Of a stretch of DNA of 55,740 nucleotides, positions 1 through 55,740 are shown one piece after another; positions within the stretch are counted from its first letter, which is position 1, and every line of letters starts with the position of its first letter. The stretch is from a virus (taxonomy: Duplodnaviria > Caudoviricetes), in IMG/VR virus record IMGVR_UViG_3300005805_000112, positions 1 to 55,740 of that record. One strand, written 5' to 3'. A program made the translations under genes and the position numbers. A model generated the notes under the pieces. The model saw nothing but the letters and a program-made list of their open reading frames with translations, did not search any database and was not told the DNA's origin.

Positions 1-334
1 GCTGTCTTTCAAGGATCTGGGGATCAACAGCGTTTCACCTGAGTCGATCATTGGAGCATCCCAGCTTTGGGTCTACAATGTGAAGACGCGAAAGCTGGGC
101 GTGTATCACTCGGAAGGGATTGCTGGTTTGAAAGTCAAGGGATCAACAATTTTAGCATTCGATAAAAAGACATCAACCAGTAAAAAGTTGAGGAAGCCTG
201 ATAAGGTTCTCCCAACAGTTGTGTCGGGAGGCAAGGTTGCTTTGCGGACTGTCCTCGACAACGTCAAGGCAGTTGCATCTCCGTTGACTGGAAGGATTAA
301 TTGTGATACAATCCTTCTTAGAACAGTGAAATGA
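1..334 (+). CDS. Hypothetical phage protein, 5' truncated
   Basis: Frame of ORF 80..334 appears to continue to the window edge; stop at 334. Confidence 0.6.
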   Translation, partial: LSFKDLGINSVSPESIIGASQLWVYNVKTRKLGVYHSEGIAGLKVKGSTILAFDKKTSTSKKLRKPDKVLPTVVSGGKVALRTVLDNVKAVASPLTGRINCDTILLRTVK

Positions 335-346
335 AGGTGAAGTTAT

Positions 347-586
347 ATGAATATCATTAGATCCTATATCAGTATCCTGCCACAAAAGGATGTGCTTAGT
401 CTTATCAAAGACTATGAGGCATTTGAACAGGCAGGATCTATTGGTGATTGTGCCCTTAGACGGACTGCACAAGACTTCACACCTCCTGGGAGTAGTGTTG
501 TAAACATGATGCGAGATGTGGCTTTTGAAGCCTATCGTGATGTTGCCTATAGCTACCTGGAGGAGGTAAGGGATGAAAGAGCCTAG
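347..586 (+). CDS. Hypothetical protein
   Basis: ORF with upstream AAGGTG RBS-like sequence, in tightly packed + strand array. Confidence 0.6.
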   Translation: MNIIRSYISILPQKDVLSLIKDYEAFEQAGSIGDCALRRTAQDFTPPGSSVVNMMRDVAFEAYRDVAYSYLEEVRDERA

Positions 587-773
587 TTGCTACTGTATCA
601 AATGTCATGATGAGTGGGCGTCAAAACAAGATCCGCTCACAACCAGACCATTTTCATTTCCTATTAGATTTGCTTGCGAGATTTGCGGAAACAAGCGTTG
701 TCCACACCATTCGGATCATCGTCTTGCTTGCACAAATAGCAATCAGCCAGGACAGCCTGGGAGTATCTACTAA
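573..773 (+). CDS. Small Cys/His-rich putative zinc-binding protein (paralog of 2381..2587)
   Basis: CYCIKC, CEICGNKRCPHH, LACTNSN motifs; GGAGG upstream. Confidence 0.7.
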   Translation: MKEPSCYCIKCHDEWASKQDPLTTRPFSFPIRFACEICGNKRCPHHSDHRLACTNSNQPGQPGSIY

Positions 774-982
774 TGAAATATTACTCTTATCTCGAACCAA
801 CCGAAGAAGGTAATGTTATACTTACCAAAAGCGAACAGGAAATCATAGATTCGTATTTCGATTTTTGGTATGCTAGGATGTGTAGGAAATTTGGTAAAGA
901 TTATGTGGATGCAACCTATACCAAACATGATTGTATTGATGATTGGATCGTTACATATTGGGCATGGGAGAGTGATGTCTAA
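773..982 (+). CDS. Hypothetical protein
   Basis: TAATG stop/start coupling to upstream ORF. Confidence 0.65.
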   Translation: MKYYSYLEPTEEGNVILTKSEQEIIDSYFDFWYARMCRKFGKDYVDATYTKHDCIDDWIVTYWAWESDV

Positions 983-1007
983 TAGTTTGATGTTTGGTGG
1001 AACTATT
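969..1007 (+). repeat. ~39-bp direct repeat, copy 1, with internal AATAGTT/AACTATT inverted repeat
   Basis: AGAGTGATGTCTAATAGTTTGAtgTTTGGTGGAACTATT matches 1879..1917 with 2 mismatches. Confidence 0.85.
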
Positions 1008-1033
1008 AGGTTTGATTAAGAACAGGAGGGATT

Positions 1034-1384
1034 ATGAATGAATACTTTCCTGACCGATGGGTCATTGTAAAGATTACTTACCAAGATCAAACTGTCTATA
1101 AGGTATTTGGTACTTGGTTTGGTGGTTTTGTCGAACCTGAGAATTGGCGTTTGAACTCAGGTATTGTCCGCTCAGAGTATAAGAAGGGTAAATATTTGTT
1201 CTACGGATACAGCGGTAGTGTGTATCACTGTCGTAAAGATAACTACGGGACCTCTCTATATTCTTCTTCTGTTCTAAAAAGATGGATTGATAAAGCCGAT
1301 AAAGCTGGGGGCCTTATCGAGATCCTGCCAGAGGACGTGGACCCACTTTCCCTTCCCATTGGAGGACAACGTAATGAAAGATGA
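1034..1384 (+). CDS. Conserved T4-like phage hypothetical protein
   Basis: AGGAGG RBS; PDRWV...WRLNSGI...GYSGSVYHC pattern seen in myophage hypotheticals. Confidence 0.7.
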   Translation: MNEYFPDRWVIVKITYQDQTVYKVFGTWFGGFVEPENWRLNSGIVRSEYKKGKYLFYGYSGSVYHCRKDNYGTSLYSSSVLKRWIDKADKAGGLIEILPEDVDPLSLPIGGQRNER

Positions 1385-1547
1385 AGTTATTATACTTACG
1401 ACAGTAGCGGGGCTTTTCTTTGTTGCGTTTATTTTGATTGTAACAGCCGATGGAATCTCTAGTGCTCCCAAATACAAGTGTGTCACACAAGCTATTGAAG
1501 CTAAGATAAGTGCAGACGATATTCAAAAGATCTGCTATAATCGGTGA
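1374..1547 (+). CDS. Small membrane protein
   Basis: GGAGG RBS then ATG at 1374; hydrophobic N-terminal helix. Confidence 0.55.
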   Translation: MKDEVIILTTVAGLFFVAFILIVTADGISSAPKYKCVTQAIEAKISADDIQKICYNR

Positions 1548-1885
1548 TGAGGATGGTAAAAACTTCATCAGAAGATCTAGTCAAAGCTGTTAGAGTGATT
1601 GCTAACTGGTTTGATCAGCAAGCAGCAAAAGCTACTGAAGATGCTGATTACTGGGGTCATGCTATTCGCGCAAGAGCCCTCGATGAAGCGGCAGATGTTT
1701 TGGAGAAACAGAAAAAGATTCTAACGCATGTGTTTGCTGAAAAGTCTGGCGCATACTTCGTCTGTGGTGAAAGTCACAACAGAGATAAGATGGGATTGCC
1801 TGAGAAGATTTTTGTCTGTCCGAGCTATGGCATCCAAGGTATGGCTGTCTACACCAAGACACGAGACTATAAAGAGCCAGAGTGA
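1544..1885 (+). CDS. Hypothetical protein
   Basis: 113-aa ORF coupled to upstream stop. Confidence 0.6.
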   Translation: MMRMVKTSSEDLVKAVRVIANWFDQQAAKATEDADYWGHAIRARALDEAADVLEKQKKILTHVFAEKSGAYFVCGESHNRDKMGLPEKIFVCPSYGIQGMAVYTKTRDYKEPE

Positions 1886-1917
1886 TGTCTAATAGTTTGA
1901 GCTTTGGTGGAACTATT
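1879..1917 (+). repeat. ~39-bp direct repeat, copy 2
   Basis: Matches 969..1007, offset 910 bp. Confidence 0.85.
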
Positions 1918-2070
1918 TGGCTTAGAGAGGATTTATATCGCGAGTTTGACAACTGGCTCGGTGAAGGAAAGATGTTGCAAAAAGACAGGCAGAAGATAGA
2001 ACTTCTTTTTTAAGAGTGGTTTATATGTGGTCTTATCAAGATAGAGGTATATAGAAAGGAGTGAGGTAAC

Positions 2071-2247
2071 GTGATATATGTACTGATAATTTTTGCACAC
2101 GTTGGACCACTTGCTCAGGGTAACAGCAACGCACTTACTGTAGCTGAGTTCACTTCTCAAGAGCGGTGCGTCGCGGCCGGTCGCGCAACAGAACGGCTAG
2201 CCTCAGGCACCGTGAAGAAAATCGAATGGGTGTGTATGGAAAAATGA
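2071..2247 (+). CDS. Small putative exported protein (58 aa, not in ORF track)
   Basis: GAGG RBS, GTG start; MIYVLIIFAHVGPLAQG...FTSQERCVAAG...WVCMEK, hydrophobic N-terminus and two Cys. Confidence 0.6.
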   Translation: MIYVLIIFAHVGPLAQGNSNALTVAEFTSQERCVAAGRATERLASGTVKKIEWVCMEK

Positions 2248-2380
2248 CTGAAATTTAAGCGAAGGCTAGGATAATAGTATGAGAGTCAGTTGCAAGAATT
2301 AGTGCAATCTGGTCCTGTTAGTGTTATTGTATACAAGGATCAAAGTCGTTATTACAGAGATAAACAAGGAAGATTAAAGC

Positions 2381-2587
2381 ATGAACGAACCTAGCTGCTA
2401 CTGTATCAAATGCCATGATGAATGGTCTTTAAAACAAAATCAACACTCATTCATCAGACTAATATCAACTCCGATTAGATTTGCGTGTGAGATTTGCGGC
2501 AACAAGCGTTGTCCACACCATTCAGATCACAGTCTTGCTTGCACAAACAGCAATGAGCCAGGACAGCCTGGAAGTATCTACGAATAA
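2381..2587 (+). CDS. Small Cys/His-rich putative zinc-binding protein (paralog of 573..773)
   Basis: Nearly identical to 573..773 except central segment. Confidence 0.7.
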   Translation: MNEPSCYCIKCHDEWSLKQNQHSFIRLISTPIRFACEICGNKRCPHHSDHSLACTNSNEPGQPGSIYE

Positions 2588-2606
2588 TATATGAAAGGAT
2601 AACATT

Positions 2607-2912
2607 ATGAGAGGACATCAGCCAACTACTGGAACAGGAGTTCCTAGTCAAACACCCGATCAGGGTACTAGTGGACGAAGATCTACAGCTACTGGGGGCG
2701 ATTCAGGAGCAAGACTAACAGCCTTGGAAGCACGACTGGCTGCACTAGAGGCTCGTGTAGCAATTTTGGAGTCTACTAGACCCCTATACCAGTATAAACC
2801 AACTGTAGCGCAAGACTGTGGTTGTCCAATCAACATCGTCTGTAATAGTACAGCATGCCCTAGAGCCATGCGAGTAACCTGTGCTGTCTCCACACAAAGG
2901 ATTGAGCAATAA
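2607..2912 (+). CDS. Hypothetical protein with short coiled coil and Cys cluster
   Basis: AAGGA RBS; LEARLAALEARVAILE heptads. Confidence 0.55.
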   Translation: MRGHQPTTGTGVPSQTPDQGTSGRRSTATGGDSGARLTALEARLAALEARVAILESTRPLYQYKPTVAQDCGCPINIVCNSTACPRAMRVTCAVSTQRIEQ

Positions 2913-2925
2913 GTAGGAAGAACAT

Positions 2926-3201
2926 ATGAAACAGCTCGACATCAAAAACTTTGATGCTAATATGCATCAGTTCTATCTAGACTGTGGAGTTGATCGTCAA
3001 CCCATTCTAGAGGGCTACTTGCAGCTACAGTATCCGCGCGATATGCGTCAGCCTATGGATCAGAAAGCGTTCAATGACTATGCCAAGCTGGTATTCGTCC
3101 ACGTTGATCCAAAAGAAGTTCAGAGGTCTATATCAATCGCAAGTAATCTGATAGTCAATACAGTTTTGCCTTATAGCAAAGGAGCGATAAACAATGAGTG
3201 A
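2926..3201 (+). CDS. Hypothetical protein
   Basis: ORF with AGGA RBS. Confidence 0.55.
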   Translation: MKQLDIKNFDANMHQFYLDCGVDRQPILEGYLQLQYPRDMRQPMDQKAFNDYAKLVFVHVDPKEVQRSISIASNLIVNTVLPYSKGAINNE

Positions 3202-3400
3202 AAAGAAAGTTTTGATGCCTCGTATGGTTGGATTGGATCCGAATGTTTTTGCTGCAGATATTTGCTCGGTTCAGCCGATGCCAAATAATGCAATTTCTGA
3301 ATTATACAAAGCAGCAAAGAGCCGTGATGAATTGATTGAAGAGGGATACAAGCCAGTTTCTAATTTAGGTCTATTGTGGATCAAGGATAATAAACAATGA
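3194..3400 (+). CDS. Small protein with gp23-like motif
   Basis: PNVFAADICSVQPM resembles the PNLIAxDICGVQPM segment of T4-type major capsid proteins. Confidence 0.55.
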   Translation: MSEKKVLMPRMVGLDPNVFAADICSVQPMPNNAISELYKAAKSRDELIEEGYKPVSNLGLLWIKDNKQ

Positions 3401-3612
3401 ACAAGCGATTATTGGAACTTGCTAAGGAATCTGGTCTTATTCAATATGATTCAGATAGTAAAATGCAGGATGCTGAGAAGTTTGCTGAACTAATCATCAC
3501 CGAGTGTATGGAAATCGTTCTTGAAAGCGATCCTTCTACAAAGATGATCTATCGCGAACCTTACAGGACGATCAATGATAATATGAGAGTCCACTTTGGA
3601 TTGTCTGACTAA
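3397..3612 (+). CDS. Hypothetical phage protein
   Basis: MNKRLLELA...EKFAELIIxEC pattern common in phage hypotheticals; ATGA overlap. Confidence 0.65.
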   Translation: MNKRLLELAKESGLIQYDSDSKMQDAEKFAELIITECMEIVLESDPSTKMIYREPYRTINDNMRVHFGLSD

Positions 3613-3624
3613 CGGAGAGTAAAT

Positions 3625-3897
3625 ATGAGCGAGACACCAAATTATCTTCATCTCGTAGAGAAAATGATAGACGAACGAAACAAGCCATCATGCAGCGAGA
3701 ATTACTTTACCGGCGTAGAGGAAATGATAGTGCCATCATGCGAAGAGCAGATTGCTGAGTTGTGCGAACTATCAAATGCATACATGGATCAATATGTTCA
3801 TTTCAAGGACATGGTCTTTGATATCATTGAAGGCAAGCTAAGTATTGAAGACGCCAAGATTCAAATGTATGGGCTTGAAAGGGGATATGACAAGTGA
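3625..3897 (+). CDS. Hypothetical protein
   Basis: GGAG RBS, 90-aa ORF. Confidence 0.55.
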   Translation: MSETPNYLHLVEKMIDERNKPSCSENYFTGVEEMIVPSCEEQIAELCELSNAYMDQYVHFKDMVFDIIEGKLSIEDAKIQMYGLERGYDK

Positions 3898-3900
3898 GTG

Positions 3901-3928
3901 TTGACTTTTGACGTATCAATTCTTATAT
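3901..3928 (+). promoter_or_regulatory. Putative RpoH (sigma32)-type promoter for hsp20
   Basis: TTGACT-N15-CTTATAT resembles alphaproteobacterial RpoH consensus CTTGAA-N15/16-CCTATAT. Confidence 0.45.
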
Positions 3929-3934
3929 AACACC

Positions 3935-3986
3935 TGCCCGCCTTATGGGGGCATACATTTACCTTGCTTAATAGGAGGTCTATATG
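3935..3986 (+). promoter_or_regulatory. ROSE-like RNA thermometer in hsp20 5' UTR
   Basis: ACCUUGCU-UAAU-AGGAGGU hairpin with bulged G opposite the SD; a second hairpin upstream (TGCCC...GGGCA). Confidence 0.6.
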
Positions 3987-4436
3987 ACAAGAACACCTTT
4001 TGACTACAATCCTTTTTCTGTTGGCTATGACAATCTGTGGAAGAAGCTAGACGATCTTGCATCGTCTGTTTCAAAAAACATTCCTTCCTATCCTCCATAC
4101 AACATTCGAAAGATTGAGGATAACAAGTATGTGATCGAGCTTGCTGTAGCTGGCTTTGGCCGCAGCGATGTCGAGATCACACTGCAGGATGACAAGCTGG
4201 TCATCTCTGGCAAGTCTTCTGACGATGATGAGAACAACATCCTCTACAAGGGAATCGCCAATCGTGCATTCACTCGCACATTCACCCTTGCAGACACCAT
4301 CGAGGTCAAGAATGCTGATCTGATCAACGGGATGCTGAAGGTTTGGCTGGAAAACATTATTCCAGAGCACAAGAAGCCTCGTAAGATCGAAGTGGGAGAG
4401 ACTTCATCTAAGAAGTTCCTTGCAGAAGAGAAGTGA
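3984..4436 (+). CDS. hsp20: Small heat shock protein (Hsp20/IbpA family)
   Basis: YPPYNI, IELAVAGF, LYKGIANRAFTRTFTL, NGML motifs. Confidence 0.95.
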   Translation: MTRTPFDYNPFSVGYDNLWKKLDDLASSVSKNIPSYPPYNIRKIEDNKYVIELAVAGFGRSDVEITLQDDKLVISGKSSDDDENNILYKGIANRAFTRTFTLADTIEVKNADLINGMLKVWLENIIPEHKKPRKIEVGETSSKKFLAEEK

Positions 4437-4648
4437 GTCCTTCTGCATATGAGCTTGCACAGTTAGAGGCTGCTGCAAGAGCTTATCGTAGTAAGGCTAT
4501 GGCTGAACTCGTAGGCAAAGGCTTTTCTTTCGTATGGAAGAAGCTGAAAGCTCTAATTTCTTGGATTCTTTCTCCTCCAGAACCTGATTACCATAAGATC
4601 GAAAGATTGCCTGATTACGGGTACAGAAGGATCCTTCCAAGGGATTGA
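4433..4648 (+). CDS. Small protein, RSP_7527-like
   Basis: LEAAARAYRSKAM resembles small alphaproteobacterial proteins; GTGA overlap with hsp20. Confidence 0.45.
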   Translation: MSPSAYELAQLEAAARAYRSKAMAELVGKGFSFVWKKLKALISWILSPPEPDYHKIERLPDYGYRRILPRD

Positions 4649-4655
4649 CTAAATA
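4649..4655 (+). promoter_or_regulatory. T4-type late promoter
   Basis: CTAAATA, intergenic upstream of 4698 ORF. Confidence 0.55.
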
Positions 4656-4680
4656 GGGGCGCCGGGGAACTGGCGCCCCC
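4656..4680 (+). terminator. GC-rich hairpin (terminator or RNA-stabilising stem)
   Basis: GGGGCGCC...GGCGCCCC inverted repeat; no U-tract. Confidence 0.5.
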
Positions 4681-4697
4681 ACTCGTTTGAGGAAAGC

Positions 4698-5420
4698 ATG
4701 CTAAAGTTCAACAAGTTTCTTTTGGAAAAAACCTCTCTTGCGTATCACGACAAGTTGAACGAGAAGATTTGGGATGGCGACAAGCTTCGTCCTGAGGTCA
4801 GGAAGGTCCTTCTTTCAATTGCAGACAAGTGGAGAGAGTTTGCTTCTATTCCAAAGAATGCAGTCAAGGAAGTCCAGTTGACTGGCGGCAATGCAAACTA
4901 CAACTACACCGATCTGTCTGATCTAGACGTTCACCTCGTCACAGACTTCTCGAAGCTATCTGTCGGCAAAGACTTTGTTGATGACTATTTGTTTGACAAG
5001 AAGGCTATGTGGGCCGACTCTCACAACATCAAAGTCAGAGGCTATCCTGTAGAGCTATATGCTCAGCCTCTTGCTGAGAAGCCTCATCTAGGCCAAGGTG
5101 TGTATTCATTGTCAGCCGACAAATGGATTCAGAAGCCAGACTTCCTCAGCCTTGACTTCTCTAAGGATAAGCACCTAGAGAACAAGACCGACTACTTCAT
5201 GAAAAGAATTGACAATCTGATTGACTCCCACACAGACGATCTTAATGTTCTCAAGAAAGTCAAGGATCGAATCCATGGCATGCGAGGAGCTGGGATTCAA
5301 AAGGCTGGTGAGTTCTCATTTGAAAACCTTGTCTACAAAGAGCTTCGCAACAAAGGCTACCTAGACAAGCTATCCAACTACATCAAGTCGATTGAAGACA
5401 AGAAACTATCTCTTGACTGA
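4698..5420 (+). CDS. Pol-beta superfamily nucleotidyltransferase
   Basis: LTGGNANYNYTDLSDLDVH (hG[GS]x9-13DxD) and VELY third acidic residue; N-terminus MLKFNKFLLE. Confidence 0.75.
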   Translation: MLKFNKFLLEKTSLAYHDKLNEKIWDGDKLRPEVRKVLLSIADKWREFASIPKNAVKEVQLTGGNANYNYTDLSDLDVHLVTDFSKLSVGKDFVDDYLFDKKAMWADSHNIKVRGYPVELYAQPLAEKPHLGQGVYSLSADKWIQKPDFLSLDFSKDKHLENKTDYFMKRIDNLIDSHTDDLNVLKKVKDRIHGMRGAGIQKAGEFSFENLVYKELRNKGYLDKLSNYIKSIEDKKLSLD

Positions 5421-5468
5421 TCTGTAATTCTCTGTTACATTGCTGGTTTGTTTATCACTGGAGGAACG

Positions 5469-7994
5469 ATGCGTTTCTACACGAATGTCTATTTGCATCG
5501 CAACGAGATTCTTTTGACTGGATACGAGAACGGCAAGAAGGTCCTGCACACGATCCCGTATAAGCCCTACCTGTTCATGAATTCCAAGACAGGTAACACC
5601 GACTATAAGACGCTGAAGGGAACTCCTGTCGACCGAATTGACTTTGACTCTGTCTATGATGCAAGGGACTTTGTCAAGCGATACAAGGATGTTTCTGGGG
5701 TCGCGATCTACGGGCTGACTAACTATGTCTACACGTTCATCAGAGACCATTATCCTGAGCAGGAAATTCAGTACGACCCTTCTTTGATCTCTGTCGTTTC
5801 CATCGACATTGAGGTCTACTCAGGCAATGGGTTTCCTAGTGCAGATCGTGCCTCTGATGAGGTCCTTGCAATCACGATGAGGAAGAATGGTAAGAGTGTC
5901 GTCTTTGGTTGCAAGGACTACAAGACAAAGAGCGAAGACGTCACATACTTCAAGTGCACAGATGAAGTGGCGCTGCTCGCGAGCTTCATTAACGTCTGGC
6001 GATCGAAGTCATTCCTCCCTGATGTCGTCACTGGATGGAACGTGGAAGGATTTGACGTTCCCTATCTTGTCAACAGGATTAGAAGCGTCCTTGGTGATCA
6101 GGCTGCAAAGAAGCTGTCTCCTTGGAACATCTTGGATGAGAGGACGTTCACGACGTTCACTGGCAAGGAGCAGACCGTCTACCTTCCTGCTGGCCTGACA
6201 GTCCTTGACTATCTTCCTCTCTATAAGAAGTTCTCATACACACCACAAGAGAGCTACAAGCTCGATCACGTTGCTTTCATGGAGCTTGGTGAGCGCAAGC
6301 TGTCTCACAAGTATGACTCTCTTCATGAATTCTATGAGAACGACTATGATGGGTTTATCGACTACAACATCAAGGACGTCGTCCTAGTCGATCGACTCGA
6401 GGACAAGTTGAAGCTGATTGAGCTTGTCTACGCTCTTGCTTATGATGGCAAGGTCAACTTCCTAGACACGTTCACGTCTGTCAGAATGTGGGACATCATT
6501 ATCCACAACTACCTGCTTGACAAGCACATTGTCGTTCCAAACTTCGATGTCTCTTCTAGAGAGAAGCTTCGAGAGATTCGTGGCGCATACGTCAAGGACC
6601 CTCAGGTTGGCTTGCACAAGTGGGTGCTTTCATTCGACTTCACTTCCCTGTATCCACACCTGATTATGATGTACAACATCTCGCCTGAGACGTTTGTTGG
6701 CCAGATTGAAATCCCTGGAGACGATCCTGTCGAGAAGGTGTTGGCTGGCTTGTTCGACAAACCAGAGATCAGGAACCAGCTTGATACAGACAACCTCGCA
6801 ATTAGTGCAATTGGTTGCTTGTTCGATCGTGACAGGAAGGGGTTCCTTCCTTCGTTGATGGAGCGAGTCTATGAAGATCGTTCTGTGTACAAGAAGCGAA
6901 TGATCGAGGCAAAGAAAAAGTACGAGAAGACACAGACAAAGGATCATGAGAAGGAAGTTGCACGTCTTAATAATCTTCAGATGGCAAAGAAGATTCAATT
7001 GAACTCAGCATACGGAGCGTTGGGCAACGTCTACATGAGATGGTTTGATCCTCGCCTGGCTGAGTCTATCACACAATGTGGCCAGCTGTCGATCAGGTGG
7101 ACTGAAGATCGTATCAACAAGTTCATGAATGCAACATTGAAGACAAAGGACGTCGATTATGTGATTGCTTGTGACACCGACTCGATGTACATCACATTCG
7201 ATTCTCTTGTCAATCACGTCTACAAAGGAAAGATGGAAACCTCTGAGGTGGTCGACTTCCTTGACAAGGTTGCCAACGAAAAGATCGAGACATTCCTGGC
7301 TAAGATCCATGGTGAGCTTGCAAAGTATGTCAATGCGTATGACCAGAAGCTTCACATGAAGCGTGAGGTGATTGCAGACAAAGGAATTTGGACTGCAAAG
7401 AAGCGGTACATCCTCAACGTTCACAATAACGAGGGTGTCAAGTATGCCGAACCCAAGCTGAAGATGCAGGGGATCGAGGCTATCAAGACATCGACACCTT
7501 CTGCGTGCCGAGAGATCATCAAGAAGGCAATCAAGCTCGTGATGACTGGAACAGAGAAGGAAGTTATGGACTTCATCGAGCAGCAGAGGCTGGCATTCCG
7601 TGGGATGCCATTTGAAGAGGTTGCCTTTCCAAGATCTGCAAATGGGATTGCCAAGTATTCTGATCATGTCAAGTTGTTCAAGCAGAAGACACCAATCCAT
7701 GTCAGAGGTGCTCTCGTCTACAACAACATGCTTGGCAAGATGAAGCTGACAAACAAGTATCCTGCTGTCAATGAGGGTGAGAAGGTCAAGTATTGTTACC
7801 TGACCCTGCCCAACAAGGCTATGAGCGATGTGATCTCCTCTCCTGGAGAAATACCAAAACAGTTTGGGATTGACAATGCAATTGATTATGACACACAGTT
7901 CGACAAGGGGTTTGTCGAACCTCTCAAGGCGATCCTTGATGTGATTGGCTGGAGAGTCGAAAAGCAAGCAACACTAGAAGGATTTTTCGGATGA
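5469..7994 (+). CDS. gp43: Family B DNA polymerase (T4 gp43-like)
   Basis: ExoI DIE, GWNVEGFD, DFTSLYP, KIQLNSAYG, DTDS motifs; GGAGGA RBS. Confidence 0.97.
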   Translation: MRFYTNVYLHRNEILLTGYENGKKVLHTIPYKPYLFMNSKTGNTDYKTLKGTPVDRIDFDSVYDARDFVKRYKDVSGVAIYGLTNYVYTFIRDHYPEQEIQYDPSLISVVSIDIEVYSGNGFPSADRASDEVLAITMRKNGKSVVFGCKDYKTKSEDVTYFKCTDEVALLASFINVWRSKSFLPDVVTGWNVEGFDVPYLVNRIRSVLGDQAAKKLSPWNILDERTFTTFTGKEQTVYLPAGLTVLDYLPLYKKFSYTPQESYKLDHVAFMELGERKLSHKYDSLHEFYENDYDGFIDYNIKDVVLVDRLEDKLKLIELVYALAYDGKVNFLDTFTSVRMWDIIIHNYLLDKHIVVPNFDVSSREKLREIRGAYVKDPQVGLHKWVLSFDFTSLYPHLIMMYNISPETFVGQIEIPGDDPVEKVLAGLFDKPEIRNQLDTDNLAISAIGCLFDRDRKGFLPSLMERVYEDRSVYKKRMIEAKKKYEKTQTKDHEKEVARLNNLQMAKKIQLNSAYGALGNVYMRWFDPRLAESITQCGQLSIRWTEDRINKFMNATLKTKDVDYVIACDTDSMYITFDSLVNHVYKGKMETSEVVDFLDKVANEKIETFLAKIHGELAKYVNAYDQKLHMKREVIADKGIWTAKKRYILNVHNNEGVKYAEPKLKMQGIEAIKTSTPSACREIIKKAIKLVMTGTEKEVMDFIEQQRLAFRGMPFEEVAFPRSANGIAKYSDHVKLFKQKTPIHVRGALVYNNMLGKMKLTNKYPAVNEGEKVKYCYLTLPNKAMSDVISSPGEIPKQFGIDNAIDYDTQFDKGFVEPLKAILDVIGWRVEKQATLEGFFG

Positions 7995-8236
7995 ACAAGA
8001 ATGTACACGACGAGTTTGACTTTGATTTTGGTTTTACAGAAAAGACGCAAGAGGAAGTTGACTCAAGCAAGATCAAGGCAGATGATTACAAGTTGAAACT
8101 TGAACGATCAATGAAGCTTGTGATGACGTTCCTCAATAACCTCAAAAAGAACCCAGAGAAGGAATACCTTCACTGGCCAGATCGTACGAAGAAGGTTGAT
8201 GAGTTTATCAAGAAGCTAAAGTCAATAACTGAGTGA
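7991..8236 (+). CDS. Conserved T4-like hypothetical protein
   Basis: DFDFGF...[18 protein letters not shown]; ATGA overlap with gp43. Confidence 0.7.
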
Positions 8237-8247
8237 GGATAGATAAT

Positions 8248-9270
8248 ATGGCAAACTTCTTTAGAAACCTTGTAGAGGAACTCAAGGATGATGATACATC
8301 TATCGCGTCAGATGGACACGGAGCAGCTGAATATAGTGGATGCATTGATACTGGATGCTATATTCTTAACGCTGTGCTATCTGGCAGTATCTACGGTGGT
8401 GTACCAAACAATAAGATAACTGCTCTTGCTGGTGAGACTTCGACTGGCAAGACGTTCTTTGTTCTTAGCGTTGTCAAGAACTTCCTTGACATTCACAAGA
8501 ATGGGGGCGTCGTCTACTACGACACTGAGGCTGCTGTCACTAAGTCGATGATGGAGTCTCGTGGGATTGACACAACTCGCGTGATCATTTCCGAGCCAGA
8601 CACAATCCAGAAGTTTCGCACACATGCCCTCAAGATGCTCGATGCTTATGAGAAGACGCCTGTAGACAGCCGTCCTCCGATGATGTTTGTCCTTGACAGC
8701 CTTGGCCTGCTTTCTACTACCAAGGAAATGGAAGACACTGCAGAAGGCAAAGAGACGAGAGACATGACCAAGGCTCAGGTGATCAAGGCAGCATTCCGTG
8801 TGCTGACCCTGAAGCTTGCCAAGGTCAAGGTTCCTATGATCGTGACAAACCACGTCTATGAGGTTGTCGGTTCCTACATTCCTACCAAGGAAATGGGTGG
8901 TGGCACTGGCCTCAAGTATGCTGCATCTTCTATTGCATTTCTTTCCAAGAAGAAGGAACGTGATGGTGATGAGATCATTGGCAACATCGTCAAGGTCAGG
9001 ATGCACAAGTCTCGTCTATCTCGGGAGAACAAGGACGTTGAGGTCCTTCTGAGGTACGACACGGGTCTTGACAAGTACTACGGTTTGCTTGATCTTGCAG
9101 AGAAGTATGATATCATCAAGAAGGTCTCTACACGCTACGAGCTCTCTGATGGTCGCAAGGTGTTTGGCAAGGAGATCAAGGAGAACCCGGAAGCTTACTT
9201 TACTGATGAGATTCTTGCTAAGCTTGATGAGGCTGCCAAGAAGGAATTTAGCTATGGGGGCAATGAGTGA
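8248..9270 (+). CDS. uvsX: RecA-like recombinase UvsX
   Basis: Walker [32 protein letters not shown]; sits between gp43 and gp41. Confidence 0.95.
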
Positions 9271-9899
9271 TTGAACGTTTGATTCTTTCTCATCTCGTAT
9301 ACAACGAGGAGTATGGAAGAAAGGTCCTGCCATTCTTGAAGGACGAATACTTCAAGGATAGTACGGATAAGATTGTCTATGAGATAGTCGACAACTACAT
9401 CAAAAAGTTTAATGCGTTTCCTACGAAGGAGGCTCTTGTTGTAGAAGCTAACAACCTGACGAACGTCAATGAGGAGCAGTTCAAGAATATGATTGGGTTG
9501 ATTGACACATTGTCAATTGACCCTTCTACGAACATTGATTGGTTGCTTGACCAGACAGAGAAGTTCTGCCAGGACAAAGCAATCTACAATGCAATCATGT
9601 CTTCTATCAAGATTCTAGACAAGAAGGTTGCAGACGTCGGAACAGGATCGATTCCAAAGATCCTTTCTGACGCTCTTGCAGTGTCGTTTGATGCACACAT
9701 TGGTCACGACTTTCTTCAAGACTATGAGGAGCGCTTTGACTTCTATCACACTAAGGAAAAGAGGATCTCGTTCGACCTAGACTACATGAACAAGATCACA
9801 AAGGGTGGACTACCCAACAAGACGCTTAACATTGTTATGGCAGGCTGTGTACACCCAGACACAAAAATACGTGTACGTTTGAAAAAAAGTTGTAAATAA
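9267..9899 (+). CDS. gp41: gp41 replicative helicase N-extein fused to 17-aa N-intein (IntN 9846..9896)
   Basis: T4 gp41 N-domain up to TLNIVMAG (start of Walker A), then [17 protein letters not shown] stop (intein block A). Confidence 0.92.
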
Positions 9900-9953
9900 T
9901 GCCCCTGTACCGGCCACGGTGTGATAAATAAAACACAACCATTGGAGGGTGCT

Positions 9954-10640
9954 ATGAAAAACATATACGAAAGTGCGTACAACACTCTCATTGAAAATTG
10001 CATTAATAGAAGTAAGTTTCCTGGATGCCACAAACATAGAATTACTCCAGGATATAAAGGAGGAAAATACACTAAAGATAATATCTTGTTTGTGACACAA
10101 AGAGAGCATTGTTTACTTCATTTTATTATGTGGAAACTCAATAATGACACGAGAGACAAAAGAGCTTATAAAATGATTGGCATTGGCCCAAGCGGCTTAT
10201 CCGAACAAGATAGAATAGAACACGGCCTCCTAGCTAAACAAAACAAACTAGGAATTCATTCAGCTACAAGCGATCAAAGGCTTCTATGGTCCCTTAAAGG
10301 TATAGAGACACAAAAAAAACAATGTGATGACATGGTAGTAAAAAACTTCTATTATTGGTCTTCTGAGTCTGGAAGAAAAGAAAGAGCCTCTCTTGGCGGC
10401 AAAGCATCATATCCAAACAACATTAAGTTCAAACAACAGATGGGCTCTTTCAAAGATAAACAGTATGCTGCTAAATGTAACTCATTGTCTGCTAAGAAAC
10501 CTGTAACCGACGGTAGAAGTATAATCAAGTTTCGCGACGAGAAACAGCGGGAACAATTTTTGAAGGAGAATGTGACATGGAGAAAGGGCTACCCTACGAA
10601 GAAAGAGAAATCTGTATTGGAGACGTCAAGCGTCTCCTAG
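9954..10640 (+). mobile_element. Free-standing HNH homing endonuclease between split-intein halves
   Basis: HKHRITPGYKGG...DNILFVTQREHCLLH HNH motif; GGAGG RBS; TAAATA motifs at ~9893 and ~9925; AT-rich. Confidence 0.85.
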
Positions 10641-11773
10641 ACGAGGGCTATGGAATAGAGGTTGAATCTCCTGATGGTTGGGTAGGTGTCAATTATTTTA
10701 TTGACAAAGGGATGTATGAAGAATTTGTACTAAAAATGGATAGTGGATCTGTTGTTAGATGTAATGGCGACCATCTGTTTGAAACCACTATTGGTTGGGT
10801 GTCAGCTCGAGAGCTTGCTGGCAGGGGTCAAGTTCATTTGTTAACCAACAACGGTGTTCGGAAGGGAGAAGTGACTTACACTGGAGACATGATACCGATT
10901 GTGGACATTAATGTCGATCATGAAAATCATCGTTACTTTACCAACGGTATTTCTTCACACAATACGGGTGTTGGAAAGTCACTTTTCATGTGTCACTGCG
11001 CTGCCGGCAATCTCATGCAGGGTCTCAACGTACTTTATATCACTATGGAAATGGCGGAAAAACGTATTGCAGAGCGCATTGATGCCAACCTTCTCAACGT
11101 AACAGTCGACGAGCTCACTATGCTTCCTAAGGAAGTATATGAGAAGAAGATTGCAAGGGTGAACGATAAGACGAAGGGTAAGCTGATTATTAAAGAGTAT
11201 CCAACTGCGTGTGCGGGCTCTGGACACTTTAGACATCTGCTGAACGAACTCAAGATTAAGAGGAACTTCGTACCCAACATTATATATGTTGACTACTTGA
11301 ATATTTGCTTGTCGTCTAGGTTAAAAAGTGGTTCGAATATCAACTCATACACTTACGTCAAGGCTATTGCAGAAGAGTTGAGAGGTCTTGCTGTTGAGTT
11401 CGACGTTCCGCTGATTTCAGCAACCCAAACGACTCGTTCTGGCTACACTAACTCAGACGTTGGTCTTGAGGACGTTTCTGAGAGCTTTGGTCTGCCAGCC
11501 ACAGCAGATCTAATGATTGCATTGATCTCGACTGAGGAGCTAGAACAGCTGAATCAGATCATGGTCAAGCAGCTCAAGAACAGGTACAATGATCCTGGCC
11601 TCTATAAGAGGTTTGTCATTGGTGTTGATAGGGCAAAAATGAAGCTATATGACGTAGAACAATCTGCACAAGAAGACATCCTAGACGACACACCGACGTT
11701 TGATAAAACACAGGTAGGCAAGGAAATTTCAGGTCCAAAATCGCTAAAAAACCTGTTTGATGACTTTCGTTGA
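10577..11773 (+). CDS. gp41: C-intein (129 aa, 10577..10963) fused to gp41 helicase C-extein
   Basis: AAGGAG RBS; CNGDHLF (block B-like), VDINV (block F), YFTNGISSHN/T (block G), then TGVGKS completing Walker A; YITMEM, VDYL, SATQ, ESFGLP, LKNRY. Confidence 0.93.
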   Translation: MEKGLPYEEREICIGDVKRLLDEGYGIEVESPDGWVGVNYFIDKGMYEEFVLKMDSGSVVRCNGDHLFETTIGWVSARELAGRGQVHLLTNNGVRKGEVTYTGDMIPIVDINVDHENHRYFTNGISSHNTGVGKSLFMCHCAAGNLMQGLNVLYITMEMAEKRIAERIDANLLNVTVDELTMLPKEVYEKKIARVNDKTKGKLIIKEYPTACAGSGHFRHLLNELKIKRNFVPNIIYVDYLNICLSSRLKSGSNINSYTYVKAIAEELRGLAVEFDVPLISATQTTRSGYTNSDVGLEDVSESFGLPATADLMIALISTEELEQLNQIMVKQLKNRYNDPGLYKRFVIGVDRAKMKLYDVEQSAQEDILDDTPTFDKTQVGKEISGPKSLKNLFDDFR

Positions 11774-11775
11774 AG

Positions 11776-11886
11776 ATAAATATGTCACTAGCATGTGTGT
11801 TTGAGTCTGCAGCTCAAGAGGCAAGTGGCGTAAGCAACGGAATTGACAGGGTATCAAATAGGTGGGGTTCCTCCTGTCTACACATC
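11776..11886 (+). ncRNA. Candidate structured small RNA from a late promoter
   Basis: ATAAATA at 11776; pairings ATGTGT/ACACAT, TTGAG/CTCAA, GACAGG/CCTGTC; followed by terminator. Confidence 0.4.
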
Positions 11887-11890
11887 TATA

Positions 11891-11926
11891 AAGAGGGATG
11901 GGGTCAAACCCATCCCTCTTTTTTTT
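11891..11926 (+). terminator. Rho-independent terminator
   Basis: AAGAGGGATGGG-GTCAAA-CCCATCCCTCTT followed by T-tract. Confidence 0.9.
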
Positions 11927-11975
11927 ATCTTGATTGTGCACTCTAAATAATCTATGAAAGTGCAAGAGGTGAAAC

Positions 11976-12473
11976 TTGATTCTGCACATTGTGAACTCTA
12001 AGGACCATAGGCTGTGCCAGTTGATCAAGCTGGCATCTAACTTTTATGCATCCAAACTATTTCACAAAAACTTAACAAACAACTTAGAAGTGACTGTAGA
12101 ACTATCTGATGGTATTGAGGCAGATGGTTTGTCTACGTGGGAAGATGATTATGTGCGCCCAAGAGAGTTTTCCATTGTCATCAGAAAAGACATAGGGTTG
12201 GAAAAAGAGCAAGCTTACGAGAGGATCTTGTTATCTTTGGCTCACGAGTTTGTTCATGTCAAGCAAATGGCAAAAGGTGAATTGAAGGAAAGGTTTGGTC
12301 GTAATGAGAAGTATGTTCTTTGGAAGAACACTAAGTTCAAGAGTTTGTTTGAAAACGATGATTACTGGGAGCTTCCTTGGGAAATTGAAGCGCACGGTAA
12401 AGAAGACGGCCTTCTCTATAGATTCGTCAAAAAGTACAACCTTTTCAGAGAACTCGGCTACGATAACGAATAG
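11976..12473 (+). CDS. Zincin-like metallopeptidase (HExxH)
   Basis: LAHEFVHVKQ and PWEIEA; CTAAATA at 11943; TTG start with GAGG RBS. Confidence 0.75.
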   Translation: MILHIVNSKDHRLCQLIKLASNFYASKLFHKNLTNNLEVTVELSDGIEADGLSTWEDDYVRPREFSIVIRKDIGLEKEQAYERILLSLAHEFVHVKQMAKGELKERFGRNEKYVLWKNTKFKSLFENDDYWELPWEIEAHGKEDGLLYRFVKKYNLFRELGYDNE

Positions 12474-12617
12474 AATAAATTTAGCCAAGTTTGCGTATTA
12501 CACTTCTGTTCATTTTGACAGAAGCAAGTGGTCATCAAACTACTGGTTCTGTGTTTATTATCAGCTAAGAAAAAAGTACAATAAGCTATGATTACAGATA
12601 ATTCAAAAGGAATAAAC

Positions 12618-13163
12618 ATGAAAACGTTTAACCGATTCTCTACTAAGACAATTCCAGTTCTTGATCTAAAGTATGACATTGATAGCCTGGCTCCAAAGAT
12701 GAGCAGGCAGACTGTTGATGTTCATTATAACATCCTGACGAAGAACTATTCCAAGAAGTATGCAGAAACAGGAGATGAGTTCCAAGAACACGGAATTAGA
12801 CTGCACAATCTTTGGTGGGCAAATCTGACAGATAAACGTGTGGATCCTTCTCCGTTCTTTGTTGATTGGATCGGAGAATCTTACGACTCGTGGAATCATT
12901 TTTTGAAAGAAATTAAAGAAACATCAAGCGTCCTTCAGGGAAATGGATGGGTCGTTTTAATCAAACAAGACAACAAGCCTGCTCTCACACTGATTAAAAA
13001 CCATGAATATACTGAATCTTTATTCAATTCTATAGTTGGAATTTGGGATCTTTGGGAGCATGCATTTATCTATGACTATCCTGGCAAAAGAGACATCTAT
13101 GTTGAAAACGTGTTGAAAATTACAGACTGGCGTACTATTGAAGGTAGGCTAGTTAATAAATAA
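12618..13163 (+). CDS. sod: Fe/Mn superoxide dismutase-like protein (shortened)
   Basis: L.Y..DSLAP.MS..TVDVHY, LHNLWW, QGNGW, DLWEHAF. Confidence 0.8.
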   Translation: MKTFNRFSTKTIPVLDLKYDIDSLAPKMSRQTVDVHYNILTKNYSKKYAETGDEFQEHGIRLHNLWWANLTDKRVDPSPFFVDWIGESYDSWNHFLKEIKETSSVLQGNGWVVLIKQDNKPALTLIKNHEYTESLFNSIVGIWDLWEHAFIYDYPGKRDIYVENVLKITDWRTIEGRLVNK

Positions 13164-13167
13164 CTCT

Positions 13168-13758
13168 ATGGACAAGTTCAAAGAATTCCTCTATGAGAGG
13201 TTTATAAACCTCATGCATGACGATCCTCGCAAGCATCAATATGCTGATGAGGTTCATGGCCTGCTTCAGAAATCCTACTCGAAGATAGGGGGAATTCATG
13301 GATCTGGTTTCAAAGATAAGCACGACATGATTCAAAACATTCCTATGTGGAAGCTCAAGAAGAAAGACAACAAGATTGTCTCTGCAGCTTTCTACAAGGA
13401 CAAGAATGGTCGTAAGTCTGTTGCAGTAGCCTCTGATGGGTCAGATGAAGGCAAGAAGGGTGTTGCTGAAATATTTCGTGATGACCTAACGAGAGGCAGA
13501 TCCTATGGTGAAAAGTCATCTGCTGCCCTCTCTTTTGTCAAGAAAGTAGTTGGCCCAGATGAGCTTAGAAATCATGTGGTTCCATATGAAGAAGTCCACA
13601 AGCATCTAGACAAATCGGATGAAATTAAACGACCCCCTCAGGATGATTCAGAGGTTCAACGTCATCCTGAATTTAAGGATCACTTCTATCAAAGAAAGAT
13701 AGGTGGTACCTGGCATACCAAGTTGATGCTTGGCAAGCCAGGAATGAAACTCAAATAA
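13168..13758 (+). CDS. Hypothetical late protein, possible internal head protein
   Basis: ATAAATA immediately upstream; N-terminus MDKFKEFLYE. Confidence 0.65.
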   Translation: MDKFKEFLYERFINLMHDDPRKHQYADEVHGLLQKSYSKIGGIHGSGFKDKHDMIQNIPMWKLKKKDNKIVSAAFYKDKNGRKSVAVASDGSDEGKKGVAEIFRDDLTRGRSYGEKSSAALSFVKKVVGPDELRNHVVPYEEVHKHLDKSDEIKRPPQDDSEVQRHPEFKDHFYQRKIGGTWHTKLMLGKPGMKLK

Positions 13759-13768
13759 GGAGATTATA

Positions 13769-14320
13769 ATGACTTTTGAACTTAATGGAAAAAACCTTGG
13801 GTGGATTTCATTCATCCTATTTTGTAGCATGGTTCCTCTAAGCAATTATCTTATTTCAAATGTCGGAACTGTGTGTATTCCTAATGGACCTTGCCTCATC
13901 CCTGTTGGCTTTGGTTATGATACTGCTAGTGGTGTTCTTGCGGCTGGCCTTGCATTTGTTCTTCGCGATCTTACTCATCGCTATCTTGGTTTCACATACA
14001 GCATCTACGCTATTTGCATTGGTGCTCTACTTAGTTGGCTATTTTCTCCTCCTGCTCTTGTTATCGCTTCTGTTGTCGCGTTTCTCGTCGCAGAACTGAT
14101 TGACACAGCAGTCTATGCTCCTTTGGTCAAGAAGGGTCTCATCGTTGCAGCTCTTGCATCCAGCGTTGTTGGCATGGCTGTCGACAGCTTCCTGTTCCTC
14201 CAGATTGCATTTGGTAGCCAGAAATACATCGTTGGCCAGCTAATTGCAAAGACATACATGATTGCTCTTGCTGTTCTCGTACTTAAGTTGATCGAGAATA
14301 AACTGCCTAAACCAGAATAA
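13769..14320 (+). CDS. VUT family (YhhQ-like, queuosine precursor) transporter
   Basis: Multi-TM protein; SGVLAAGLAFVLRD, AFLVAELIDTAVY, VDSFLFLQIAFGS. Confidence 0.75.
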   Translation: MTFELNGKNLGWISFILFCSMVPLSNYLISNVGTVCIPNGPCLIPVGFGYDTASGVLAAGLAFVLRDLTHRYLGFTYSIYAICIGALLSWLFSPPALVIASVVAFLVAELIDTAVYAPLVKKGLIVAALASSVVGMAVDSFLFLQIAFGSQKYIVGQLIAKTYMIALAVLVLKLIENKLPKPE

Positions 14321-14343
14321 ATTACAAAATTAATAACAATAAA

Positions 14344-14375
14344 TAGCCTGGAGTTCTTCTCCAGGCTATTTTTTT
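14344..14375 (+). terminator. Rho-independent terminator overlapping late promoter ATAAATA (14339..14345)
   Basis: TAGCCTGGAG-TTCTT-CTCCAGGCTA followed by T-tract. Confidence 0.85.
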
Positions 14376-14386
14376 AGGAGTTTGTT

Positions 14387-15592
14387 GTGCTGTCATTCAA
14401 GTCGTTTCTAATGGAATCTTCCGAGGAAGTTGCATATGCAAAACATCAGGATCACCCAGAAGATAATGCAGTCAAGAGTCAGCATGGATTTGAACATGCT
14501 GTATCTACCCTGCGCTCCGTTCAAAACGGTCTAAAGACAGGATCGTTTGAAGACAGCCACGTCTCAACAAAGCTTGATGGTGCACCAGCAATTGTGTTTG
14601 GCCACCATCCAACGACAGGCAAATTCTTCGTGACGACGAAACATGGTGCGTTTGCCAAGACACCTAAATTTGCATCTTCACATGCTGAAATTGATCAGCA
14701 CTTTGGCCACAGCCCTGGACTTGCACAGAAGATGCACAATGCGTTTGAGCATCTGTCAAAGGTTGCTCCTAGAAAGGGAATGTATCAGGGCGACTTGATG
14801 CATGACCACGGTGATCTGAAACACACTGATCATGAAGTTTCTTTCAAGCCAAATACAATCACCTATCATATTGGCAAGGATACCTCAGAGGGCAAAAAGG
14901 CTGTAAAGTCTAAGGTTGGTATTGCTGTTCATACTGAAATTCATGGCAATCCTGATCAGCCAGAAACAATGAGGGCTGCACCTATTCAAGATCATTCTGT
15001 GTTCAAGCCTCACTCAGACGTTCACATGATTTCACCAGAAACAAAGATCGAAAGAGGTGCTCATCTTTCAAAAGAAGAACATGCTAAGGTTGACGACCAC
15101 ATTAAAAAGGCTCAAGAAATTCACAACAGCCTTTCTTCTACACACCACGATATTATTGATCAGCATACTGATCACATTGAAACATACATTAACAAGACTG
15201 TACGCGCCGGCGATAAGCCAACTACTGCTGGTCTGAGAGAACACATCAAATCAAGAATGTCAAACGAAGTTGACAAAATGAAGTCTGAGAAGGGCAAGGC
15301 CAATAAGACTCAGGCAATGAACAATGCTCTTGCACTCCACGACACACACGAGAAGTCGTTTGCAAAGGCACTTCAGATTCATCACCACATTCAGTCTGCG
15401 AAGAATCTGTTAATAAAGGGTCTGAACACTGCTAATCAAAAGCAAAGCCAAATCAAACAGATAATTGACGGTAATGGAACGGATCCTGAAGGTTATGTCG
15501 TACAGCACAAAAATAGAGTAACCAAATTGGTTAATAGAGGTGAGTTTGCAAAAGCTAACTTCCTCCGTCCAAAGGAATGGCAGCAAAAATGA
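14387..15592 (+). CDS. DUF6267-like protein with ligase-type nucleotidyltransferase motifs
   Basis: TKLDG (KxDG), QGD, EGYVV, KLVNR; N-terminus MLSFKSFLME. Confidence 0.7.
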   Translation: MLSFKSFLMESSEEVAYAKHQDHPEDNAVKSQHGFEHAVSTLRSVQNGLKTGSFEDSHVSTKLDGAPAIVFGHHPTTGKFFVTTKHGAFAKTPKFASSHAEIDQHFGHSPGLAQKMHNAFEHLSKVAPRKGMYQGDLMHDHGDLKHTDHEVSFKPNTITYHIGKDTSEGKKAVKSKVGIAVHTEIHGNPDQPETMRAAPIQDHSVFKPHSDVHMISPETKIERGAHLSKEEHAKVDDHIKKAQEIHNSLSSTHHDIIDQHTDHIETYINKTVRAGDKPTTAGLREHIKSRMSNEVDKMKSEKGKANKTQAMNNALALHDTHEKSFAKALQIHHHIQSAKNLLIKGLNTANQKQSQIKQIIDGNGTDPEGYVVQHKNRVTKLVNRGEFAKANFLRPKEWQQK

Positions 15593-16200
15593 TCAAAGGA
15601 TTTCGCAACTTTATTATTGAGGAAAGTGATCTAAACCCAGTCGTCTTCTCTTATGGAAGAATGAATCCTCCTACTACAGGTCACGGAAAACTTGTAGACA
15701 AGGTAAAGGAAGTTGCAGCTAAACACAAAGCGAAACATGAAATCATTGTTTCGCATTCTCAAGATCCAAAAAAGAACCCTTTGTCACAAGAAGATAAAAT
15801 TAAGCACGCAAAGAGATTCTTTCCAGGCGCCAACATTGTAGGATCAAGCAAAGAAGCTCCTTCACTTATTCATCATGCCAAGCGTCTTTTTCAAGCCGGC
15901 CATAATCATTTAATAATGGTAGCTGGTTCTGATAGAGTTGAAGAATTTAGGAATCTGTTGAACAAATATAATGGAACTCACGATAAGGCTGAGTTCAATT
16001 TTAAGAAAATTGATGTAGTTTCTTCAGGTCAAAGAGATCCAGATGCCGAGGGTGTCGAAGGAATGTCGGCCTCTAAAATGCGCGAACATGCCTCCAATGG
16101 AAATTTCAATGAGTTTAAGAAGGGTGTGCCAGAACACGTCTCAGATAAACACGCCAAGTCCCTGTACGATGACGTCAGAAAGGGACTTGGAGTCAACTAA
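15589..16200 (+). CDS. Cytidylyltransferase-like (HxGH-type) nucleotidyltransferase
   Basis: GRMNPPTTGH, AGSDR, MSASKMR; ATGA-coupled to upstream gene. Confidence 0.85.
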   Translation: MIKGFRNFIIEESDLNPVVFSYGRMNPPTTGHGKLVDKVKEVAAKHKAKHEIIVSHSQDPKKNPLSQEDKIKHAKRFFPGANIVGSSKEAPSLIHHAKRLFQAGHNHLIMVAGSDRVEEFRNLLNKYNGTHDKAEFNFKKIDVVSSGQRDPDAEGVEGMSASKMREHASNGNFNEFKKGVPEHVSDKHAKSLYDDVRKGLGVN

Positions 16201-16233
16201 ATACCCCTGTCACCGCTATTATGGGGGTATACC

Positions 16234-16518
16234 ATGGAAGCAGAATTCTTTAGGCTGGTGGCGGAAGTTGGATTTCCAATTGCATCTTCTATAGCAGGCG
16301 GATACTTTGTTTTTCTTACGCTCAAGTTTATTCTCGCCGGCGTTCAAAGTTCAGTAAAAGGATTAAGTGGGATTATCATGGCTCTTGACAATCGTGTCAA
16401 GACTATGAATCACGACATCGTCAGAATTGACACTTTAATTTCAACAGCACTTCATGTCAGACCTGATACCGACAGGCTTGCAAGAGCAGACGGTAAAAAC
16501 GACGCAAGAAAGGACTGA
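16234..16518 (+). CDS. Small membrane protein, YvrJ-like
   Basis: VAEVGFPIA + one TM helix + coiled tail; CTAAATA at 16197. Confidence 0.65.
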   Translation: MEAEFFRLVAEVGFPIASSIAGGYFVFLTLKFILAGVQSSVKGLSGIIMALDNRVKTMNHDIVRIDTLISTALHVRPDTDRLARADGKNDARKD

Positions 16519-16520
16519 AT

Positions 16521-16781
16521 ATGGATATTGTAACACTAATCAACAAATACGGATTCCCTATCGTCGCTGCTGGCGGTATGGGTTACTTGATCTTCTACGT
16601 TTGGAAATGGGCTACAGCAGAAATCAAACCTGTGTTATCTGAAGCAAACACAGTCCTGATTGCATTGATCGACCGTGTTAGAATGTTGGACAATGATTTG
16701 ATTAGACTGAATCAAAAAATTAACATCGTTCTAATGATGAGGGAGACGCATGCAAGCAAAGACAAGAAGGATACTGAATAG
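16521..16781 (+). CDS. Small membrane protein, YvrJ-like (paralog of 16234)
   Basis: INKYGFPIVAA + TM; LIDRVRMLDNDLIRL parallels ALDNRVKTMNHDIVRI. Confidence 0.65.
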   Translation: MDIVTLINKYGFPIVAAGGMGYLIFYVWKWATAEIKPVLSEANTVLIALIDRVRMLDNDLIRLNQKINIVLMMRETHASKDKKDTE

Positions 16782-16813
16782 CCTTCTACTTATGAACAAG
16801 ATAGAGAAACAAA

Positions 16814-16927
16814 ATGACGTACAACACAACTGACATGATTGTAGCTATGTGGGGGTGTCTAATGATTGGATTTGCTCTAGGACTGATCATAAGTGTTGTT
16901 TTTCAACTACTCAAGTGTTCATTTTGA
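16814..16927 (+). CDS. 37-aa single-TM protein (not in ORF track)
   Basis: MTYNTTDMIVAMWGCLMIGFALGLIISVVFQLLKCSF. Confidence 0.35.
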   Translation: MTYNTTDMIVAMWGCLMIGFALGLIISVVFQLLKCSF

Positions 16928-18970
16928 TGTGGCTCTATGAACTCCATCCCAGTCCGCTGGTGGCGGATTTTTAACGTAATCGCTACTTCTTTCATACATC
17001 ATTTCATAGTATGCATTCAGCTCACCATTGAATGCCTTGTTTAGCTTTTCACACAGTATCATTGCGTGTGTAAATTTTTGCGTGCGATAGCTGTCTAGCA
17101 TTATGTTGTGGGTGTCTCTGAACTGAGTGTAGTTGAGGAACTCCATTTCCTTGTTTGTGCCAAGTACAGTATAGATATTGACACCTTGTTTCTTTCCTTT
17201 TACTGCAATAGTGTCAAGTTCTATGATAAAATACTCGTCTGAAACGTATTCTGCAGTCTTTGGACCAATTACTATTCTCACACCATAAGGCTTCGACTGC
17301 CCTTCAAGTCTACTTGCAAGATTGACAGCATCACCAAGACATGTATAGTCGAAACGTTGATCGCTTCCCATATTACCAACAACCACTGTACCAGTGTTAA
17401 TGCCTAAACCCATTCCAAATGGAGGAACTCCCTCCTCGGCAATCTTTTTGTTAAAATCGTCAAGATCCCCCAACATACTGAGGGCTGTTTTGACAGCATT
17501 CTTTGCATGCTGCTTGTCATCTAAAGGAGCATTCCAGAAGGCCATCTGAGCATCTCCGATGTACTTGTCTAGTGTTCCACAGTTGTCTAGAATCTTTCCT
17601 GTCATAGCCGTCATGTAACGGTTCATTATGTTAGTGAGACCTTGAACGTCTTCGCCGTAATGCTCACTGATAGATGTAAACCCTCTCACATCAGTAAACA
17701 TGATAGAAAGCTCTCTGCTGTCTCCTCCAAGCTTTAGCAGGTTTGGGTTCTTCTGAAGCTTTTCGACTAGCTCCTTAGACAGATAGGATTGAAACTGCTT
17801 CTTAATCTGTTGTTTTAGCCTGAACTCTCTTGCGAAGTTATTGAACACTAGCCACGAAAAGATTAACGTAATAGAAAAGACTGGAAAGGAATAGTCAAAA
17901 AGCAAATTGTTTTGAAATGCTGCAAATCCTCCGACGACGGCTCCTGAAACTGCAACAACAAAGAAAGGAATTGTCTGCCAGACTTTAAGCTTTGGCACGA
18001 CAACTATCATTATGATTCCGACTATCAACACACCAAGTATCTCGACAAAATCAGCATAGTCAAGCCTTGTTAGACTATCTCCGTTGATCAAAGTAGACAT
18101 CATTGAGGCTTGAACGTCTGCTATGTTCTTTAGACCGTAGGGTGTTGGAACGTTTGTCGCCAGACCTTCTGCAGATATCGTCAGAATTACTACCTTGTTT
18201 TCTGCCGATTCAAGGTGATAAATCTGTCCTCTTGGAAATTCTTTGTTGTATTTGATCCACACTCTTGCATTTGAGTCTGTCTTAATTGTCTCAAATTGAG
18301 GAACACGAACAGATTCTATACCATTCTCACTTACCTTCATTTGATAGCTTGGATCACCCGTGAGAGATCTAATTACTTCTAGAGAAAGAGTTGGATACAA
18401 TTGACCAGCAACGTTGACGACAAGAGGGATTCGTCTTACAACGCCATCAATTTCACCACTTGCTGCAAGTACACCTACCCCTTCAGCAGCTTGTTCAAAC
18501 TCAGGAAGAGGCCTTACTATGCCAAGAAATCTTTGAAGGTGAGGCAGAGGGTCATTGCCTACTACCGCAATTCCTCTTGGTGTTCCATTTGTTTTTGATG
18601 CTTTGTTTGAAGGAGCCTGAGAAACAACAACACCTTCTAGAGCCCTTGCAAGATTAGCATCTTGACCAAATCTGTCTGGTTCTGAGAAGATGATAGGCAT
18701 TACTATCAATGCTGGATTGAATGTCTTAATCATTTCTATCAAAGCTGCTACTCTGTCTCTTGGCCACGGCCATTGCCCGAAGTTGTCTATGTCATCGTCT
18801 GTAATTTCTACAATGGATATTTGATCACTTTCTATCTGACCTGCATACACCTGATAGTAGTCAAACACTTTGAGTCTTGCTGTCTCTACAAGCCACCCAT
18901 CGTCTATTCTAATTGATAGGAGTGCTAAAAGAACAGCTGCAACAACCTTCCAAGAGGTGAAAAAACTCAT
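16919..18970 (-). CDS. CHASE2-domain class III adenylate cyclase
   Basis: N-terminal TM, CHASE2 (GQWPWPR, DGVVRRIPL), 3 TMs, cyclase FTDVRGFT, DKYIGDAQMAFW, GINTG, DYTCLGDAVNLASRLE. Confidence 0.92.
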   Translation of the reverse strand: MSFFTSWKVVAAVLLALLSIRIDDGWLVETARLKVFDYYQVYAGQIESDQISIVEITDDDIDNFGQWPWPRDRVAALIEMIKTFNPALIVMPIIFSEPDRFGQDANLARALEGVVVSQAPSNKASKTNGTPRGIAVVGNDPLPHLQRFLGIVRPLPEFEQAAEGVGVLAASGEIDGVVRRIPLVVNVAGQLYPTLSLEVIRSLTGDPSYQMKVSENGIESVRVPQFETIKTDSNARVWIKYNKEFPRGQIYHLESAENKVVILTISAEGLATNVPTPYGLKNIADVQASMMSTLINGDSLTRLDYADFVEILGVLIVGIIMIVVVPKLKVWQTIPFFVVAVSGAVVGGFAAFQNNLLFDYSFPVFSITLIFSWLVFNNFAREFRLKQQIKKQFQSYLSKELVEKLQKNPNLLKLGGDSRELSIMFTDVRGFTSISEHYGEDVQGLTNIMNRYMTAMTGKILDNCGTLDKYIGDAQMAFWNAPLDDKQHAKNAVKTALSMLGDLDDFNKKIAEEGVPPFGMGLGINTGTVVVGNMGSDQRFDYTCLGDAVNLASRLEGQSKPYGVRIVIGPKTAEYVSDEYFIIELDTIAVKGKKQGVNIYTVLGTNKEMEFLNYTQFRDTHNIMLDSYRTQKFTHAMILCEKLNKAFNGELNAYYEMMYERSSDYVKNPPPADWDGVHRATSK

Positions 18971-19992
18971 TTTTGTATTATCCTTATATTGTTCAGATAA
19001 GGTGAATTACCATCACCAACTGTAACAGGAATGTCTCCTTGACCCTGATTTATGTGTATTTGATAGTTCTTGTCTTTGTCAATGTTAACAGACATCGTTG
19101 CATTCACTACTCTCACAAGTTTTATAGTTGTCCCTTCTAGAATTGTGTTGATTTGTGTAGATGCATTAAACCCTGCCACCTTGCCGACAGAAGAACTATC
19201 AAACTCATCAAGAACGTTTGCGAGAAGATCGACATCTAATCTGTTAATATCCAGCTCATTAAACACCAGAAGATCCTTGTCAAGATCAGTTTTGTTAAGC
19301 TCTGTAAACTCAAGGAAGTCATTTCTAAGCAAAATGGAACCCCCTTCTTCTTTGTCTGCCAATTCAGGCTTAGAAACTATCAGAAGATTGTTAATTTGAG
19401 ATTCCGTAAGATTCAATATGACTGGGGAAGCTGGTTTGTTTTCACTTGATGCAACAAACGTCGACTGGAATGCCTTGTTGAGAACAACTTGTCCTGCATC
19501 AGTGTCAACTCTAATCTCACCCACAGTTCCATCATTGTTGGGAAGAAGAATCACAAGACTTTGGCCAACTTCATCAACAGTCATGCTGAATGAAGTTCCT
19601 CTGACACCCACTGTAGCAACAGGGGTTTGAATATTGATATTTTCGTTGTTGTTTTTTGCAATTGCACCGGAAGCATAGCGAACGGTTCCAAGAGCTATTT
19701 TCATAGACATCTTTCCCACTCCTTTGTTTGGGTCAAAGATGTACTCGTCTATGATAAGCTTACTGTTTTCTGTTATTGCTACTTGAGTTTCGTCTTTGAA
19801 TTTGATGTTGGCTCTTGCTCTTGAAGTTCTCACAGTGTCTAGCGATTCTACCTGAGAACCTTTTGATACGTCTACAGAAGAACCAGATTTTTTGTCTAGT
19901 TGAGCCGGGCCAGTCAGTTGGATGATTTCACCAATTGGACTGGCTTTCGCTTCAGTCAGACTGAGTAATAGTAGAAGTATGATTATTGCCAT
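18967..19992 (-). CDS. Exported FecR-domain protein
   Basis: Signal peptide; D.VRT, F.DET.V...ENS.L.ID, TPVATVGVRGTSF FecR-like motifs. Confidence 0.85.
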   Translation of the reverse strand: MAIIILLLLLSLTEAKASPIGEIIQLTGPAQLDKKSGSSVDVSKGSQVESLDTVRTSRARANIKFKDETQVAITENSKLIIDEYIFDPNKGVGKMSMKIALGTVRYASGAIAKNNNENINIQTPVATVGVRGTSFSMTVDEVGQSLVILLPNNDGTVGEIRVDTDAGQVVLNKAFQSTFVASSENKPASPVILNLTESQINNLLIVSKPELADKEEGGSILLRNDFLEFTELNKTDLDKDLLVFNELDINRLDVDLLANVLDEFDSSSVGKVAGFNASTQINTILEGTTIKLVRVVNATMSVNIDKDKNYQIHINQGQGDIPVTVGDGNSPYLNNIRIIQK

Positions 19993-20623
19993 TTGTCGTC
20001 ACATTCATTGTCTTTGTTATGTTTCCTGTTTGTGTCAGTGTAAGAGTTCCGTTGTTTCCTGTGTGTGAAACAACGGCAGAATGCGGAACGACTGGAGCAC
20101 CGGATTGGTTGAACGTTGTTGTATTAGTGTTTCCTGTCACTGTCAAAGTCAATGAACCTCCCTGACTATTCATTGTCAGGTTTGTTGTGTTCGTGTCTCC
20201 AGTGATAGTTGCATCAACAGTTATTTGATTTTGCTTTGCAACTACAGATGTAGTATTGTTGTCACCAATGTCATAGAACTTAATGTTTGCATCTGTGCAA
20301 TTGAAAGCTCCCCCTTCATTGCATTTGAAGTCCATTGTATTTGAGTTGCCTTCCTGCTTTAGATCGACAACGTTTGTGTTGCCTCTCAACTCAAAATTCA
20401 ACACGTTTGTTGCTCCATCCTGCATCACGGTGATTGTGTTGTTGTCGCCATTAATGATTGCAGGATTGATAGAGGTGTTTATCTTGTTGAGAGCTCCATT
20501 CTGTTGCGTGATTGTAAGAGTCAGAGCGTCTCCTGTTTGTTCAATGTAGATTTCACTTTCTGTTGCAAATGCAGCACTAGACATCAAACTAATCAACAAA
20601 CCCACAAAAAGGTTTTTGATCAT
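19952..20623 (-). CDS. Secreted curlin-like beta-repeat protein
   Basis: Signal peptide (SSAAFA); repeated N-x6-Q-x-G-like units (IYIEQTG, NNTITVMQDG, NVVDLKQEG, NTTTFNQSG, TLTLTQTG); Asn/Thr-rich. Confidence 0.7.
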   Translation of the reverse strand: MIKNLFVGLLISLMSSAAFATESEIYIEQTGDALTLTITQQNGALNKINTSINPAIINGDNNTITVMQDGATNVLNFELRGNTNVVDLKQEGNSNTMDFKCNEGGAFNCTDANIKFYDIGDNNTTSVVAKQNQITVDATITGDTNTTNLTMNSQGGSLTLTVTGNTNTTTFNQSGAPVVPHSAVVSHTGNNGTLTLTQTGNITKTMNVTTNGNNHTSTITQSD

Positions 20624-21405
20624 GTGTTTTCCTTTCTTTTCCAGATTTTCTTTCGTTCACCTTCTTTGATTAACTCTACAACAGACTGTTCGATAGCAGC
20701 CTTTACTGCATAGTTTGTTGGTTCATTCATTGCAAGACCAACCTCAGTTTCGACTGCTTTTGTGCCCATGTCTACAAATCTAAACACATCTGCTTGTGTT
20801 CTATAGCTTAGGATTGTCTTTTCAACTGCCGTAGAAATTAGAATCTCACCTGTCTGTACACTTACCATTCTTATGAATACAGTGACGACATCTTGTCTAT
20901 ACTGTGTAGAAGCACCTATTCCCAAGTATCTTGCTCCAATGCCTCCAGATGAGATGTTTGTGTCGTAACTAATAATTCCTCCCTCAACAATCACACCTGC
21001 AAACAGCAATGGCTTAAGTTCTTTTGCCTTCTCACCTTCAAATGCTTCTCTTGCTGTTCTAATCAACTGTCTCTCTTTTATGAGGTTGTCTAAACCCACG
21101 CGTTCTACAACTTTGAACCACTTTCCATTTCCAACATCTTGAAGAGACTTTATCACCCACGAATCAGCTCCTTGTGTGACAGCAGTGCTTAAATGAGCGA
21201 CGTTATCACTAGGCTTTCTTTGACCAGTTTTATCGAGATAGGAATAGACAGCTACTACGACTGGAGGACCGTCTATCTCCCCAATAGTTTCAAACTCTTT
21301 TTTGACTGTGGCATCTGGCTGCATTGATGAGGGAGCATAGAATTTTGGGACAAAAGAACAAGATGCAATTAGCAATGCTAGAGGCAAAAACAACAACTTT
21401 TTCAT
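20620..21405 (-). CDS. csgG: CsgG/HfaB family outer-membrane secretion pore lipoprotein
   Basis: Lipobox LIASC; VAVYSYLDKTGQRKP, STAVTQG, WFKVVER, EGGIISYD, GGIGARYLGIG. Confidence 0.92.
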   Translation of the reverse strand: MKKLLFLPLALLIASCSFVPKFYAPSSMQPDATVKKEFETIGEIDGPPVVVAVYSYLDKTGQRKPSDNVAHLSTAVTQGADSWVIKSLQDVGNGKWFKVVERVGLDNLIKERQLIRTAREAFEGEKAKELKPLLFAGVIVEGGIISYDTNISSGGIGARYLGIGASTQYRQDVVTVFIRMVSVQTGEILISTAVEKTILSYRTQADVFRFVDMGTKAVETEVGLAMNEPTNYAVKAAIEQSVVELIKEGERKKIWKRKENT

Positions 21406-21845
21406 TAGAATTTGAACTCGCCGATAGGAACTTCGACTGTTGTCGTGTTTCCGTTTGGTTGAACTATAGAAAGAGTGACAGATGAAGCATCTTTGATAAA
21501 CGAAATAGTGTTGCCTTCGACAACAACAGACCCACTGTTGCTTGCACTTTCGCCGAACATTGTGTCTACAAGCTGCTTGCTAATTTGTGCATAGATTCTT
21601 CCTTCTACGTTCAGAAGGAACTTTGAAAGGTTTGAATTGTCTATCTTTCTTTGCTCCTCACGACGTCTTGCGTCTTCGTCCGCTCTGATCTTCTCTCTTC
21701 TCTGGGATTCCATTGTTTCAATGGTCAGAACGTGCGACGAGTACCCAATTCCGCTGAATGAGGGATTTTTAAACGAAAAAGTTTGTGGTTCACTTTGTGA
21801 GATCGAAGGGATCAACACCATGACAAGGAGCAGAGTTTTGCGCAT
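21405..21845 (-). CDS. csgF: CsgF-like curli assembly protein
   Basis: GGAGGA RBS; signal peptide then TFSFKNPSFSG (cf. CsgF FQFRNPNFGG); NGNTTTVEVP C-terminus. Confidence 0.8.
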   Translation of the reverse strand: MRKTLLLVMVLIPSISQSEPQTFSFKNPSFSGIGYSSHVLTIETMESQRREKIRADEDARRREEQRKIDNSNLSKFLLNVEGRIYAQISKQLVDTMFGESASNSGSVVVEGNTISFIKDASSVTLSIVQPNGNTTTVEVPIGEFKF

Positions 21846-21859
21846 AGATCCTCCTGCAA

Positions 21860-21867
21860 TATTTATG
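21860..21867 (-). promoter_or_regulatory. T4-type late promoter for csgF-cyclase operon
   Basis: Reverse strand CATAAATA a few nt upstream of the csgF RBS. Confidence 0.6.
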
Positions 21868-21895
21868 TTGACACCCAATTTCTTATGTGTATAAT
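21868..21895 (+). promoter_or_regulatory. Sigma70-type promoter (divergent)
   Basis: TTGACA-N16-TATAAT. Confidence 0.7.
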
Positions 21896-21924
21896 GCAAC
21901 TGCCAACTACTTATGGAGAAATAT

Positions 21925-22146
21925 ATGAATCAGCGTAAAGGTAAGACTCACAGTGCAGCTCTTGGTGATGGCAGCAAAATTGACTTCAGGCAGCTTGTCA
22001 ACTATGTACACAGTGCAAGAGCTGCTCTTGAGAAGGAAGGGCTGGAAGACGCTGCATTCCGCTTCGAGATGTTTGAAGAGTTTCTTCGCAATGACTATGG
22101 AAGCGGTCAGCCTCTTGAATTTAAGACTCGTCATCTAGGAATGTGA
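21925..22146 (+). CDS. Hypothetical protein
   Basis: GGAG RBS; own promoter and terminator. Confidence 0.65.
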   Translation: MNQRKGKTHSAALGDGSKIDFRQLVNYVHSARAALEKEGLEDAAFRFEMFEEFLRNDYGSGQPLEFKTRHLGM

Positions 22147-22162
22147 CACTTACAAGCTAAAC

Positions 22163-22193
22163 AGCCCCAGGGGTTCTGCTCCTGGGGCTTTTT
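22163..22193 (+). terminator. Rho-independent terminator
   Basis: AGCCCCAGG...CCTGGGGCT followed by T-tract. Confidence 0.85.
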
Positions 22194-22224
22194 CTTTAGC
22201 TAAATATGTAAAATAGGAGGCGTC

Positions 22225-23241
22225 ATGTTCAATTTCCTTAGTTTTTTGGTAGAGAGTAGTGAAAAGAATTCCATTGGTGTTGCAGCTGAGTTGCTAACGC
22301 AAAAGCATCTTAATAACGGTAAGATGCCACTTCGATACAATGACGAAGCCGGTCGTGGTCCTGCAGAAGCCCTTGCTCACCACACCTCGATCATTTCACC
22401 AGAAACTGCCACAACAATTCACGATCATGCCAAAAAGATTGCAGACGCCGTCAGAGATCATTTTCCACATCATGAAGTAATCGGCACAACATGGTCAAGC
22501 AGCAAAGGCGATCTACAAAGACATCACAACATCCAAAAAACAGGTGGCAAGCAAACAGAATATGATAATGCAGATTTTATTGTTCATTTGAGACACAAGA
22601 AGACCGGCGAAGCTTCTCATCACGGTGTTAGCTTAAAGTATGGCAAAGATCCAACTGACCTTAATCCTGGCATTCCCTCCATTTCAAAATTAACAAATTC
22701 GTCTGAAGAAGGTGCAAACAAAATCATTAACAATCACAACAAAAAAATTGATGATGCATTTGAGTCAGTTCACAAAGGTTTTTCTAAACTGTCAAAGGAA
22801 GCAAAAGCTGATGTAATTAGACAAGCTAAAACAACACATCCTGAAGTTCACAAGATGGCAAATGATATTGCTCGTCAAAGATCAGCAGAACTAGCAAACC
22901 ATTTTCATTCCGGATTCAAAAATATGTCAATTGAAGGAAAGAGAGCTGCCGTCAGCGCCATTTCGGGCTCTGGCCAGAAATCTATTTCTACATCCAAGGT
23001 TGTAATGAATCCCAAAACATCTAAAGTGAAAGTTAGCGATGAAGATAGTATTAGAAATCAGAAGCTAAGTACATACTCAAACATTCACTCAGAAGTTGTT
23101 GGCGGCAAGATACATTTTCATGGTGTCCTTCCTGATGGCACAATTCACAAGAGAATTGCATCACTAGAGATTAGATCTAAGAGTACAAATTCTAGCCCTC
23201 ACGTAATTAAGACTACTGGTAAGGGAAGGTTTAAAGAGTAA
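22225..23241 (+). CDS. Putative PD-(D/E)xK-fold nuclease-like late protein
   Basis: NADFIV...GVSLK motif; CTAAATA at 22200; N-terminus MFNFLSFLVE. Confidence 0.5.
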   Translation: MFNFLSFLVESSEKNSIGVAAELLTQKHLNNGKMPLRYNDEAGRGPAEALAHHTSIISPETATTIHDHAKKIADAVRDHFPHHEVIGTTWSSSKGDLQRHHNIQKTGGKQTEYDNADFIVHLRHKKTGEASHHGVSLKYGKDPTDLNPGIPSISKLTNSSEEGANKIINNHNKKIDDAFESVHKGFSKLSKEAKADVIRQAKTTHPEVHKMANDIARQRSAELANHFHSGFKNMSIEGKRAAVSAISGSGQKSISTSKVVMNPKTSKVKVSDEDSIRNQKLSTYSNIHSEVVGGKIHFHGVLPDGTIHKRIASLEIRSKSTNSSPHVIKTTGKGRFKE

Positions 23242-23245
23242 AAAA

Positions 23246-24565
23246 ATGACACAGTTTAGAACAGACAAAAGTGAATTCTTAAACCACAACAGATCAATCT
23301 ATGAAGTTGTTATGGTTGCAGATCAATATGGCAACATGTCATCCAGCGGCAATCCAAATGGAATGGCTGTTGATGCGTTTGGTCGTGCTAGAATATCTGC
23401 TCCACTGACTCTATTTGATTCATCTCATAGATATAACGACAATGGTCTTTGGTCCTATTCAAATACTGCTGGCACAACGGTAGCATTTAACGCAAATGCA
23501 GGCCTGATAGAGATGACTTTGCCTACAACCTCGGGCGCTGAAATTATTAGGGAAACAACAAAGGTTTTTTCATATCAGCCGGGCAAATCACTTCAGACAT
23601 TAAACACATTTTGTTTTAACCCAGCCAAAGCAAACCTACGTCAAAGAGTTGGGTATTTTGGTGCAGATAATGGAATTTTTTTAGAACTTGATGGTTCTAC
23701 TTTGTACTTTGTAGAGAGATCTAAAGTAACTGGTTCGGTAACTGAAACGAAGGTTGCTCAGCAAGATTGGAATATTGACACATTATTGGGCAGTGAGCTA
23801 TCTAGCCCATCACATATGACATTAGACATTACAAAAGCTCAAATTTTGTTTTCTGATATTGAGTGGCTTGGTATTGGAACTGTGAGAGTAGGCTTTGTCA
23901 TTGATGGAAGATTTATTCATTGCCATTCATTCCATCATGCTAACTTCATTGACAGCACCTACATTACTACAGCTTCTCTTCCTTTGCGATATGAAATCAA
24001 AAACAACGGTGGTGCTACATCGTCTTCTAGCACGATGAAGCAGGTTTGCTCCTCTGTAATCTCAGAAGGAGGGTATGATCTTTATGGGGCTCAAAGAGCA
24101 ATCGTTACCCCTATAAATTTACCGATTGATCTTGGCACATCAGGAACAATAGCTCCGGTGATTTCAATTAGACTTAAAACAAGCCCAAATAGACTAGATG
24201 CGATTGTTATCCTTACTGCAATTTCAATTATGGGTGTAACCAATAACTGCAATTATAATTGGCAAGTTGTATCTTCTGGAACAACATCTGGAGGAACGTG
24301 GACAAGTCTAGCAGACGACAGCTCCGTTGAATACAATATTACTGGTTCATCGTTTACTGGTGGAAGAATTCTTGCTTCTGGATTTCTCTCTGGGTCCGCT
24401 CAAGGAACGCAATCAGTTGATATTCTGAAAGAAGCATTGTTTAAATTTCAGCTCGAGCGTAACTCACTAACAAGTACTCCATTTGAACTTACTCTTGTTG
24501 CATCAGCAAGCTTGTCTGGTGGTGATATTCTCGCAGCGATGGATTTTGAAGAAATTTCGAGGTAA
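23246..24565 (+). CDS. Probable virion structural protein
   Basis: DAFGRAR, YQPGKS, EWLGIGTVRVGF; Ser/Thr/Gly-rich beta protein in late cluster. Confidence 0.6.
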   Translation: MTQFRTDKSEFLNHNRSIYEVVMVADQYGNMSSSGNPNGMAVDAFGRARISAPLTLFDSSHRYNDNGLWSYSNTAGTTVAFNANAGLIEMTLPTTSGAEIIRETTKVFSYQPGKSLQTLNTFCFNPAKANLRQRVGYFGADNGIFLELDGSTLYFVERSKVTGSVTETKVAQQDWNIDTLLGSELSSPSHMTLDITKAQILFSDIEWLGIGTVRVGFVIDGRFIHCHSFHHANFIDSTYITTASLPLRYEIKNNGGATSSSSTMKQVCSSVISEGGYDLYGAQRAIVTPINLPIDLGTSGTIAPVISIRLKTSPNRLDAIVILTAISIMGVTNNCNYNWQVVSSGTTSGGTWTSLADDSSVEYNITGSSFTGGRILASGFLSGSAQGTQSVDILKEALFKFQLERNSLTSTPFELTLVASASLSGGDILAAMDFEEISR

Positions 24566-24567
24566 TC

Positions 24568-25215
24568 ATGTATAATGATCTTTTAAAGTTTAGAGACACA
24601 CTAATTGACGGCATATCTCCTTGGTTATGGGTAAAACAGGATGATGGAGCTTGGGATGGTCCTAAGGGTGACTGGGAACAGGCACACAAACAACTATGGC
24701 TTGCAAATGCAAGAAACCATGAAGTTGTGGTCCAGGCTGGTGGCAATTGTGGAATGTATCCTCGTCTGCTTGCACAACACTTCAAGCGTGTCTACACATT
24801 TGAACCCGACCCACTAAATTTCCATTGCTTGGTCAATAACAACCAGCTAAACAACGTCTACAAGTTCCAGGCTGCACTTGGTGCTGAGAACAAGCTGATC
24901 TCTGTTGCAAGAGGAGGCTTCTCAAATGTAGGCACACATACTGTTGTAGAAAACCTTGATCAAGAGATCTCACACGTTCCTATGCTTACTCTAGACTCGT
25001 TCAATTTAGACAATTGCGGATTCATTCAGCTTGATGTAGAAGGCTATGAGGGTAGGATCCTTCAAGGTGCAGTCGAGACAATCAAGCGTTTCAAGCCATC
25101 AATTTCTTGTGAAAATGGCCATGTCCAAGACGTTTGCGACTTCTTGATTGGTGTTGGCTACGTCGTCAAGGACAAGTCTGGCGCCGACACTCTATATGTC
25201 TTTGATGATAAATAA
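24568..25215 (+). CDS. FkbM family SAM-dependent methyltransferase
   Basis: QAGGNCG, VYTFEP, LDVEGYE. Confidence 0.85.
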   Translation: MYNDLLKFRDTLIDGISPWLWVKQDDGAWDGPKGDWEQAHKQLWLANARNHEVVVQAGGNCGMYPRLLAQHFKRVYTFEPDPLNFHCLVNNNQLNNVYKFQAALGAENKLISVARGGFSNVGTHTVVENLDQEISHVPMLTLDSFNLDNCGFIQLDVEGYEGRILQGAVETIKRFKPSISCENGHVQDVCDFLIGVGYVVKDKSGADTLYVFDDK

Positions 25216-25239
25216 TACTAGTCGTTTGAGGGAGCCAAA

Positions 25240-25593
25240 ATGGGAACGCAAAGTACAACCGTTATCTCCGGTAATAAAGACGGAAAACGAACACCAAACG
25301 TCGACACAACAGAGAAAAAGAAGTACAAAAGACTCGTTGACTTTGAGCCAAAACTTCAAACCACAAACGAAGAACAAAAAGTCTTTCACACCACAAAGTG
25401 GACCGTCGCAAAGAGAGATCCAAAAGTTGGATATACTTTTGTAAAAAGGTTTGACACAGAGACGGAGGCTAAGATGTTTGCAAAAGACAAGCCAGAACAT
25501 GATGTTATTAAGCCTTCATCGCAGTTGTTCAAATCTTCTTTGACGACAAGGGATTTCACTCCATCTTGGAAACTAGGTAAAACAAATGCTTGA
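25240..25593 (+). CDS. Hypothetical late protein
   Basis: ATAAATA at 25208; GGAG RBS. Confidence 0.55.
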   Translation: MGTQSTTVISGNKDGKRTPNVDTTEKKKYKRLVDFEPKLQTTNEEQKVFHTTKWTVAKRDPKVGYTFVKRFDTETEAKMFAKDKPEHDVIKPSSQLFKSSLTTRDFTPSWKLGKTNA

Positions 25594-25921
25594 CAAATTC
25601 ACCGATTATCTTAGTTTTAGTTTCTTGTTTTCAAGTGACACTCTTGTTGAAGCAGAGCACAGAGGAAAGTCTGTAACACTCAACAAGCCATTCAGACTCC
25701 CATCAGGTTCCAAGAAGAAGTTTGGTGTCTATGTTCGTAGTGGTTCTGGAGGCGTCAAGAAGGTTTCGTTTGGTGATCCTAATCTCTCAATCAAAAGAGA
25801 CAGCCCAACTCGTCGCAAGTCGTTCCGTGCAAGACACAATTGTGCAACTGCCTCTGACAAAGGGTCAGCAAGATATTGGTCATGCAGACAATGGAGATCT
25901 TCTGCCGAGGTAGAAGCATGA
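25586..25921 (+). CDS. Conserved basic phage protein (DUF6321-like)
   Basis: LNKPFR, KKVSFGDP, RRKSFRARHNC, RYWSC. Confidence 0.7.
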   Translation: MLDKFTDYLSFSFLFSSDTLVEAEHRGKSVTLNKPFRLPSGSKKKFGVYVRSGSGGVKKVSFGDPNLSIKRDSPTRRKSFRARHNCATASDKGSARYWSCRQWRSSAEVEA

Positions 25922-26481
25922 AAACCCTGAACGAAATTTTAGGTCCTAGAATCACCAAAAATCTTACTGTTCATGTAAGAGACATAATAAAACCATCCAA
26001 ATTTAGAAAAATCACTTTCAGAAAGCGTATGTCAAAGCCAAAACTTGCTGTAAAAAATACAAGGGAAGAACACATTTTTTCTGAGGACCTTCGCAAATGG
26101 TTTCGTGAGAAATGGGTTCGAATGGACACCAAAGGTAACATCAAAGGGGATTGTGCAAGAGAGCCTGGTGAAGGAAAACCAAAGTGTCTTCCTCTGTCAA
26201 AAGCAAGAGCAATGGACAAGGAAAAGCGCGCAGCTGCTGCAAAGAGGAAAAGAAGAGAAGATCCTGTAGCCGACAGAAAGGGCAAAGGAGAAGCCCCAAT
26301 CAATGTTCGCACTGAGCAGATCGAAAATCTAGAAGAAAAGAATATACCCACTAATCCTCAACTGTGGTCAAAAGCAAAGTCTCTTGCCAGATCAAAATTT
26401 GATGTGTATCCATCGGCCTATGCAAATGGATGGGCTGCTAAATGGTACAAATCTAAAGGTGGCGGCTGGAAAGCTGGCTAA
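25918..26481 (+). CDS. Conserved basic phage protein (DUF5872-like C-terminus)
   Basis: LRKWFREKWV, KPKCLP, YPSAYANGWAAKWYKSKGGGW. Confidence 0.65.
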   Translation: MKTLNEILGPRITKNLTVHVRDIIKPSKFRKITFRKRMSKPKLAVKNTREEHIFSEDLRKWFREKWVRMDTKGNIKGDCAREPGEGKPKCLPLSKARAMDKEKRAAAAKRKRREDPVADRKGKGEAPINVRTEQIENLEEKNIPTNPQLWSKAKSLARSKFDVYPSAYANGWAAKWYKSKGGGWKAG

Positions 26482-26507
26482 ATTGTCTAACAAAATTGGA
26501 GTTTCAA

Positions 26508-27119
26508 ATGATCACACCAGAAATCCTTAAAGAGTGCCTTCCAGAGGCTTCTATGCAATCATGCCAGGCATTTGCAGAACCAATGGCTGCTGCATGCGCT
26601 GAATTTGAAATTAACACTCCAATGAGACTTGCTGCGTTTATTGCCCAGGTTGGTCACGAGAGTGGCAACCTTCGTTTTGTCAAAGAAAATCTCAACTACA
26701 GTGCCCAGGGACTTGTCAAGGTTTTTCCCAAGTATTTTAATGAACAGACAGCAATGCAGTATCAGCGTAACCCAGAAGCAATTGCAAATAGAGTCTACGC
26801 AAACAGAATGGGCAATGGTCCTGAAGATTCAGGCGAGGGATGGGCTTATCGTGGTAGAGGACTAATTCAGTTGACTGGGAAGAACAATTATTATACATGT
26901 ATGGAGGCACTTGGTATTGACGATCCGTCATATTTTGAAACTCCTGAGGGAGCTGCCCGTTCGGCTGCTTGGTTCTGGAACAGCAGGAATCTAAATGCTG
27001 TGGCAGACACAGGTGACATTAAAAAGATGACAAAGCTGATTAATGGGGGCTTTATTGGCCTAGAAGATAGAATTAAGCACTACAATCACGCACTCGATGT
27101 TTTCAACAATCTGAGCTGA
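26508..27119 (+). CDS. Endolysin, glycoside hydrolase family 19
   Basis: AAFIAQVGHES, ENLNYS, YRGRGLIQLTGKNNY, TKLINGG. Confidence 0.92.
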   Translation: MITPEILKECLPEASMQSCQAFAEPMAAACAEFEINTPMRLAAFIAQVGHESGNLRFVKENLNYSAQGLVKVFPKYFNEQTAMQYQRNPEAIANRVYANRMGNGPEDSGEGWAYRGRGLIQLTGKNNYYTCMEALGIDDPSYFETPEGAARSAAWFWNSRNLNAVADTGDIKKMTKLINGGFIGLEDRIKHYNHALDVFNNLS

Positions 27120-27120
27120 G

Positions 27121-27588
27121 TTGATGTTCGGTTTTCTTGCTTCAAAAGCAGTCGTTTTTGTTGTTCTAGCCTCTGTCAGCAGTGGAGGATATTTCTATGT
27201 CCAAAGCCTAAGACACCAGCTCCAGGCTGCTGTAGAGGCACAACAGAAACTTGAAGACGCTATCAAAGCTCGCGATCTTGTGATGAAGAAACAGCAAGAA
27301 GACATGGAGAACATTAGAAAGATTAACATAGAACTCAACAATAAGTTCAACAATGCACAAAAAGATGTCTCAGACCTTCAAAAGAAGTTCAGAGAGTCTA
27401 ATGGAAAGGCTAGAAACTTAAGTGATATGGCTAACAAAAAGCCAAGAGAAATTGAAGAAAGACTTAATAGAGGAACAAAAATGGCTCTTCGTTGCAATGA
27501 GCTTGCAACTGGAGCTTCATTGAAATCTGAAGATGATAAAAACACAATTTGCCCAGAGCTAGTCAAGAGTAAGAAAGAAGCCAAATGA
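27121..27588 (+). CDS. Putative inner-membrane spanin (Rz-like)
   Basis: N-terminal TM and long coiled coil, directly after endolysin. Confidence 0.7.
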   Translation: MMFGFLASKAVVFVVLASVSSGGYFYVQSLRHQLQAAVEAQQKLEDAIKARDLVMKKQQEDMENIRKINIELNNKFNNAQKDVSDLQKKFRESNGKARNLSDMANKKPREIEERLNRGTKMALRCNELATGASLKSEDDKNTICPELVKSKKEAK

Positions 27589-27983
27589 AGTACATAATGC
27601 TGGTGGTTGCTGCATTGTCGCTGGCAGCATGCGGTTCAACAAGTCCAAAAATTATTGAGAAACCTATTCTAGTTGATCGTCCCCAGTTGATAGTTCCAGA
27701 GGTGCGACCAGTTGACCAGATTCAATTTGACTGGGTTGTTATTAACAAAGACAACATCAACAACGTTATGAAGGACTTTGAAGACAAAGGACAAATGTTT
27801 GTGTTGTTTGCACTGACCCCAACAGGCTATGAAGCATTGAGTGTCAACACAGCTGAGCTAAGACGTTTCATTGTCCAGCAGCAACAAGTTATCATCGCCT
27901 ACAAAGATTATTATGGAAAGAAAGTTGAAGAGCCAAAAGAAGACAAACCAGAAGAGAAAAAGCCTTTCTGGAAGATTTTTTAA
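27585..27983 (+). CDS. Putative outer-membrane spanin lipoprotein (Rz1-like)
   Basis: Lipobox LAACG; Pro-rich N-region; overlaps i-spanin stop. Confidence 0.7.
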   Translation: MKYIMLVVAALSLAACGSTSPKIIEKPILVDRPQLIVPEVRPVDQIQFDWVVINKDNINNVMKDFEDKGQMFVLFALTPTGYEALSVNTAELRRFIVQQQQVIIAYKDYYGKKVEEPKEDKPEEKKPFWKIF

Positions 27984-27992
27984 GAGGTAGTC

Positions 27993-28472
27993 ATGCCTGA
28001 AGTATCGACAGAACTTAAAACAGCAGATGGAAAACCAGCCGAAGACTGGATGAGCAAGAAATGGCGTCCTATGATGGGCTGGGTCTACATGATCACATGC
28101 TCTGTAGACTTCATCTTATTTCCTGTTCTTTGGAGCATTCTACAAACAGTCAGTAATGGTCAGGTGACTAGCCAATGGAATCCAATCACACTTCAAGGAG
28201 CAGGGTTGTACCATCTTGCGATGGGCGCTGTTCTTGGTGTTGCTGCATGGTCTAGAGGCCAGGAGAAGATGGCTGGCATGAATTCTGGAATGAACATGGG
28301 TGGGGGCATGGGAATGGGAGGTGTGGGCAGCATGAGCTCATCTGGCATGGGAATGAATCGCCAGTTTTCACCTTCTCTAAATACATCATCTGGATTTGCA
28401 AGCAGACCTGCATCAAGACTTCCAGACACAGACATGGATGATGCAGATGCAAACATTCACCGTAAAGTTTAA
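27993..28472 (+). CDS. Putative holin (GTA 3-TM holin-like)
   Basis: KWRPMMGWVY, TM segments, in lysis cassette. Confidence 0.65.
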   Translation: MPEVSTELKTADGKPAEDWMSKKWRPMMGWVYMITCSVDFILFPVLWSILQTVSNGQVTSQWNPITLQGAGLYHLAMGAVLGVAAWSRGQEKMAGMNSGMNMGGGMGMGGVGSMSSSGMGMNRQFSPSLNTSSGFASRPASRLPDTDMDDADANIHRKV

Positions 28473-28483
28473 GGAGACTACAA

Positions 28484-28639
28484 ATGGACTTTATTCTAGT
28501 TGTTCTAGCTTTGCTTATTAGCAAAGAAATGTTTTGGTTTGTTGCAGGTCTTTTGGTAGGATGGAATGTTCTTCCTCAACCTGCATGGATCAAGACACTT
28601 GTTGATAGAGTAGTAGCAAAGATTTGGAAGAGAGGATAA
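28484..28639 (+). CDS. Small membrane protein (51 aa, not in ORF track)
   Basis: AAGGAG RBS; MDFILVVLALLISKEMFWFVAGLLVGWNVLPQPAW. Confidence 0.6.
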   Translation: MDFILVVLALLISKEMFWFVAGLLVGWNVLPQPAWIKTLVDRVVAKIWKRG

Positions 28640-28642
28640 GTT

Positions 28643-29080
28643 GTGGCAAACGTGGTCGACTTTGCAAAAGTAGCCTTTGCAGACACATTTTCATTCTACT
28701 TGAAGACTCACTACTATCACTGGAATGTCGAAGGTAATCTGTTTCCAATGATTCATGAGTTCTTTGAGAAGATCTACACAGAGGTCTACGGAGCAGTCGA
28801 TCCTTTTGCAGAGTTTATTCGGACACTTGGTGCATATGCTCCAGGCACCCTGTCAAGATTGGGTGAGATCACAACAATTGAACAATCAGACACTATTCCA
28901 AGTCAAATGGAAATGATGTCAAACCTTCTTGTTGATAACAACAAGGTGATTAAGTCATTGATTGCTGCTTTTGAGCAGGCTAACACATCTTCCGAGCTTT
29001 CTGGCTTCGCAAACTTCTTGCAGGACAGAATAGCCGCACACAAGAAACACGAATGGATGCTAAAGGCAACACTCAAATGA
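28643..29080 (+). CDS. dps: Dps/ferritin-like DNA protection protein
   Basis: LKTHYYHWNVEG..F..IHEFFE, D..AE.IR.LG, K..WML. Confidence 0.9.
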   Translation: MANVVDFAKVAFADTFSFYLKTHYYHWNVEGNLFPMIHEFFEKIYTEVYGAVDPFAEFIRTLGAYAPGTLSRLGEITTIEQSDTIPSQMEMMSNLLVDNNKVIKSLIAAFEQANTSSELSGFANFLQDRIAAHKKHEWMLKATLK

Positions 29081-29643
29081 AATTTAGATCACTAGAAAGC
29101 ACAATCAGGGGCGTTCTTACTCGCAAGCTATCAGAACAAAGAGTAGAAACAGATCCTAACGATCAAATTATTGCTGGCGGTTACAGATCCAAGCACTTTG
29201 AAATGAGTGCACCTGCTCAAAAGTTGTATTCAAAGCTTCCCAAAGATTCAGATCCAGATGCTGTAGAGCAGTCTGTGATTGCTCACGATAAACTGTTTGC
29301 AATTGAAAAGAAAGTGGCGCTTTCTGGTGTGGCAAACGACTCAGATATCAGAGTTGCCAATCAACTTGCAGATCAAATTGCAGGGCATGCAAAAGATCTT
29401 AAGCTGTCAAAAGAGCACGAATACATCAAGACCAACCTTAAGAACATCACATCTAAGTACAAGAAGCTTGATGATAAGTTGAAGCCTGGGGAGGATCCTC
29501 TTTCTAAGGAAAGATTTACAAGAGTTCCTACAGATCCAGACAAGTACGAAAAACGAGATCAGGACATCGATAATATGCCTGAATTTATCAGAAGCCGTGG
29601 TCTTAGAGCACAACGTAAGCTAAAAATCATTGATGCCGATTGA
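29077..29643 (+). CDS. Hypothetical protein
   Basis: ATGA coupling to dps. Confidence 0.6.
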   Translation: MKFRSLESTIRGVLTRKLSEQRVETDPNDQIIAGGYRSKHFEMSAPAQKLYSKLPKDSDPDAVEQSVIAHDKLFAIEKKVALSGVANDSDIRVANQLADQIAGHAKDLKLSKEHEYIKTNLKNITSKYKKLDDKLKPGEDPLSKERFTRVPTDPDKYEKRDQDIDNMPEFIRSRGLRAQRKLKIIDAD

Positions 29644-29645
29644 TT

Positions 29646-29653
29646 TATAAATA
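29646..29653 (+). promoter_or_regulatory. T4 late promoter (perfect consensus)
   Basis: TATAAATA. Confidence 0.7.
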
Positions 29654-29684
29654 CCAGCAACCAAACCCTTGCAAGGATTCTACT

Positions 29685-31412
29685 ATGTCAAATAAGCTGT
29701 TTAACCTAAATGAAAACGTAATTAACACTGTAAGAAATGTTCTAGTCAACTCCCAGGAACAAGAAATCAATAGCCTCGTTGAGCAAGCAACATCACTGTT
29801 CTTTGCTCACAATAAGGACACGTCGAAGACACTTCCTGTGTTTGTCAAAGAATATGTCATGAAAAAGACAATGAATCCTGCTCTTGCAACAATCTGCGAG
29901 ACCGTCGCAAAGGATAACGAGAAGAATCTGACTGAGACGGTAGAACGCAGAAGCCCACAGATGCTGAATGAAGCTGCTGGTTCAATGCCTAGAAGTGCAA
30001 AAGAAAAGAAGCTTGCAGCAATGGCTCATCCAAAAGACAAGATCACACACAAGGACGTCCTTGTTGGACGTGGTGTTGTTGCTAAGGAAGAAGTCGAACA
30101 AATCGATGAGCTGAAGTCTTCTACTCTAGCAAGCTACACTGTAAAAGCCAGCAAGAGTGCAATCGGTACAGCTGCTGCTGGAGACAGTCGTACGACAAAA
30201 AACAGAAAGTTTGGCATTGAGCGTGCTGTAAGCAAGCTGTACAAGAGAGCGCCAGATGCTCCTAAGGATCCTTGGGAGGATCCAAGATTCTACAACGCCC
30301 AATTTAAGAATAGACAGGAGTCAACAGACACTCCAGGCAACAGCTACAAGCATCAGTGCGCAATTCACGTCAAGCACGAGCAGTTTGGCGAAGGCAGAAC
30401 AATCTTCAGCCAGCATGCTGAGCCAGACCACAATGGAAACATTGCTTGGTACGATGTGATGTTTGACCATGGCATCGAGAAGCAGGTTTCTATTAATGAG
30501 ATGCAGGTGCTTCAGAGTGAGAGCCATATGATGCACAAGAAAAAGAAGATGAAGGAAGATGTTGAGCAGATCGATGAGTTGAGCAAGGACACTGTCGGAA
30601 GTTATGCTCTAAAGGCCCATAGACGTGGTGACATGGCAACAAGAATGTCAAAAAATGCAAACGACGATATGGGTAAAATTGCCAGAAAAAAATATGGATA
30701 CACTCAATTGGCCATCAGAAAACTTTCTGGTAATGCACGAGTAAATGCAACCGAAGAAGTTGAGCAGATCGATGAGATCTCTGGAGATATGGCAAGCCGC
30801 TATATTAGCAAGGCCAAAGCAAATGCAAAAAAAACCTTTTGGAACGCAGATCCGGACGAGCGTGATATTGGAGAAACAGGTCGCACTCTAGAAAAGAGAA
30901 AAAAGGGCATCGCTATGGCTCTCAAAAAGAAATATGGTGGCGCCGATGTCAAAGTGAGAACAACAGAAGAAGTTGAGCAGGTTGATGAGATGATGTCTGA
31001 TCCAGAAACGCTTCGTGCTGATAGAAGCTCGGAAACAAGAACGACACCATCTGGTAGAAGAATTGTTGTAAAGAAGCCAAAGAAGGATCTGAAGATTGAG
31101 GAAGTTGAATATGTAGACGAGGCAAAGCGCGGTCGCCCTCGTAAGAATCCTCTTCCAGCAGGTCAGACACCACAAGAAGGCGATAAAGAACACTTCATCA
31201 TGCAGCTAAGAAAGTCTGTCTCGATGAGAGGCAAAAAGGACGTTGAGTTTGACAATGGTGATAAAGTCAAGGTTCCTTCTCATATTGCAGCGGCTGTTCT
31301 AGATCACTACAATTCTCTGAAGACCGCAGAGCAAAAGGACAGACTGCATAAGTCAGTTTCTAAGTCACCTAAGCACCTGATGTCTCACTACGAGATGTAC
31401 CATGGGAATTGA
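29685..31412 (+). CDS. Modular prohead core/internal head polyprotein-like protein
   Basis: Five E(E/D)VE(Q/Y)(I/V)DE linkers; AT-hook-like KRGRPRK; late promoter. Confidence 0.6.
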   Translation: MSNKLFNLNENVINTVRNVLVNSQEQEINSLVEQATSLFFAHNKDTSKTLPVFVKEYVMKKTMNPALATICETVAKDNEKNLTETVERRSPQMLNEAAGSMPRSAKEKKLAAMAHPKDKITHKDVLVGRGVVAKEEVEQIDELKSSTLASYTVKASKSAIGTAAAGDSRTTKNRKFGIERAVSKLYKRAPDAPKDPWEDPRFYNAQFKNRQESTDTPGNSYKHQCAIHVKHEQFGEGRTIFSQHAEPDHNGNIAWYDVMFDHGIEKQVSINEMQVLQSESHMMHKKKKMKEDVEQIDELSKDTVGSYALKAHRRGDMATRMSKNANDDMGKIARKKYGYTQLAIRKLSGNARVNATEEVEQIDEISGDMASRYISKAKANAKKTFWNADPDERDIGETGRTLEKRKKGIAMALKKKYGGADVKVRTTEEVEQVDEMMSDPETLRADRSSETRTTPSGRRIVVKKPKKDLKIEEVEYVDEAKRGRPRKNPLPAGQTPQEGDKEHFIMQLRKSVSMRGKKDVEFDNGDKVKVPSHIAAAVLDHYNSLKTAEQKDRLHKSVSKSPKHLMSHYEMYHGN

Positions 31413-31647
31413 GGTCAAAGGGTCTATCGTATTCTCGGGCAATCAAAAGCCCGAGATACGGACAGACACAAAGACATTTGCTCAGCTAAGAGATGAAGCT
31501 CTGAAACAGCAAGAATCTTATATTCAGAGGCAAGAAGCCAAGCAGTTTCTCTCAGAAGTAGAGACAAACAACTTGATTGGTCATGGGACTAGCAATACTG
31601 TCTTCTTCAAAGATTCTAAGTATTTGTTAGATATGTTGAAAGAATGA
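31402..31647 (+). CDS. Hypothetical protein
   Basis: ORF overlapping upstream stop. Confidence 0.5.
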   Translation: MGIEVKGSIVFSGNQKPEIRTDTKTFAQLRDEALKQQESYIQRQEAKQFLSEVETNNLIGHGTSNTVFFKDSKYLLDMLKE

Positions 31648-31686
31648 CACTAATAAATACAAAGGAATAAGAAAGGATCAATCACA

Positions 31687-32520
31687 ATGTCACAATGGAA
31701 GAATGACGACAGCGCAGCAAACTCAGTTTTGTGGGGTGTCGTCCAGTATAACAAGGCAGGTAATTCTGCTAACAGAGACACATTTTTTAACAACACCACA
31801 CCAAGCGCATATGTCACTGGCATTACAGTTGGCCAGTTTGGTGTGGATGCAACAGAAACCAGCGTTAGCAATGGCGCCGTGAGAGAAGTTGTGTTCACGA
31901 GCCGTGGTTCTGGTTACGGAGCTAATGCGGCAGTGACTGTTTCTGGCGGTGCCGGCAACTCTGTGGCTGCAGCAGCAAACGCAGAAGCAAATTCATCGGG
32001 TAGAATCACAGCAATCAACTTCACAAACAATGGAGTTGGATACACAGTTGCTCCAATTCTGACAGTAGCTGCTCCATCAGCTGTCACCTTCAATGCATTG
32101 ACTGCAGTTTCTAACACAAACGACACAATTACATTATCATCTGCTAACAGCTTGTTCCTTGCCGGTGACAGAGTTCAGTATCTTGTTGCAGCAGGAAACA
32201 CAGCAATCAGCCCGCTTTCAAACGCAAGCTTTTACTACATTTCATTCTCAAACACGACTGTAGTCAAACTAGCTGCTACTTCCGGTGGTGCTAACCTTGA
32301 CCTCACTGCATCAGTTTCAGAGACGGGTCATTCCTTGACAGGTGAAACTGCAACTGTTGCAGCTGTCCTTAGCGGCAACAAAGGAATTGCACACGCTGGT
32401 TGGGTCGTCAGAACAGTAGGAACTGGGGGCAGAGCAGGTAGAGTCCAGCATGAAACACTTGTAGCCATGGGTTCAATGTCTGGTGATGCATCAGATGATA
32501 CTCAGATCCCTGACGCCTGA
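31687..32520 (+). CDS. Probable head decoration/fibre protein
   Basis: ATAAATA at 31653; Ala/Thr/Ser/Gly-rich; C-terminal HAGWV...GRV..ETLVAM. Confidence 0.65.
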   Translation: MSQWKNDDSAANSVLWGVVQYNKAGNSANRDTFFNNTTPSAYVTGITVGQFGVDATETSVSNGAVREVVFTSRGSGYGANAAVTVSGGAGNSVAAAANAEANSSGRITAINFTNNGVGYTVAPILTVAAPSAVTFNALTAVSNTNDTITLSSANSLFLAGDRVQYLVAAGNTAISPLSNASFYYISFSNTTVVKLAATSGGANLDLTASVSETGHSLTGETATVAAVLSGNKGIAHAGWVVRTVGTGGRAGRVQHETLVAMGSMSGDASDDTQIPDA

Positions 32521-32538
32521 TAGGTAGAGTGATTTAAA

Positions 32539-32826
32539 ATGACAGATCGTGCCAAGAAGATTTCCGAATTGACATCGTTGACAGCACCAGTGGCCGACGA
32601 CCTTCTTGTTATTGTAGATGATCCATCTGGAACCACACCAGAGACTAAAAAGATCACAGTCGCTAATCTTCTTGGCAACTCATCAGCAAATGTAGTGATT
32701 CGCAATGTTACCCCAGCAAACAGCACAATCACTGTGACGAAGGGAACAATTTTCTTCGACACATCTTATCTCTACATTGCAACAGCAAACAACACTCTAA
32801 AGAGGGTTGCTCTATCGTCATTCTGA
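32539..32826 (+). CDS. Small structural protein
   Basis: KKISELTSL..P..DDLLVIVD, GTIFFDTSYLYIA..N.LKRVAL. Confidence 0.6.
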   Translation: MTDRAKKISELTSLTAPVADDLLVIVDDPSGTTPETKKITVANLLGNSSANVVIRNVTPANSTITVTKGTIFFDTSYLYIATANNTLKRVALSSF

Positions 32827-32827
32827 C

Positions 32828-33223
32828 ATGGCTCGTGAAAAACTTGACGATACCAACTTCTTGCTATATGCTGCAAAACACTATGACAACAAACAGTGTT
32901 ACGACACTATAGAGTTCTACGAAGACTTAAATCATTTTAAGTATTTGAAACGTTTATTCAAGAAGTACAAAGAAACACAAGACCTAAAAGAACGTTTGAT
33001 TATTAATCATCTGGTAACACTGTACAACTTGTTTGGTCCAGAACCTACTACAAGAATGTTGTTTGTCAAACTTAGTGAATACAGAGGGGAATTGAAACCG
33101 TTTCTTGTTTTGCTTGGCGTGATGCCTGATGTTATACAGAATGTTGGCATGGTAAATGAAAACATCATAAGCAGCAATATTTCTATGGACCCATACATAG
33201 TAGAAGCACTAAGGAAAATATGA
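32828..33223 (+). CDS. Conserved T4-like hypothetical protein
   Basis: NFLLYAAKHYDN, EFYEDL..FKYLKRL, ERLIINH. Confidence 0.75.
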   Translation: MAREKLDDTNFLLYAAKHYDNKQCYDTIEFYEDLNHFKYLKRLFKKYKETQDLKERLIINHLVTLYNLFGPEPTTRMLFVKLSEYRGELKPFLVLLGVMPDVIQNVGMVNENIISSNISMDPYIVEALRKI

Positions 33224-33224
33224 C

Positions 33225-33707
33225 ATGGGTTCAATTTCAGACTATTATCTTGCATACCAATTTCTAAAAAGAATTATCACTCCTTTTGAGCAATGGGAAG
33301 CGTATAAACTCGGTGTCATTGACAAGAATGGCAAACAGCTTATTCCTTCAAATAAACTAACACCTCAACAGGTCAATGCGTTTGGATACTTTGACAGAGT
33401 CACAACTAGACTAAAGCAACTTCTTGCAAAGGTTCCTGGAGGCCAATCGCAGCTTGCTTCCTATGCTGCTGCTTATCTTCTTGTCCGCGAACAAGACCAC
33501 GAAAAGTTAATGAAGAATGAACTTCGCTTCCAAGAGAAGTTTAACAACCAGCTCCGCAACCTGACTGAAGAGATGGTTTCTGCCATTCCTATGAATGCAG
33601 CAGGAACAGGGAATGTTGCGGGGATTGGTGTAGGTCCTCAAGGTGAACCTCCAGTCAAAAGAAAGACAAAGAAAAAAATGCTGAGAAGGATTGTCTCAGG
33701 TGGTTGA
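33225..33707 (+). CDS. T4 gp61.1-like protein
   Basis: YQFLKRIITPFEQWEAYKLGVIDKNG; upstream of primase. Confidence 0.7.
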   Translation: MGSISDYYLAYQFLKRIITPFEQWEAYKLGVIDKNGKQLIPSNKLTPQQVNAFGYFDRVTTRLKQLLAKVPGGQSQLASYAAAYLLVREQDHEKLMKNELRFQEKFNNQLRNLTEEMVSAIPMNAAGTGNVAGIGVGPQGEPPVKRKTKKKMLRRIVSGG

Positions 33708-34098
33708 GCATGACTTTGCAACAAAACTAGCAATCCTTGAAAAGGACATCTCACAGATTACAATTCTGTTTGAGAAACTAGATATAACTATTGACAAGTT
33801 GTCACAAGTATCATCACAAATTAATCAACTACTTGCTGTTCATGATGAAAAGATCGAACGTTCTATAAAGATAGAGCAAGAGATATTCTCACTTCTTGAA
33901 GCACGTCGTAAAGAAGTGAACGAACAGTTTGATGCTATCAAAAGACAAATGACAGAAGAAAGCCGAATCCATTCCAAAGAACATGCCGAGCTAGATGTTC
34001 GTCTGAAAAATCTAGAAATGTGGAGATGGATGGTTGTGGGAGCTTCCGCTGTTGTTGGTTTTCTAATCTCAAAGATTAATTTTCCTTTCTTTAAGTAA
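33691..34098 (+). CDS. Coiled-coil protein with C-terminal TM
   Basis: LAVHDEKI, LE.WRW.VVG. Confidence 0.65.
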   Translation: MSQVVEHDFATKLAILEKDISQITILFEKLDITIDKLSQVSSQINQLLAVHDEKIERSIKIEQEIFSLLEARRKEVNEQFDAIKRQMTEESRIHSKEHAELDVRLKNLEMWRWMVVGASAVVGFLISKINFPFFK

Positions 34099-34156
34099 CC
34101 GTTGTCGCCTTTAAAAGGCTAAGTATAATTCATCTGCAACCATGAAGGATTAGCAG

Positions 34157-35182
34157 ATGCTTTGGATTGACAATAGGTTTGTGGGTCTACTTTCAAACAG
34201 ATTGGATCGCTTCTCTCGCAAGGATGACAAGACAGTCAACTGCCGTTGCCCTGTCTGCGGGGATTCTCAAAAGAACAAGCGAAAGGCAAGAGGATACATC
34301 TATCAGAAAAATGGTAGAACTGTCTATCACTGCCACAACTGCAACATTACTCTATCGCTAGGGGGTCTGCTTAAACACGTCGACCCTCTTCTTCATGATG
34401 AGTATCTCAAAGAAATTGCACTCGAGAAGGCGGCAAACACTACATCTCAAAAGCCAGATCCTATCACGATTGTCAAGAGGCCTAAGTACATTGATTCACC
34501 ACTAGGACTCCTTAAGAAGATCTCGCAACTCGCTCCAAATCACCCCGCAAAGAGGTATGTTGAAGCTAGGAAAATTCCGCCTAGCAGCCATTACAAATTG
34601 TTCTATTGCCCCAGATTCTATTTGTGGACAAATTCTATTGTTCCAGGCAAGTTTAATGACGAGGTCCTTGCAAAAGACCATGCAAGGTTAATACTTCCTT
34701 TCCTTGACACAAAAAAAGATTTCTTTGGATATCAGGGAAGATCGCTGAACCCTAAGGATCCAGTCAGATATATAACGATCATCACTGACGACACGAAGCC
34801 TAAAATCTTCGGACTAGATACAGTCGACACAAACAGTTGTGTGTATATTGTAGAAGGTCCGATCGATAGCCTTTTTGTCAGTAATGCAGTGGCAATGGCA
34901 GGATCCGATATATCAAAGTCGAAACTTGCTGACGCAGGAATAACAGATTGTGTGTTTGTGTTTGATAATGAACCAAGAAATAAACAAATTGTTGCTCGAA
35001 TCCTTAAGGTCCTAGAAGATGGTTTTAGAGTTTGCATTTGGCCTGAATCTGTTGTCGAGAAGGATATCAATGACATGATTCTTTCTGGGATGACTAAGTC
35101 CGATGTCGAGATGATAATTGCTTTGAATACATTCGAAGGCCTTGCTGGTATTGCTTTGCTTAATCAATGGAAGAGGTGCTAA
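34157..35182 (+). CDS. gp61: DNA primase (T4 gp61-like)
   Basis: Zn finger CPVCGDS...CHNC, YQGR, VEGPIDS, FDNEPRN, KDIND. Confidence 0.95.
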   Translation: MLWIDNRFVGLLSNRLDRFSRKDDKTVNCRCPVCGDSQKNKRKARGYIYQKNGRTVYHCHNCNITLSLGGLLKHVDPLLHDEYLKEIALEKAANTTSQKPDPITIVKRPKYIDSPLGLLKKISQLAPNHPAKRYVEARKIPPSSHYKLFYCPRFYLWTNSIVPGKFNDEVLAKDHARLILPFLDTKKDFFGYQGRSLNPKDPVRYITIITDDTKPKIFGLDTVDTNSCVYIVEGPIDSLFVSNAVAMAGSDISKSKLADAGITDCVFVFDNEPRNKQIVARILKVLEDGFRVCIWPESVVEKDINDMILSGMTKSDVEMIIALNTFEGLAGIALLNQWKRC

Positions 35183-35183
35183 A

Positions 35184-35933
35184 ATGTATATTCCTAATGG
35201 AAACGGTATGTCTGTCGAGATGATAGATCATATGGGAGATGACTACTCTGTTGTTAATGCTGCGAGGGTCTCGTTTGCGAAGCACGTGTCTGCAGAAGAT
35301 TACATCGATACTCAATATGGAATTCGACAGCCGACAGATGCCGTGATTCCTGTTGTGGCAAATAAGGATGAAAAACTAATCAAGTATCTTGCCGAGCACA
35401 ATCACATCATCCCGTTTGCTCATGCGTCTCTTCAGTTCTATATTAAGGCCCCAATCTTTGTGGCACGACAGCTTGGTAAGCACCAAGTTGGTCTTGCATG
35501 GAATGAAATTTCCAGACGATATGTCGATGTAGAGGTAAATTGCTGGAATACTTCTGAGTGGAGAGAGCGAGCTGTCAATAAGAAGCAGGGCAGTAAAGAC
35601 ACCTTTGTTGATGATCACAATGCAACGAGAAAGTCAGTTAGTGATGCTTATGAAGAAGCAATTAACAAAGCTATCGAGACGTATGAATACATGCTGAGCA
35701 TTGGTGTGTGCCCAGAACAAGCACGCGCCGTTCTTCCACAAAGCATGTTCACAGAGTGGTATTGGACAGGATCGTTGCTTGCATTTGCAAGAGTCGTTAA
35801 TCTGCGGCTTGACGAGCATGCTCAGGCCGAAGTTCGTTTTATCGCATCAGAAATTTCACAACAAGCCAGTAAATTGTTTCCCGTTTGCTGGAAGTATCTA
35901 ACACAGAAGGACAACAAACATGGTTCAAATTAA
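35184..35933 (+). CDS. thyX: Flavin-dependent thymidylate synthase
   Basis: VVNAARVSF, APIFVARQL.KH, WNEISRRY, PEQARAVLP, HAQAE. Confidence 0.93.
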   Translation: MYIPNGNGMSVEMIDHMGDDYSVVNAARVSFAKHVSAEDYIDTQYGIRQPTDAVIPVVANKDEKLIKYLAEHNHIIPFAHASLQFYIKAPIFVARQLGKHQVGLAWNEISRRYVDVEVNCWNTSEWRERAVNKKQGSKDTFVDDHNATRKSVSDAYEEAINKAIETYEYMLSIGVCPEQARAVLPQSMFTEWYWTGSLLAFARVVNLRLDEHAQAEVRFIASEISQQASKLFPVCWKYLTQKDNKHGSN

Positions 35934-37695
35934 TCTCGAGAGAGACAAGCTATTCGATGAGCTTGGCATTAAGCGTCTTCGTGAATCGTATATGAAGGAA
36001 GGCGAAACGTCTCCTCAAGAGAGATTTGCATATGTTTCTAAGGCATTTGGTTCAAACCAAGAGCACGCACAGCGCCTTTATGAGTACTCCTCTAAGCACT
36101 GGCTCAGCTTCTCTACGCCAATCCTTTCGTTTGGTCGCACACAGAAGGGTCTGCCTATTTCGTGCTTCCTGAACTATATTGATGATAGCGCAGAGGGACT
36201 TGTTGAGAATCTTTCTGAAACAAACTGGCTCTCAATGATTGGGGGTGGGGTTGGTATTGGATTTGGCATTCGTTCGTCTGACGATAAGTCAACTGGCGTC
36301 ATGCCTCACCTCAAGACGTACGATGCAAGCTGTCTTGCCTACAGGCAGGGTAGAACAAGACGTGGAAGCTACGCGGCTTACCTGGATATTTCACATCCCG
36401 ACATTGAGCTTTTTCTAGAGATGAGAAAGCCGACAGGCGATCAAAATCTCCGTGCATTGAATCTTCACCACGGAATCAACATTCCAGATTCGTTCATGGA
36501 GATCATTGAGCGATGCATGGTCAACCCACACGCTTCCGATGATTGGAATCTAATTGACCCACACACAAAGAGGGCCAAAGAAACGGTTTCCGCAAGAAAG
36601 CTGTGGCAGAAGATCCTTGAGCTGCGGATGCAGACTGGTGAGCCGTATCTACACTTCATTGACACAAGCAACAAAGAGCTGCCTAAGTGGCTAAAAGACA
36701 AAGGGCTTAGAGTCCGACAGTCAAACCTTTGCAGTGAGATTATTCTACCTACCGACGAAAAGCGGACTGCAGTCTGCTGCTTGTCTTCTGTGAATTTGGA
36801 GTACTTTGATGATTGGAAAGACAACCAACTTTTTCTTCGGGACGTTGCAGAGATGCTCGACAACGTTCTTAGCTATTTCATTGATCATGCTCCTGACAGC
36901 GTTCAGAGAGCAAGATACTCTGCTATTCGTGAACGGAGCATTGGTGTTGGTGCTCTCGGCTTCCACGCTTATCTACAAAAGAATAACATCCCATTCGAGT
37001 CAGCGCAAGCAATCAGCCGCACGAATGTAATGTTCAGCCACATAAGCAAGTGTCTTTGGAATGCTAACAGAGAGCTTGGGAAGGAAAGAGGAGAAGCTCC
37101 TGATGCTCTTGGAACAGGGTTCCGCTTCAGCCATTTGATGGCAATTGCACCAAATGCAAGTTCTTCGATTCTCATGGGCAATACGAGCCCTAGCATTGAA
37201 CCTTATCGTGCAAACGCCTACAGGCAAGACACAATGTCGGGTGCGTTTCTTAACAAGAATAAGTATCTCGACAGGTTGCTTCAACAGCGTTGCAAAGAAC
37301 ACAACATTGATGTCAATGATGTTTGGCGCTCTATCATTGCAAACGACGGTTCTGTACAACACCTCGACATTCTAGACGAATACGAAAAGAGTGTGTTCAA
37401 GACTGCAATGGAAATTGATCAGAGATGGATTATTGATCTTGCTGCTTTCAGACAGAACTACATTGATCAGGGTCAGTCCGTCAATCTGTTCTTCCCTCCT
37501 GATGCTAGCGTCAAGTATCTTCACATCGTCCACTTCCTTGCATGGAAGAAAGGTCTGAAGACGCTGTACTATTGCAGATCAGACAAGGTTGCAAAGGCGG
37601 ACAAAGTGTCTAAGCAGATTGAGCGTAAGGTGATTGAGGAAGTTGACATTAAGTCGCTTGCAGATGGTGATAGTTGTCTAGCCTGCCAAGGTTGA
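35920..37695 (+). CDS. nrdA: Ribonucleotide reductase class Ia alpha subunit
   Basis: PISCF, SNLCSEI, VCCLSS, APNASSS, KTLYYCR, C-terminal CLACQG. Confidence 0.96.
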   Translation: MVQINLERDKLFDELGIKRLRESYMKEGETSPQERFAYVSKAFGSNQEHAQRLYEYSSKHWLSFSTPILSFGRTQKGLPISCFLNYIDDSAEGLVENLSETNWLSMIGGGVGIGFGIRSSDDKSTGVMPHLKTYDASCLAYRQGRTRRGSYAAYLDISHPDIELFLEMRKPTGDQNLRALNLHHGINIPDSFMEIIERCMVNPHASDDWNLIDPHTKRAKETVSARKLWQKILELRMQTGEPYLHFIDTSNKELPKWLKDKGLRVRQSNLCSEIILPTDEKRTAVCCLSSVNLEYFDDWKDNQLFLRDVAEMLDNVLSYFIDHAPDSVQRARYSAIRERSIGVGALGFHAYLQKNNIPFESAQAISRTNVMFSHISKCLWNANRELGKERGEAPDALGTGFRFSHLMAIAPNASSSILMGNTSPSIEPYRANAYRQDTMSGAFLNKNKYLDRLLQQRCKEHNIDVNDVWRSIIANDGSVQHLDILDEYEKSVFKTAMEIDQRWIIDLAAFRQNYIDQGQSVNLFFPPDASVKYLHIVHFLAWKKGLKTLYYCRSDKVAKADKVSKQIERKVIEEVDIKSLADGDSCLACQG

Positions 37696-37698
37696 GCT

Positions 37699-38364
37699 AT
37701 GTCATTTCTCCTTGCTAACCTACCACCAATCCACTGCTACATACGCAAGGAATTTCTCTATGACTTTCAAAAAGGTCATGGGGAGTATGTTCCTTGCGTG
37801 TGGATTACTTTGAAGTCGCTGAGAGGCCAGGCATTCAGAATCGAGGCTTATCTTCCAGAGTATGGAGCTCTTTACGACAAGCTTCCTTTGCACGCATTTG
37901 TCTCCAGAACGACAGATCTCAATCCTGAGAAGTTTCTTCCTCTAGACTATCTCCAGCTTTGGAATTGCTTTAGCCACGACATTGCTTTGATCCGCAAGGC
38001 ATTCTTTACAAACCTTTCTGCTATGTTCTACGGTAAAGACAAGCAGTGGTACAATGGAAGATACTTGTTTACTGCTGACAATGCGTGTCCAGATCCAAAT
38101 GTATTGGACACAACGTATTCAGAGTGGCCTGAGGATCATAAATCGTTTAACTTCATTGAGCTTGACAATGGACAGTATGCAGCTCAACCAAACAATAGGA
38201 CGATCCTACTCGATCCTTCGTCGAATCCTGTCAACCTAAAGTTCCCAGACTTTAGAGTATGTTCAAAGACCTACAGCGTCGAAGCAAATGCTAAATGGGC
38301 GCTTGGCGAAACCACAACAGTCATGTACGAAAGAGAAACAGATGATAGCCAAAAGAAAAATTAA
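37699..38364 (+). CDS. Conserved hypothetical protein between nrdA and nrdB
   Basis: LLANLPP, GALYDKLP, NGQYAAQPNNR. Confidence 0.7.
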   Translation: MSFLLANLPPIHCYIRKEFLYDFQKGHGEYVPCVWITLKSLRGQAFRIEAYLPEYGALYDKLPLHAFVSRTTDLNPEKFLPLDYLQLWNCFSHDIALIRKAFFTNLSAMFYGKDKQWYNGRYLFTADNACPDPNVLDTTYSEWPEDHKSFNFIELDNGQYAAQPNNRTILLDPSSNPVNLKFPDFRVCSKTYSVEANAKWALGETTTVMYERETDDSQKKN

Positions 38365-39325
38365 GCTTACTGACCAGCGTTCTTATTTTAAGCCGTTTGT
38401 TTATCCATGGGCGTATGATGCATGGCTGAAACATGAACAGAGTCATTGGCTCCATTCAGAAGTTCCAATGAATGAAGACATCAACGATTGGAAGCGTCGT
38501 CTTACCGATGATGAGAGAGTGTTCCTGACGAACATCTTCAGGTTCTTCACACAGGGTGACATTGACGTTGCTGGCGGATACGTCAACAACTATCTTCCAT
38601 ACTTTCCTCAGCCTGAGATCAGAATGATGCTGACTGGGTTTGCTGCTCGTGAAGCGTTGCATGTTGCTGCATACTCACATCTGATTGAAACGCTTGGGAT
38701 GCCTGAGACAACGTACAGCGAGTTTCTTGACTACCAGGCAATGAGAGATAAGCACGATTACTTCCTGTCAATTGCAGGCCAGGACAAGAAGACGATTGCT
38801 CAGCAGATTGCTGCATTCTCGGCATTTACCGAAGGAATGCAGCTGTTCTCGAGTTTCATCATGCTCCTCAACTTCCCTCGCCACGGAAAAATGAAGGGAA
38901 TGGGGCAGATTATTACTTGGTCAATTGTCGATGAGACAATGCATTGTGAATCGATGATCAAGCTGTTCCGAACATTCATCGAAGAAAACAGAGATATTTG
39001 GGGTGATGAGCTCAAGAGTGACATCTACAAGATTGCAACAAAGATGGTAGAGCTCGAAGATAAGTTTATTGATGTTGCTTTTGCAAATGGCCCGATGGAG
39101 AACCTGTCATCAGAAGACCTGAAGACCTACATTAGATACATAGCTGACAGACGTCTGATATCCATGGGAATGAAAGGTATCTTCAAGGTTAAGAAGAATC
39201 CTTTGCCTTGGGTGGAAGAAATGATTAACAGCCCTATCCACACCAACTTCTTTGAAAACAGAGCAACCGATTATGCAAAGGGAGCATTGACTGGGGGCTG
39301 GGAAGATGTTTGGGCAAAAAATTAA
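38342..39325 (+). CDS. nrdB: Ribonucleotide reductase beta subunit
   Basis: FFTQGD, REALH..AY, EGMQLFSSF, DETMH, NFFE. Confidence 0.96.
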   Translation: MIAKRKIKLTDQRSYFKPFVYPWAYDAWLKHEQSHWLHSEVPMNEDINDWKRRLTDDERVFLTNIFRFFTQGDIDVAGGYVNNYLPYFPQPEIRMMLTGFAAREALHVAAYSHLIETLGMPETTYSEFLDYQAMRDKHDYFLSIAGQDKKTIAQQIAAFSAFTEGMQLFSSFIMLLNFPRHGKMKGMGQIITWSIVDETMHCESMIKLFRTFIEENRDIWGDELKSDIYKIATKMVELEDKFIDVAFANGPMENLSSEDLKTYIRYIADRRLISMGMKGIFKVKKNPLPWVEEMINSPIHTNFFENRATDYAKGALTGGWEDVWAKN

Positions 39326-39334
39326 GAGGATCTA

Positions 39335-39505
39335 ATGTCAGAGAATAATCACACATGCACAGTCTGCTCTGCAGAGTTTGAAGTGATTAGTGACCTAGTT
39401 GATGCTGATGAGCATAGTGTACAATTTTGTCCATTCTGTGGAAGTGAGCTGGAAGATTTAGAAGAGTTGGAAGATCCGTGGAATGAACAAAGTGAAGAAG
39501 AATGA
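39335..39505 (+). CDS. Small zinc-ribbon protein (56 aa, not in ORF track)
   Basis: GAGGA RBS; CTVC...FCPFCG, acidic tail. Confidence 0.7.
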   Translation: MSENNHTCTVCSAEFEVISDLVDADEHSVQFCPFCGSELEDLEELEDPWNEQSEEE

Positions 39506-40146
39506 AGCTCGCTGGAATTGATTACAGTTTGACGTCACCAGCTATTTGTCTTTCGGAATCTCTTGCTGTAAACGTAAGGTACTGTGAGTTTCACTTTCTT
39601 ACGGAAAACAAGAAGATTCTTTCTTTAGATGAGAGGTTCCAAGGGTCACTGCACATCCCATGGACCTCAAACGAACAAAGATACATGAACATCACAAACT
39701 GGGCTCTTCAAATTGTTGGTGAGTTTGCACCAGATAAGATCTTCATCGAGGACTATTCATACGCATCTACAGGCAGGGTGTTTAACATCGCAGAGAATGC
39801 AGGTCTCCTTAAGCACTACTTGTACCTATACAAGTTTCCGTTTGTTACAATACCTCCAACAGTGATCAAGAAATTTGCAACAGGTAAAGGTAACTCTAAC
39901 AAAGAGCAGATGAATGCTTCATTTGTAGAACAGTGTGGACTTGACGTGAAGAAAATGCTACAACTCTCTCCATCACAATGGAATCCGTCATCAGACCTAA
40001 TAGACAGCTATTACATCTGTAAATATGGAGCAAAATGTGAACAAGAGGCTAGAGAAAGTGCTCTCCGAGCACAACAAGTACCTAAAATCTCTGGGCTGGC
40101 ACCCAGACCAGCTAAAGGCAAGCAGAGAAAAAAGAAACAAGCTTGA
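39502..40146 (+). CDS. RuvC-like Holliday junction resolvase
   Basis: GIDYSLTSP, IEDYSY, IKKFATGKGN..KE.M, D..DS. Confidence 0.8.
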   Translation: MKLAGIDYSLTSPAICLSESLAVNVRYCEFHFLTENKKILSLDERFQGSLHIPWTSNEQRYMNITNWALQIVGEFAPDKIFIEDYSYASTGRVFNIAENAGLLKHYLYLYKFPFVTIPPTVIKKFATGKGNSNKEQMNASFVEQCGLDVKKMLQLSPSQWNPSSDLIDSYYICKYGAKCEQEARESALRAQQVPKISGLAPRPAKGKQRKKKQA

Positions 40147-40246
40147 GCAAGCAATTGCAGCTCAGCAATACAATGATTTTATTAAGGCTGAAGGTAGGAA
40201 GGCACTTGAAAGCTATAGGAAGGGAATTCGTAATGACGAAAGATGA
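40037..40246 (+). CDS. Hypothetical protein
   Basis: GGAG RBS, GTG start; overlaps RuvC tail. Confidence 0.45.
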   Translation: MNKRLEKVLSEHNKYLKSLGWHPDQLKASREKRNKLEQAIAAQQYNDFIKAEGRKALESYRKGIRNDER

Positions 40247-40499
40247 TTATGTTGCCAAGTTGAAGCTGGGACCTTGTGAAGTCACCTTTACAAAGGTTAA
40301 TGGGGAGCAGCGAGTGATGAAATGCACCCTTGAAGAAGGTATTGTTCCTCTCTATGAGAAGAAGACAGATCGCACGAAGGCTCCAAACGACAACGTTGTG
40401 TCGGTGTGGGACCTTGATAAGAGCGATTGGAGGACGTTTACAGTTTCCAGTGTGACGTCTTTCAAAGAGCTGCCTCATAGCGAAAAGTACCCAAGCTAA
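40233..40499 (+). CDS. Sm-like SH3 barrel protein (WYL_2/DUF2693-like)
   Basis: VTFTKVNGEQRVMKCTL, VWDLDKSDWRTF. Confidence 0.75.
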   Translation: MTKDDYVAKLKLGPCEVTFTKVNGEQRVMKCTLEEGIVPLYEKKTDRTKAPNDNVVSVWDLDKSDWRTFTVSSVTSFKELPHSEKYPS

Positions 40500-40704
40500 T
40501 ATGCGCACGTCAGATGCAATCTTGAGACTTATCGTTCAGGTGCTCAGCGTTGCTCTGACGCTTACGTTCTGGCTTTTTGTTTTGGTTTATCTTGGCATTT
40601 GGTTTTACTGAAACAAAAAGAAAGTTGTTGAAGGCAGTATAGTAAAAAGTATGATACAAAAACTAGCTCGTGCTAGAAAATAACCCTAACTTGTGAGGTT
40701 TATA

Positions 40705-40974
40705 ATGACTAAGATTGATCGCGTACGTTTTGCCCTCGTCAACGAGGGTCGCAACCTAACTGCAAAGCAGCTTGCTTCTATGTTTGGCTTCTCTTCTCCA
40801 AACGCTGCACGTGCTGCTGTTTCAGATCTTCGACTGAATCACGGCTTCTCAATCTACTCGAATAAGAAGACTGATACCAAGGGTCGTGTGAAGTACAAGT
40901 ATCGTTTTGGTACCGCTTCTCGTGCTGTTGTCGCTGCTGGCTACCGCGCTCTAGCTACCCAGCGCGCTGCTTAA
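40705..40974 (+). CDS. Winged-HTH DNA-binding protein
   Basis: LTAKQL...RAAVSDLR..GFSIYSN; basic. Confidence 0.65.
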   Translation: MTKIDRVRFALVNEGRNLTAKQLASMFGFSSPNAARAAVSDLRLNHGFSIYSNKKTDTKGRVKYKYRFGTASRAVVAAGYRALATQRAA

Positions 40975-40980
40975 GTAGTA

Positions 40981-41005
40981 GTGGGGCAGCTCAAAGCTGC
41001 CCCAC
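40981..41005 (+). terminator. GC-rich hairpin
   Basis: GTGGGGCAGC-TCAAA-GCTGCCCCAC. Confidence 0.65.
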
Positions 41006-41059
41006 CATCTCATGTAGATAAATAACACACGTTTAACTACTGATTGAGGATTACATGAG

Positions 41060-41473
41060 ATGGTTTCAAACGAGGTTGAACACGCTCCAGGGTCATTAGA
41101 GTCAATTAGACAAATACTTGGAACACATTTAATTATTGAGCTCGATGGAGTTGATCCTTTCCTTCTTAAGGACGTGGACTTTGTACGCGAAGCTCTTATT
41201 GAGGCAGCAGCTAAGACTGGTGCTACTATTCTCAACGATAAGTTTCATGACTTTGGGCCAAACTACGGAGTGACTGGTGTAGTCTCTCTATCGGAAAGTC
41301 ATATTTCTGTTCATACATGGCCTGAATACAAGTACGCTGCAGTTGATATCTTTGTCTGTGGGGATTGTGATCCTTACAAAGGAAGTAAACATATTGTCTG
41401 CGTATTCAACCCCAACGTCTATCAAATCAAACAAATAAAAAGAGGAGCATTGAAAGTCAATGTCGACAACTGA
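41060..41473 (+). CDS. speD: S-adenosylmethionine decarboxylase proenzyme
   Basis: GTHLIIE, GVTG...LSESHISVHTWPEY.YAAVDIFVCG; ATAAATA at 41018. Confidence 0.9.
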   Translation: MVSNEVEHAPGSLESIRQILGTHLIIELDGVDPFLLKDVDFVREALIEAAAKTGATILNDKFHDFGPNYGVTGVVSLSESHISVHTWPEYKYAAVDIFVCGDCDPYKGSKHIVCVFNPNVYQIKQIKRGALKVNVDN

Positions 41474-41825
41474 AGAATACTGGGGGTACCACCTCATCCT
41501 TGATGCAAAGGCATGCTCTAAGGATCTCATTAAGGATGCAGCTAACATTAGTGCATTCGCCCGTACGCTCGTACGTCGTATCGATATGATTGCCTATGGA
41601 GAACCTCAGGTTGTTCATTTTGGCAAGGAAGACAAGACTGGGTACACTCTCGTTCAGTTGATCGAGACAAGCAACATCTGCGCTCACTTCTGCGACGACA
41701 CTGGTGATGCTTACTTTGATGTATTCTCTTGTAAGCCGTTTGATAATAACGTAGTGAAAAGTACAGTGATAGAGTTCTTTTCTCCAGAGAAGATTAGAAC
41801 TGCATACATTACTAGACAGGCTTGA
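41460..41825 (+). CDS. Second, divergent AdoMetDC-like pyruvoyl decarboxylase
   Basis: WGYHLILD, QLIETSNICAHF, DVFSCK. Confidence 0.8.
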   Translation: MSTTEEYWGYHLILDAKACSKDLIKDAANISAFARTLVRRIDMIAYGEPQVVHFGKEDKTGYTLVQLIETSNICAHFCDDTGDAYFDVFSCKPFDNNVVKSTVIEFFSPEKIRTAYITRQA

Positions 41826-41827
41826 TT

Positions 41828-41857
41828 CGGTGGCCTCGAAAGAGGCCATCGTTTTTT
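41828..41857 (+). terminator. Rho-independent terminator
   Basis: CGGTGGCCTC-GAAA-GAGGCCATCG followed by T-tract. Confidence 0.8.
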
Positions 41858-41870
41858 ATGGAGGTTGACA

Positions 41871-42269
41871 ATGACTAATTTTGAACGTGTAAAGCAATTC
41901 ATGACAGCATTTGGCCAAGATGTTCCCACATCTGTTACCTGGCCTGACGAAATCACAACATCATTGAGAGTGTCACTAATTGGCGAAGAGCTAGGCGAGC
42001 TTGTCGATGCAATCACAGACAAAGATATTGTTGAAGTTGCCGACGCAATTACCGATCTTCTTTACGTCGTCTACGGCACTGCTGTTGCGTTTGGTATGGA
42101 TGCAGATGCTCTGTTTAAGGAAGTGCATGATTCCAACATGACCAAGCTCGGTCCTGATGGCAAGCCAATTCGAAATGAGTATGGTAAAGTGATGAAGGGA
42201 CCAAACTACGTACCTCCCAATATTGCCAAGGTTCTTTACGGAGTGAATCAAAATGCCGATAGCAACTAA
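41871..42269 (+). CDS. MazG-like/PRA-PH nucleotide pyrophosphohydrolase
   Basis: EELGEL, VADAITDLLYV, EVHDSNMTK, GKVMKGPNY. Confidence 0.85.
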   Translation: MTNFERVKQFMTAFGQDVPTSVTWPDEITTSLRVSLIGEELGELVDAITDKDIVEVADAITDLLYVVYGTAVAFGMDADALFKEVHDSNMTKLGPDGKPIRNEYGKVMKGPNYVPPNIAKVLYGVNQNADSN

Positions 42270-43194
42270 CGAAGTTGGAGCAAACTCAAAGGGCGGCACT
42301 GAGCTGATGTGTGAGGGGCTCAAGAAGTATGTCGATCCGGAGCTGCTTTCTAAGGTTCACATCATTCCATCGAGGTTTAGAGGTGCATTGGCAGGAATGC
42401 CGAACATTTACTGGGCACACGATCTTCCTGGTGATCCAGAGTCTGATTGTATTGCCAAGGGCGGTTGGAATAATTTTGAAAAGCTTGTGTTCGTGTCAAA
42501 CTGGCAGATGCAGAACTTCCAGCGGCATTATGGAATGCCGTGGTACAAGGCTGAGGTGATGTTGAATGCTATTGATCCAATTCAGGGTGTGACATACAAG
42601 GATGACAATCAAATCAGATTGATCTATCACACGACTCCTCACAGAGGTCTACAGATCCTTGTTCCTGTTTTTGAGAAGCTAGCAGAGAAACACAAGAACA
42701 TTCACCTTGATGTGTTTTCTAGCTTCAAGATTTATGGCTGGGAACAAAGAGACCAGCAGTATGAAGCTTTGTTTGATAAGTGTCGTAATCATCCACAGAT
42801 CACCTATCATGGGTTTGCTGATCAGGAGACGGTCCGAGCCGCTCTGGCAAAGTCACACATCTTTGTCTATCCGTCTATCTGGCTCGAGACGAGCTGCCGT
42901 GCCCTGATGGAAGCAATGAGCGCCCAGCTTCTTTGCATTCATCCAAACTACGGCGCTCTCCCAGAGACGGCAGCCAACTGGACTTGGATGTATCAGTGGC
43001 AGGACCATCAGAGAGATCATGCTGCTGTTCTATACAAGGCGGTTGATCAGGCAATTGAACATCTGTATACTGACTCAGTTCAAAACCTTTTGAAGGGCCA
43101 GAAGATGTACGCAGATATGTTCTATAGCTGGAAGATGAGAGGTCCTCAGTGGAATGCATTTTTATCTTCTATTGTCGAAGGATATAGAAAGTGA
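42253..43194 (+). CDS. GT-B glycosyltransferase (family 4-like)
   Basis: GGTE, FVSNWQ, PHRGL, YPS.W.ETSC..LMEAM, GALPET. Confidence 0.85.
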   Translation: MPIATNEVGANSKGGTELMCEGLKKYVDPELLSKVHIIPSRFRGALAGMPNIYWAHDLPGDPESDCIAKGGWNNFEKLVFVSNWQMQNFQRHYGMPWYKAEVMLNAIDPIQGVTYKDDNQIRLIYHTTPHRGLQILVPVFEKLAEKHKNIHLDVFSSFKIYGWEQRDQQYEALFDKCRNHPQITYHGFADQETVRAALAKSHIFVYPSIWLETSCRALMEAMSAQLLCIHPNYGALPETAANWTWMYQWQDHQRDHAAVLYKAVDQAIEHLYTDSVQNLLKGQKMYADMFYSWKMRGPQWNAFLSSIVEGYRK

Positions 43195-43505
43195 GCAACA
43201 ACGTTGTCAACTTCCCAAACACACTTTGGCAAGCTCCTTCTAATAAAGAAGAGGCAGAAAAAAGACTAGAGGAGTTTAAGGACGCAATGCTAGATATGTT
43301 CATGGATGACTTCATGCCGTTTTTTCTTGCTAGAATTAGCACTTATGGAATTATGATAGAAAATCAACACGATATTGCATTGATTGCTCATGGGATTAGA
43401 TCTGCAATCATGCGAACACACAATCGTCAACATCCTTTGCAAAAGTTTGCTGAAGAAACGTTTACATTTGATGATGAAAAGGATTCTACAACTTCACCAA
43501 CATAA
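43191..43505 (+). CDS. Hypothetical protein
   Basis: NNVVNFP...HPLQ; coupled ORF. Confidence 0.6.
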   Translation: MSNNVVNFPNTLWQAPSNKEEAEKRLEEFKDAMLDMFMDDFMPFFLARISTYGIMIENQHDIALIAHGIRSAIMRTHNRQHPLQKFAEETFTFDDEKDSTTSPT

Positions 43506-43520
43506 ATACCAAATGAGGAT

Positions 43521-44378
43521 GTGATGATTATCGTTGATTTGAATCAAATATCGATTTCTAATCTAATGGCACAGATTGGAAATCACACCAACACAAAGAT
43601 TGAAGAGAGCCTTGTTAGACACATGGTTCTTAACACACTTCGATCCATTAAAACTAAATTTCAAGAATATGGCGAAATGGTTATAGCGTGCGACGACAAG
43701 CATTGCTGGCGTCGTGATGTTTTTCCCTACTACAAAGCTAACAGGAAAAAGGCCAGGGAGCAGTCGGAGCTTGACTGGTCAATGATCTTTGACACAATCA
43801 ACAAAATCAAATGTGAGCTCAAAGAATTCTTTCCATACCGAGTGATTCAGGTAGAGGGAGCAGAAGCAGACGATGTTATTGGGACTCTGGTTCTTATGGA
43901 AGGTAAGATGCTTTCCATTGGTAAAGATGTTTTAATTGCATCTGGGGATAAAGACTTTGCTCAGCTTCAGAGATTTTCAAACGTGACACAATATGACCCC
44001 GTCAAAAAGAAGTTTGTAAATTGTTCAAACCCCGACAGCTTTTTAAAGGAACATATCCTTAAGGGAGATCGTGGCGATGGGATTCCTAATGTACTTTCTG
44101 CTGACAGTTGTTTTGTACGTGGTGATCGTCAGAAGCCAATGACGGCTAAGAAGATTGCACAATATATAAACATGCCCGTATCAGAGATGGATGATACGAT
44201 TAAGCGAAACTTCAAGCGAAATGAACAGTTGATTGATTTGCTCAACACCCCTGAAGATATCAGACAGAAGATTCTTGACCAGTATCATCAACAGGATAAC
44301 AAGGGTAGAGACAAAATGTTTAACTACTTTATTTCGTACAAACTAAAAAACCTTATTGAACTGGTGGGTGAATTCTAA
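43521..44378 (+). CDS. rnh: T4 RNase H (5'-3' exonuclease)
   Basis: WRRD.FPYYKANRK, EADD, SGDKDF.QL, GDRGDGIPN. Confidence 0.93.
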   Translation: MMIIVDLNQISISNLMAQIGNHTNTKIEESLVRHMVLNTLRSIKTKFQEYGEMVIACDDKHCWRRDVFPYYKANRKKAREQSELDWSMIFDTINKIKCELKEFFPYRVIQVEGAEADDVIGTLVLMEGKMLSIGKDVLIASGDKDFAQLQRFSNVTQYDPVKKKFVNCSNPDSFLKEHILKGDRGDGIPNVLSADSCFVRGDRQKPMTAKKIAQYINMPVSEMDDTIKRNFKRNEQLIDLLNTPEDIRQKILDQYHQQDNKGRDKMFNYFISYKLKNLIELVGEF

Positions 44379-44944
44379 TGAAACTAGGAATGAGTGAGTT
44401 GCTAGACAAGACGTCTAAGATTGCTGAGAAACACAATCAGATTGATTTTTTGCGCAAGAACTTTAATCAAGCGTTTGGCCTTGTCCTTCGCTACGCATTT
44501 GAAGAAAATGTAAAGTGGGTTTTGCCTGAAGGTAACCCTCCATACAAACCTTGTCCTTATCCCGATCAAGAAGGCAGGATGTTTCAAGAAGCCAGACGAC
44601 TCTATCTTTTTATTCAAGGGGGCAACGACAACCTTAAGCCAGTAAAGCGTGAGATGATGTTTATTCAGTTGCTTGAGTCAATTACTCCTGATGATGCAGT
44701 AATGCTTTTGCGAATGAAAGATGGCAAACTTCCTCACCCTTCTATTCCAGCGGAGCTTATTCTCGAGGCCTATCCTGGCTTAATTTTGAATCCACGAAAG
44801 GAGTTCACCGGAGAAAAGTCCGTTGACACCAAAAGCACCAAAAAAGATACTACTAAAGTCCCTGTCAAAAAGAGGGGCAGACCTAAGAAAGAAATTAGTC
44901 AACCTACTAATGTTGCTCAGGAGGAGCAGGTAATAAATGGGTAA
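44378..44944 (+). CDS. Conserved T4-like hypothetical protein
   Basis: LPEGNPPY, LYLFI.GG, KRE.MFIQLLE; KRGRP tail. Confidence 0.7.
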   Translation: MKLGMSELLDKTSKIAEKHNQIDFLRKNFNQAFGLVLRYAFEENVKWVLPEGNPPYKPCPYPDQEGRMFQEARRLYLFIQGGNDNLKPVKREMMFIQLLESITPDDAVMLLRMKDGKLPHPSIPAELILEAYPGLILNPRKEFTGEKSVDTKSTKKDTTKVPVKKRGRPKKEISQPTNVAQEEQVING

Positions 44945-45101
44945 GAGCTACAAGCGGAGTCATCGGGACGATGATTTTGAAGACAACTATATTAATACGC
45001 GTGACGACAAAAAGAAGACACGCAACTTTCAAAATGCATTGAAACAAAAGAACATTGAAAAGCTTCTTAGATATGATGATGATTATGAGGACAGAGACTA
45101 A
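44937..45101 (+). CDS. Small charged protein (54 aa, not in ORF track)
   Basis: MGKSYKR...YEDRD, fills gap, TAATG coupling. Confidence 0.5.
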   Translation: MGKSYKRSHRDDDFEDNYINTRDDKKKTRNFQNALKQKNIEKLLRYDDDYEDRD

Positions 45102-45334
45102 TGCCGACCTACACGTTTGTCAATAAAGACACTAGCGAAGAAATCACGGAGATTATGTCAATAGCAGAAATGGAGGATTTCCTTATACTTAACAAGAATT
45201 TTCAACAAGTACTTTTTCCTGTTGGAATTGCTGATCCAACAAGACTAGGGGTCCGCAAGCCAGACAGTGGTTTTAGAGACGTCTTGAAGAACATCAAATC
45301 AAAGCACAGGAAAAGTACAGTAAACACATGGTGA
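45101..45334 (+). CDS. FmdB-like small protein
   Basis: MPTYTF...KPDSGFRDVL. Confidence 0.65.
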   Translation: MPTYTFVNKDTSEEITEIMSIAEMEDFLILNKNFQQVLFPVGIADPTRLGVRKPDSGFRDVLKNIKSKHRKSTVNTW

Positions 45335-45340
45335 ACAACA

Positions 45341-46072
45341 TTGGAACAGAAACTTACTAAGAAACAAAGAAGAATTTTGAGAGAACAAGGATTGCTGGAG
45401 GATAAACAAAACAAACCATCGTACAGTCTAATAGACGTCAAACCACTTACACCAAACCAACGAAAGACGTTTGATAGCTTCAAGCAAGGCAAAAACCTGC
45501 TTCTTCACGGTCTTGCAGGAACAGGCAAGTCGTTCATCACTTTGTACTTGTCTCTTCTAAAGTTGAAGAGCAGTGATGAAAAAATGAAGAAGGTTATGAT
45601 TATGAGAAGCGTTGTCCCAACAAGGGACATTGGCTTCATGCCTGGTAATGCTAAAGAAAAGGTCAAGATGTATGAAGCTCCGTATGAGCAGATAGTAAAT
45701 CATCTGACAGGCCGCCACGATGGCTACAACCTACTAAAGATGCAGAATGTCATCGAGTTCACTACGACGTCGTTCATTCGAGGAATAACAATCTCAGATG
45801 CTATTGTCTTTGTGGACGAAATCAACAACATGACATTCCATGAGCTCGACAGCATTATTACAAGAATTGGTGACAACTGCCAAATCATCTTTTGTGGTGA
45901 CATGAGGCAGTCCGATCTTACACGAGAAGGAGAGAAGCAAGGGCTTCGAAACTTCATGAAGGTGTTAAAGATCCTCGAGTCTTTTGATGATGTTGAATTT
46001 GAAATTGACGACATTGTCAGAAGTGGACTCGTTCGTGAGTATATCGTCGCTAAGGAATCGCTCGGTCTTTGA
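45341..46072 (+). CDS. phoH: PhoH family ATPase
   Basis: GLAGTGKS, IGFMPG, FIRG.T, VDE..N, GD..QSDL, DIVRSGLV. Confidence 0.93.
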   Translation: MEQKLTKKQRRILREQGLLEDKQNKPSYSLIDVKPLTPNQRKTFDSFKQGKNLLLHGLAGTGKSFITLYLSLLKLKSSDEKMKKVMIMRSVVPTRDIGFMPGNAKEKVKMYEAPYEQIVNHLTGRHDGYNLLKMQNVIEFTTTSFIRGITISDAIVFVDEINNMTFHELDSIITRIGDNCQIIFCGDMRQSDLTREGEKQGLRNFMKVLKILESFDDVEFEIDDIVRSGLVREYIVAKESLGL

Positions 46073-46724
46073 AAGAACAAAGATCTTTGAACACAAGTTG
46101 CTGCCATCAGTCAATCTAGAAAGGGTTGATGTGAATGGCATGAGACACTACAAGACCCCAGATGGAATCTTCCCGTCTGTGACTACTGTCCTTTCTAACA
46201 TGAACAAATCGTCTTTGGATAAATGGAAGAAGCTTGTCGGTCAAGAGGAGGCAGACCGAATCAAAAACAGGTCCGCTACCCGAGGTTCAGAGCTTCATTT
46301 GATAGTCGAGAAGTATATGATGAATGAGTCGTGGCAAGGCACATTCATGCCATTGACTAAGATCCTTTTCAAATCAATTCAACCGACTCTTGATGAAGTT
46401 GAAACCGTCTACGGGGTTGAACTTCCCTTGTACTCCAAAGATCTACGAACAGCAGGGACGACTGACCAGCTCTGTTCTTTCCGTGGCAAAAATACAATCA
46501 TAGATTTAAAGACAGCGTCAAAGACGAAGTTAGAAGAGCACTTGACTTCTTATTACTATCAGTCTACAGCATATGCTATGATGGCTGAATCTTTGTTTCA
46601 CATTAACTTTGATCAGATTGTTCTGGTAATTGCAGTCGAGCACGACTTTGCTCAGATTGTCATCGAAGATTCTCATAAATATAGAGCAGAAGTGAAGGAG
46701 TTTTTCGACATACATTCTAGATGA
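45984..46724 (+). CDS. PD-(D/E)xK exonuclease (true start uncertain)
   Basis: PSVTTVL, RGSELH, AGTTD, IIDLKT, Q..AYA. Confidence 0.8.
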   Translation: MMMLNLKLTTLSEVDSFVSISSLRNRSVFERTKIFEHKLLPSVNLERVDVNGMRHYKTPDGIFPSVTTVLSNMNKSSLDKWKKLVGQEEADRIKNRSATRGSELHLIVEKYMMNESWQGTFMPLTKILFKSIQPTLDEVETVYGVELPLYSKDLRTAGTTDQLCSFRGKNTIIDLKTASKTKLEEHLTSYYYQSTAYAMMAESLFHINFDQIVLVIAVEHDFAQIVIEDSHKYRAEVKEFFDIHSR

Positions 46725-46737
46725 CCAGGGAGTTCTT

Positions 46738-47250
46738 ATGCGATTAAGAGTTCGTGGTTGTAATGAAAATACTCGAAAACAGATCAAGCACGCTGCAAAA
46801 TGGTACGGTGACAATATAGTCGGCTATAAACTAGCCGATAATGTTTACGTACGAATAGACCTAATCCCAAATCTCCAAATAGAAGAACGTTGTTATGCAA
46901 GAGTGGTTTGGTTGAAGACAAACCACAGGCCTAGGCATTTTGCAATTGAGATAGATTCAAATCTTAAGAAAAAGATGATGTTGAAAACTCTTGCACATGA
47001 GTTTGTTCACATTAGGCAGTACACAAGGGATCACTTGAAGGATCTTTATAATTGCACAAGGGTAAGATGGCACAAGAAGATTTTCAGTGAACAGCAAATT
47101 GACACGCTATATAAAACGTTGCCTTGGGAGCTTGAAGCTCATAAGCTCGAGAAACATTTTTATCATGCATATGCGAGGTTTTGTAATGGCACTTCCAAGA
47201 AGCAAAAGGCTTCCTCTTCTTTCCAAAGAAATCTACAAGACACAAGATGA
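46738..47250 (+). CDS. Zincin-like metallopeptidase (paralog of 11976)
   Basis: TLAHEFVHIRQ, PWELEA. Confidence 0.75.
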   Translation: MRLRVRGCNENTRKQIKHAAKWYGDNIVGYKLADNVYVRIDLIPNLQIEERCYARVVWLKTNHRPRHFAIEIDSNLKKKMMLKTLAHEFVHIRQYTRDHLKDLYNCTRVRWHKKIFSEQQIDTLYKTLPWELEAHKLEKHFYHAYARFCNGTSKKQKASSSFQRNLQDTR

Positions 47251-47365
47251 AATCGTAGAGCTTGAGTGGTGCAACAACTTCAATCGCGCTGATTTTCTTA
47301 AGATGCGTCTTCAGCATCTGATGGAGCTGAGGGATGCAGGCAATATCTATTACCCTAATTTTTGA
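47186..47365 (+). CDS. Hypothetical protein
   Basis: GAGG RBS; ends YYPNF before purA. Confidence 0.45.
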   Translation: MALPRSKRLPLLSKEIYKTQDEIVELEWCNNFNRADFLKMRLQHLMELRDAGNIYYPNF

Positions 47366-47374
47366 GAGGTTATT

Positions 47375-48595
47375 ATGGACTATGCTGTTGTTGGCCTTCA
47401 GTGGGGCGATGAAGGCAAAGGTAAGATTGTCGACTGTCTTATCAATCACGCACTTCCTAATAAGATTTGTGATGTTGTCAGGTTCAATGGGGGCAACAAT
47501 GCAGGGCACACAATTGTCAAGAATGGTAAGACGTATAAGCTCAGTTTGATTCCTACAGGTGCTTTGACAAATGGTATGAGGAACACAATTAGTCGTGGTG
47601 TTGCTTTTGATCCTTTGTATTTTATCAAAGAGCTCAACTACCTGAAGGATAATGGTATTGAGGTGATGCCAATGTACAGTGAGCAGTCTGAGCGTGGGGA
47701 GCTCAAAAACATTCATACCACTTCTTATCTTAATATTGACGAGGGTTGCCCCATAATTACGCCCATGCATCGTCACATTGATCAGAAGGAAAACGGTTCG
47801 ATTGGAACTACCTGTAGAGGTATTGGTCCAGCGTACTCTGACTATTATGCTCGTAAAGCAATCCGAGTGCGTGATCTACTGTTGACTGCAAAGCAGTTCA
47901 AAGAGCAGTTCCCACACTGTGATGAAGCAACATATCAAATGATTGAAGAAGTAAGAACTACCATTAATCCATTTATCAGCGAGTATCCTATCTTTTCATA
48001 TGAAGTTAAGTCTGTTCTTTTTGAAGGAGCTCAGGGAATGATGCTCGATGTCTTCTACGGCACCTATCCATATGTGACGTCTTCACCTGCAAATCCTGCA
48101 TTTGCTTCAGTAGTGACAGGATATCATCCGAAAGAATTGTGCACCATCGGTGTAATCAAGGCATATGCTACCCGTGTAGGAAACGGTCCGTTCAACACAG
48201 AGATTACAGAAGGTCCCGCCGCAGATGTTCTTAGCAACGTTGGCAAGGAAGTTGGAACTGTGACAGGGAGGAAGCGCAGGGTCGGATGGCTTGATTTGAC
48301 TGGTTTTCATGAGATCACTCGTATTGCTAACGTAAAGACGCTTGCCTTGACAAAGCTCGATGTTCTTGATTCCTTGAACGAGATTAATGTTTGTGTGAAT
48401 TCAACAGATTCTGATTCACAATACATGACCTTGCCAGGTTGGAAGACTTCGACACGAGGCATCACAAATTACAATGATCTCCCACAAAATGCAAAGGCAT
48501 ATGTTGATTTCATTGAGAAATTCACTGGATATGGCATAACCATGATTTCTACTGGTCCGGAGAGTGACAGTGTCATTCTGCGTCCTTGGCGGTGA
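47375..48595 (+). CDS. purA: Adenylosuccinate synthetase
   Basis: GLQWGDEGKGK, GGNNAGHT, GTT.RGIGPAY, EGAQG, TGRKRRVGW, TKLDVL, ISTGP. Confidence 0.92.
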   Translation: MDYAVVGLQWGDEGKGKIVDCLINHALPNKICDVVRFNGGNNAGHTIVKNGKTYKLSLIPTGALTNGMRNTISRGVAFDPLYFIKELNYLKDNGIEVMPMYSEQSERGELKNIHTTSYLNIDEGCPIITPMHRHIDQKENGSIGTTCRGIGPAYSDYYARKAIRVRDLLLTAKQFKEQFPHCDEATYQMIEEVRTTINPFISEYPIFSYEVKSVLFEGAQGMMLDVFYGTYPYVTSSPANPAFASVVTGYHPKELCTIGVIKAYATRVGNGPFNTEITEGPAADVLSNVGKEVGTVTGRKRRVGWLDLTGFHEITRIANVKTLALTKLDVLDSLNEINVCVNSTDSDSQYMTLPGWKTSTRGITNYNDLPQNAKAYVDFIEKFTGYGITMISTGPESDSVILRPWR

Positions 48596-48746
48596 AAGAA
48601 ATGTCAAAAAATGGTATAAAATATAGTTGATTCAGCTAGCATGCAAACAAAATTAATTATCTCGTTCAAAAATCAAGCAAAAATCTTCTGTTGACATTTT
48701 TTTCCTTTTCGAAGACTCTCACAAATAGACAACTGAAAGGAATGAT

Positions 48747-48944
48747 ATGTCTAAACATGTAAACATTGCTATGTCTCTTGCCCAGGAGGCAAAGAACCGG
48801 TCTTCAGCATTTACTTTAAGACATGAAAATTATGCTTTTGCTTTTGGATATCTGACTGGAACTCTTGCATCCGTTCTTATGATGCTCACGCCAGAGCAGC
48901 TCGCTGAAATTGAAATTAAGAACGGCCTTTCAAAGGAGGTTTGA
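48747..48944 (+). CDS. Hypothetical early protein
   Basis: AAGGA RBS; TTGACA at 48691. Confidence 0.55.
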   Translation: MSKHVNIAMSLAQEAKNRSSAFTLRHENYAFAFGYLTGTLASVLMMLTPEQLAEIEIKNGLSKEV

Positions 48945-49178
48945 ATGTCTTTGACAGAAGCTCAGCTTTACAATCTTGCTAGTGGAGGGGGGTCTGCGTA
49001 TGGCACGCACAATATGAAATTGTTTTGGGTCGCAAAACAACTCAAATCCGGCGATTTTGTGTACGTGGCAGGACCTTTTGCAACGTTTGCTGCTGCCGCA
49101 TGTCGAGCGTCGCCTAAACGCGTGATTGTTTCTTCTGAGGTTTCCGTACGTTTGGAAAAAGGTGTGGAAAAACAATAA
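48945..49178 (+). CDS. Hypothetical early protein
   Basis: AGGAGG RBS. Confidence 0.5.
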   Translation: MSLTEAQLYNLASGGGSAYGTHNMKLFWVAKQLKSGDFVYVAGPFATFAAAACRASPKRVIVSSEVSVRLEKGVEKQ

Positions 49179-49190
49179 GTTACAGCCCTG

Positions 49191-49227
49191 TTGCCTTATT
49201 TTCAAATAAACAAGATACTGAGTACAT
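49191..49227 (+). promoter_or_regulatory. Early sigma70-type promoter
   Basis: TTGCCT-N17-GATACT, then GAGTACAT shared with the 49474 promoter. Confidence 0.6.
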
Positions 49228-49249
49228 GATCAAGGAAAGGGAGACAGAG

Positions 49250-49456
49250 ATGGCCAAATTGACCAAGACCAAGACCAAGGCCAAGGTATATGTCCTGATT
49301 AATGAGTCGCTGTGGCCCACGGCCGTCGTGGGTGTGTTCAGTACGCGCGGCCTCGCCCTCGCCGCCTCCAAGAAGGAGCGCGCGAAATATCCGCGTCGAC
49401 TATATCGCCTTTCCCATCATATGGTTCGTGGGAATGTGACCAACCCCTTGATCTGA
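49250..49456 (+). CDS. Hypothetical early protein
   Basis: GGAG RBS; KVYVL...VVGVFST. Confidence 0.5.
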   Translation: MAKLTKTKTKAKVYVLINESLWPTAVVGVFSTRGLALAASKKERAKYPRRLYRLSHHMVRGNVTNPLI

Positions 49457-49473
49457 CACGGCAATTCCAGGGG

Positions 49474-49510
49474 TTGACAGAAGCCTGATCCAGCCCTATA
49501 CTGAGTACAT
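49474..49510 (+). promoter_or_regulatory. Early sigma70-type promoter
   Basis: TTGACA-N17-TATACT, then GAGTACAT. Confidence 0.7.
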
Positions 49511-49540
49511 AAGTTGGAAACAAGGACCAAGGAGACAGCG

Positions 49541-49738
49541 ATGAATCAGCGATCCAAAACCTTCCTCATAGAGTTTCAGAACCTTTGCCATCGTTTTGGT
49601 GTGGATTTCTCCTATGACCTCAATGGAATCTCGTTCATATCAACCGCCGAGACCTTCGTACTCGATCGGTCGGACATTGAGGTCGAAGTGACAAGCCTTG
49701 AAGATCTTGAGGCACAGGTCGCTAGATTGAAGGACTAA
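49541..49738 (+). CDS. Hypothetical early protein
   Basis: AAGGAG RBS. Confidence 0.55.
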   Translation: MNQRSKTFLIEFQNLCHRFGVDFSYDLNGISFISTAETFVLDRSDIEVEVTSLEDLEAQVARLKD

Positions 49739-49766
49739 CATCTTCAAAACACACGAAAAAATATCC

Positions 49767-49802
49767 GTTGCCTTTTTTCCGGAAAAAGGTATGATAGGGA
49801 TA
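49767..49802 (+). promoter_or_regulatory. Repeated early promoter module, copy 1
   Basis: GTTGCCTTTTTTCCGGAAAAAGGTATGATAGGGATA; 33/36 identical to 54324..54359. Confidence 0.75.
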
Positions 49803-49820
49803 GGTCAGATGGAGATGCAG

Positions 49821-50228
49821 ATGACGAAACTTGAACAAGCGGTCGAGGCTCTTAAGACGAATCAGTTCAAGACGAACGCCGAGTTCGTCGAGTTCCTGAT
49901 GTCGACTCTGAAGATGTCGAAGCTGGGTGCTCGGACGTACGCCTACAACGCGCGGAAGGCTCTCGGCACGACGCTCGAGGCTGCGAAGAAGGCGACGAAG
50001 GCTCGATACTTGCCGACTGTTGTGGATCCGTCGTCTGTTAACCCTTACGATAAGAAGTCGGTTGAGCGTTATGCTCGGTATCTTCATTCGATTGGAACGA
50101 ATGAAATTGTTCGTGACATGAACTTCGATGAAGTCTGGGTTCTCAAGTGGGATTATGCGCGGCTTGCGCTTGAGCGTGTCCTCCCGAAGGACGAGGCTCA
50201 GAAGGTTCATCGTAAGTTGTTCGGCTGA
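49821..50228 (+). CDS. Early protein sharing N-terminal domain with 50608
   Basis: KTNAEFV..LM..L.MSKLGARTYAYN. Confidence 0.7.
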   Translation: MTKLEQAVEALKTNQFKTNAEFVEFLMSTLKMSKLGARTYAYNARKALGTTLEAAKKATKARYLPTVVDPSSVNPYDKKSVERYARYLHSIGTNEIVRDMNFDEVWVLKWDYARLALERVLPKDEAQKVHRKLFG

Positions 50229-50249
50229 CATTTCCTCATGGAGGTAATC

Positions 50250-50528
50250 ATGGCTGTTCCTATGAAGCGTCAATTTGTTTCCCTCGAGGCGTTCAACTAC
50301 GATAAAGAAAGAAAGGTTCTTTCTTTGGTTGTCTATCAGCGGCCCCGCTGCGGCTTTCCTAAGTACCTCATGGTGCAATCTCATCACACAGGTAAGGAAG
50401 TTCGCTTCTCGGCTGTTGACAGACACGACAAACTGTTTGATGAGGATCATTGGGACGGTATGCAGCAGATCTATCGACCAATTGGTAACGTCCCAAACGT
50501 TGATCATTTGGTTTTGATTGCTGGTTGA
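50250..50528 (+). CDS. Hypothetical early protein
   Basis: GGAGG RBS; VQSHHTGKEVRF resembles VKSAKTGDVEFF in 55173 ORF. Confidence 0.55.
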   Translation: MAVPMKRQFVSLEAFNYDKERKVLSLVVYQRPRCGFPKYLMVQSHHTGKEVRFSAVDRHDKLFDEDHWDGMQQIYRPIGNVPNVDHLVLIAG

Positions 50529-50607
50529 CTTTTTTTCTTGTCCCAGTGACACTCCCTAAGTCACATACAGTTTAACCCTTTTACGAATCAACCCGATGGA
50601 GAATTAT

Positions 50608-51081
50608 ATGACTAAGACCTCTAAGCTGTCCCAGGCTATGGAAGCGTACAAGACTGGGAACTACAAGACGAATGCCGAGTTCGTCCAGTACCTCATGACT
50701 GACCTCAGCATGAGCAAGCTCGGTGCGCGTACGTATGCATATAACATCAAGCAGAAGCTTGGTCGTTGGGCGGTGGATGCTGACAAGATTAAGACAGATG
50801 TAGTCGCGACCGCACCCAAGGTCCGCAAGCATAAGGTTGTCAAGCCCTCGAAGATCACTGTCAGTCTCGATGAGGTGTTCAGCATTGCTAAGGGACAGTC
50901 TTCTCTTCCCACAGAAGTAGATGACACGGATCCTCTTGCGATCCCGGACTTCCTCCAGCGTCCTCGTACGAAGGCTGAAGGTGAACCGGAGACTCGCAAG
51001 CCGAGCCGCAAAGCGAAGCTGAAGACTGATACCAAGACCGACGTAGACACTCAGGACGTTTTGACTAACAGCAATGTGTGA
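50608..51081 (+). CDS. Early protein, paralog of 49821
   Basis: Shared N-domain; DPLAIPDFLQR motif; TTGACT-N17-GACACT at 50525. Confidence 0.7.
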   Translation: MTKTSKLSQAMEAYKTGNYKTNAEFVQYLMTDLSMSKLGARTYAYNIKQKLGRWAVDADKIKTDVVATAPKVRKHKVVKPSKITVSLDEVFSIAKGQSSLPTEVDDTDPLAIPDFLQRPRTKAEGEPETRKPSRKAKLKTDTKTDVDTQDVLTNSNV

Positions 51082-51158
51082 ATGGGAGGAAGCCAGGCAC
51101 CGTGCCACAACCAAGTAACCTGCTAGTATAACTTGCAAGATTATCAACGGAGATGGGC

Positions 51159-51854
51159 ATGAATCTCAAGAAAATCCTCAACGATCATCAACTGTGGCTG
51201 GACGCCAACGCGCGCGGCAAGTTGGCCATCCTCAGTGGGGCCAACCTCAGTGGGGCCAACCTCAGTAGGGCCGACCTCTGTGAGGCCATCCTCAGTGGGG
51301 CCATCCTCAGTGGGGCCGACCTCAGTTGGGCCAACCTCTGTGAGGCCATCCTCAATGGGGCCATCCTCAATGGGGCCGACCTCAATGGGGCCAACCTCAG
51401 TAGGGCCAACCTCAGTGGGGCCAACCTCAGTGGGGCCAACCTCAGTAGGGCCGACCTCAGTTGGGCCGACCTCAGTTGGGCCAACCTCCATGGGGCCAAC
51501 CTCCATGGGGCCAACCTCCGTAGGGCCAACCTCCATGAGGCCGACCTCAGTGGGGCCGACCTCAGTGGGGCCGACCTCAGTTGGGCCAACCTCAGTTGGG
51601 CCAACCTCAGTGGGGCCACGCGTGGCGGTTGCACGCTTAAAGGTCTTCAGGCATCAACCCAGCGCAGCGATAGTTTCATGTTTCTTCTCTGGGACACGGA
51701 AGAGGGCTGGCGCGTTGATGCAGGTTGTCGTTGGTTTACCTTCGAGGAGGCGAAGACGCATTGGAAGACGACTCGTGGCGGTACGTCTTTGGGGGACGAG
51801 ACCTTTGATATCCTGCAGTTCTTCCGTGCGCGTGCAGGGTATACAAACGGTTGA
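51159..51854 (+). CDS. Pentapeptide repeat protein
   Basis: 26 A(N/D/I)LXX repeats, then globular C-domain with AGCRWF. Confidence 0.9.
   Translation: MNLKKILNDHQLWLDANARGKLAILSGANLSGANLSRADLCEAILSGAILSGADLSWANLCEAILNGAILNGADLNGANLSRANLSGANLSGANLSRADLSWADLSWANLHGANLHGANLRRANLHEADLSGADLSGADLSWANLSWANLSGATRGGCTLKGLQASTQRSDSFMFLLWDTEEGWRVDAGCRWFTFEEAKTHWKTTRGGTSLGDETFDILQFFRARAGYTNG
51225..51614 (+). repeat. 26 tandem 15-bp coding repeats
   Basis: Consensus GCCAACCTCAGTGGG. Confidence 0.95.
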
Positions 51855-51930
51855 CCTAGCTCTTTCCGTATAAATAACACATATCATGTTTCTGATGACA
51901 CAGGTGTAACAATGATGTGGAGTCGAAAAC

Positions 51931-52239
51931 ATGAATGCTCATATAGACAAAATTCTTCGATCGCCTTCTCAAGATTTATTTGTGTATAACAAAATTTCCG
52001 GACATTGGTTTTGTAGAGAAAACTCAGACTTCTTTTGCCCTGAGCCCAGCATCGAAGTTTACACAAAGCTCGTTGTGCAGAATATTCTATCGCTACTTGA
52101 TAGCTGCAAAATACAAAACGCTGTTGCTGATCAACCCGATTATGACTATAATGCTTTCAATGTTCTGATTGAGGAGAAGTTTTATGGCAGAAAAAAAGAA
52201 CATTGTTCAGAAGCCTCTCAAAGGGCACTTCTTCTCTGA
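51931..52239 (+). CDS. Hypothetical protein
   Basis: TATAAATA at 51869; GGAG RBS. Confidence 0.5.
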   Translation: MNAHIDKILRSPSQDLFVYNKISGHWFCRENSDFFCPEPSIEVYTKLVVQNILSLLDSCKIQNAVADQPDYDYNAFNVLIEEKFYGRKKEHCSEASQRALLL

Positions 52240-52642
52240 ACGGAATATAAAGAGAGCAGAAGAGCACTACCAGGCAAAATTTGTGGATACGTTTGACTTG
52301 GGATACGGTCCAGTCGATGTGTTTTACAATCCAAACCCAGACGTATCGAAAGGGCACTCTCATTACTTTGCCCTCCGACAGATAGTCGGTAACATTTTGA
52401 TCAGCAATGGTTCGAAGGTTCTTGAATTACCTCTCATTGGTTTGAGAGCTGATGATGGTGAAATTATGTTCAGTCGTCACAGACATGATTATAGGACGAG
52501 TCAAGATGGAACAGTATCTGTTGATGGGGGAGTTGATTACTTCCGCACTAGCATTCACAATGATAGCTCTGGCATTCCTTTTAATGAACGACTAGTCAAA
52601 CTTAAGGTGGTCGAAGACCGCATCGAGGTGTCTGCCCCATGA
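52184..52642 (+). CDS. Conserved phage hypothetical protein
   Basis: GAGGAG RBS; SRHRHDY, VDGG.DY.R. Confidence 0.65.
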   Translation: MAEKKNIVQKPLKGHFFSERNIKRAEEHYQAKFVDTFDLGYGPVDVFYNPNPDVSKGHSHYFALRQIVGNILISNGSKVLELPLIGLRADDGEIMFSRHRHDYRTSQDGTVSVDGGVDYFRTSIHNDSSGIPFNERLVKLKVVEDRIEVSAP

Positions 52643-52881
52643 GAGACATGACAGCACATATTGATGCATGCATAGCTAACTTAGCAAAAGCTATTGAAGA
52701 AAACAGATGGGCTCTGGAAGCTGCTAGAGCTGAAATTTTATATCTGAAAGAAAAATGTGACGAAGCTCATCATGTACTTAAAAACGCCTACACTTCCTCA
52801 AACGGAGAAGTGCTTTCGTTGTATGAGTTGAGCAAGAGATTTGCAGAGTGGGAATATAGGTTTACTGACGATCATAGATAG
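52639..52881 (+). CDS. Hypothetical protein
   Basis: ATGA coupling, GAGG RBS. Confidence 0.5.
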   Translation: MRDMTAHIDACIANLAKAIEENRWALEAARAEILYLKEKCDEAHHVLKNAYTSSNGEVLSLYELSKRFAEWEYRFTDDHR

Positions 52882-52890
52882 GAGAATAAA

Positions 52891-53922
52891 ATGAATACTA
52901 AAACGCTTATTACTGGAATTGCTATCTTTTGTTCAGCATCAAGTATGGTAGCTGCACAAAACGCCCGCGACCAGATCCGCGCCGTCGGCTCCTCGACGGT
53001 CTTCCCGTTCACCACGACCGTCGCCGAGAACTTCGCGCGCACCTCGGGGATAAAGGCGCCGATCGTCGAATCCACCGGCACGGGCGGCGGCTTCCGCCTG
53101 TTCTGCGCCGGCGTCGGCACCCAGCACCCCGATCTTTCGAATGCCTCGCGCGCGATCACGAAGTCCGAGATCGAAACCTGCACGAAGAACGGCGTCACCG
53201 CGATCACCGAGGTCAAGATCGGCTTCGACGGCATCGTGCTGGCGGTCAAGAAGGGGGCGCCGAAATTCGACGTCACCCGCCAGCAGGTGTGGCTCGCCCT
53301 CGCGCGTCAGGTGCCGAAGAACGGCCAGCTGGTCGCCAACCCGCATCAGCGCTGGAGCGACATCGATCCCAAGCTCCCGAACATCGCCATCGAGGTGATG
53401 GGCCCGCCCCCGACCTCCGGTACGCGCGACGCCTTCGTCGAGATGGTGATGGATTTCGGCTGCAAGGACTTCGCCGAAATCAAGGCGATCGCCGATTCCC
53501 GCGCCCGCGCCCAGGCCTGCGCCGCGATCCGCGAGGACGGCAAGTTCATCGAAGCCGGCGAGAACGACAACCTGATCGTCCAGCGCCTCGTCGCTGGTCA
53601 GGGCGTCGCGATCGGGATCTTCGGCTACTCCTTCCTTGAAGAGAACATCGACAAGCTCCAGGCCAAGCATGTCGACGGCGTCGAGCCGAGCTTCGAGAAC
53701 ATCTCCGAGGGCAAGTATCCCGTGTCCCGCTCGATGTTCGTCTACGTGAAGAACGCCCATGCCGGCGTGATCCCGGGTCTGCGCGAGTTCGTCTCCGAGT
53801 ACGTCTCGGATCGCTCGATGGGCGAGAACGGGTATCTCGAGAAGAAGGGCCTCATCCCGCTGCCCAAGGCGGAGCGCGAGAAGGTCCGTATCACTGCAGC
53901 CAATCTAACCCCAATGAACTGA
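52891..53922 (+). CDS. pstS: Phosphate ABC transporter substrate-binding protein
   Basis: Signal peptide; IRAVGSSTVFPF, STGTGGG, SNASR, GPPPTSGTRDAF, YPVSR; body markedly GC-rich. Confidence 0.95.
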   Translation: MNTKTLITGIAIFCSASSMVAAQNARDQIRAVGSSTVFPFTTTVAENFARTSGIKAPIVESTGTGGGFRLFCAGVGTQHPDLSNASRAITKSEIETCTKNGVTAITEVKIGFDGIVLAVKKGAPKFDVTRQQVWLALARQVPKNGQLVANPHQRWSDIDPKLPNIAIEVMGPPPTSGTRDAFVEMVMDFGCKDFAEIKAIADSRARAQACAAIREDGKFIEAGENDNLIVQRLVAGQGVAIGIFGYSFLEENIDKLQAKHVDGVEPSFENISEGKYPVSRSMFVYVKNAHAGVIPGLREFVSEYVSDRSMGENGYLEKKGLIPLPKAEREKVRITAANLTPMN

Positions 53923-53931
53923 GGATATAAA

Positions 53932-54258
53932 ATGTCTGATAATTTTCGCTATACTCTTATTGCTGAACAAATTAATCGTCCAGGCGATTTCCATAAGGAT
54001 TCAAAGATTAGTATTGTGTGCACACCAATGGATCTCAAAGATTTGCTTTCGAATCTCGCTTCGCTTGTTAATGCTGCAGGCTACAATTATGTCGAGGAGT
54101 TGCATGCAGTTTGTGGTGAACTTACTCATACAAGTCTTGGAGAGACATTTGACAGTGATGATGAGGACTATTCTTGGGATGAACGTGATGATAAGGAATC
54201 TGAAGAGGATGAGCCTGAACAGGCAGCTCCAGAGGTCAAACCTGAAGAAACCAAATAA
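53932..54258 (+). CDS. Hypothetical acidic protein
   Basis: GAGGA RBS; acidic tail. Confidence 0.6.
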   Translation: MSDNFRYTLIAEQINRPGDFHKDSKISIVCTPMDLKDLLSNLASLVNAAGYNYVEELHAVCGELTHTSLGETFDSDDEDYSWDERDDKESEEDEPEQAAPEVKPEETK

Positions 54259-54272
54259 TCGTTAACAAACAC

Positions 54273-54302
54273 AAAGGGCCGGGAAACCGGCCCTTTCCTT
54301 TT
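54273..54302 (+). terminator. Rho-independent terminator
   Basis: AAAGGGCCGG-GAAA-CCGGCCCTTT. Confidence 0.85.
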
Positions 54303-54323
54303 GAAATGCACTGTTTTTTTGTT

Positions 54324-54359
54324 GTTGTCTTTTTTCCGTAAAAAGGGATGATAGGGATA
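54324..54359 (+). promoter_or_regulatory. Repeated early promoter module, copy 2
   Basis: GTTGTCTTTTTTCCGTAAAAAGGGATGATAGGGATA. Confidence 0.75.
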
Positions 54360-54383
54360 CAACAAGTGCAGTTGGAGATGCAA

Positions 54384-54728
54384 ATGCAGACACAGTTCAA
54401 CCTTCGCGGCCGGGACGTCGTTCGCCTTCTTGAGACGAACGATAAGGCCATTGGCAGGGCCCTGGTTGTTCTTCGGAACAACCAGACGAATGATGAGCAG
54501 ATTGCGAAGTCGTCCAAGTATCACAACATGAAGGGGTTCCGGCCATGCGATGCCAAGGCTGGCACGGAGATGGCTGAGTTCTTCCTCAAGGAGGGATATC
54601 TGACCAAGGAGCAGATTAATCACTGGCGTCAGCCTTATGCGAAGGGCGGGATGCGGATCTCGATCTACTGGCGTCAGCTTCTTCGCGCAGCATACCTCAA
54701 GCAGCGTCAGGCCCAGAAGGCGGCCTGA
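54384..54728 (+). CDS. Conserved phage early protein
   Basis: RALVVL...QT.DEQ...HN.KGF...DA...YWRQL. Confidence 0.7.
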   Translation: MQTQFNLRGRDVVRLLETNDKAIGRALVVLRNNQTNDEQIAKSSKYHNMKGFRPCDAKAGTEMAEFFLKEGYLTKEQINHWRQPYAKGGMRISIYWRQLLRAAYLKQRQAQKAA

Positions 54729-54750
54729 CGCACCAGAAACAGGAGGTCAC

Positions 54751-55116
54751 ATGATCGTCAAGGTTCGCAATCCTCTATGGGATTCCAGGCACCTCTATGC
54801 TGCAGGTGTAATTCGCGAGTTTGAGGTGTATGAAGGTGAGCCACTGACTCCTCCTAAGTTCGTGGAGCCTGGAACGATTTGCCTTTCAACTGGCAGCAAT
54901 CTATTTCCTGTCCGCGAGATCCACCCTTCGATGATTGTTTCGATCGACGAAAAGATAGTCGTCAGCCAGCAGACTCAAGTTGCAACTAGGGTTGTTGAAG
55001 TTGCTGGTTCCAAAGGCAACATCTACCGAGTCACGATCAGTCCCAACGGCCGTGCTTGTGATTGCACTGGGTTCAAGTTTCGTCGTGCATGCAGGCATAT
55101 CTCCGAGGCAGCATGA
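54751..55116 (+). CDS. SWIM zinc-finger protein
   Basis: AGGAGG RBS; GSKGNIY.V...CDCTGFKFRRACRH. Confidence 0.8.
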   Translation: MIVKVRNPLWDSRHLYAAGVIREFEVYEGEPLTPPKFVEPGTICLSTGSNLFPVREIHPSMIVSIDEKIVVSQQTQVATRVVEVAGSKGNIYRVTISPNGRACDCTGFKFRRACRHISEAA

Positions 55117-55119
55117 TGG

Positions 55120-55148
55120 TTGACTTCTTTTCGTGAAACACTTATGAT
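55120..55148 (+). promoter_or_regulatory. Early sigma70-type promoter
   Basis: TTGACT-N17-TATGAT. Confidence 0.7.
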
Positions 55149-55172
55149 CTTTATATGGTCAAGGAGATGGAA

Positions 55173-55535
55173 ATGAAGACTTTGATGTTCCCTTCTGCTC
55201 TGTTCCGCTTTAATCCCACCACCGGCATTATGAGCACGACTGCATCGACTCTAGAGAGATACATGCTGAAGCATCACACGCCCACCTGGTTGGACTACCT
55301 GCTTCACACGATGCCGGATGGCACCTCCAAGAACGGGATCTACGTCAAGAGTGCGAAGACTGGAGATGTTGAGTTCTTCGAGCTGCGCACCTATGTGTAC
55401 TCGAGGGGCGAGGATCGCTTCGACAAGGTTCGTAACGATCTTGGGTCCGTTATCTACTCGAAGTACATCTCTGAGAAGTTCCCCGAACTCACTGTGCTGA
55501 TTGAGAACGATGAGTATAGTGAGTGTGCAGCCTGA
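55173..55535 (+). CDS. Hypothetical early protein
   Basis: AAGGAG RBS. Confidence 0.6.
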   Translation: MKTLMFPSALFRFNPTTGIMSTTASTLERYMLKHHTPTWLDYLLHTMPDGTSKNGIYVKSAKTGDVEFFELRTYVYSRGEDRFDKVRNDLGSVIYSKYISEKFPELTVLIENDEYSECAA

Positions 55536-55626
55536 GGAGAGAAATATGATCGTTGCCATTTTTTCGGTTAGCAGTTAGTATACGGATATTGACTGATTAA
55601 CCCAATCATATTGAAAGGACACACAT

Positions 55627-55740
55627 ATGGCTCACATGGTCGAAACGATGGCGTACGCTGGTGAGAAGCCCTGGCACGGTCTGGGCAAGGAGGTCCACAA
55701 CGACCTGACCCCTGCCCAGATGCTGGTCGAGGCTGGTCTT
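55627..55740 (+). CDS. DUF932-like protein, 3' truncated
   Basis: MAHMVETMAYAGEKPWHGLG; TTGCCA-N17-TAGTAT at 55553. Confidence 0.75.
   Translation, partial: MAHMVETMAYAGEKPWHGLGKEVHNDLTPAQMLVEAGL

Follow-up and report, generated by a model that had tools for sequence, protein, structure and literature searches.

The phage DNA analyzed here (55,740 nucleotides, in the following referred to as the window) carries five consecutive ORFs on its minus strand (16919–21867). The genes, their domains and the signals in front of them are:

16919–18970, minus strand: cyclase gene, CHASE2 class III adenylate cyclase of 683 aa (phrog_35576, 4.6e-207)
16922–17155, minus strand: helical C-terminal tail of the cyclase, residues 606–683, conserved (pLDDT ~85–94)
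17165–17713, minus strand: cyclase catalytic domain, residues 420–602 (Pfam Guanylate_cyc, 2.7e-20)
18011–18931, minus strand: periplasmic CHASE2 sensor domain, residues 14–320 (Pfam CHASE2, 1.2e-37)
18967–19992, minus strand: gene of the FecR-domain protein, 341 aa (Pfam FecR, 4.4e-12)
19952–20623, minus strand: curlin-like gene, 223 aa with signal peptide, candidate secreted fibre subunit (CsgA/B-like)
20620–21405, minus strand: csgG, 261 aa, lipoprotein forming the outer-membrane pore of the curli (type VIII) secretion system (T8SS)
21405–21845, minus strand: csgF, 146 aa, CsgF-like protein with N-terminal leader
21851–21856, minus strand: AGGAGG ribosome-binding site read from the sequence, 5 nt before the csgF ATG
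21860–21867, minus strand: CATAAATA, putative late-promoter-like motif of T4 type, separated by 3 nt from the csgF ribosome-binding site downstream

That these ORFs form a csgF-csgG-curlin-FecR-CHASE2 cyclase block, as proposed in the earlier note, is borne out: the Pfam matches of all five proteins exceed the curated cut-offs and confirm every domain that had been called (CsgF, CsgG, curlin-like, FecR, CHASE2 and cyclase). Starts and stops overlap as described, by 4, 41, 4 and 1 nt along the block. The block had also been called the only substantial one on the reverse strand, which is consistent with our ORF survey of the window: other long minus-strand ORFs overlap plus-strand genes, and a Pfam scan of five of them returned no match. 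The start of csgF was taken as the ATG 5 nt past AGGAGG; the longest ORF frame opens at a TTG at 21899. Convergent to the cyclase gene lie two tandem small membrane proteins (16234–16781, phrog_18771), one of them with a weak, marginal holin match (8e-4 over 19 residues). The phage is T4-like, with a DNA polymerase ~50% identical to cyanomyophage gp43. The late-promoter-like motif noticed before the csgF ribosome-binding site is present at 21867–21860, as a match to the motif itself. The window contains 12 copies of the heptamer ATAAATA (5.4 expected); none of 100 shuffles has that many, and by reading of the contexts about 8 of the 12 copies sit within ~65 nt upstream of a start codon. We infer that CATAAATA acts as the late promoter of the block.

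The csgF product is recognized by Pfam CsgF (2.4e-14, 54 bits against a cut-off of 25.8) and phrog_35372 (1.6e-44), with an E value of only 0.36 against E. coli CsgF in phmmer. Its segment TFSFKNPSFSG, we presume, resembles the CsgG-binding N-terminus of CsgF. Hydropathy reveals hydrophobic N-termini on the FecR protein, the curlin-like protein and CsgG; the CsgF leader MRKTLLLVMVLIPS stays below the threshold used. CsgG (Pfam CsgG, 6.7e-54) can be aligned over its entire length with its E. coli counterpart (E 7.8e-51) and starts with MKKLLFLPLALLIASC, which is lipobox-like (LIASC). Its constriction loop reads KPSDNVAHLST, compared to KPYP-ASNFST in E. coli. For the curlin-like protein the match to Pfam Curlin_rpt (3.4e-7, 30.5 bits against a cut-off of 20.7) has a best stretch of just 15 residues; repeats of the type xTxTxTQxGxxN are discernible in the alignment of curlin-like proteins.

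With CsgG, CsgF and a curlin-repeat subunit the minimal curli set is present, and the curlin-like profile matches the curlin-like genes adjoining csgG in all 7 alphaproteobacterial loci, several of which share the order csgF-csgG-curlin. The block may therefore mainly secrete a curli-like amyloid, used for aggregation (“sibling capture”) or as a shield against superinfecting phages, a reading put forward in PMC9599517 and PMC7029224. FecR and the cyclase would then merely tune secretion instead of forming an outward-looking sensor; they might sense the periplasmic curlin load or replace the missing CsgE/CsgD. CsgE is absent from the window and four near-complete relatives (0/5 records), so that some other periplasmic factor may be needed, and in most relatives FecR and the cyclase are separated by a second curlin-like gene. 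However, the Curlin_rpt match is short, comparing profiles of the FecR protein and the curlin family revealed no similarity beyond the leader peptides, and in the Melnitz study cytograms and TEM showed no clumping (available part of PMC9004378). Together with the bacterial loci described below, this makes fibre secretion as the main role rather less likely than not.

The FecR-domain protein consists of a leader, a FecR beta-sandwich (~20–200), a disordered variable linker (206–271) and a small C-terminal beta domain (272–341) ending in a conserved IxIxQK. In its AF2 model the mean pLDDT is 75.3 and reaches ~90 within the FecR domain. Residues 49–201 match the PupR CCSSD 6ovk_R (Z 15.5, rmsd 2.5, 134 aligned), and residues 17–113 superpose on the “cell surface anchoring domain” 5ix9 (74/76 aligned, rmsd 2.2, 23% identity) with a Z of 7.8, which falls in the range that the fold-search tool calls common. 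We take 5ix9 to be an ice-binding adhesin.

In the cyclase, the CHASE2 domain is flanked by TM1 (~7–23) and by helices 306–327, 330–353 and 361–393 (AF2 pLDDT ~90; hydropathy). Identifying CHASE2 as the sensor of this cyclase is an addition to the published description of the viral T8SS. The catalytic residues and the ATP-selecting Lys in DKYIGD had been reported as intact, and this holds: D427, K469 (in DKYIGD), D473, N550 and R554 align to solved class III cyclases (6fht, 2w01, 3r5g) and are, like T543, invariant in 20 viral cyclase homologues. T543, seven residues ahead of N550, presumably corresponds to the second residue that selects for ATP in class IIIb cyclases. The best fold match of the catalytic domain is CyaB (3r5g_A, Z 10.8). 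The tail has invariant residues of its own in the same 20 homologues (H621, Y628, Y654, Y655, R661, W674, D675, G676), and bacterial relatives match the cyclase through residue 683. Compared with a near-identical relative (L130), CHASE2 is the most divergent part (69–74% nucleotide identity), whereas that relative retains FecR at 96% protein identity; judged from these identities, the two do not look like tightly co-evolving partners.

In other viral genomes, the order CsgF-CsgG-...-FecR is kept in 48 of 50 cyclase-seeded loci with at least 4.5 kb upstream, although cyclase identity is only 49–77%, and both FecR and the cyclase are present in 25/25 CsgG-seeded loci whose downstream sequence extends for 6 kb or more. 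Cyclase and FecR thus do co-occur with csgFG in related phages. As in the window, the FecR stop and the cyclase start share 4 nt in 31 of 67 viral pairs. Departures from this arrangement are seen in L069, where the cyclase lies apart from the csgF-to-FecR block and on the opposite strand, and in L076, where three other ORFs separate it from FecR. The complete pore-ligand-relay-cyclase chain had been thought novel, but mSystems 2022 (PMC9599517) already described a viral T8SS region in which FecR and the adenylate cyclase are called “putatively regulatory”; in its myo- and podo-pelagiphages the chain reads CsgF-CsgG-CsgA/B-FecR-(second CsgA/B)-adenylate cyclase. The genes from CsgF to the cyclase are annotated in the GenBank records of Pelagibacter phage HTVC008M and Methylophilales phage Melnitz. 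Podophage versions that retain FecR often lack the cyclase (PMC9599517), therefore FecR must also work without it.

For Melnitz a lysis device has been proposed (available part of PMC9004378), in which CsgG with or without CsgF acts as a gated pore or pinholin-like lysis timer and the other genes are accessories. The late-type promoter motif, the CsgG constriction-loop residues unlike those of E. coli and the tandem small membrane proteins beside the cyclase would fit such a device. We nevertheless consider it highly improbable: the holin match is marginal, and the conserved curlin, FecR and cyclase genes (48/50 and 25/25 loci) are left unexplained. Moreover, an outer-membrane pore does not depolarise the inner membrane, and CsgG is an outer-membrane lipoprotein.

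Outside of phages, FecR and CHASE2 are found together without curli genes. With HMMs built from the phage proteins and flanks as retrieved, a FecR-domain ORF was detected near 11 of 26 bacterial CHASE2-cyclase loci, mostly abutting, compared to 0/17 related cyclases without CHASE2 (Fisher p = 0.0014). The other 15 loci show no FecR ORF in these flanks, the pairing therefore being frequent but not obligatory. The bacterial partners are envelope proteins from several phyla: FecR+TPR+TonB-type beta-barrel proteins in three MAG contigs (L116, L119 and L128; two labelled Verrucomicrobia/Limisphaerales, L116 titled Bifidobacterium and probably mis-binned), giant BapA_N+FecR+FG-GAP proteins (L091 and the Micavibrio locus L094, the latter with type I secretion genes alongside) and a FecR+TIG+PKD+CARDB protein in Terriglobales. 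Micavibrio has two FecR matches genome-wide, one of which adjoins the CHASE2 cyclase; in one Desulfovibrionaceae genome the sole FecR match does so. The Micavibrio FecR is 35% identical to the window FecR (5e-28), and the Micavibrio cyclase is 32% identical to the window cyclase over its full length. Similar neighborhoods appear in the accessible parts of the literature: in Campylobacterota, one gene cluster combines CHASE2 cyclases, an outer-membrane protein with a FecR domain, a cAMP phosphodiesterase and a TPR protein (PMC9239204), and in Burkholderiales a LysM-FecR protein adjoins a CHASE2 histidine kinase (PMC5192318).

In the 26 bacterial CHASE2-cyclase loci tblastn found no csgG or csgF (0/26), and none of the 7 alphaproteobacterial csgG loci has FecR or CHASE2. 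The pair is therefore not a curli regulator by origin, which also argues against fibre secretion as the main role. The full block also stands on one “MAG” contig (L086), whose flanks match phage-only PHROGs with values down to 2e-136. Most of the block is present on the short contig L085 as well, the flank scan covering L086 only. Within the loci searched, csgFG joined to FecR/CHASE2 was seen only on phage contigs.

Since the bacterial FecR-CHASE2-cyclase pair works without csgFG, the cyclase, with or without FecR, might also sense some cue, in the periplasm or outside the cell, that has nothing to do with the curli pore, and reprogramme host metabolism through cAMP and a host CRP-type regulator; its position after the T8SS genes would then reflect shared late timing and envelope location only. 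The detached cyclases of L069 and L076 and the CHASE2 of L130, which varies independently of the remaining block, are in line with this. On the other hand, gene order and adjacency are kept in 48/50 evaluable loci at 49–77% cyclase identity and also across myo- and podophages (PMC9599517), which is hard to explain without functional linkage. We regard such an independent takeover as unlikely, if somewhat less so than the lysis device.

The reading we prefer, and hold with about even confidence, is that two bacterial modules were joined in phages: an alphaproteobacterial-type csgF-csgG-curlin secretion unit, and a signalling pair of a FecR-domain envelope protein and a CHASE2 receptor adenylate cyclase that serves trans-envelope cAMP signalling. 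A sensor of this kind is plausible by analogy to NsrA with CyaK/CyaD. Late in infection the operon would be transcribed from the putative T4-type late promoter. By homology, CsgG and CsgF would assemble a pore across the outer membrane of the host and export the curlin-repeat protein through it. A periplasmic FecR protein, co-produced with the cyclase by translational coupling, may link the outer-membrane apparatus to the periplasmic CHASE2, as the gene pairing and the NsrA/CyaK precedent suggest. CHASE2 would regulate the cytoplasmic class IIIb cyclase, whose residues predict cAMP production. The cAMP would act on host receptors, since neither the window nor five large related viral records (four of them at least 90% complete) encode a protein with a cNMP_binding domain.

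The earlier interpretation stands in part. Its idea that an outer-membrane element feeds the CHASE2 cyclase has bacterial precedent: in S. meliloti NsrA in the outer membrane is required for signalling by the CHASE2 cyclases CyaK and CyaD1/D2 (accessible parts of PMC7529298 and PMC13001267), and CHASE2 cyclases have FecR neighbors in several phyla. The phage FecR lacks the barrel, adhesin and LysM anchors of its bacterial counterparts, and its tie to CsgG, CsgF or curlin is suggested solely by synteny; in S. meliloti the FecR-domain protein SMc02177 is dispensable for plant-signal perception by CHASE2 cyclases, according to the available part of PMC5498481. Being expressed late, the system would have scant time to act through transcription by way of cAMP, and a role in lysis timing or in sensing cell density or superinfection is speculation. 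Still, cAMP signalling by the FecR-cyclase pair is a testable idea for the role of the long-puzzling viral curli block.

Among known systems, S. meliloti NsrA-CyaK/CyaD1/CyaD2-Clr shares the CHASE2 + Guanylate_cyc architecture, and there the CHASE2 class III cyclase of the inner membrane depends on an outer-membrane protein to turn an external signal into cAMP (PMC7529298 and PMC13001267, in part). NsrA is an outer-membrane beta-barrel whose barrel spans residues 600–1200, matching, as far as these sources go, the layout of the FecR+TPR+barrel proteins of the MAG contigs. In contrast, the phage has no large barrel; it has a 341-aa soluble FecR-domain protein and a CsgG/CsgF pore, and no Clr-like receptor was found in the window or the five large related records. 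The bacterial FecR-CHASE2 pairs (L091–L128; PMC9239204 and PMC5192318, in part) share the adjoining genes with the phage, the Micavibrio-type pair being the closest to both the FecR and the cyclase of the phage; bacterial FecR domains are fused or linked to a barrel, adhesin or LysM without curli genes, whereas the phage FecR stands alone beside a T8SS. The phage FecR also differs from type I-secreted giant adhesins, on whose anchoring module (5ix9) it superposes: the Micavibrio-type giant BapA_N/FG-GAP protein has its FecR domain near the N-terminus and its gene adjoins a CHASE2 cyclase, but the phage protein is small, and CsgG would serve as its pore in place of a TolC-like channel. The fold match to the PupR C-terminal cell-surface signalling domain relates it to FecA-FecR-FecI and PupB-PupR; however, it has a leader peptide, no cytoplasmic anti-sigma domain and no recognizable STN-like subdomain, and the downstream partner is a cyclase instead of an ECF sigma factor. 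With E. coli curli (CsgBAC/CsgDEFG) the block shares a CsgG alignable throughout, CsgF and curlin repeats, but it lacks CsgE, its constriction loop is altered, the repeats are divergent, and FecR and a cyclase are added.

Closest is the viral T8SS/curli region of HTVC008M, Melnitz and uncultivated myo- and podophages (PMC7029224, PMC9599517 and, in part, PMC9004378), with the same families in the same order, a T4-like phage and no CsgE. Relative to the cultured phages the cyclase is only 38–41% and CsgG 51–56% identical (tblastn best segments, compared to 48–51% over longer alignments). The window lacks the second curlin-like gene of the HTVC008M/Melnitz type, so that FecR is directly coupled to the cyclase, and its block lies on the opposite strand to its neighbors and at another genomic site, as in HTVC008M and Melnitz the genes stand between ssb and the baseplate genes. 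The DNA holding the block comes mostly from lake and freshwater metagenomes, whereas PMC7029224 found the curli operon missing from freshwater fonsimyophages; the phage carrying the window block is probably a freshwater phage. The block is a new representative of the viral T8SS/curli region already known from T4-like aquatic myophages.

The earlier note had read the minus-strand stretch at 16919-21867 as a block of five genes with overlapping frames, encoding CsgF, CsgG, a curlin-like protein, a FecR-domain protein and a CHASE2 class III cyclase. The arrangement and all five domain identities were borne out: each gene is an open reading frame with a Pfam match above the curated cut-off, and neighboring genes overlap by 1, 4, 41 and 4 nt in the order of transcription from csgF to the cyclase gene.

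Genes of the minus-strand block, each an open reading frame with a Pfam match above the curated cut-off
21405-21845, minus strand, csgF
20620-21405, minus strand, csgG
19952-20623, minus strand, curlin-repeat gene
18967-19992, minus strand, FecR-domain gene
16919-18970, minus strand, CHASE2 class III cyclase gene

The remainder of the window is transcribed rightward. Five other long minus-strand ORFs in the window all overlap plus-strand genes and gave no match in a Pfam scan. The window, with an estimated completeness of 34%, belongs to a T4-like phage (DNA polymerase about 50% identical to cyanomyophage gp43); this T4-type polymerase and a virion protein provide the phage context of the block, and four of the five block proteins belong to phage-only PHROG families. 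We noticed two tandem paralogous small membrane proteins whose genes (16234-16518 and 16521-16781, plus strand; phrog_18771, 9e-33 and 7e-34) run toward the end of the cyclase gene, one of them with a marginal holin match (phrog_4898, 8e-4, 19 residues). At 14387-16200 on the plus strand the two halves of the family phrog_455 are matched by separate proteins, one with DUF6267 (1.3e-81), the other cytidyltransferase-like; from their sequences, this pair looks like one gene split here or two genes fused elsewhere. An adenylosuccinate-synthetase-like gene at 47375-48595 (plus strand) matches phrog_1211 (1.9e-85), labeled "2-aminooxy adenylosuccinate synthetase". The GC content climbs between 49000 and 55740 (about 0.42 to 0.52). 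Encoded in this region are a pentapeptide-repeat protein at 51153-51854 (6.5e-68) and, at 52891-53922, a PstS-like phosphate-binding protein (PBP_like_2, 1.1e-44).

The late-promoter-like motif that had been pointed out upstream of the csgF ribosome-binding site is present: 5' of csgF we found AGGAGG and, 3 nt farther upstream, CATAAATA. ATAAATA is enriched in the window, with 12 copies versus 5.4 expected (0 of 100 shuffles reached 12), and according to our reading of the contexts about 8 of the 12 precede a start codon by at most about 65 nt. This excess and the position upstream of starts make a T4-type late promoter before csgF plausible, the term "late" being taken from the motif alone. 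On the plus strand we observed a perfect sigma-70 consensus promoter (21868-21895; TTGACA, 16 nt, TATAAT; 12/12), followed by a 77-aa ORF without Pfam match (21913-22146) and a terminator with a strong 12-bp stem (22163-22189). Together, 21868-22189 is a predicted small early-type transcription unit, arranged back to back with the late-type csgF promoter. The divergent 77-aa ORF is the only ORF upstream of csgF, and no histidine kinase is encoded there.

The first three genes encode the predicted features of type VIII secretion, namely a CsgG lipoprotein pore, a CsgF factor and a curlin-repeat subunit. CsgG (Pfam 6.7e-54) aligns over its full length to E. coli CsgG (E 7.8e-51), carries a lipobox-like LIASC and has the constriction loop KPSDNVAHLST where E. 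coli has KPYP-ASNFST. CsgF matches its Pfam profile across 128 of 132 positions (2.4e-14); direct comparison with E. coli CsgF by phmmer gave an E-value of only 0.36. In the curlin family alignment (A4) the curlin-like protein consists of successive repeats of the xTxTxTQxGxxN type; it scores 30.5 bits with Curlin_rpt against a cut-off of 20.7, with a short best stretch. A search for CsgE (PF10627) was negative in all five records (the window and four relatives with a completeness of at least 90%) and positive in the E. coli control. According to the main text of PMC9599517, alphaproteobacterial curli systems likewise lack CsgE.

The cyclase shows a receptor layout. CHASE2 was detected over residues 14-320 (Pfam 1.2e-37), and the protein consists, in this order, of a transmembrane helix, a confidently modeled CHASE2 domain, three helices, the catalytic domain and a conserved helical tail. 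The helices were placed at 7-23 (N-terminal, transmembrane), 306-327, 330-353 and 361-393 by the AF2 model and hydropathy. For the catalytic domain the AF2 monomer model has low confidence (pLDDT 34-60). A fold search with the whole cyclase model matched the cyclase domain only; the CHASE2 part was barely covered by it. Alignment to solved class III cyclases confirmed that the catalytic residues and the ATP-selecting lysine are retained: D427, K469, D473, T543, N550 and R554 align with the corresponding catalytic or ATP-selecting residues, and none of the six varies among 20 viral homologues. We take D427 and D473 to be the metal-binding aspartates, K469 and T543 to contact the substrate and N550 and R554 to act on the transition state. 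K469 pairs with the lysine of the adenylate-specific 6fht and with a glutamate in the guanylate cyclase Cya2 (2w01). The protein is thus predicted to be a class III adenylate cyclase, IIIb-like.

A near-identical relative (L130) allowed a comparison of the parts of the block. Here csgF and csgG share 98–99.7% DNA identity with the window and the FecR protein is 96% identical at the protein level, whereas within window positions 17800-19000 DNA identity falls to 69–74% in the CHASE2-coding part before reaching 90% again in the catalytic part. The divergence reflects either a mosaic produced by recombination or a sensor domain that evolves fast. The pattern of a kept FecR protein and a divergent CHASE2 domain speaks against tight co-evolution of the two partners and fits a diversifying sensor.

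The FecR-domain protein starts with a hydrophobic leader of 17–21 residues, directly followed by the FecR domain (Pfam 4.4e-12), a beta-sandwich at about residues 20-200 with pLDDT about 90. It resembles the cell-surface signaling domain (CCSSD) of PupR with a Z-score of 15.5. A disordered linker of 65 residues, variable in length, leads to a small all-beta C-terminal domain, for which residues 266-341 gave no usable atlas match and structural comparison nothing above Z 3.4. The first 100 residues can also be superposed (Z 7.8, rmsd 2.2, 74/76 residues) on the "cell surface anchoring domain" 5ix9, a resemblance that is only suggestive. A conserved IxIxQK and a QxGxG-like stretch led us to consider the C-terminus as a curlin repeat; this idea was dropped, as the profile-profile match between the FecR family alignment (A2) and the curlin alignment was limited to the leader peptides, with a probability of 6%. 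A complex prediction of CHASE2 22-322 (A3) with FecR 18-205, run without controls, scored 0.00 against a mark of 0.32 and counts neither way.

The viral curli block is widespread: relatives of the window's cyclase are encoded on at least 590 IMG/VR stretches. Among the best 80 loci, 50 extend at least 4.5 kb upstream of the cyclase, and in 48 of these CsgF, CsgG and FecR genes lie upstream on the same strand with the order kept; 42 of the 50 additionally have a curlin detectable by tblastn. In one exception (L069) the csgF-to-FecR block is inverted and located downstream of the cyclase, in the other (L076) there is an insertion of three ORFs, with csgFG outside the available locus sequence. 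Starting from the best 80 CsgG matches instead, FecR and cyclase were both present in all 25 loci with at least 6 kb downstream. The expected co-occurrence of cyclase and FecR with csgFG in related phages was therefore found from both sides. As both samples consist of best 80 matches, they are biased toward myophage-type relatives. The FecR stop and the cyclase start overlap by 4 nt in 31 of 67 viral pairs; in 25 a gap of 200–350 nt separates the genes, and in 9 further genes lie between them. Several of the gaps hold an ORF of about 100 aa (gaps are located, e.g., at L023 6654-6956, L051 6631-6975 and L075 6606-6959), and in Micavibrio, too, an ORF (138 aa) separates the cyclase gene from the FecR gene. 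In 160 viral loci, a set without the podophage-type histidine-kinase loci, we found no additional gene for CHASE2 or FecR, for example for a CHASE2 histidine kinase.

The earlier note had taken the complete chain to be novel. This did not hold: the same order is annotated in GenBank for the cultured phages HTVC008M (Pelagibacter) and Melnitz (Methylophilales), namely CsgF, CsgG, a curlin-associated protein and an adenylate/guanylate cyclase, the FecR-domain protein being named in Melnitz. In the best tblastn segments both are 38–41% identical to the window in the cyclase and 51–56% in CsgG. The main text of PMC7029224 reported the curli cluster in pelagimyophages in 2020 and called its role a mystery. 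In 2022 PMC9599517 described, in its main text, CsgF, CsgG, CsgA/B, FecR, a second CsgA/B and an adenylate cyclase in podo- and myophages, with FecR and cyclase as "putatively regulatory" and traced to Alphaproteobacteria, metatranscriptome matches and viral curli proteins at all 65 ocean stations surveyed. It is the only report that we found to join CsgG, adenylate cyclase, phage and FecR, considering main texts. CHASE2 is absent from the main texts of PMC9599517, PMC7029224 and PMC9004378. Fig. S3 and Data Set S1 of PMC9599517 may already include similar modules from myophages or fresh water. Also in 2022, the main text of PMC9004378 modeled CsgGF and proposed a role in lysis; neither "cyclase" nor "FecR" occurs there or in the main text of PMC7029224. 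For the present block we consider CsgG as a lysis pore very unlikely. What is new here is the CHASE2/FecR envelope-signaling frame and the evidence for a phage-specific fusion of two bacterial modules.

Near-identical DNA to window positions 16800-22200 was found mostly in metagenome runs from lake water and fresh water, and 60% of the sampled words of this region occur in two studies other than the possible source. No RNA run was among those listed, which bears neither way on expression. The phage is thus probably from fresh water. Since the main text of PMC7029224 describes freshwater fonsimyophages as lacking the curli operon, this occurrence indicates that the curli block is also found in freshwater T4-like phages.

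To trace the parts in bacteria we scanned prokaryotes with one genome per species and obtained 46 cyclase loci. Three of these, on contigs labeled as MAGs, are about 50% identical to the window's cyclase (L084, L085 and L086); curli genes are found on the latter two, and the short contig L084 shows the cyclase only. The flanks of L086 match phage-only PHROGs (down to 2e-136), which identifies it as a phage contig binned in a MAG. The window's plus-strand proteins had no matches on L084-L086. The other full-length relatives are 26–35% identical and come from Micavibrio, Micropepsaceae, Desulfovibrionaceae, Terriglobales, Verrucomicrobia and others. None of 26 bacterial CHASE2-cyclase loci has csgG or csgF within 10 kb, and 11 of them carry a FecR-domain ORF in their flanks, usually abutting (HMMs from the phage proteins), compared to 0 of 17 loci of related cyclases without CHASE2 (Fisher p = 0.0014). 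Genome-wide, Micavibrio has two FecR matches and one Desulfovibrionaceae genome has one; in each genome one adjoins the cyclase.

The FecR partners are large envelope proteins that differ in architecture. In L116, L119 and L128 a single ORF of about 1177–1352 aa combining FecR, TPR and a TonB-type beta-barrel is located directly upstream of the CHASE2 cyclase, and such barrel-fused proteins were found in these bacterial loci only. L119 and L128 are Verrucomicrobia/Limisphaerales MAG contigs; L116 is titled Bifidobacterium, probably a binning error. A BapA_N+FecR+FG-GAP partner occurs in two alphaproteobacteria (L091 and L094) and a FecR+TIG+PKD+CARDB partner in Terriglobales. On the Micavibrio aeruginosavorus chromosome (L094, 4823-17371) we observed a TolC-like OEP, an ABC exporter with C39 peptidase domain, HlyD, the CHASE2 adenylate cyclase, the 138-aa ORF, the BapA_N+FecR+FG-GAP protein (1052 aa) and a cNMP-binding EAL phosphodiesterase; judged by its gene content, this neighborhood resembles a system for adhesin secretion that is connected to cAMP and c-di-GMP.

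Conversely, among 401 sampled alphaproteobacterial genomes 7 have a close CsgG. All seven loci have csgF and curlin-like genes nearby, the csgG-adjacent genes match our curlin profile in all seven, and FecR or CHASE2 was found in none of them. Given separate bacterial csgFG loci and FecR/CHASE2 pairs, the phage block looks like a join of two bacterial modules, which we saw on phage DNA only. In agreement with this, bacterial T8SS operons lack FecR and cyclase according to the main text of PMC9599517.

Three bacterial precedents bear on a possible function. In Sinorhizobium meliloti the inner-membrane CHASE2 cyclases CyaK and CyaD1/D2 require the outer-membrane protein NsrA to answer an external protein signal with cAMP (PMC7529298 and PMC13001267). 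The CHASE2 cyclases of Campylobacterota are found in clusters that also comprise a TPR protein, a cAMP phosphodiesterase and an outer-membrane protein with a FecR domain (PMC9239204), and in Burkholderiales a periplasmic LysM-FecR protein is paired with a CHASE2 histidine kinase (PMC5192318). These precedents and the neighborhood counts make a FecR-linked trans-envelope cAMP chain the best reading. The outer-membrane structure would be the CsgG/CsgF pore and its curlin substrate, the FecR-domain protein would form the periplasmic link to the CHASE2 domain, and the latter would then control cAMP synthesis by the cyclase. As neither the window nor five large relatives showed a cNMP-binding domain, we propose the host's own cAMP receptor as target. 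We give this chain an even chance. Of the signaling mechanism put forward in the earlier note, the FecR-CHASE2 pairing and the envelope-signaling precedents gained support; the step from FecR to CHASE2 is inferred, and the connection to the pore even more so. The outputs suggested there, namely timing of lysis or sensing of superinfection or cell density, are speculative.

Several observations speak against the chain: 15 of the 26 bacterial CHASE2-cyclase loci have no FecR neighbor, the S. meliloti FecR-domain protein SMc02177 is dispensable for signal perception (PMC5498481), and podophage versions often retain FecR without the cyclase (main text of PMC9599517). There are two further readings. 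The cyclase might be an independent host-takeover device, which appears improbable to us. Fibre production might be the main purpose, with FecR and cyclase as secretion feedback; this is possible, if doubtful. If the signaling reading is wrong, the block remains useful as a minimal T8SS that occurs naturally without CsgE.

Should the trans-envelope chain be correct, the phage would turn an outer-membrane pore and its fibre into an input for host cAMP signaling. This would be a rare instance of a trans-envelope sensory pathway brought in by the phage itself, and light would be shed on what CHASE2 domains sense, described as unknown in PMC5192318. Two recognitions make this hypothesis concrete: the CHASE2 sensor on the cyclase, and FecR with CHASE2 as a recurrent bacterial envelope-signaling pair, for which NsrA with CyaK is an experimentally supported precedent in the S. 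meliloti reports. A through-pore tether is conceivable as well, if unlikely. The FecR domain would be kept in the periplasm like the retention module of a type I adhesin and bind CHASE2 as ligand, the 65-residue linker would thread the CsgG channel, and the C-terminal beta domain would lie on the cell's outer side, at CsgF or the curlin fibre; tension on the fibre, its occupancy, its loss or contact with another cell or a superinfecting phage would change cAMP. If true, this would be a phage-built surface-contact sensor made from a secretion pore, and communication with CHASE2 through a FecR domain located at the periplasmic end of a barrel, an adhesin or a fibre would amount to a general, so far undescribed bacterial signaling principle.

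With FecR/PupR anti-sigma regulators the phage FecR protein has the periplasmic FecR domain in common. However, these regulators carry a cytoplasmic anti-sigma domain and a transmembrane segment N-terminal to FecR, both missing from the phage protein, which is therefore outside this family. Such regulators also have a C-terminal STN subdomain; at this position the phage protein has its small all-beta domain. NsrA-type receptors are large with a C-terminal outer-membrane beta-barrel, whereas the phage protein has 341 aa and no barrel domain; it is the bacterial FecR+TPR+barrel ORFs that recall the layout of NsrA, whose barrel is reported to lie in residues 600-1200. The viral T8SS region in the main text of PMC9599517 is a co-linear csgF-csgG-curlin-FecR-cyclase order on a phage genome, and this order was found in the window. 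A second curlin between FecR and cyclase is frequent in that region, whereas in the window these two genes overlap by 4 nt, leaving no second curlin gene and coupling FecR directly to the cyclase. Since the second curlin-like gene (frequent in myophages) and the upstream histidine kinase (podophages) are variable features there, their absence is compatible with membership. The gene identities and the membership in the viral T8SS module are near certain, and the block is a new, rather divergent member of this known phage module in its most compact form.
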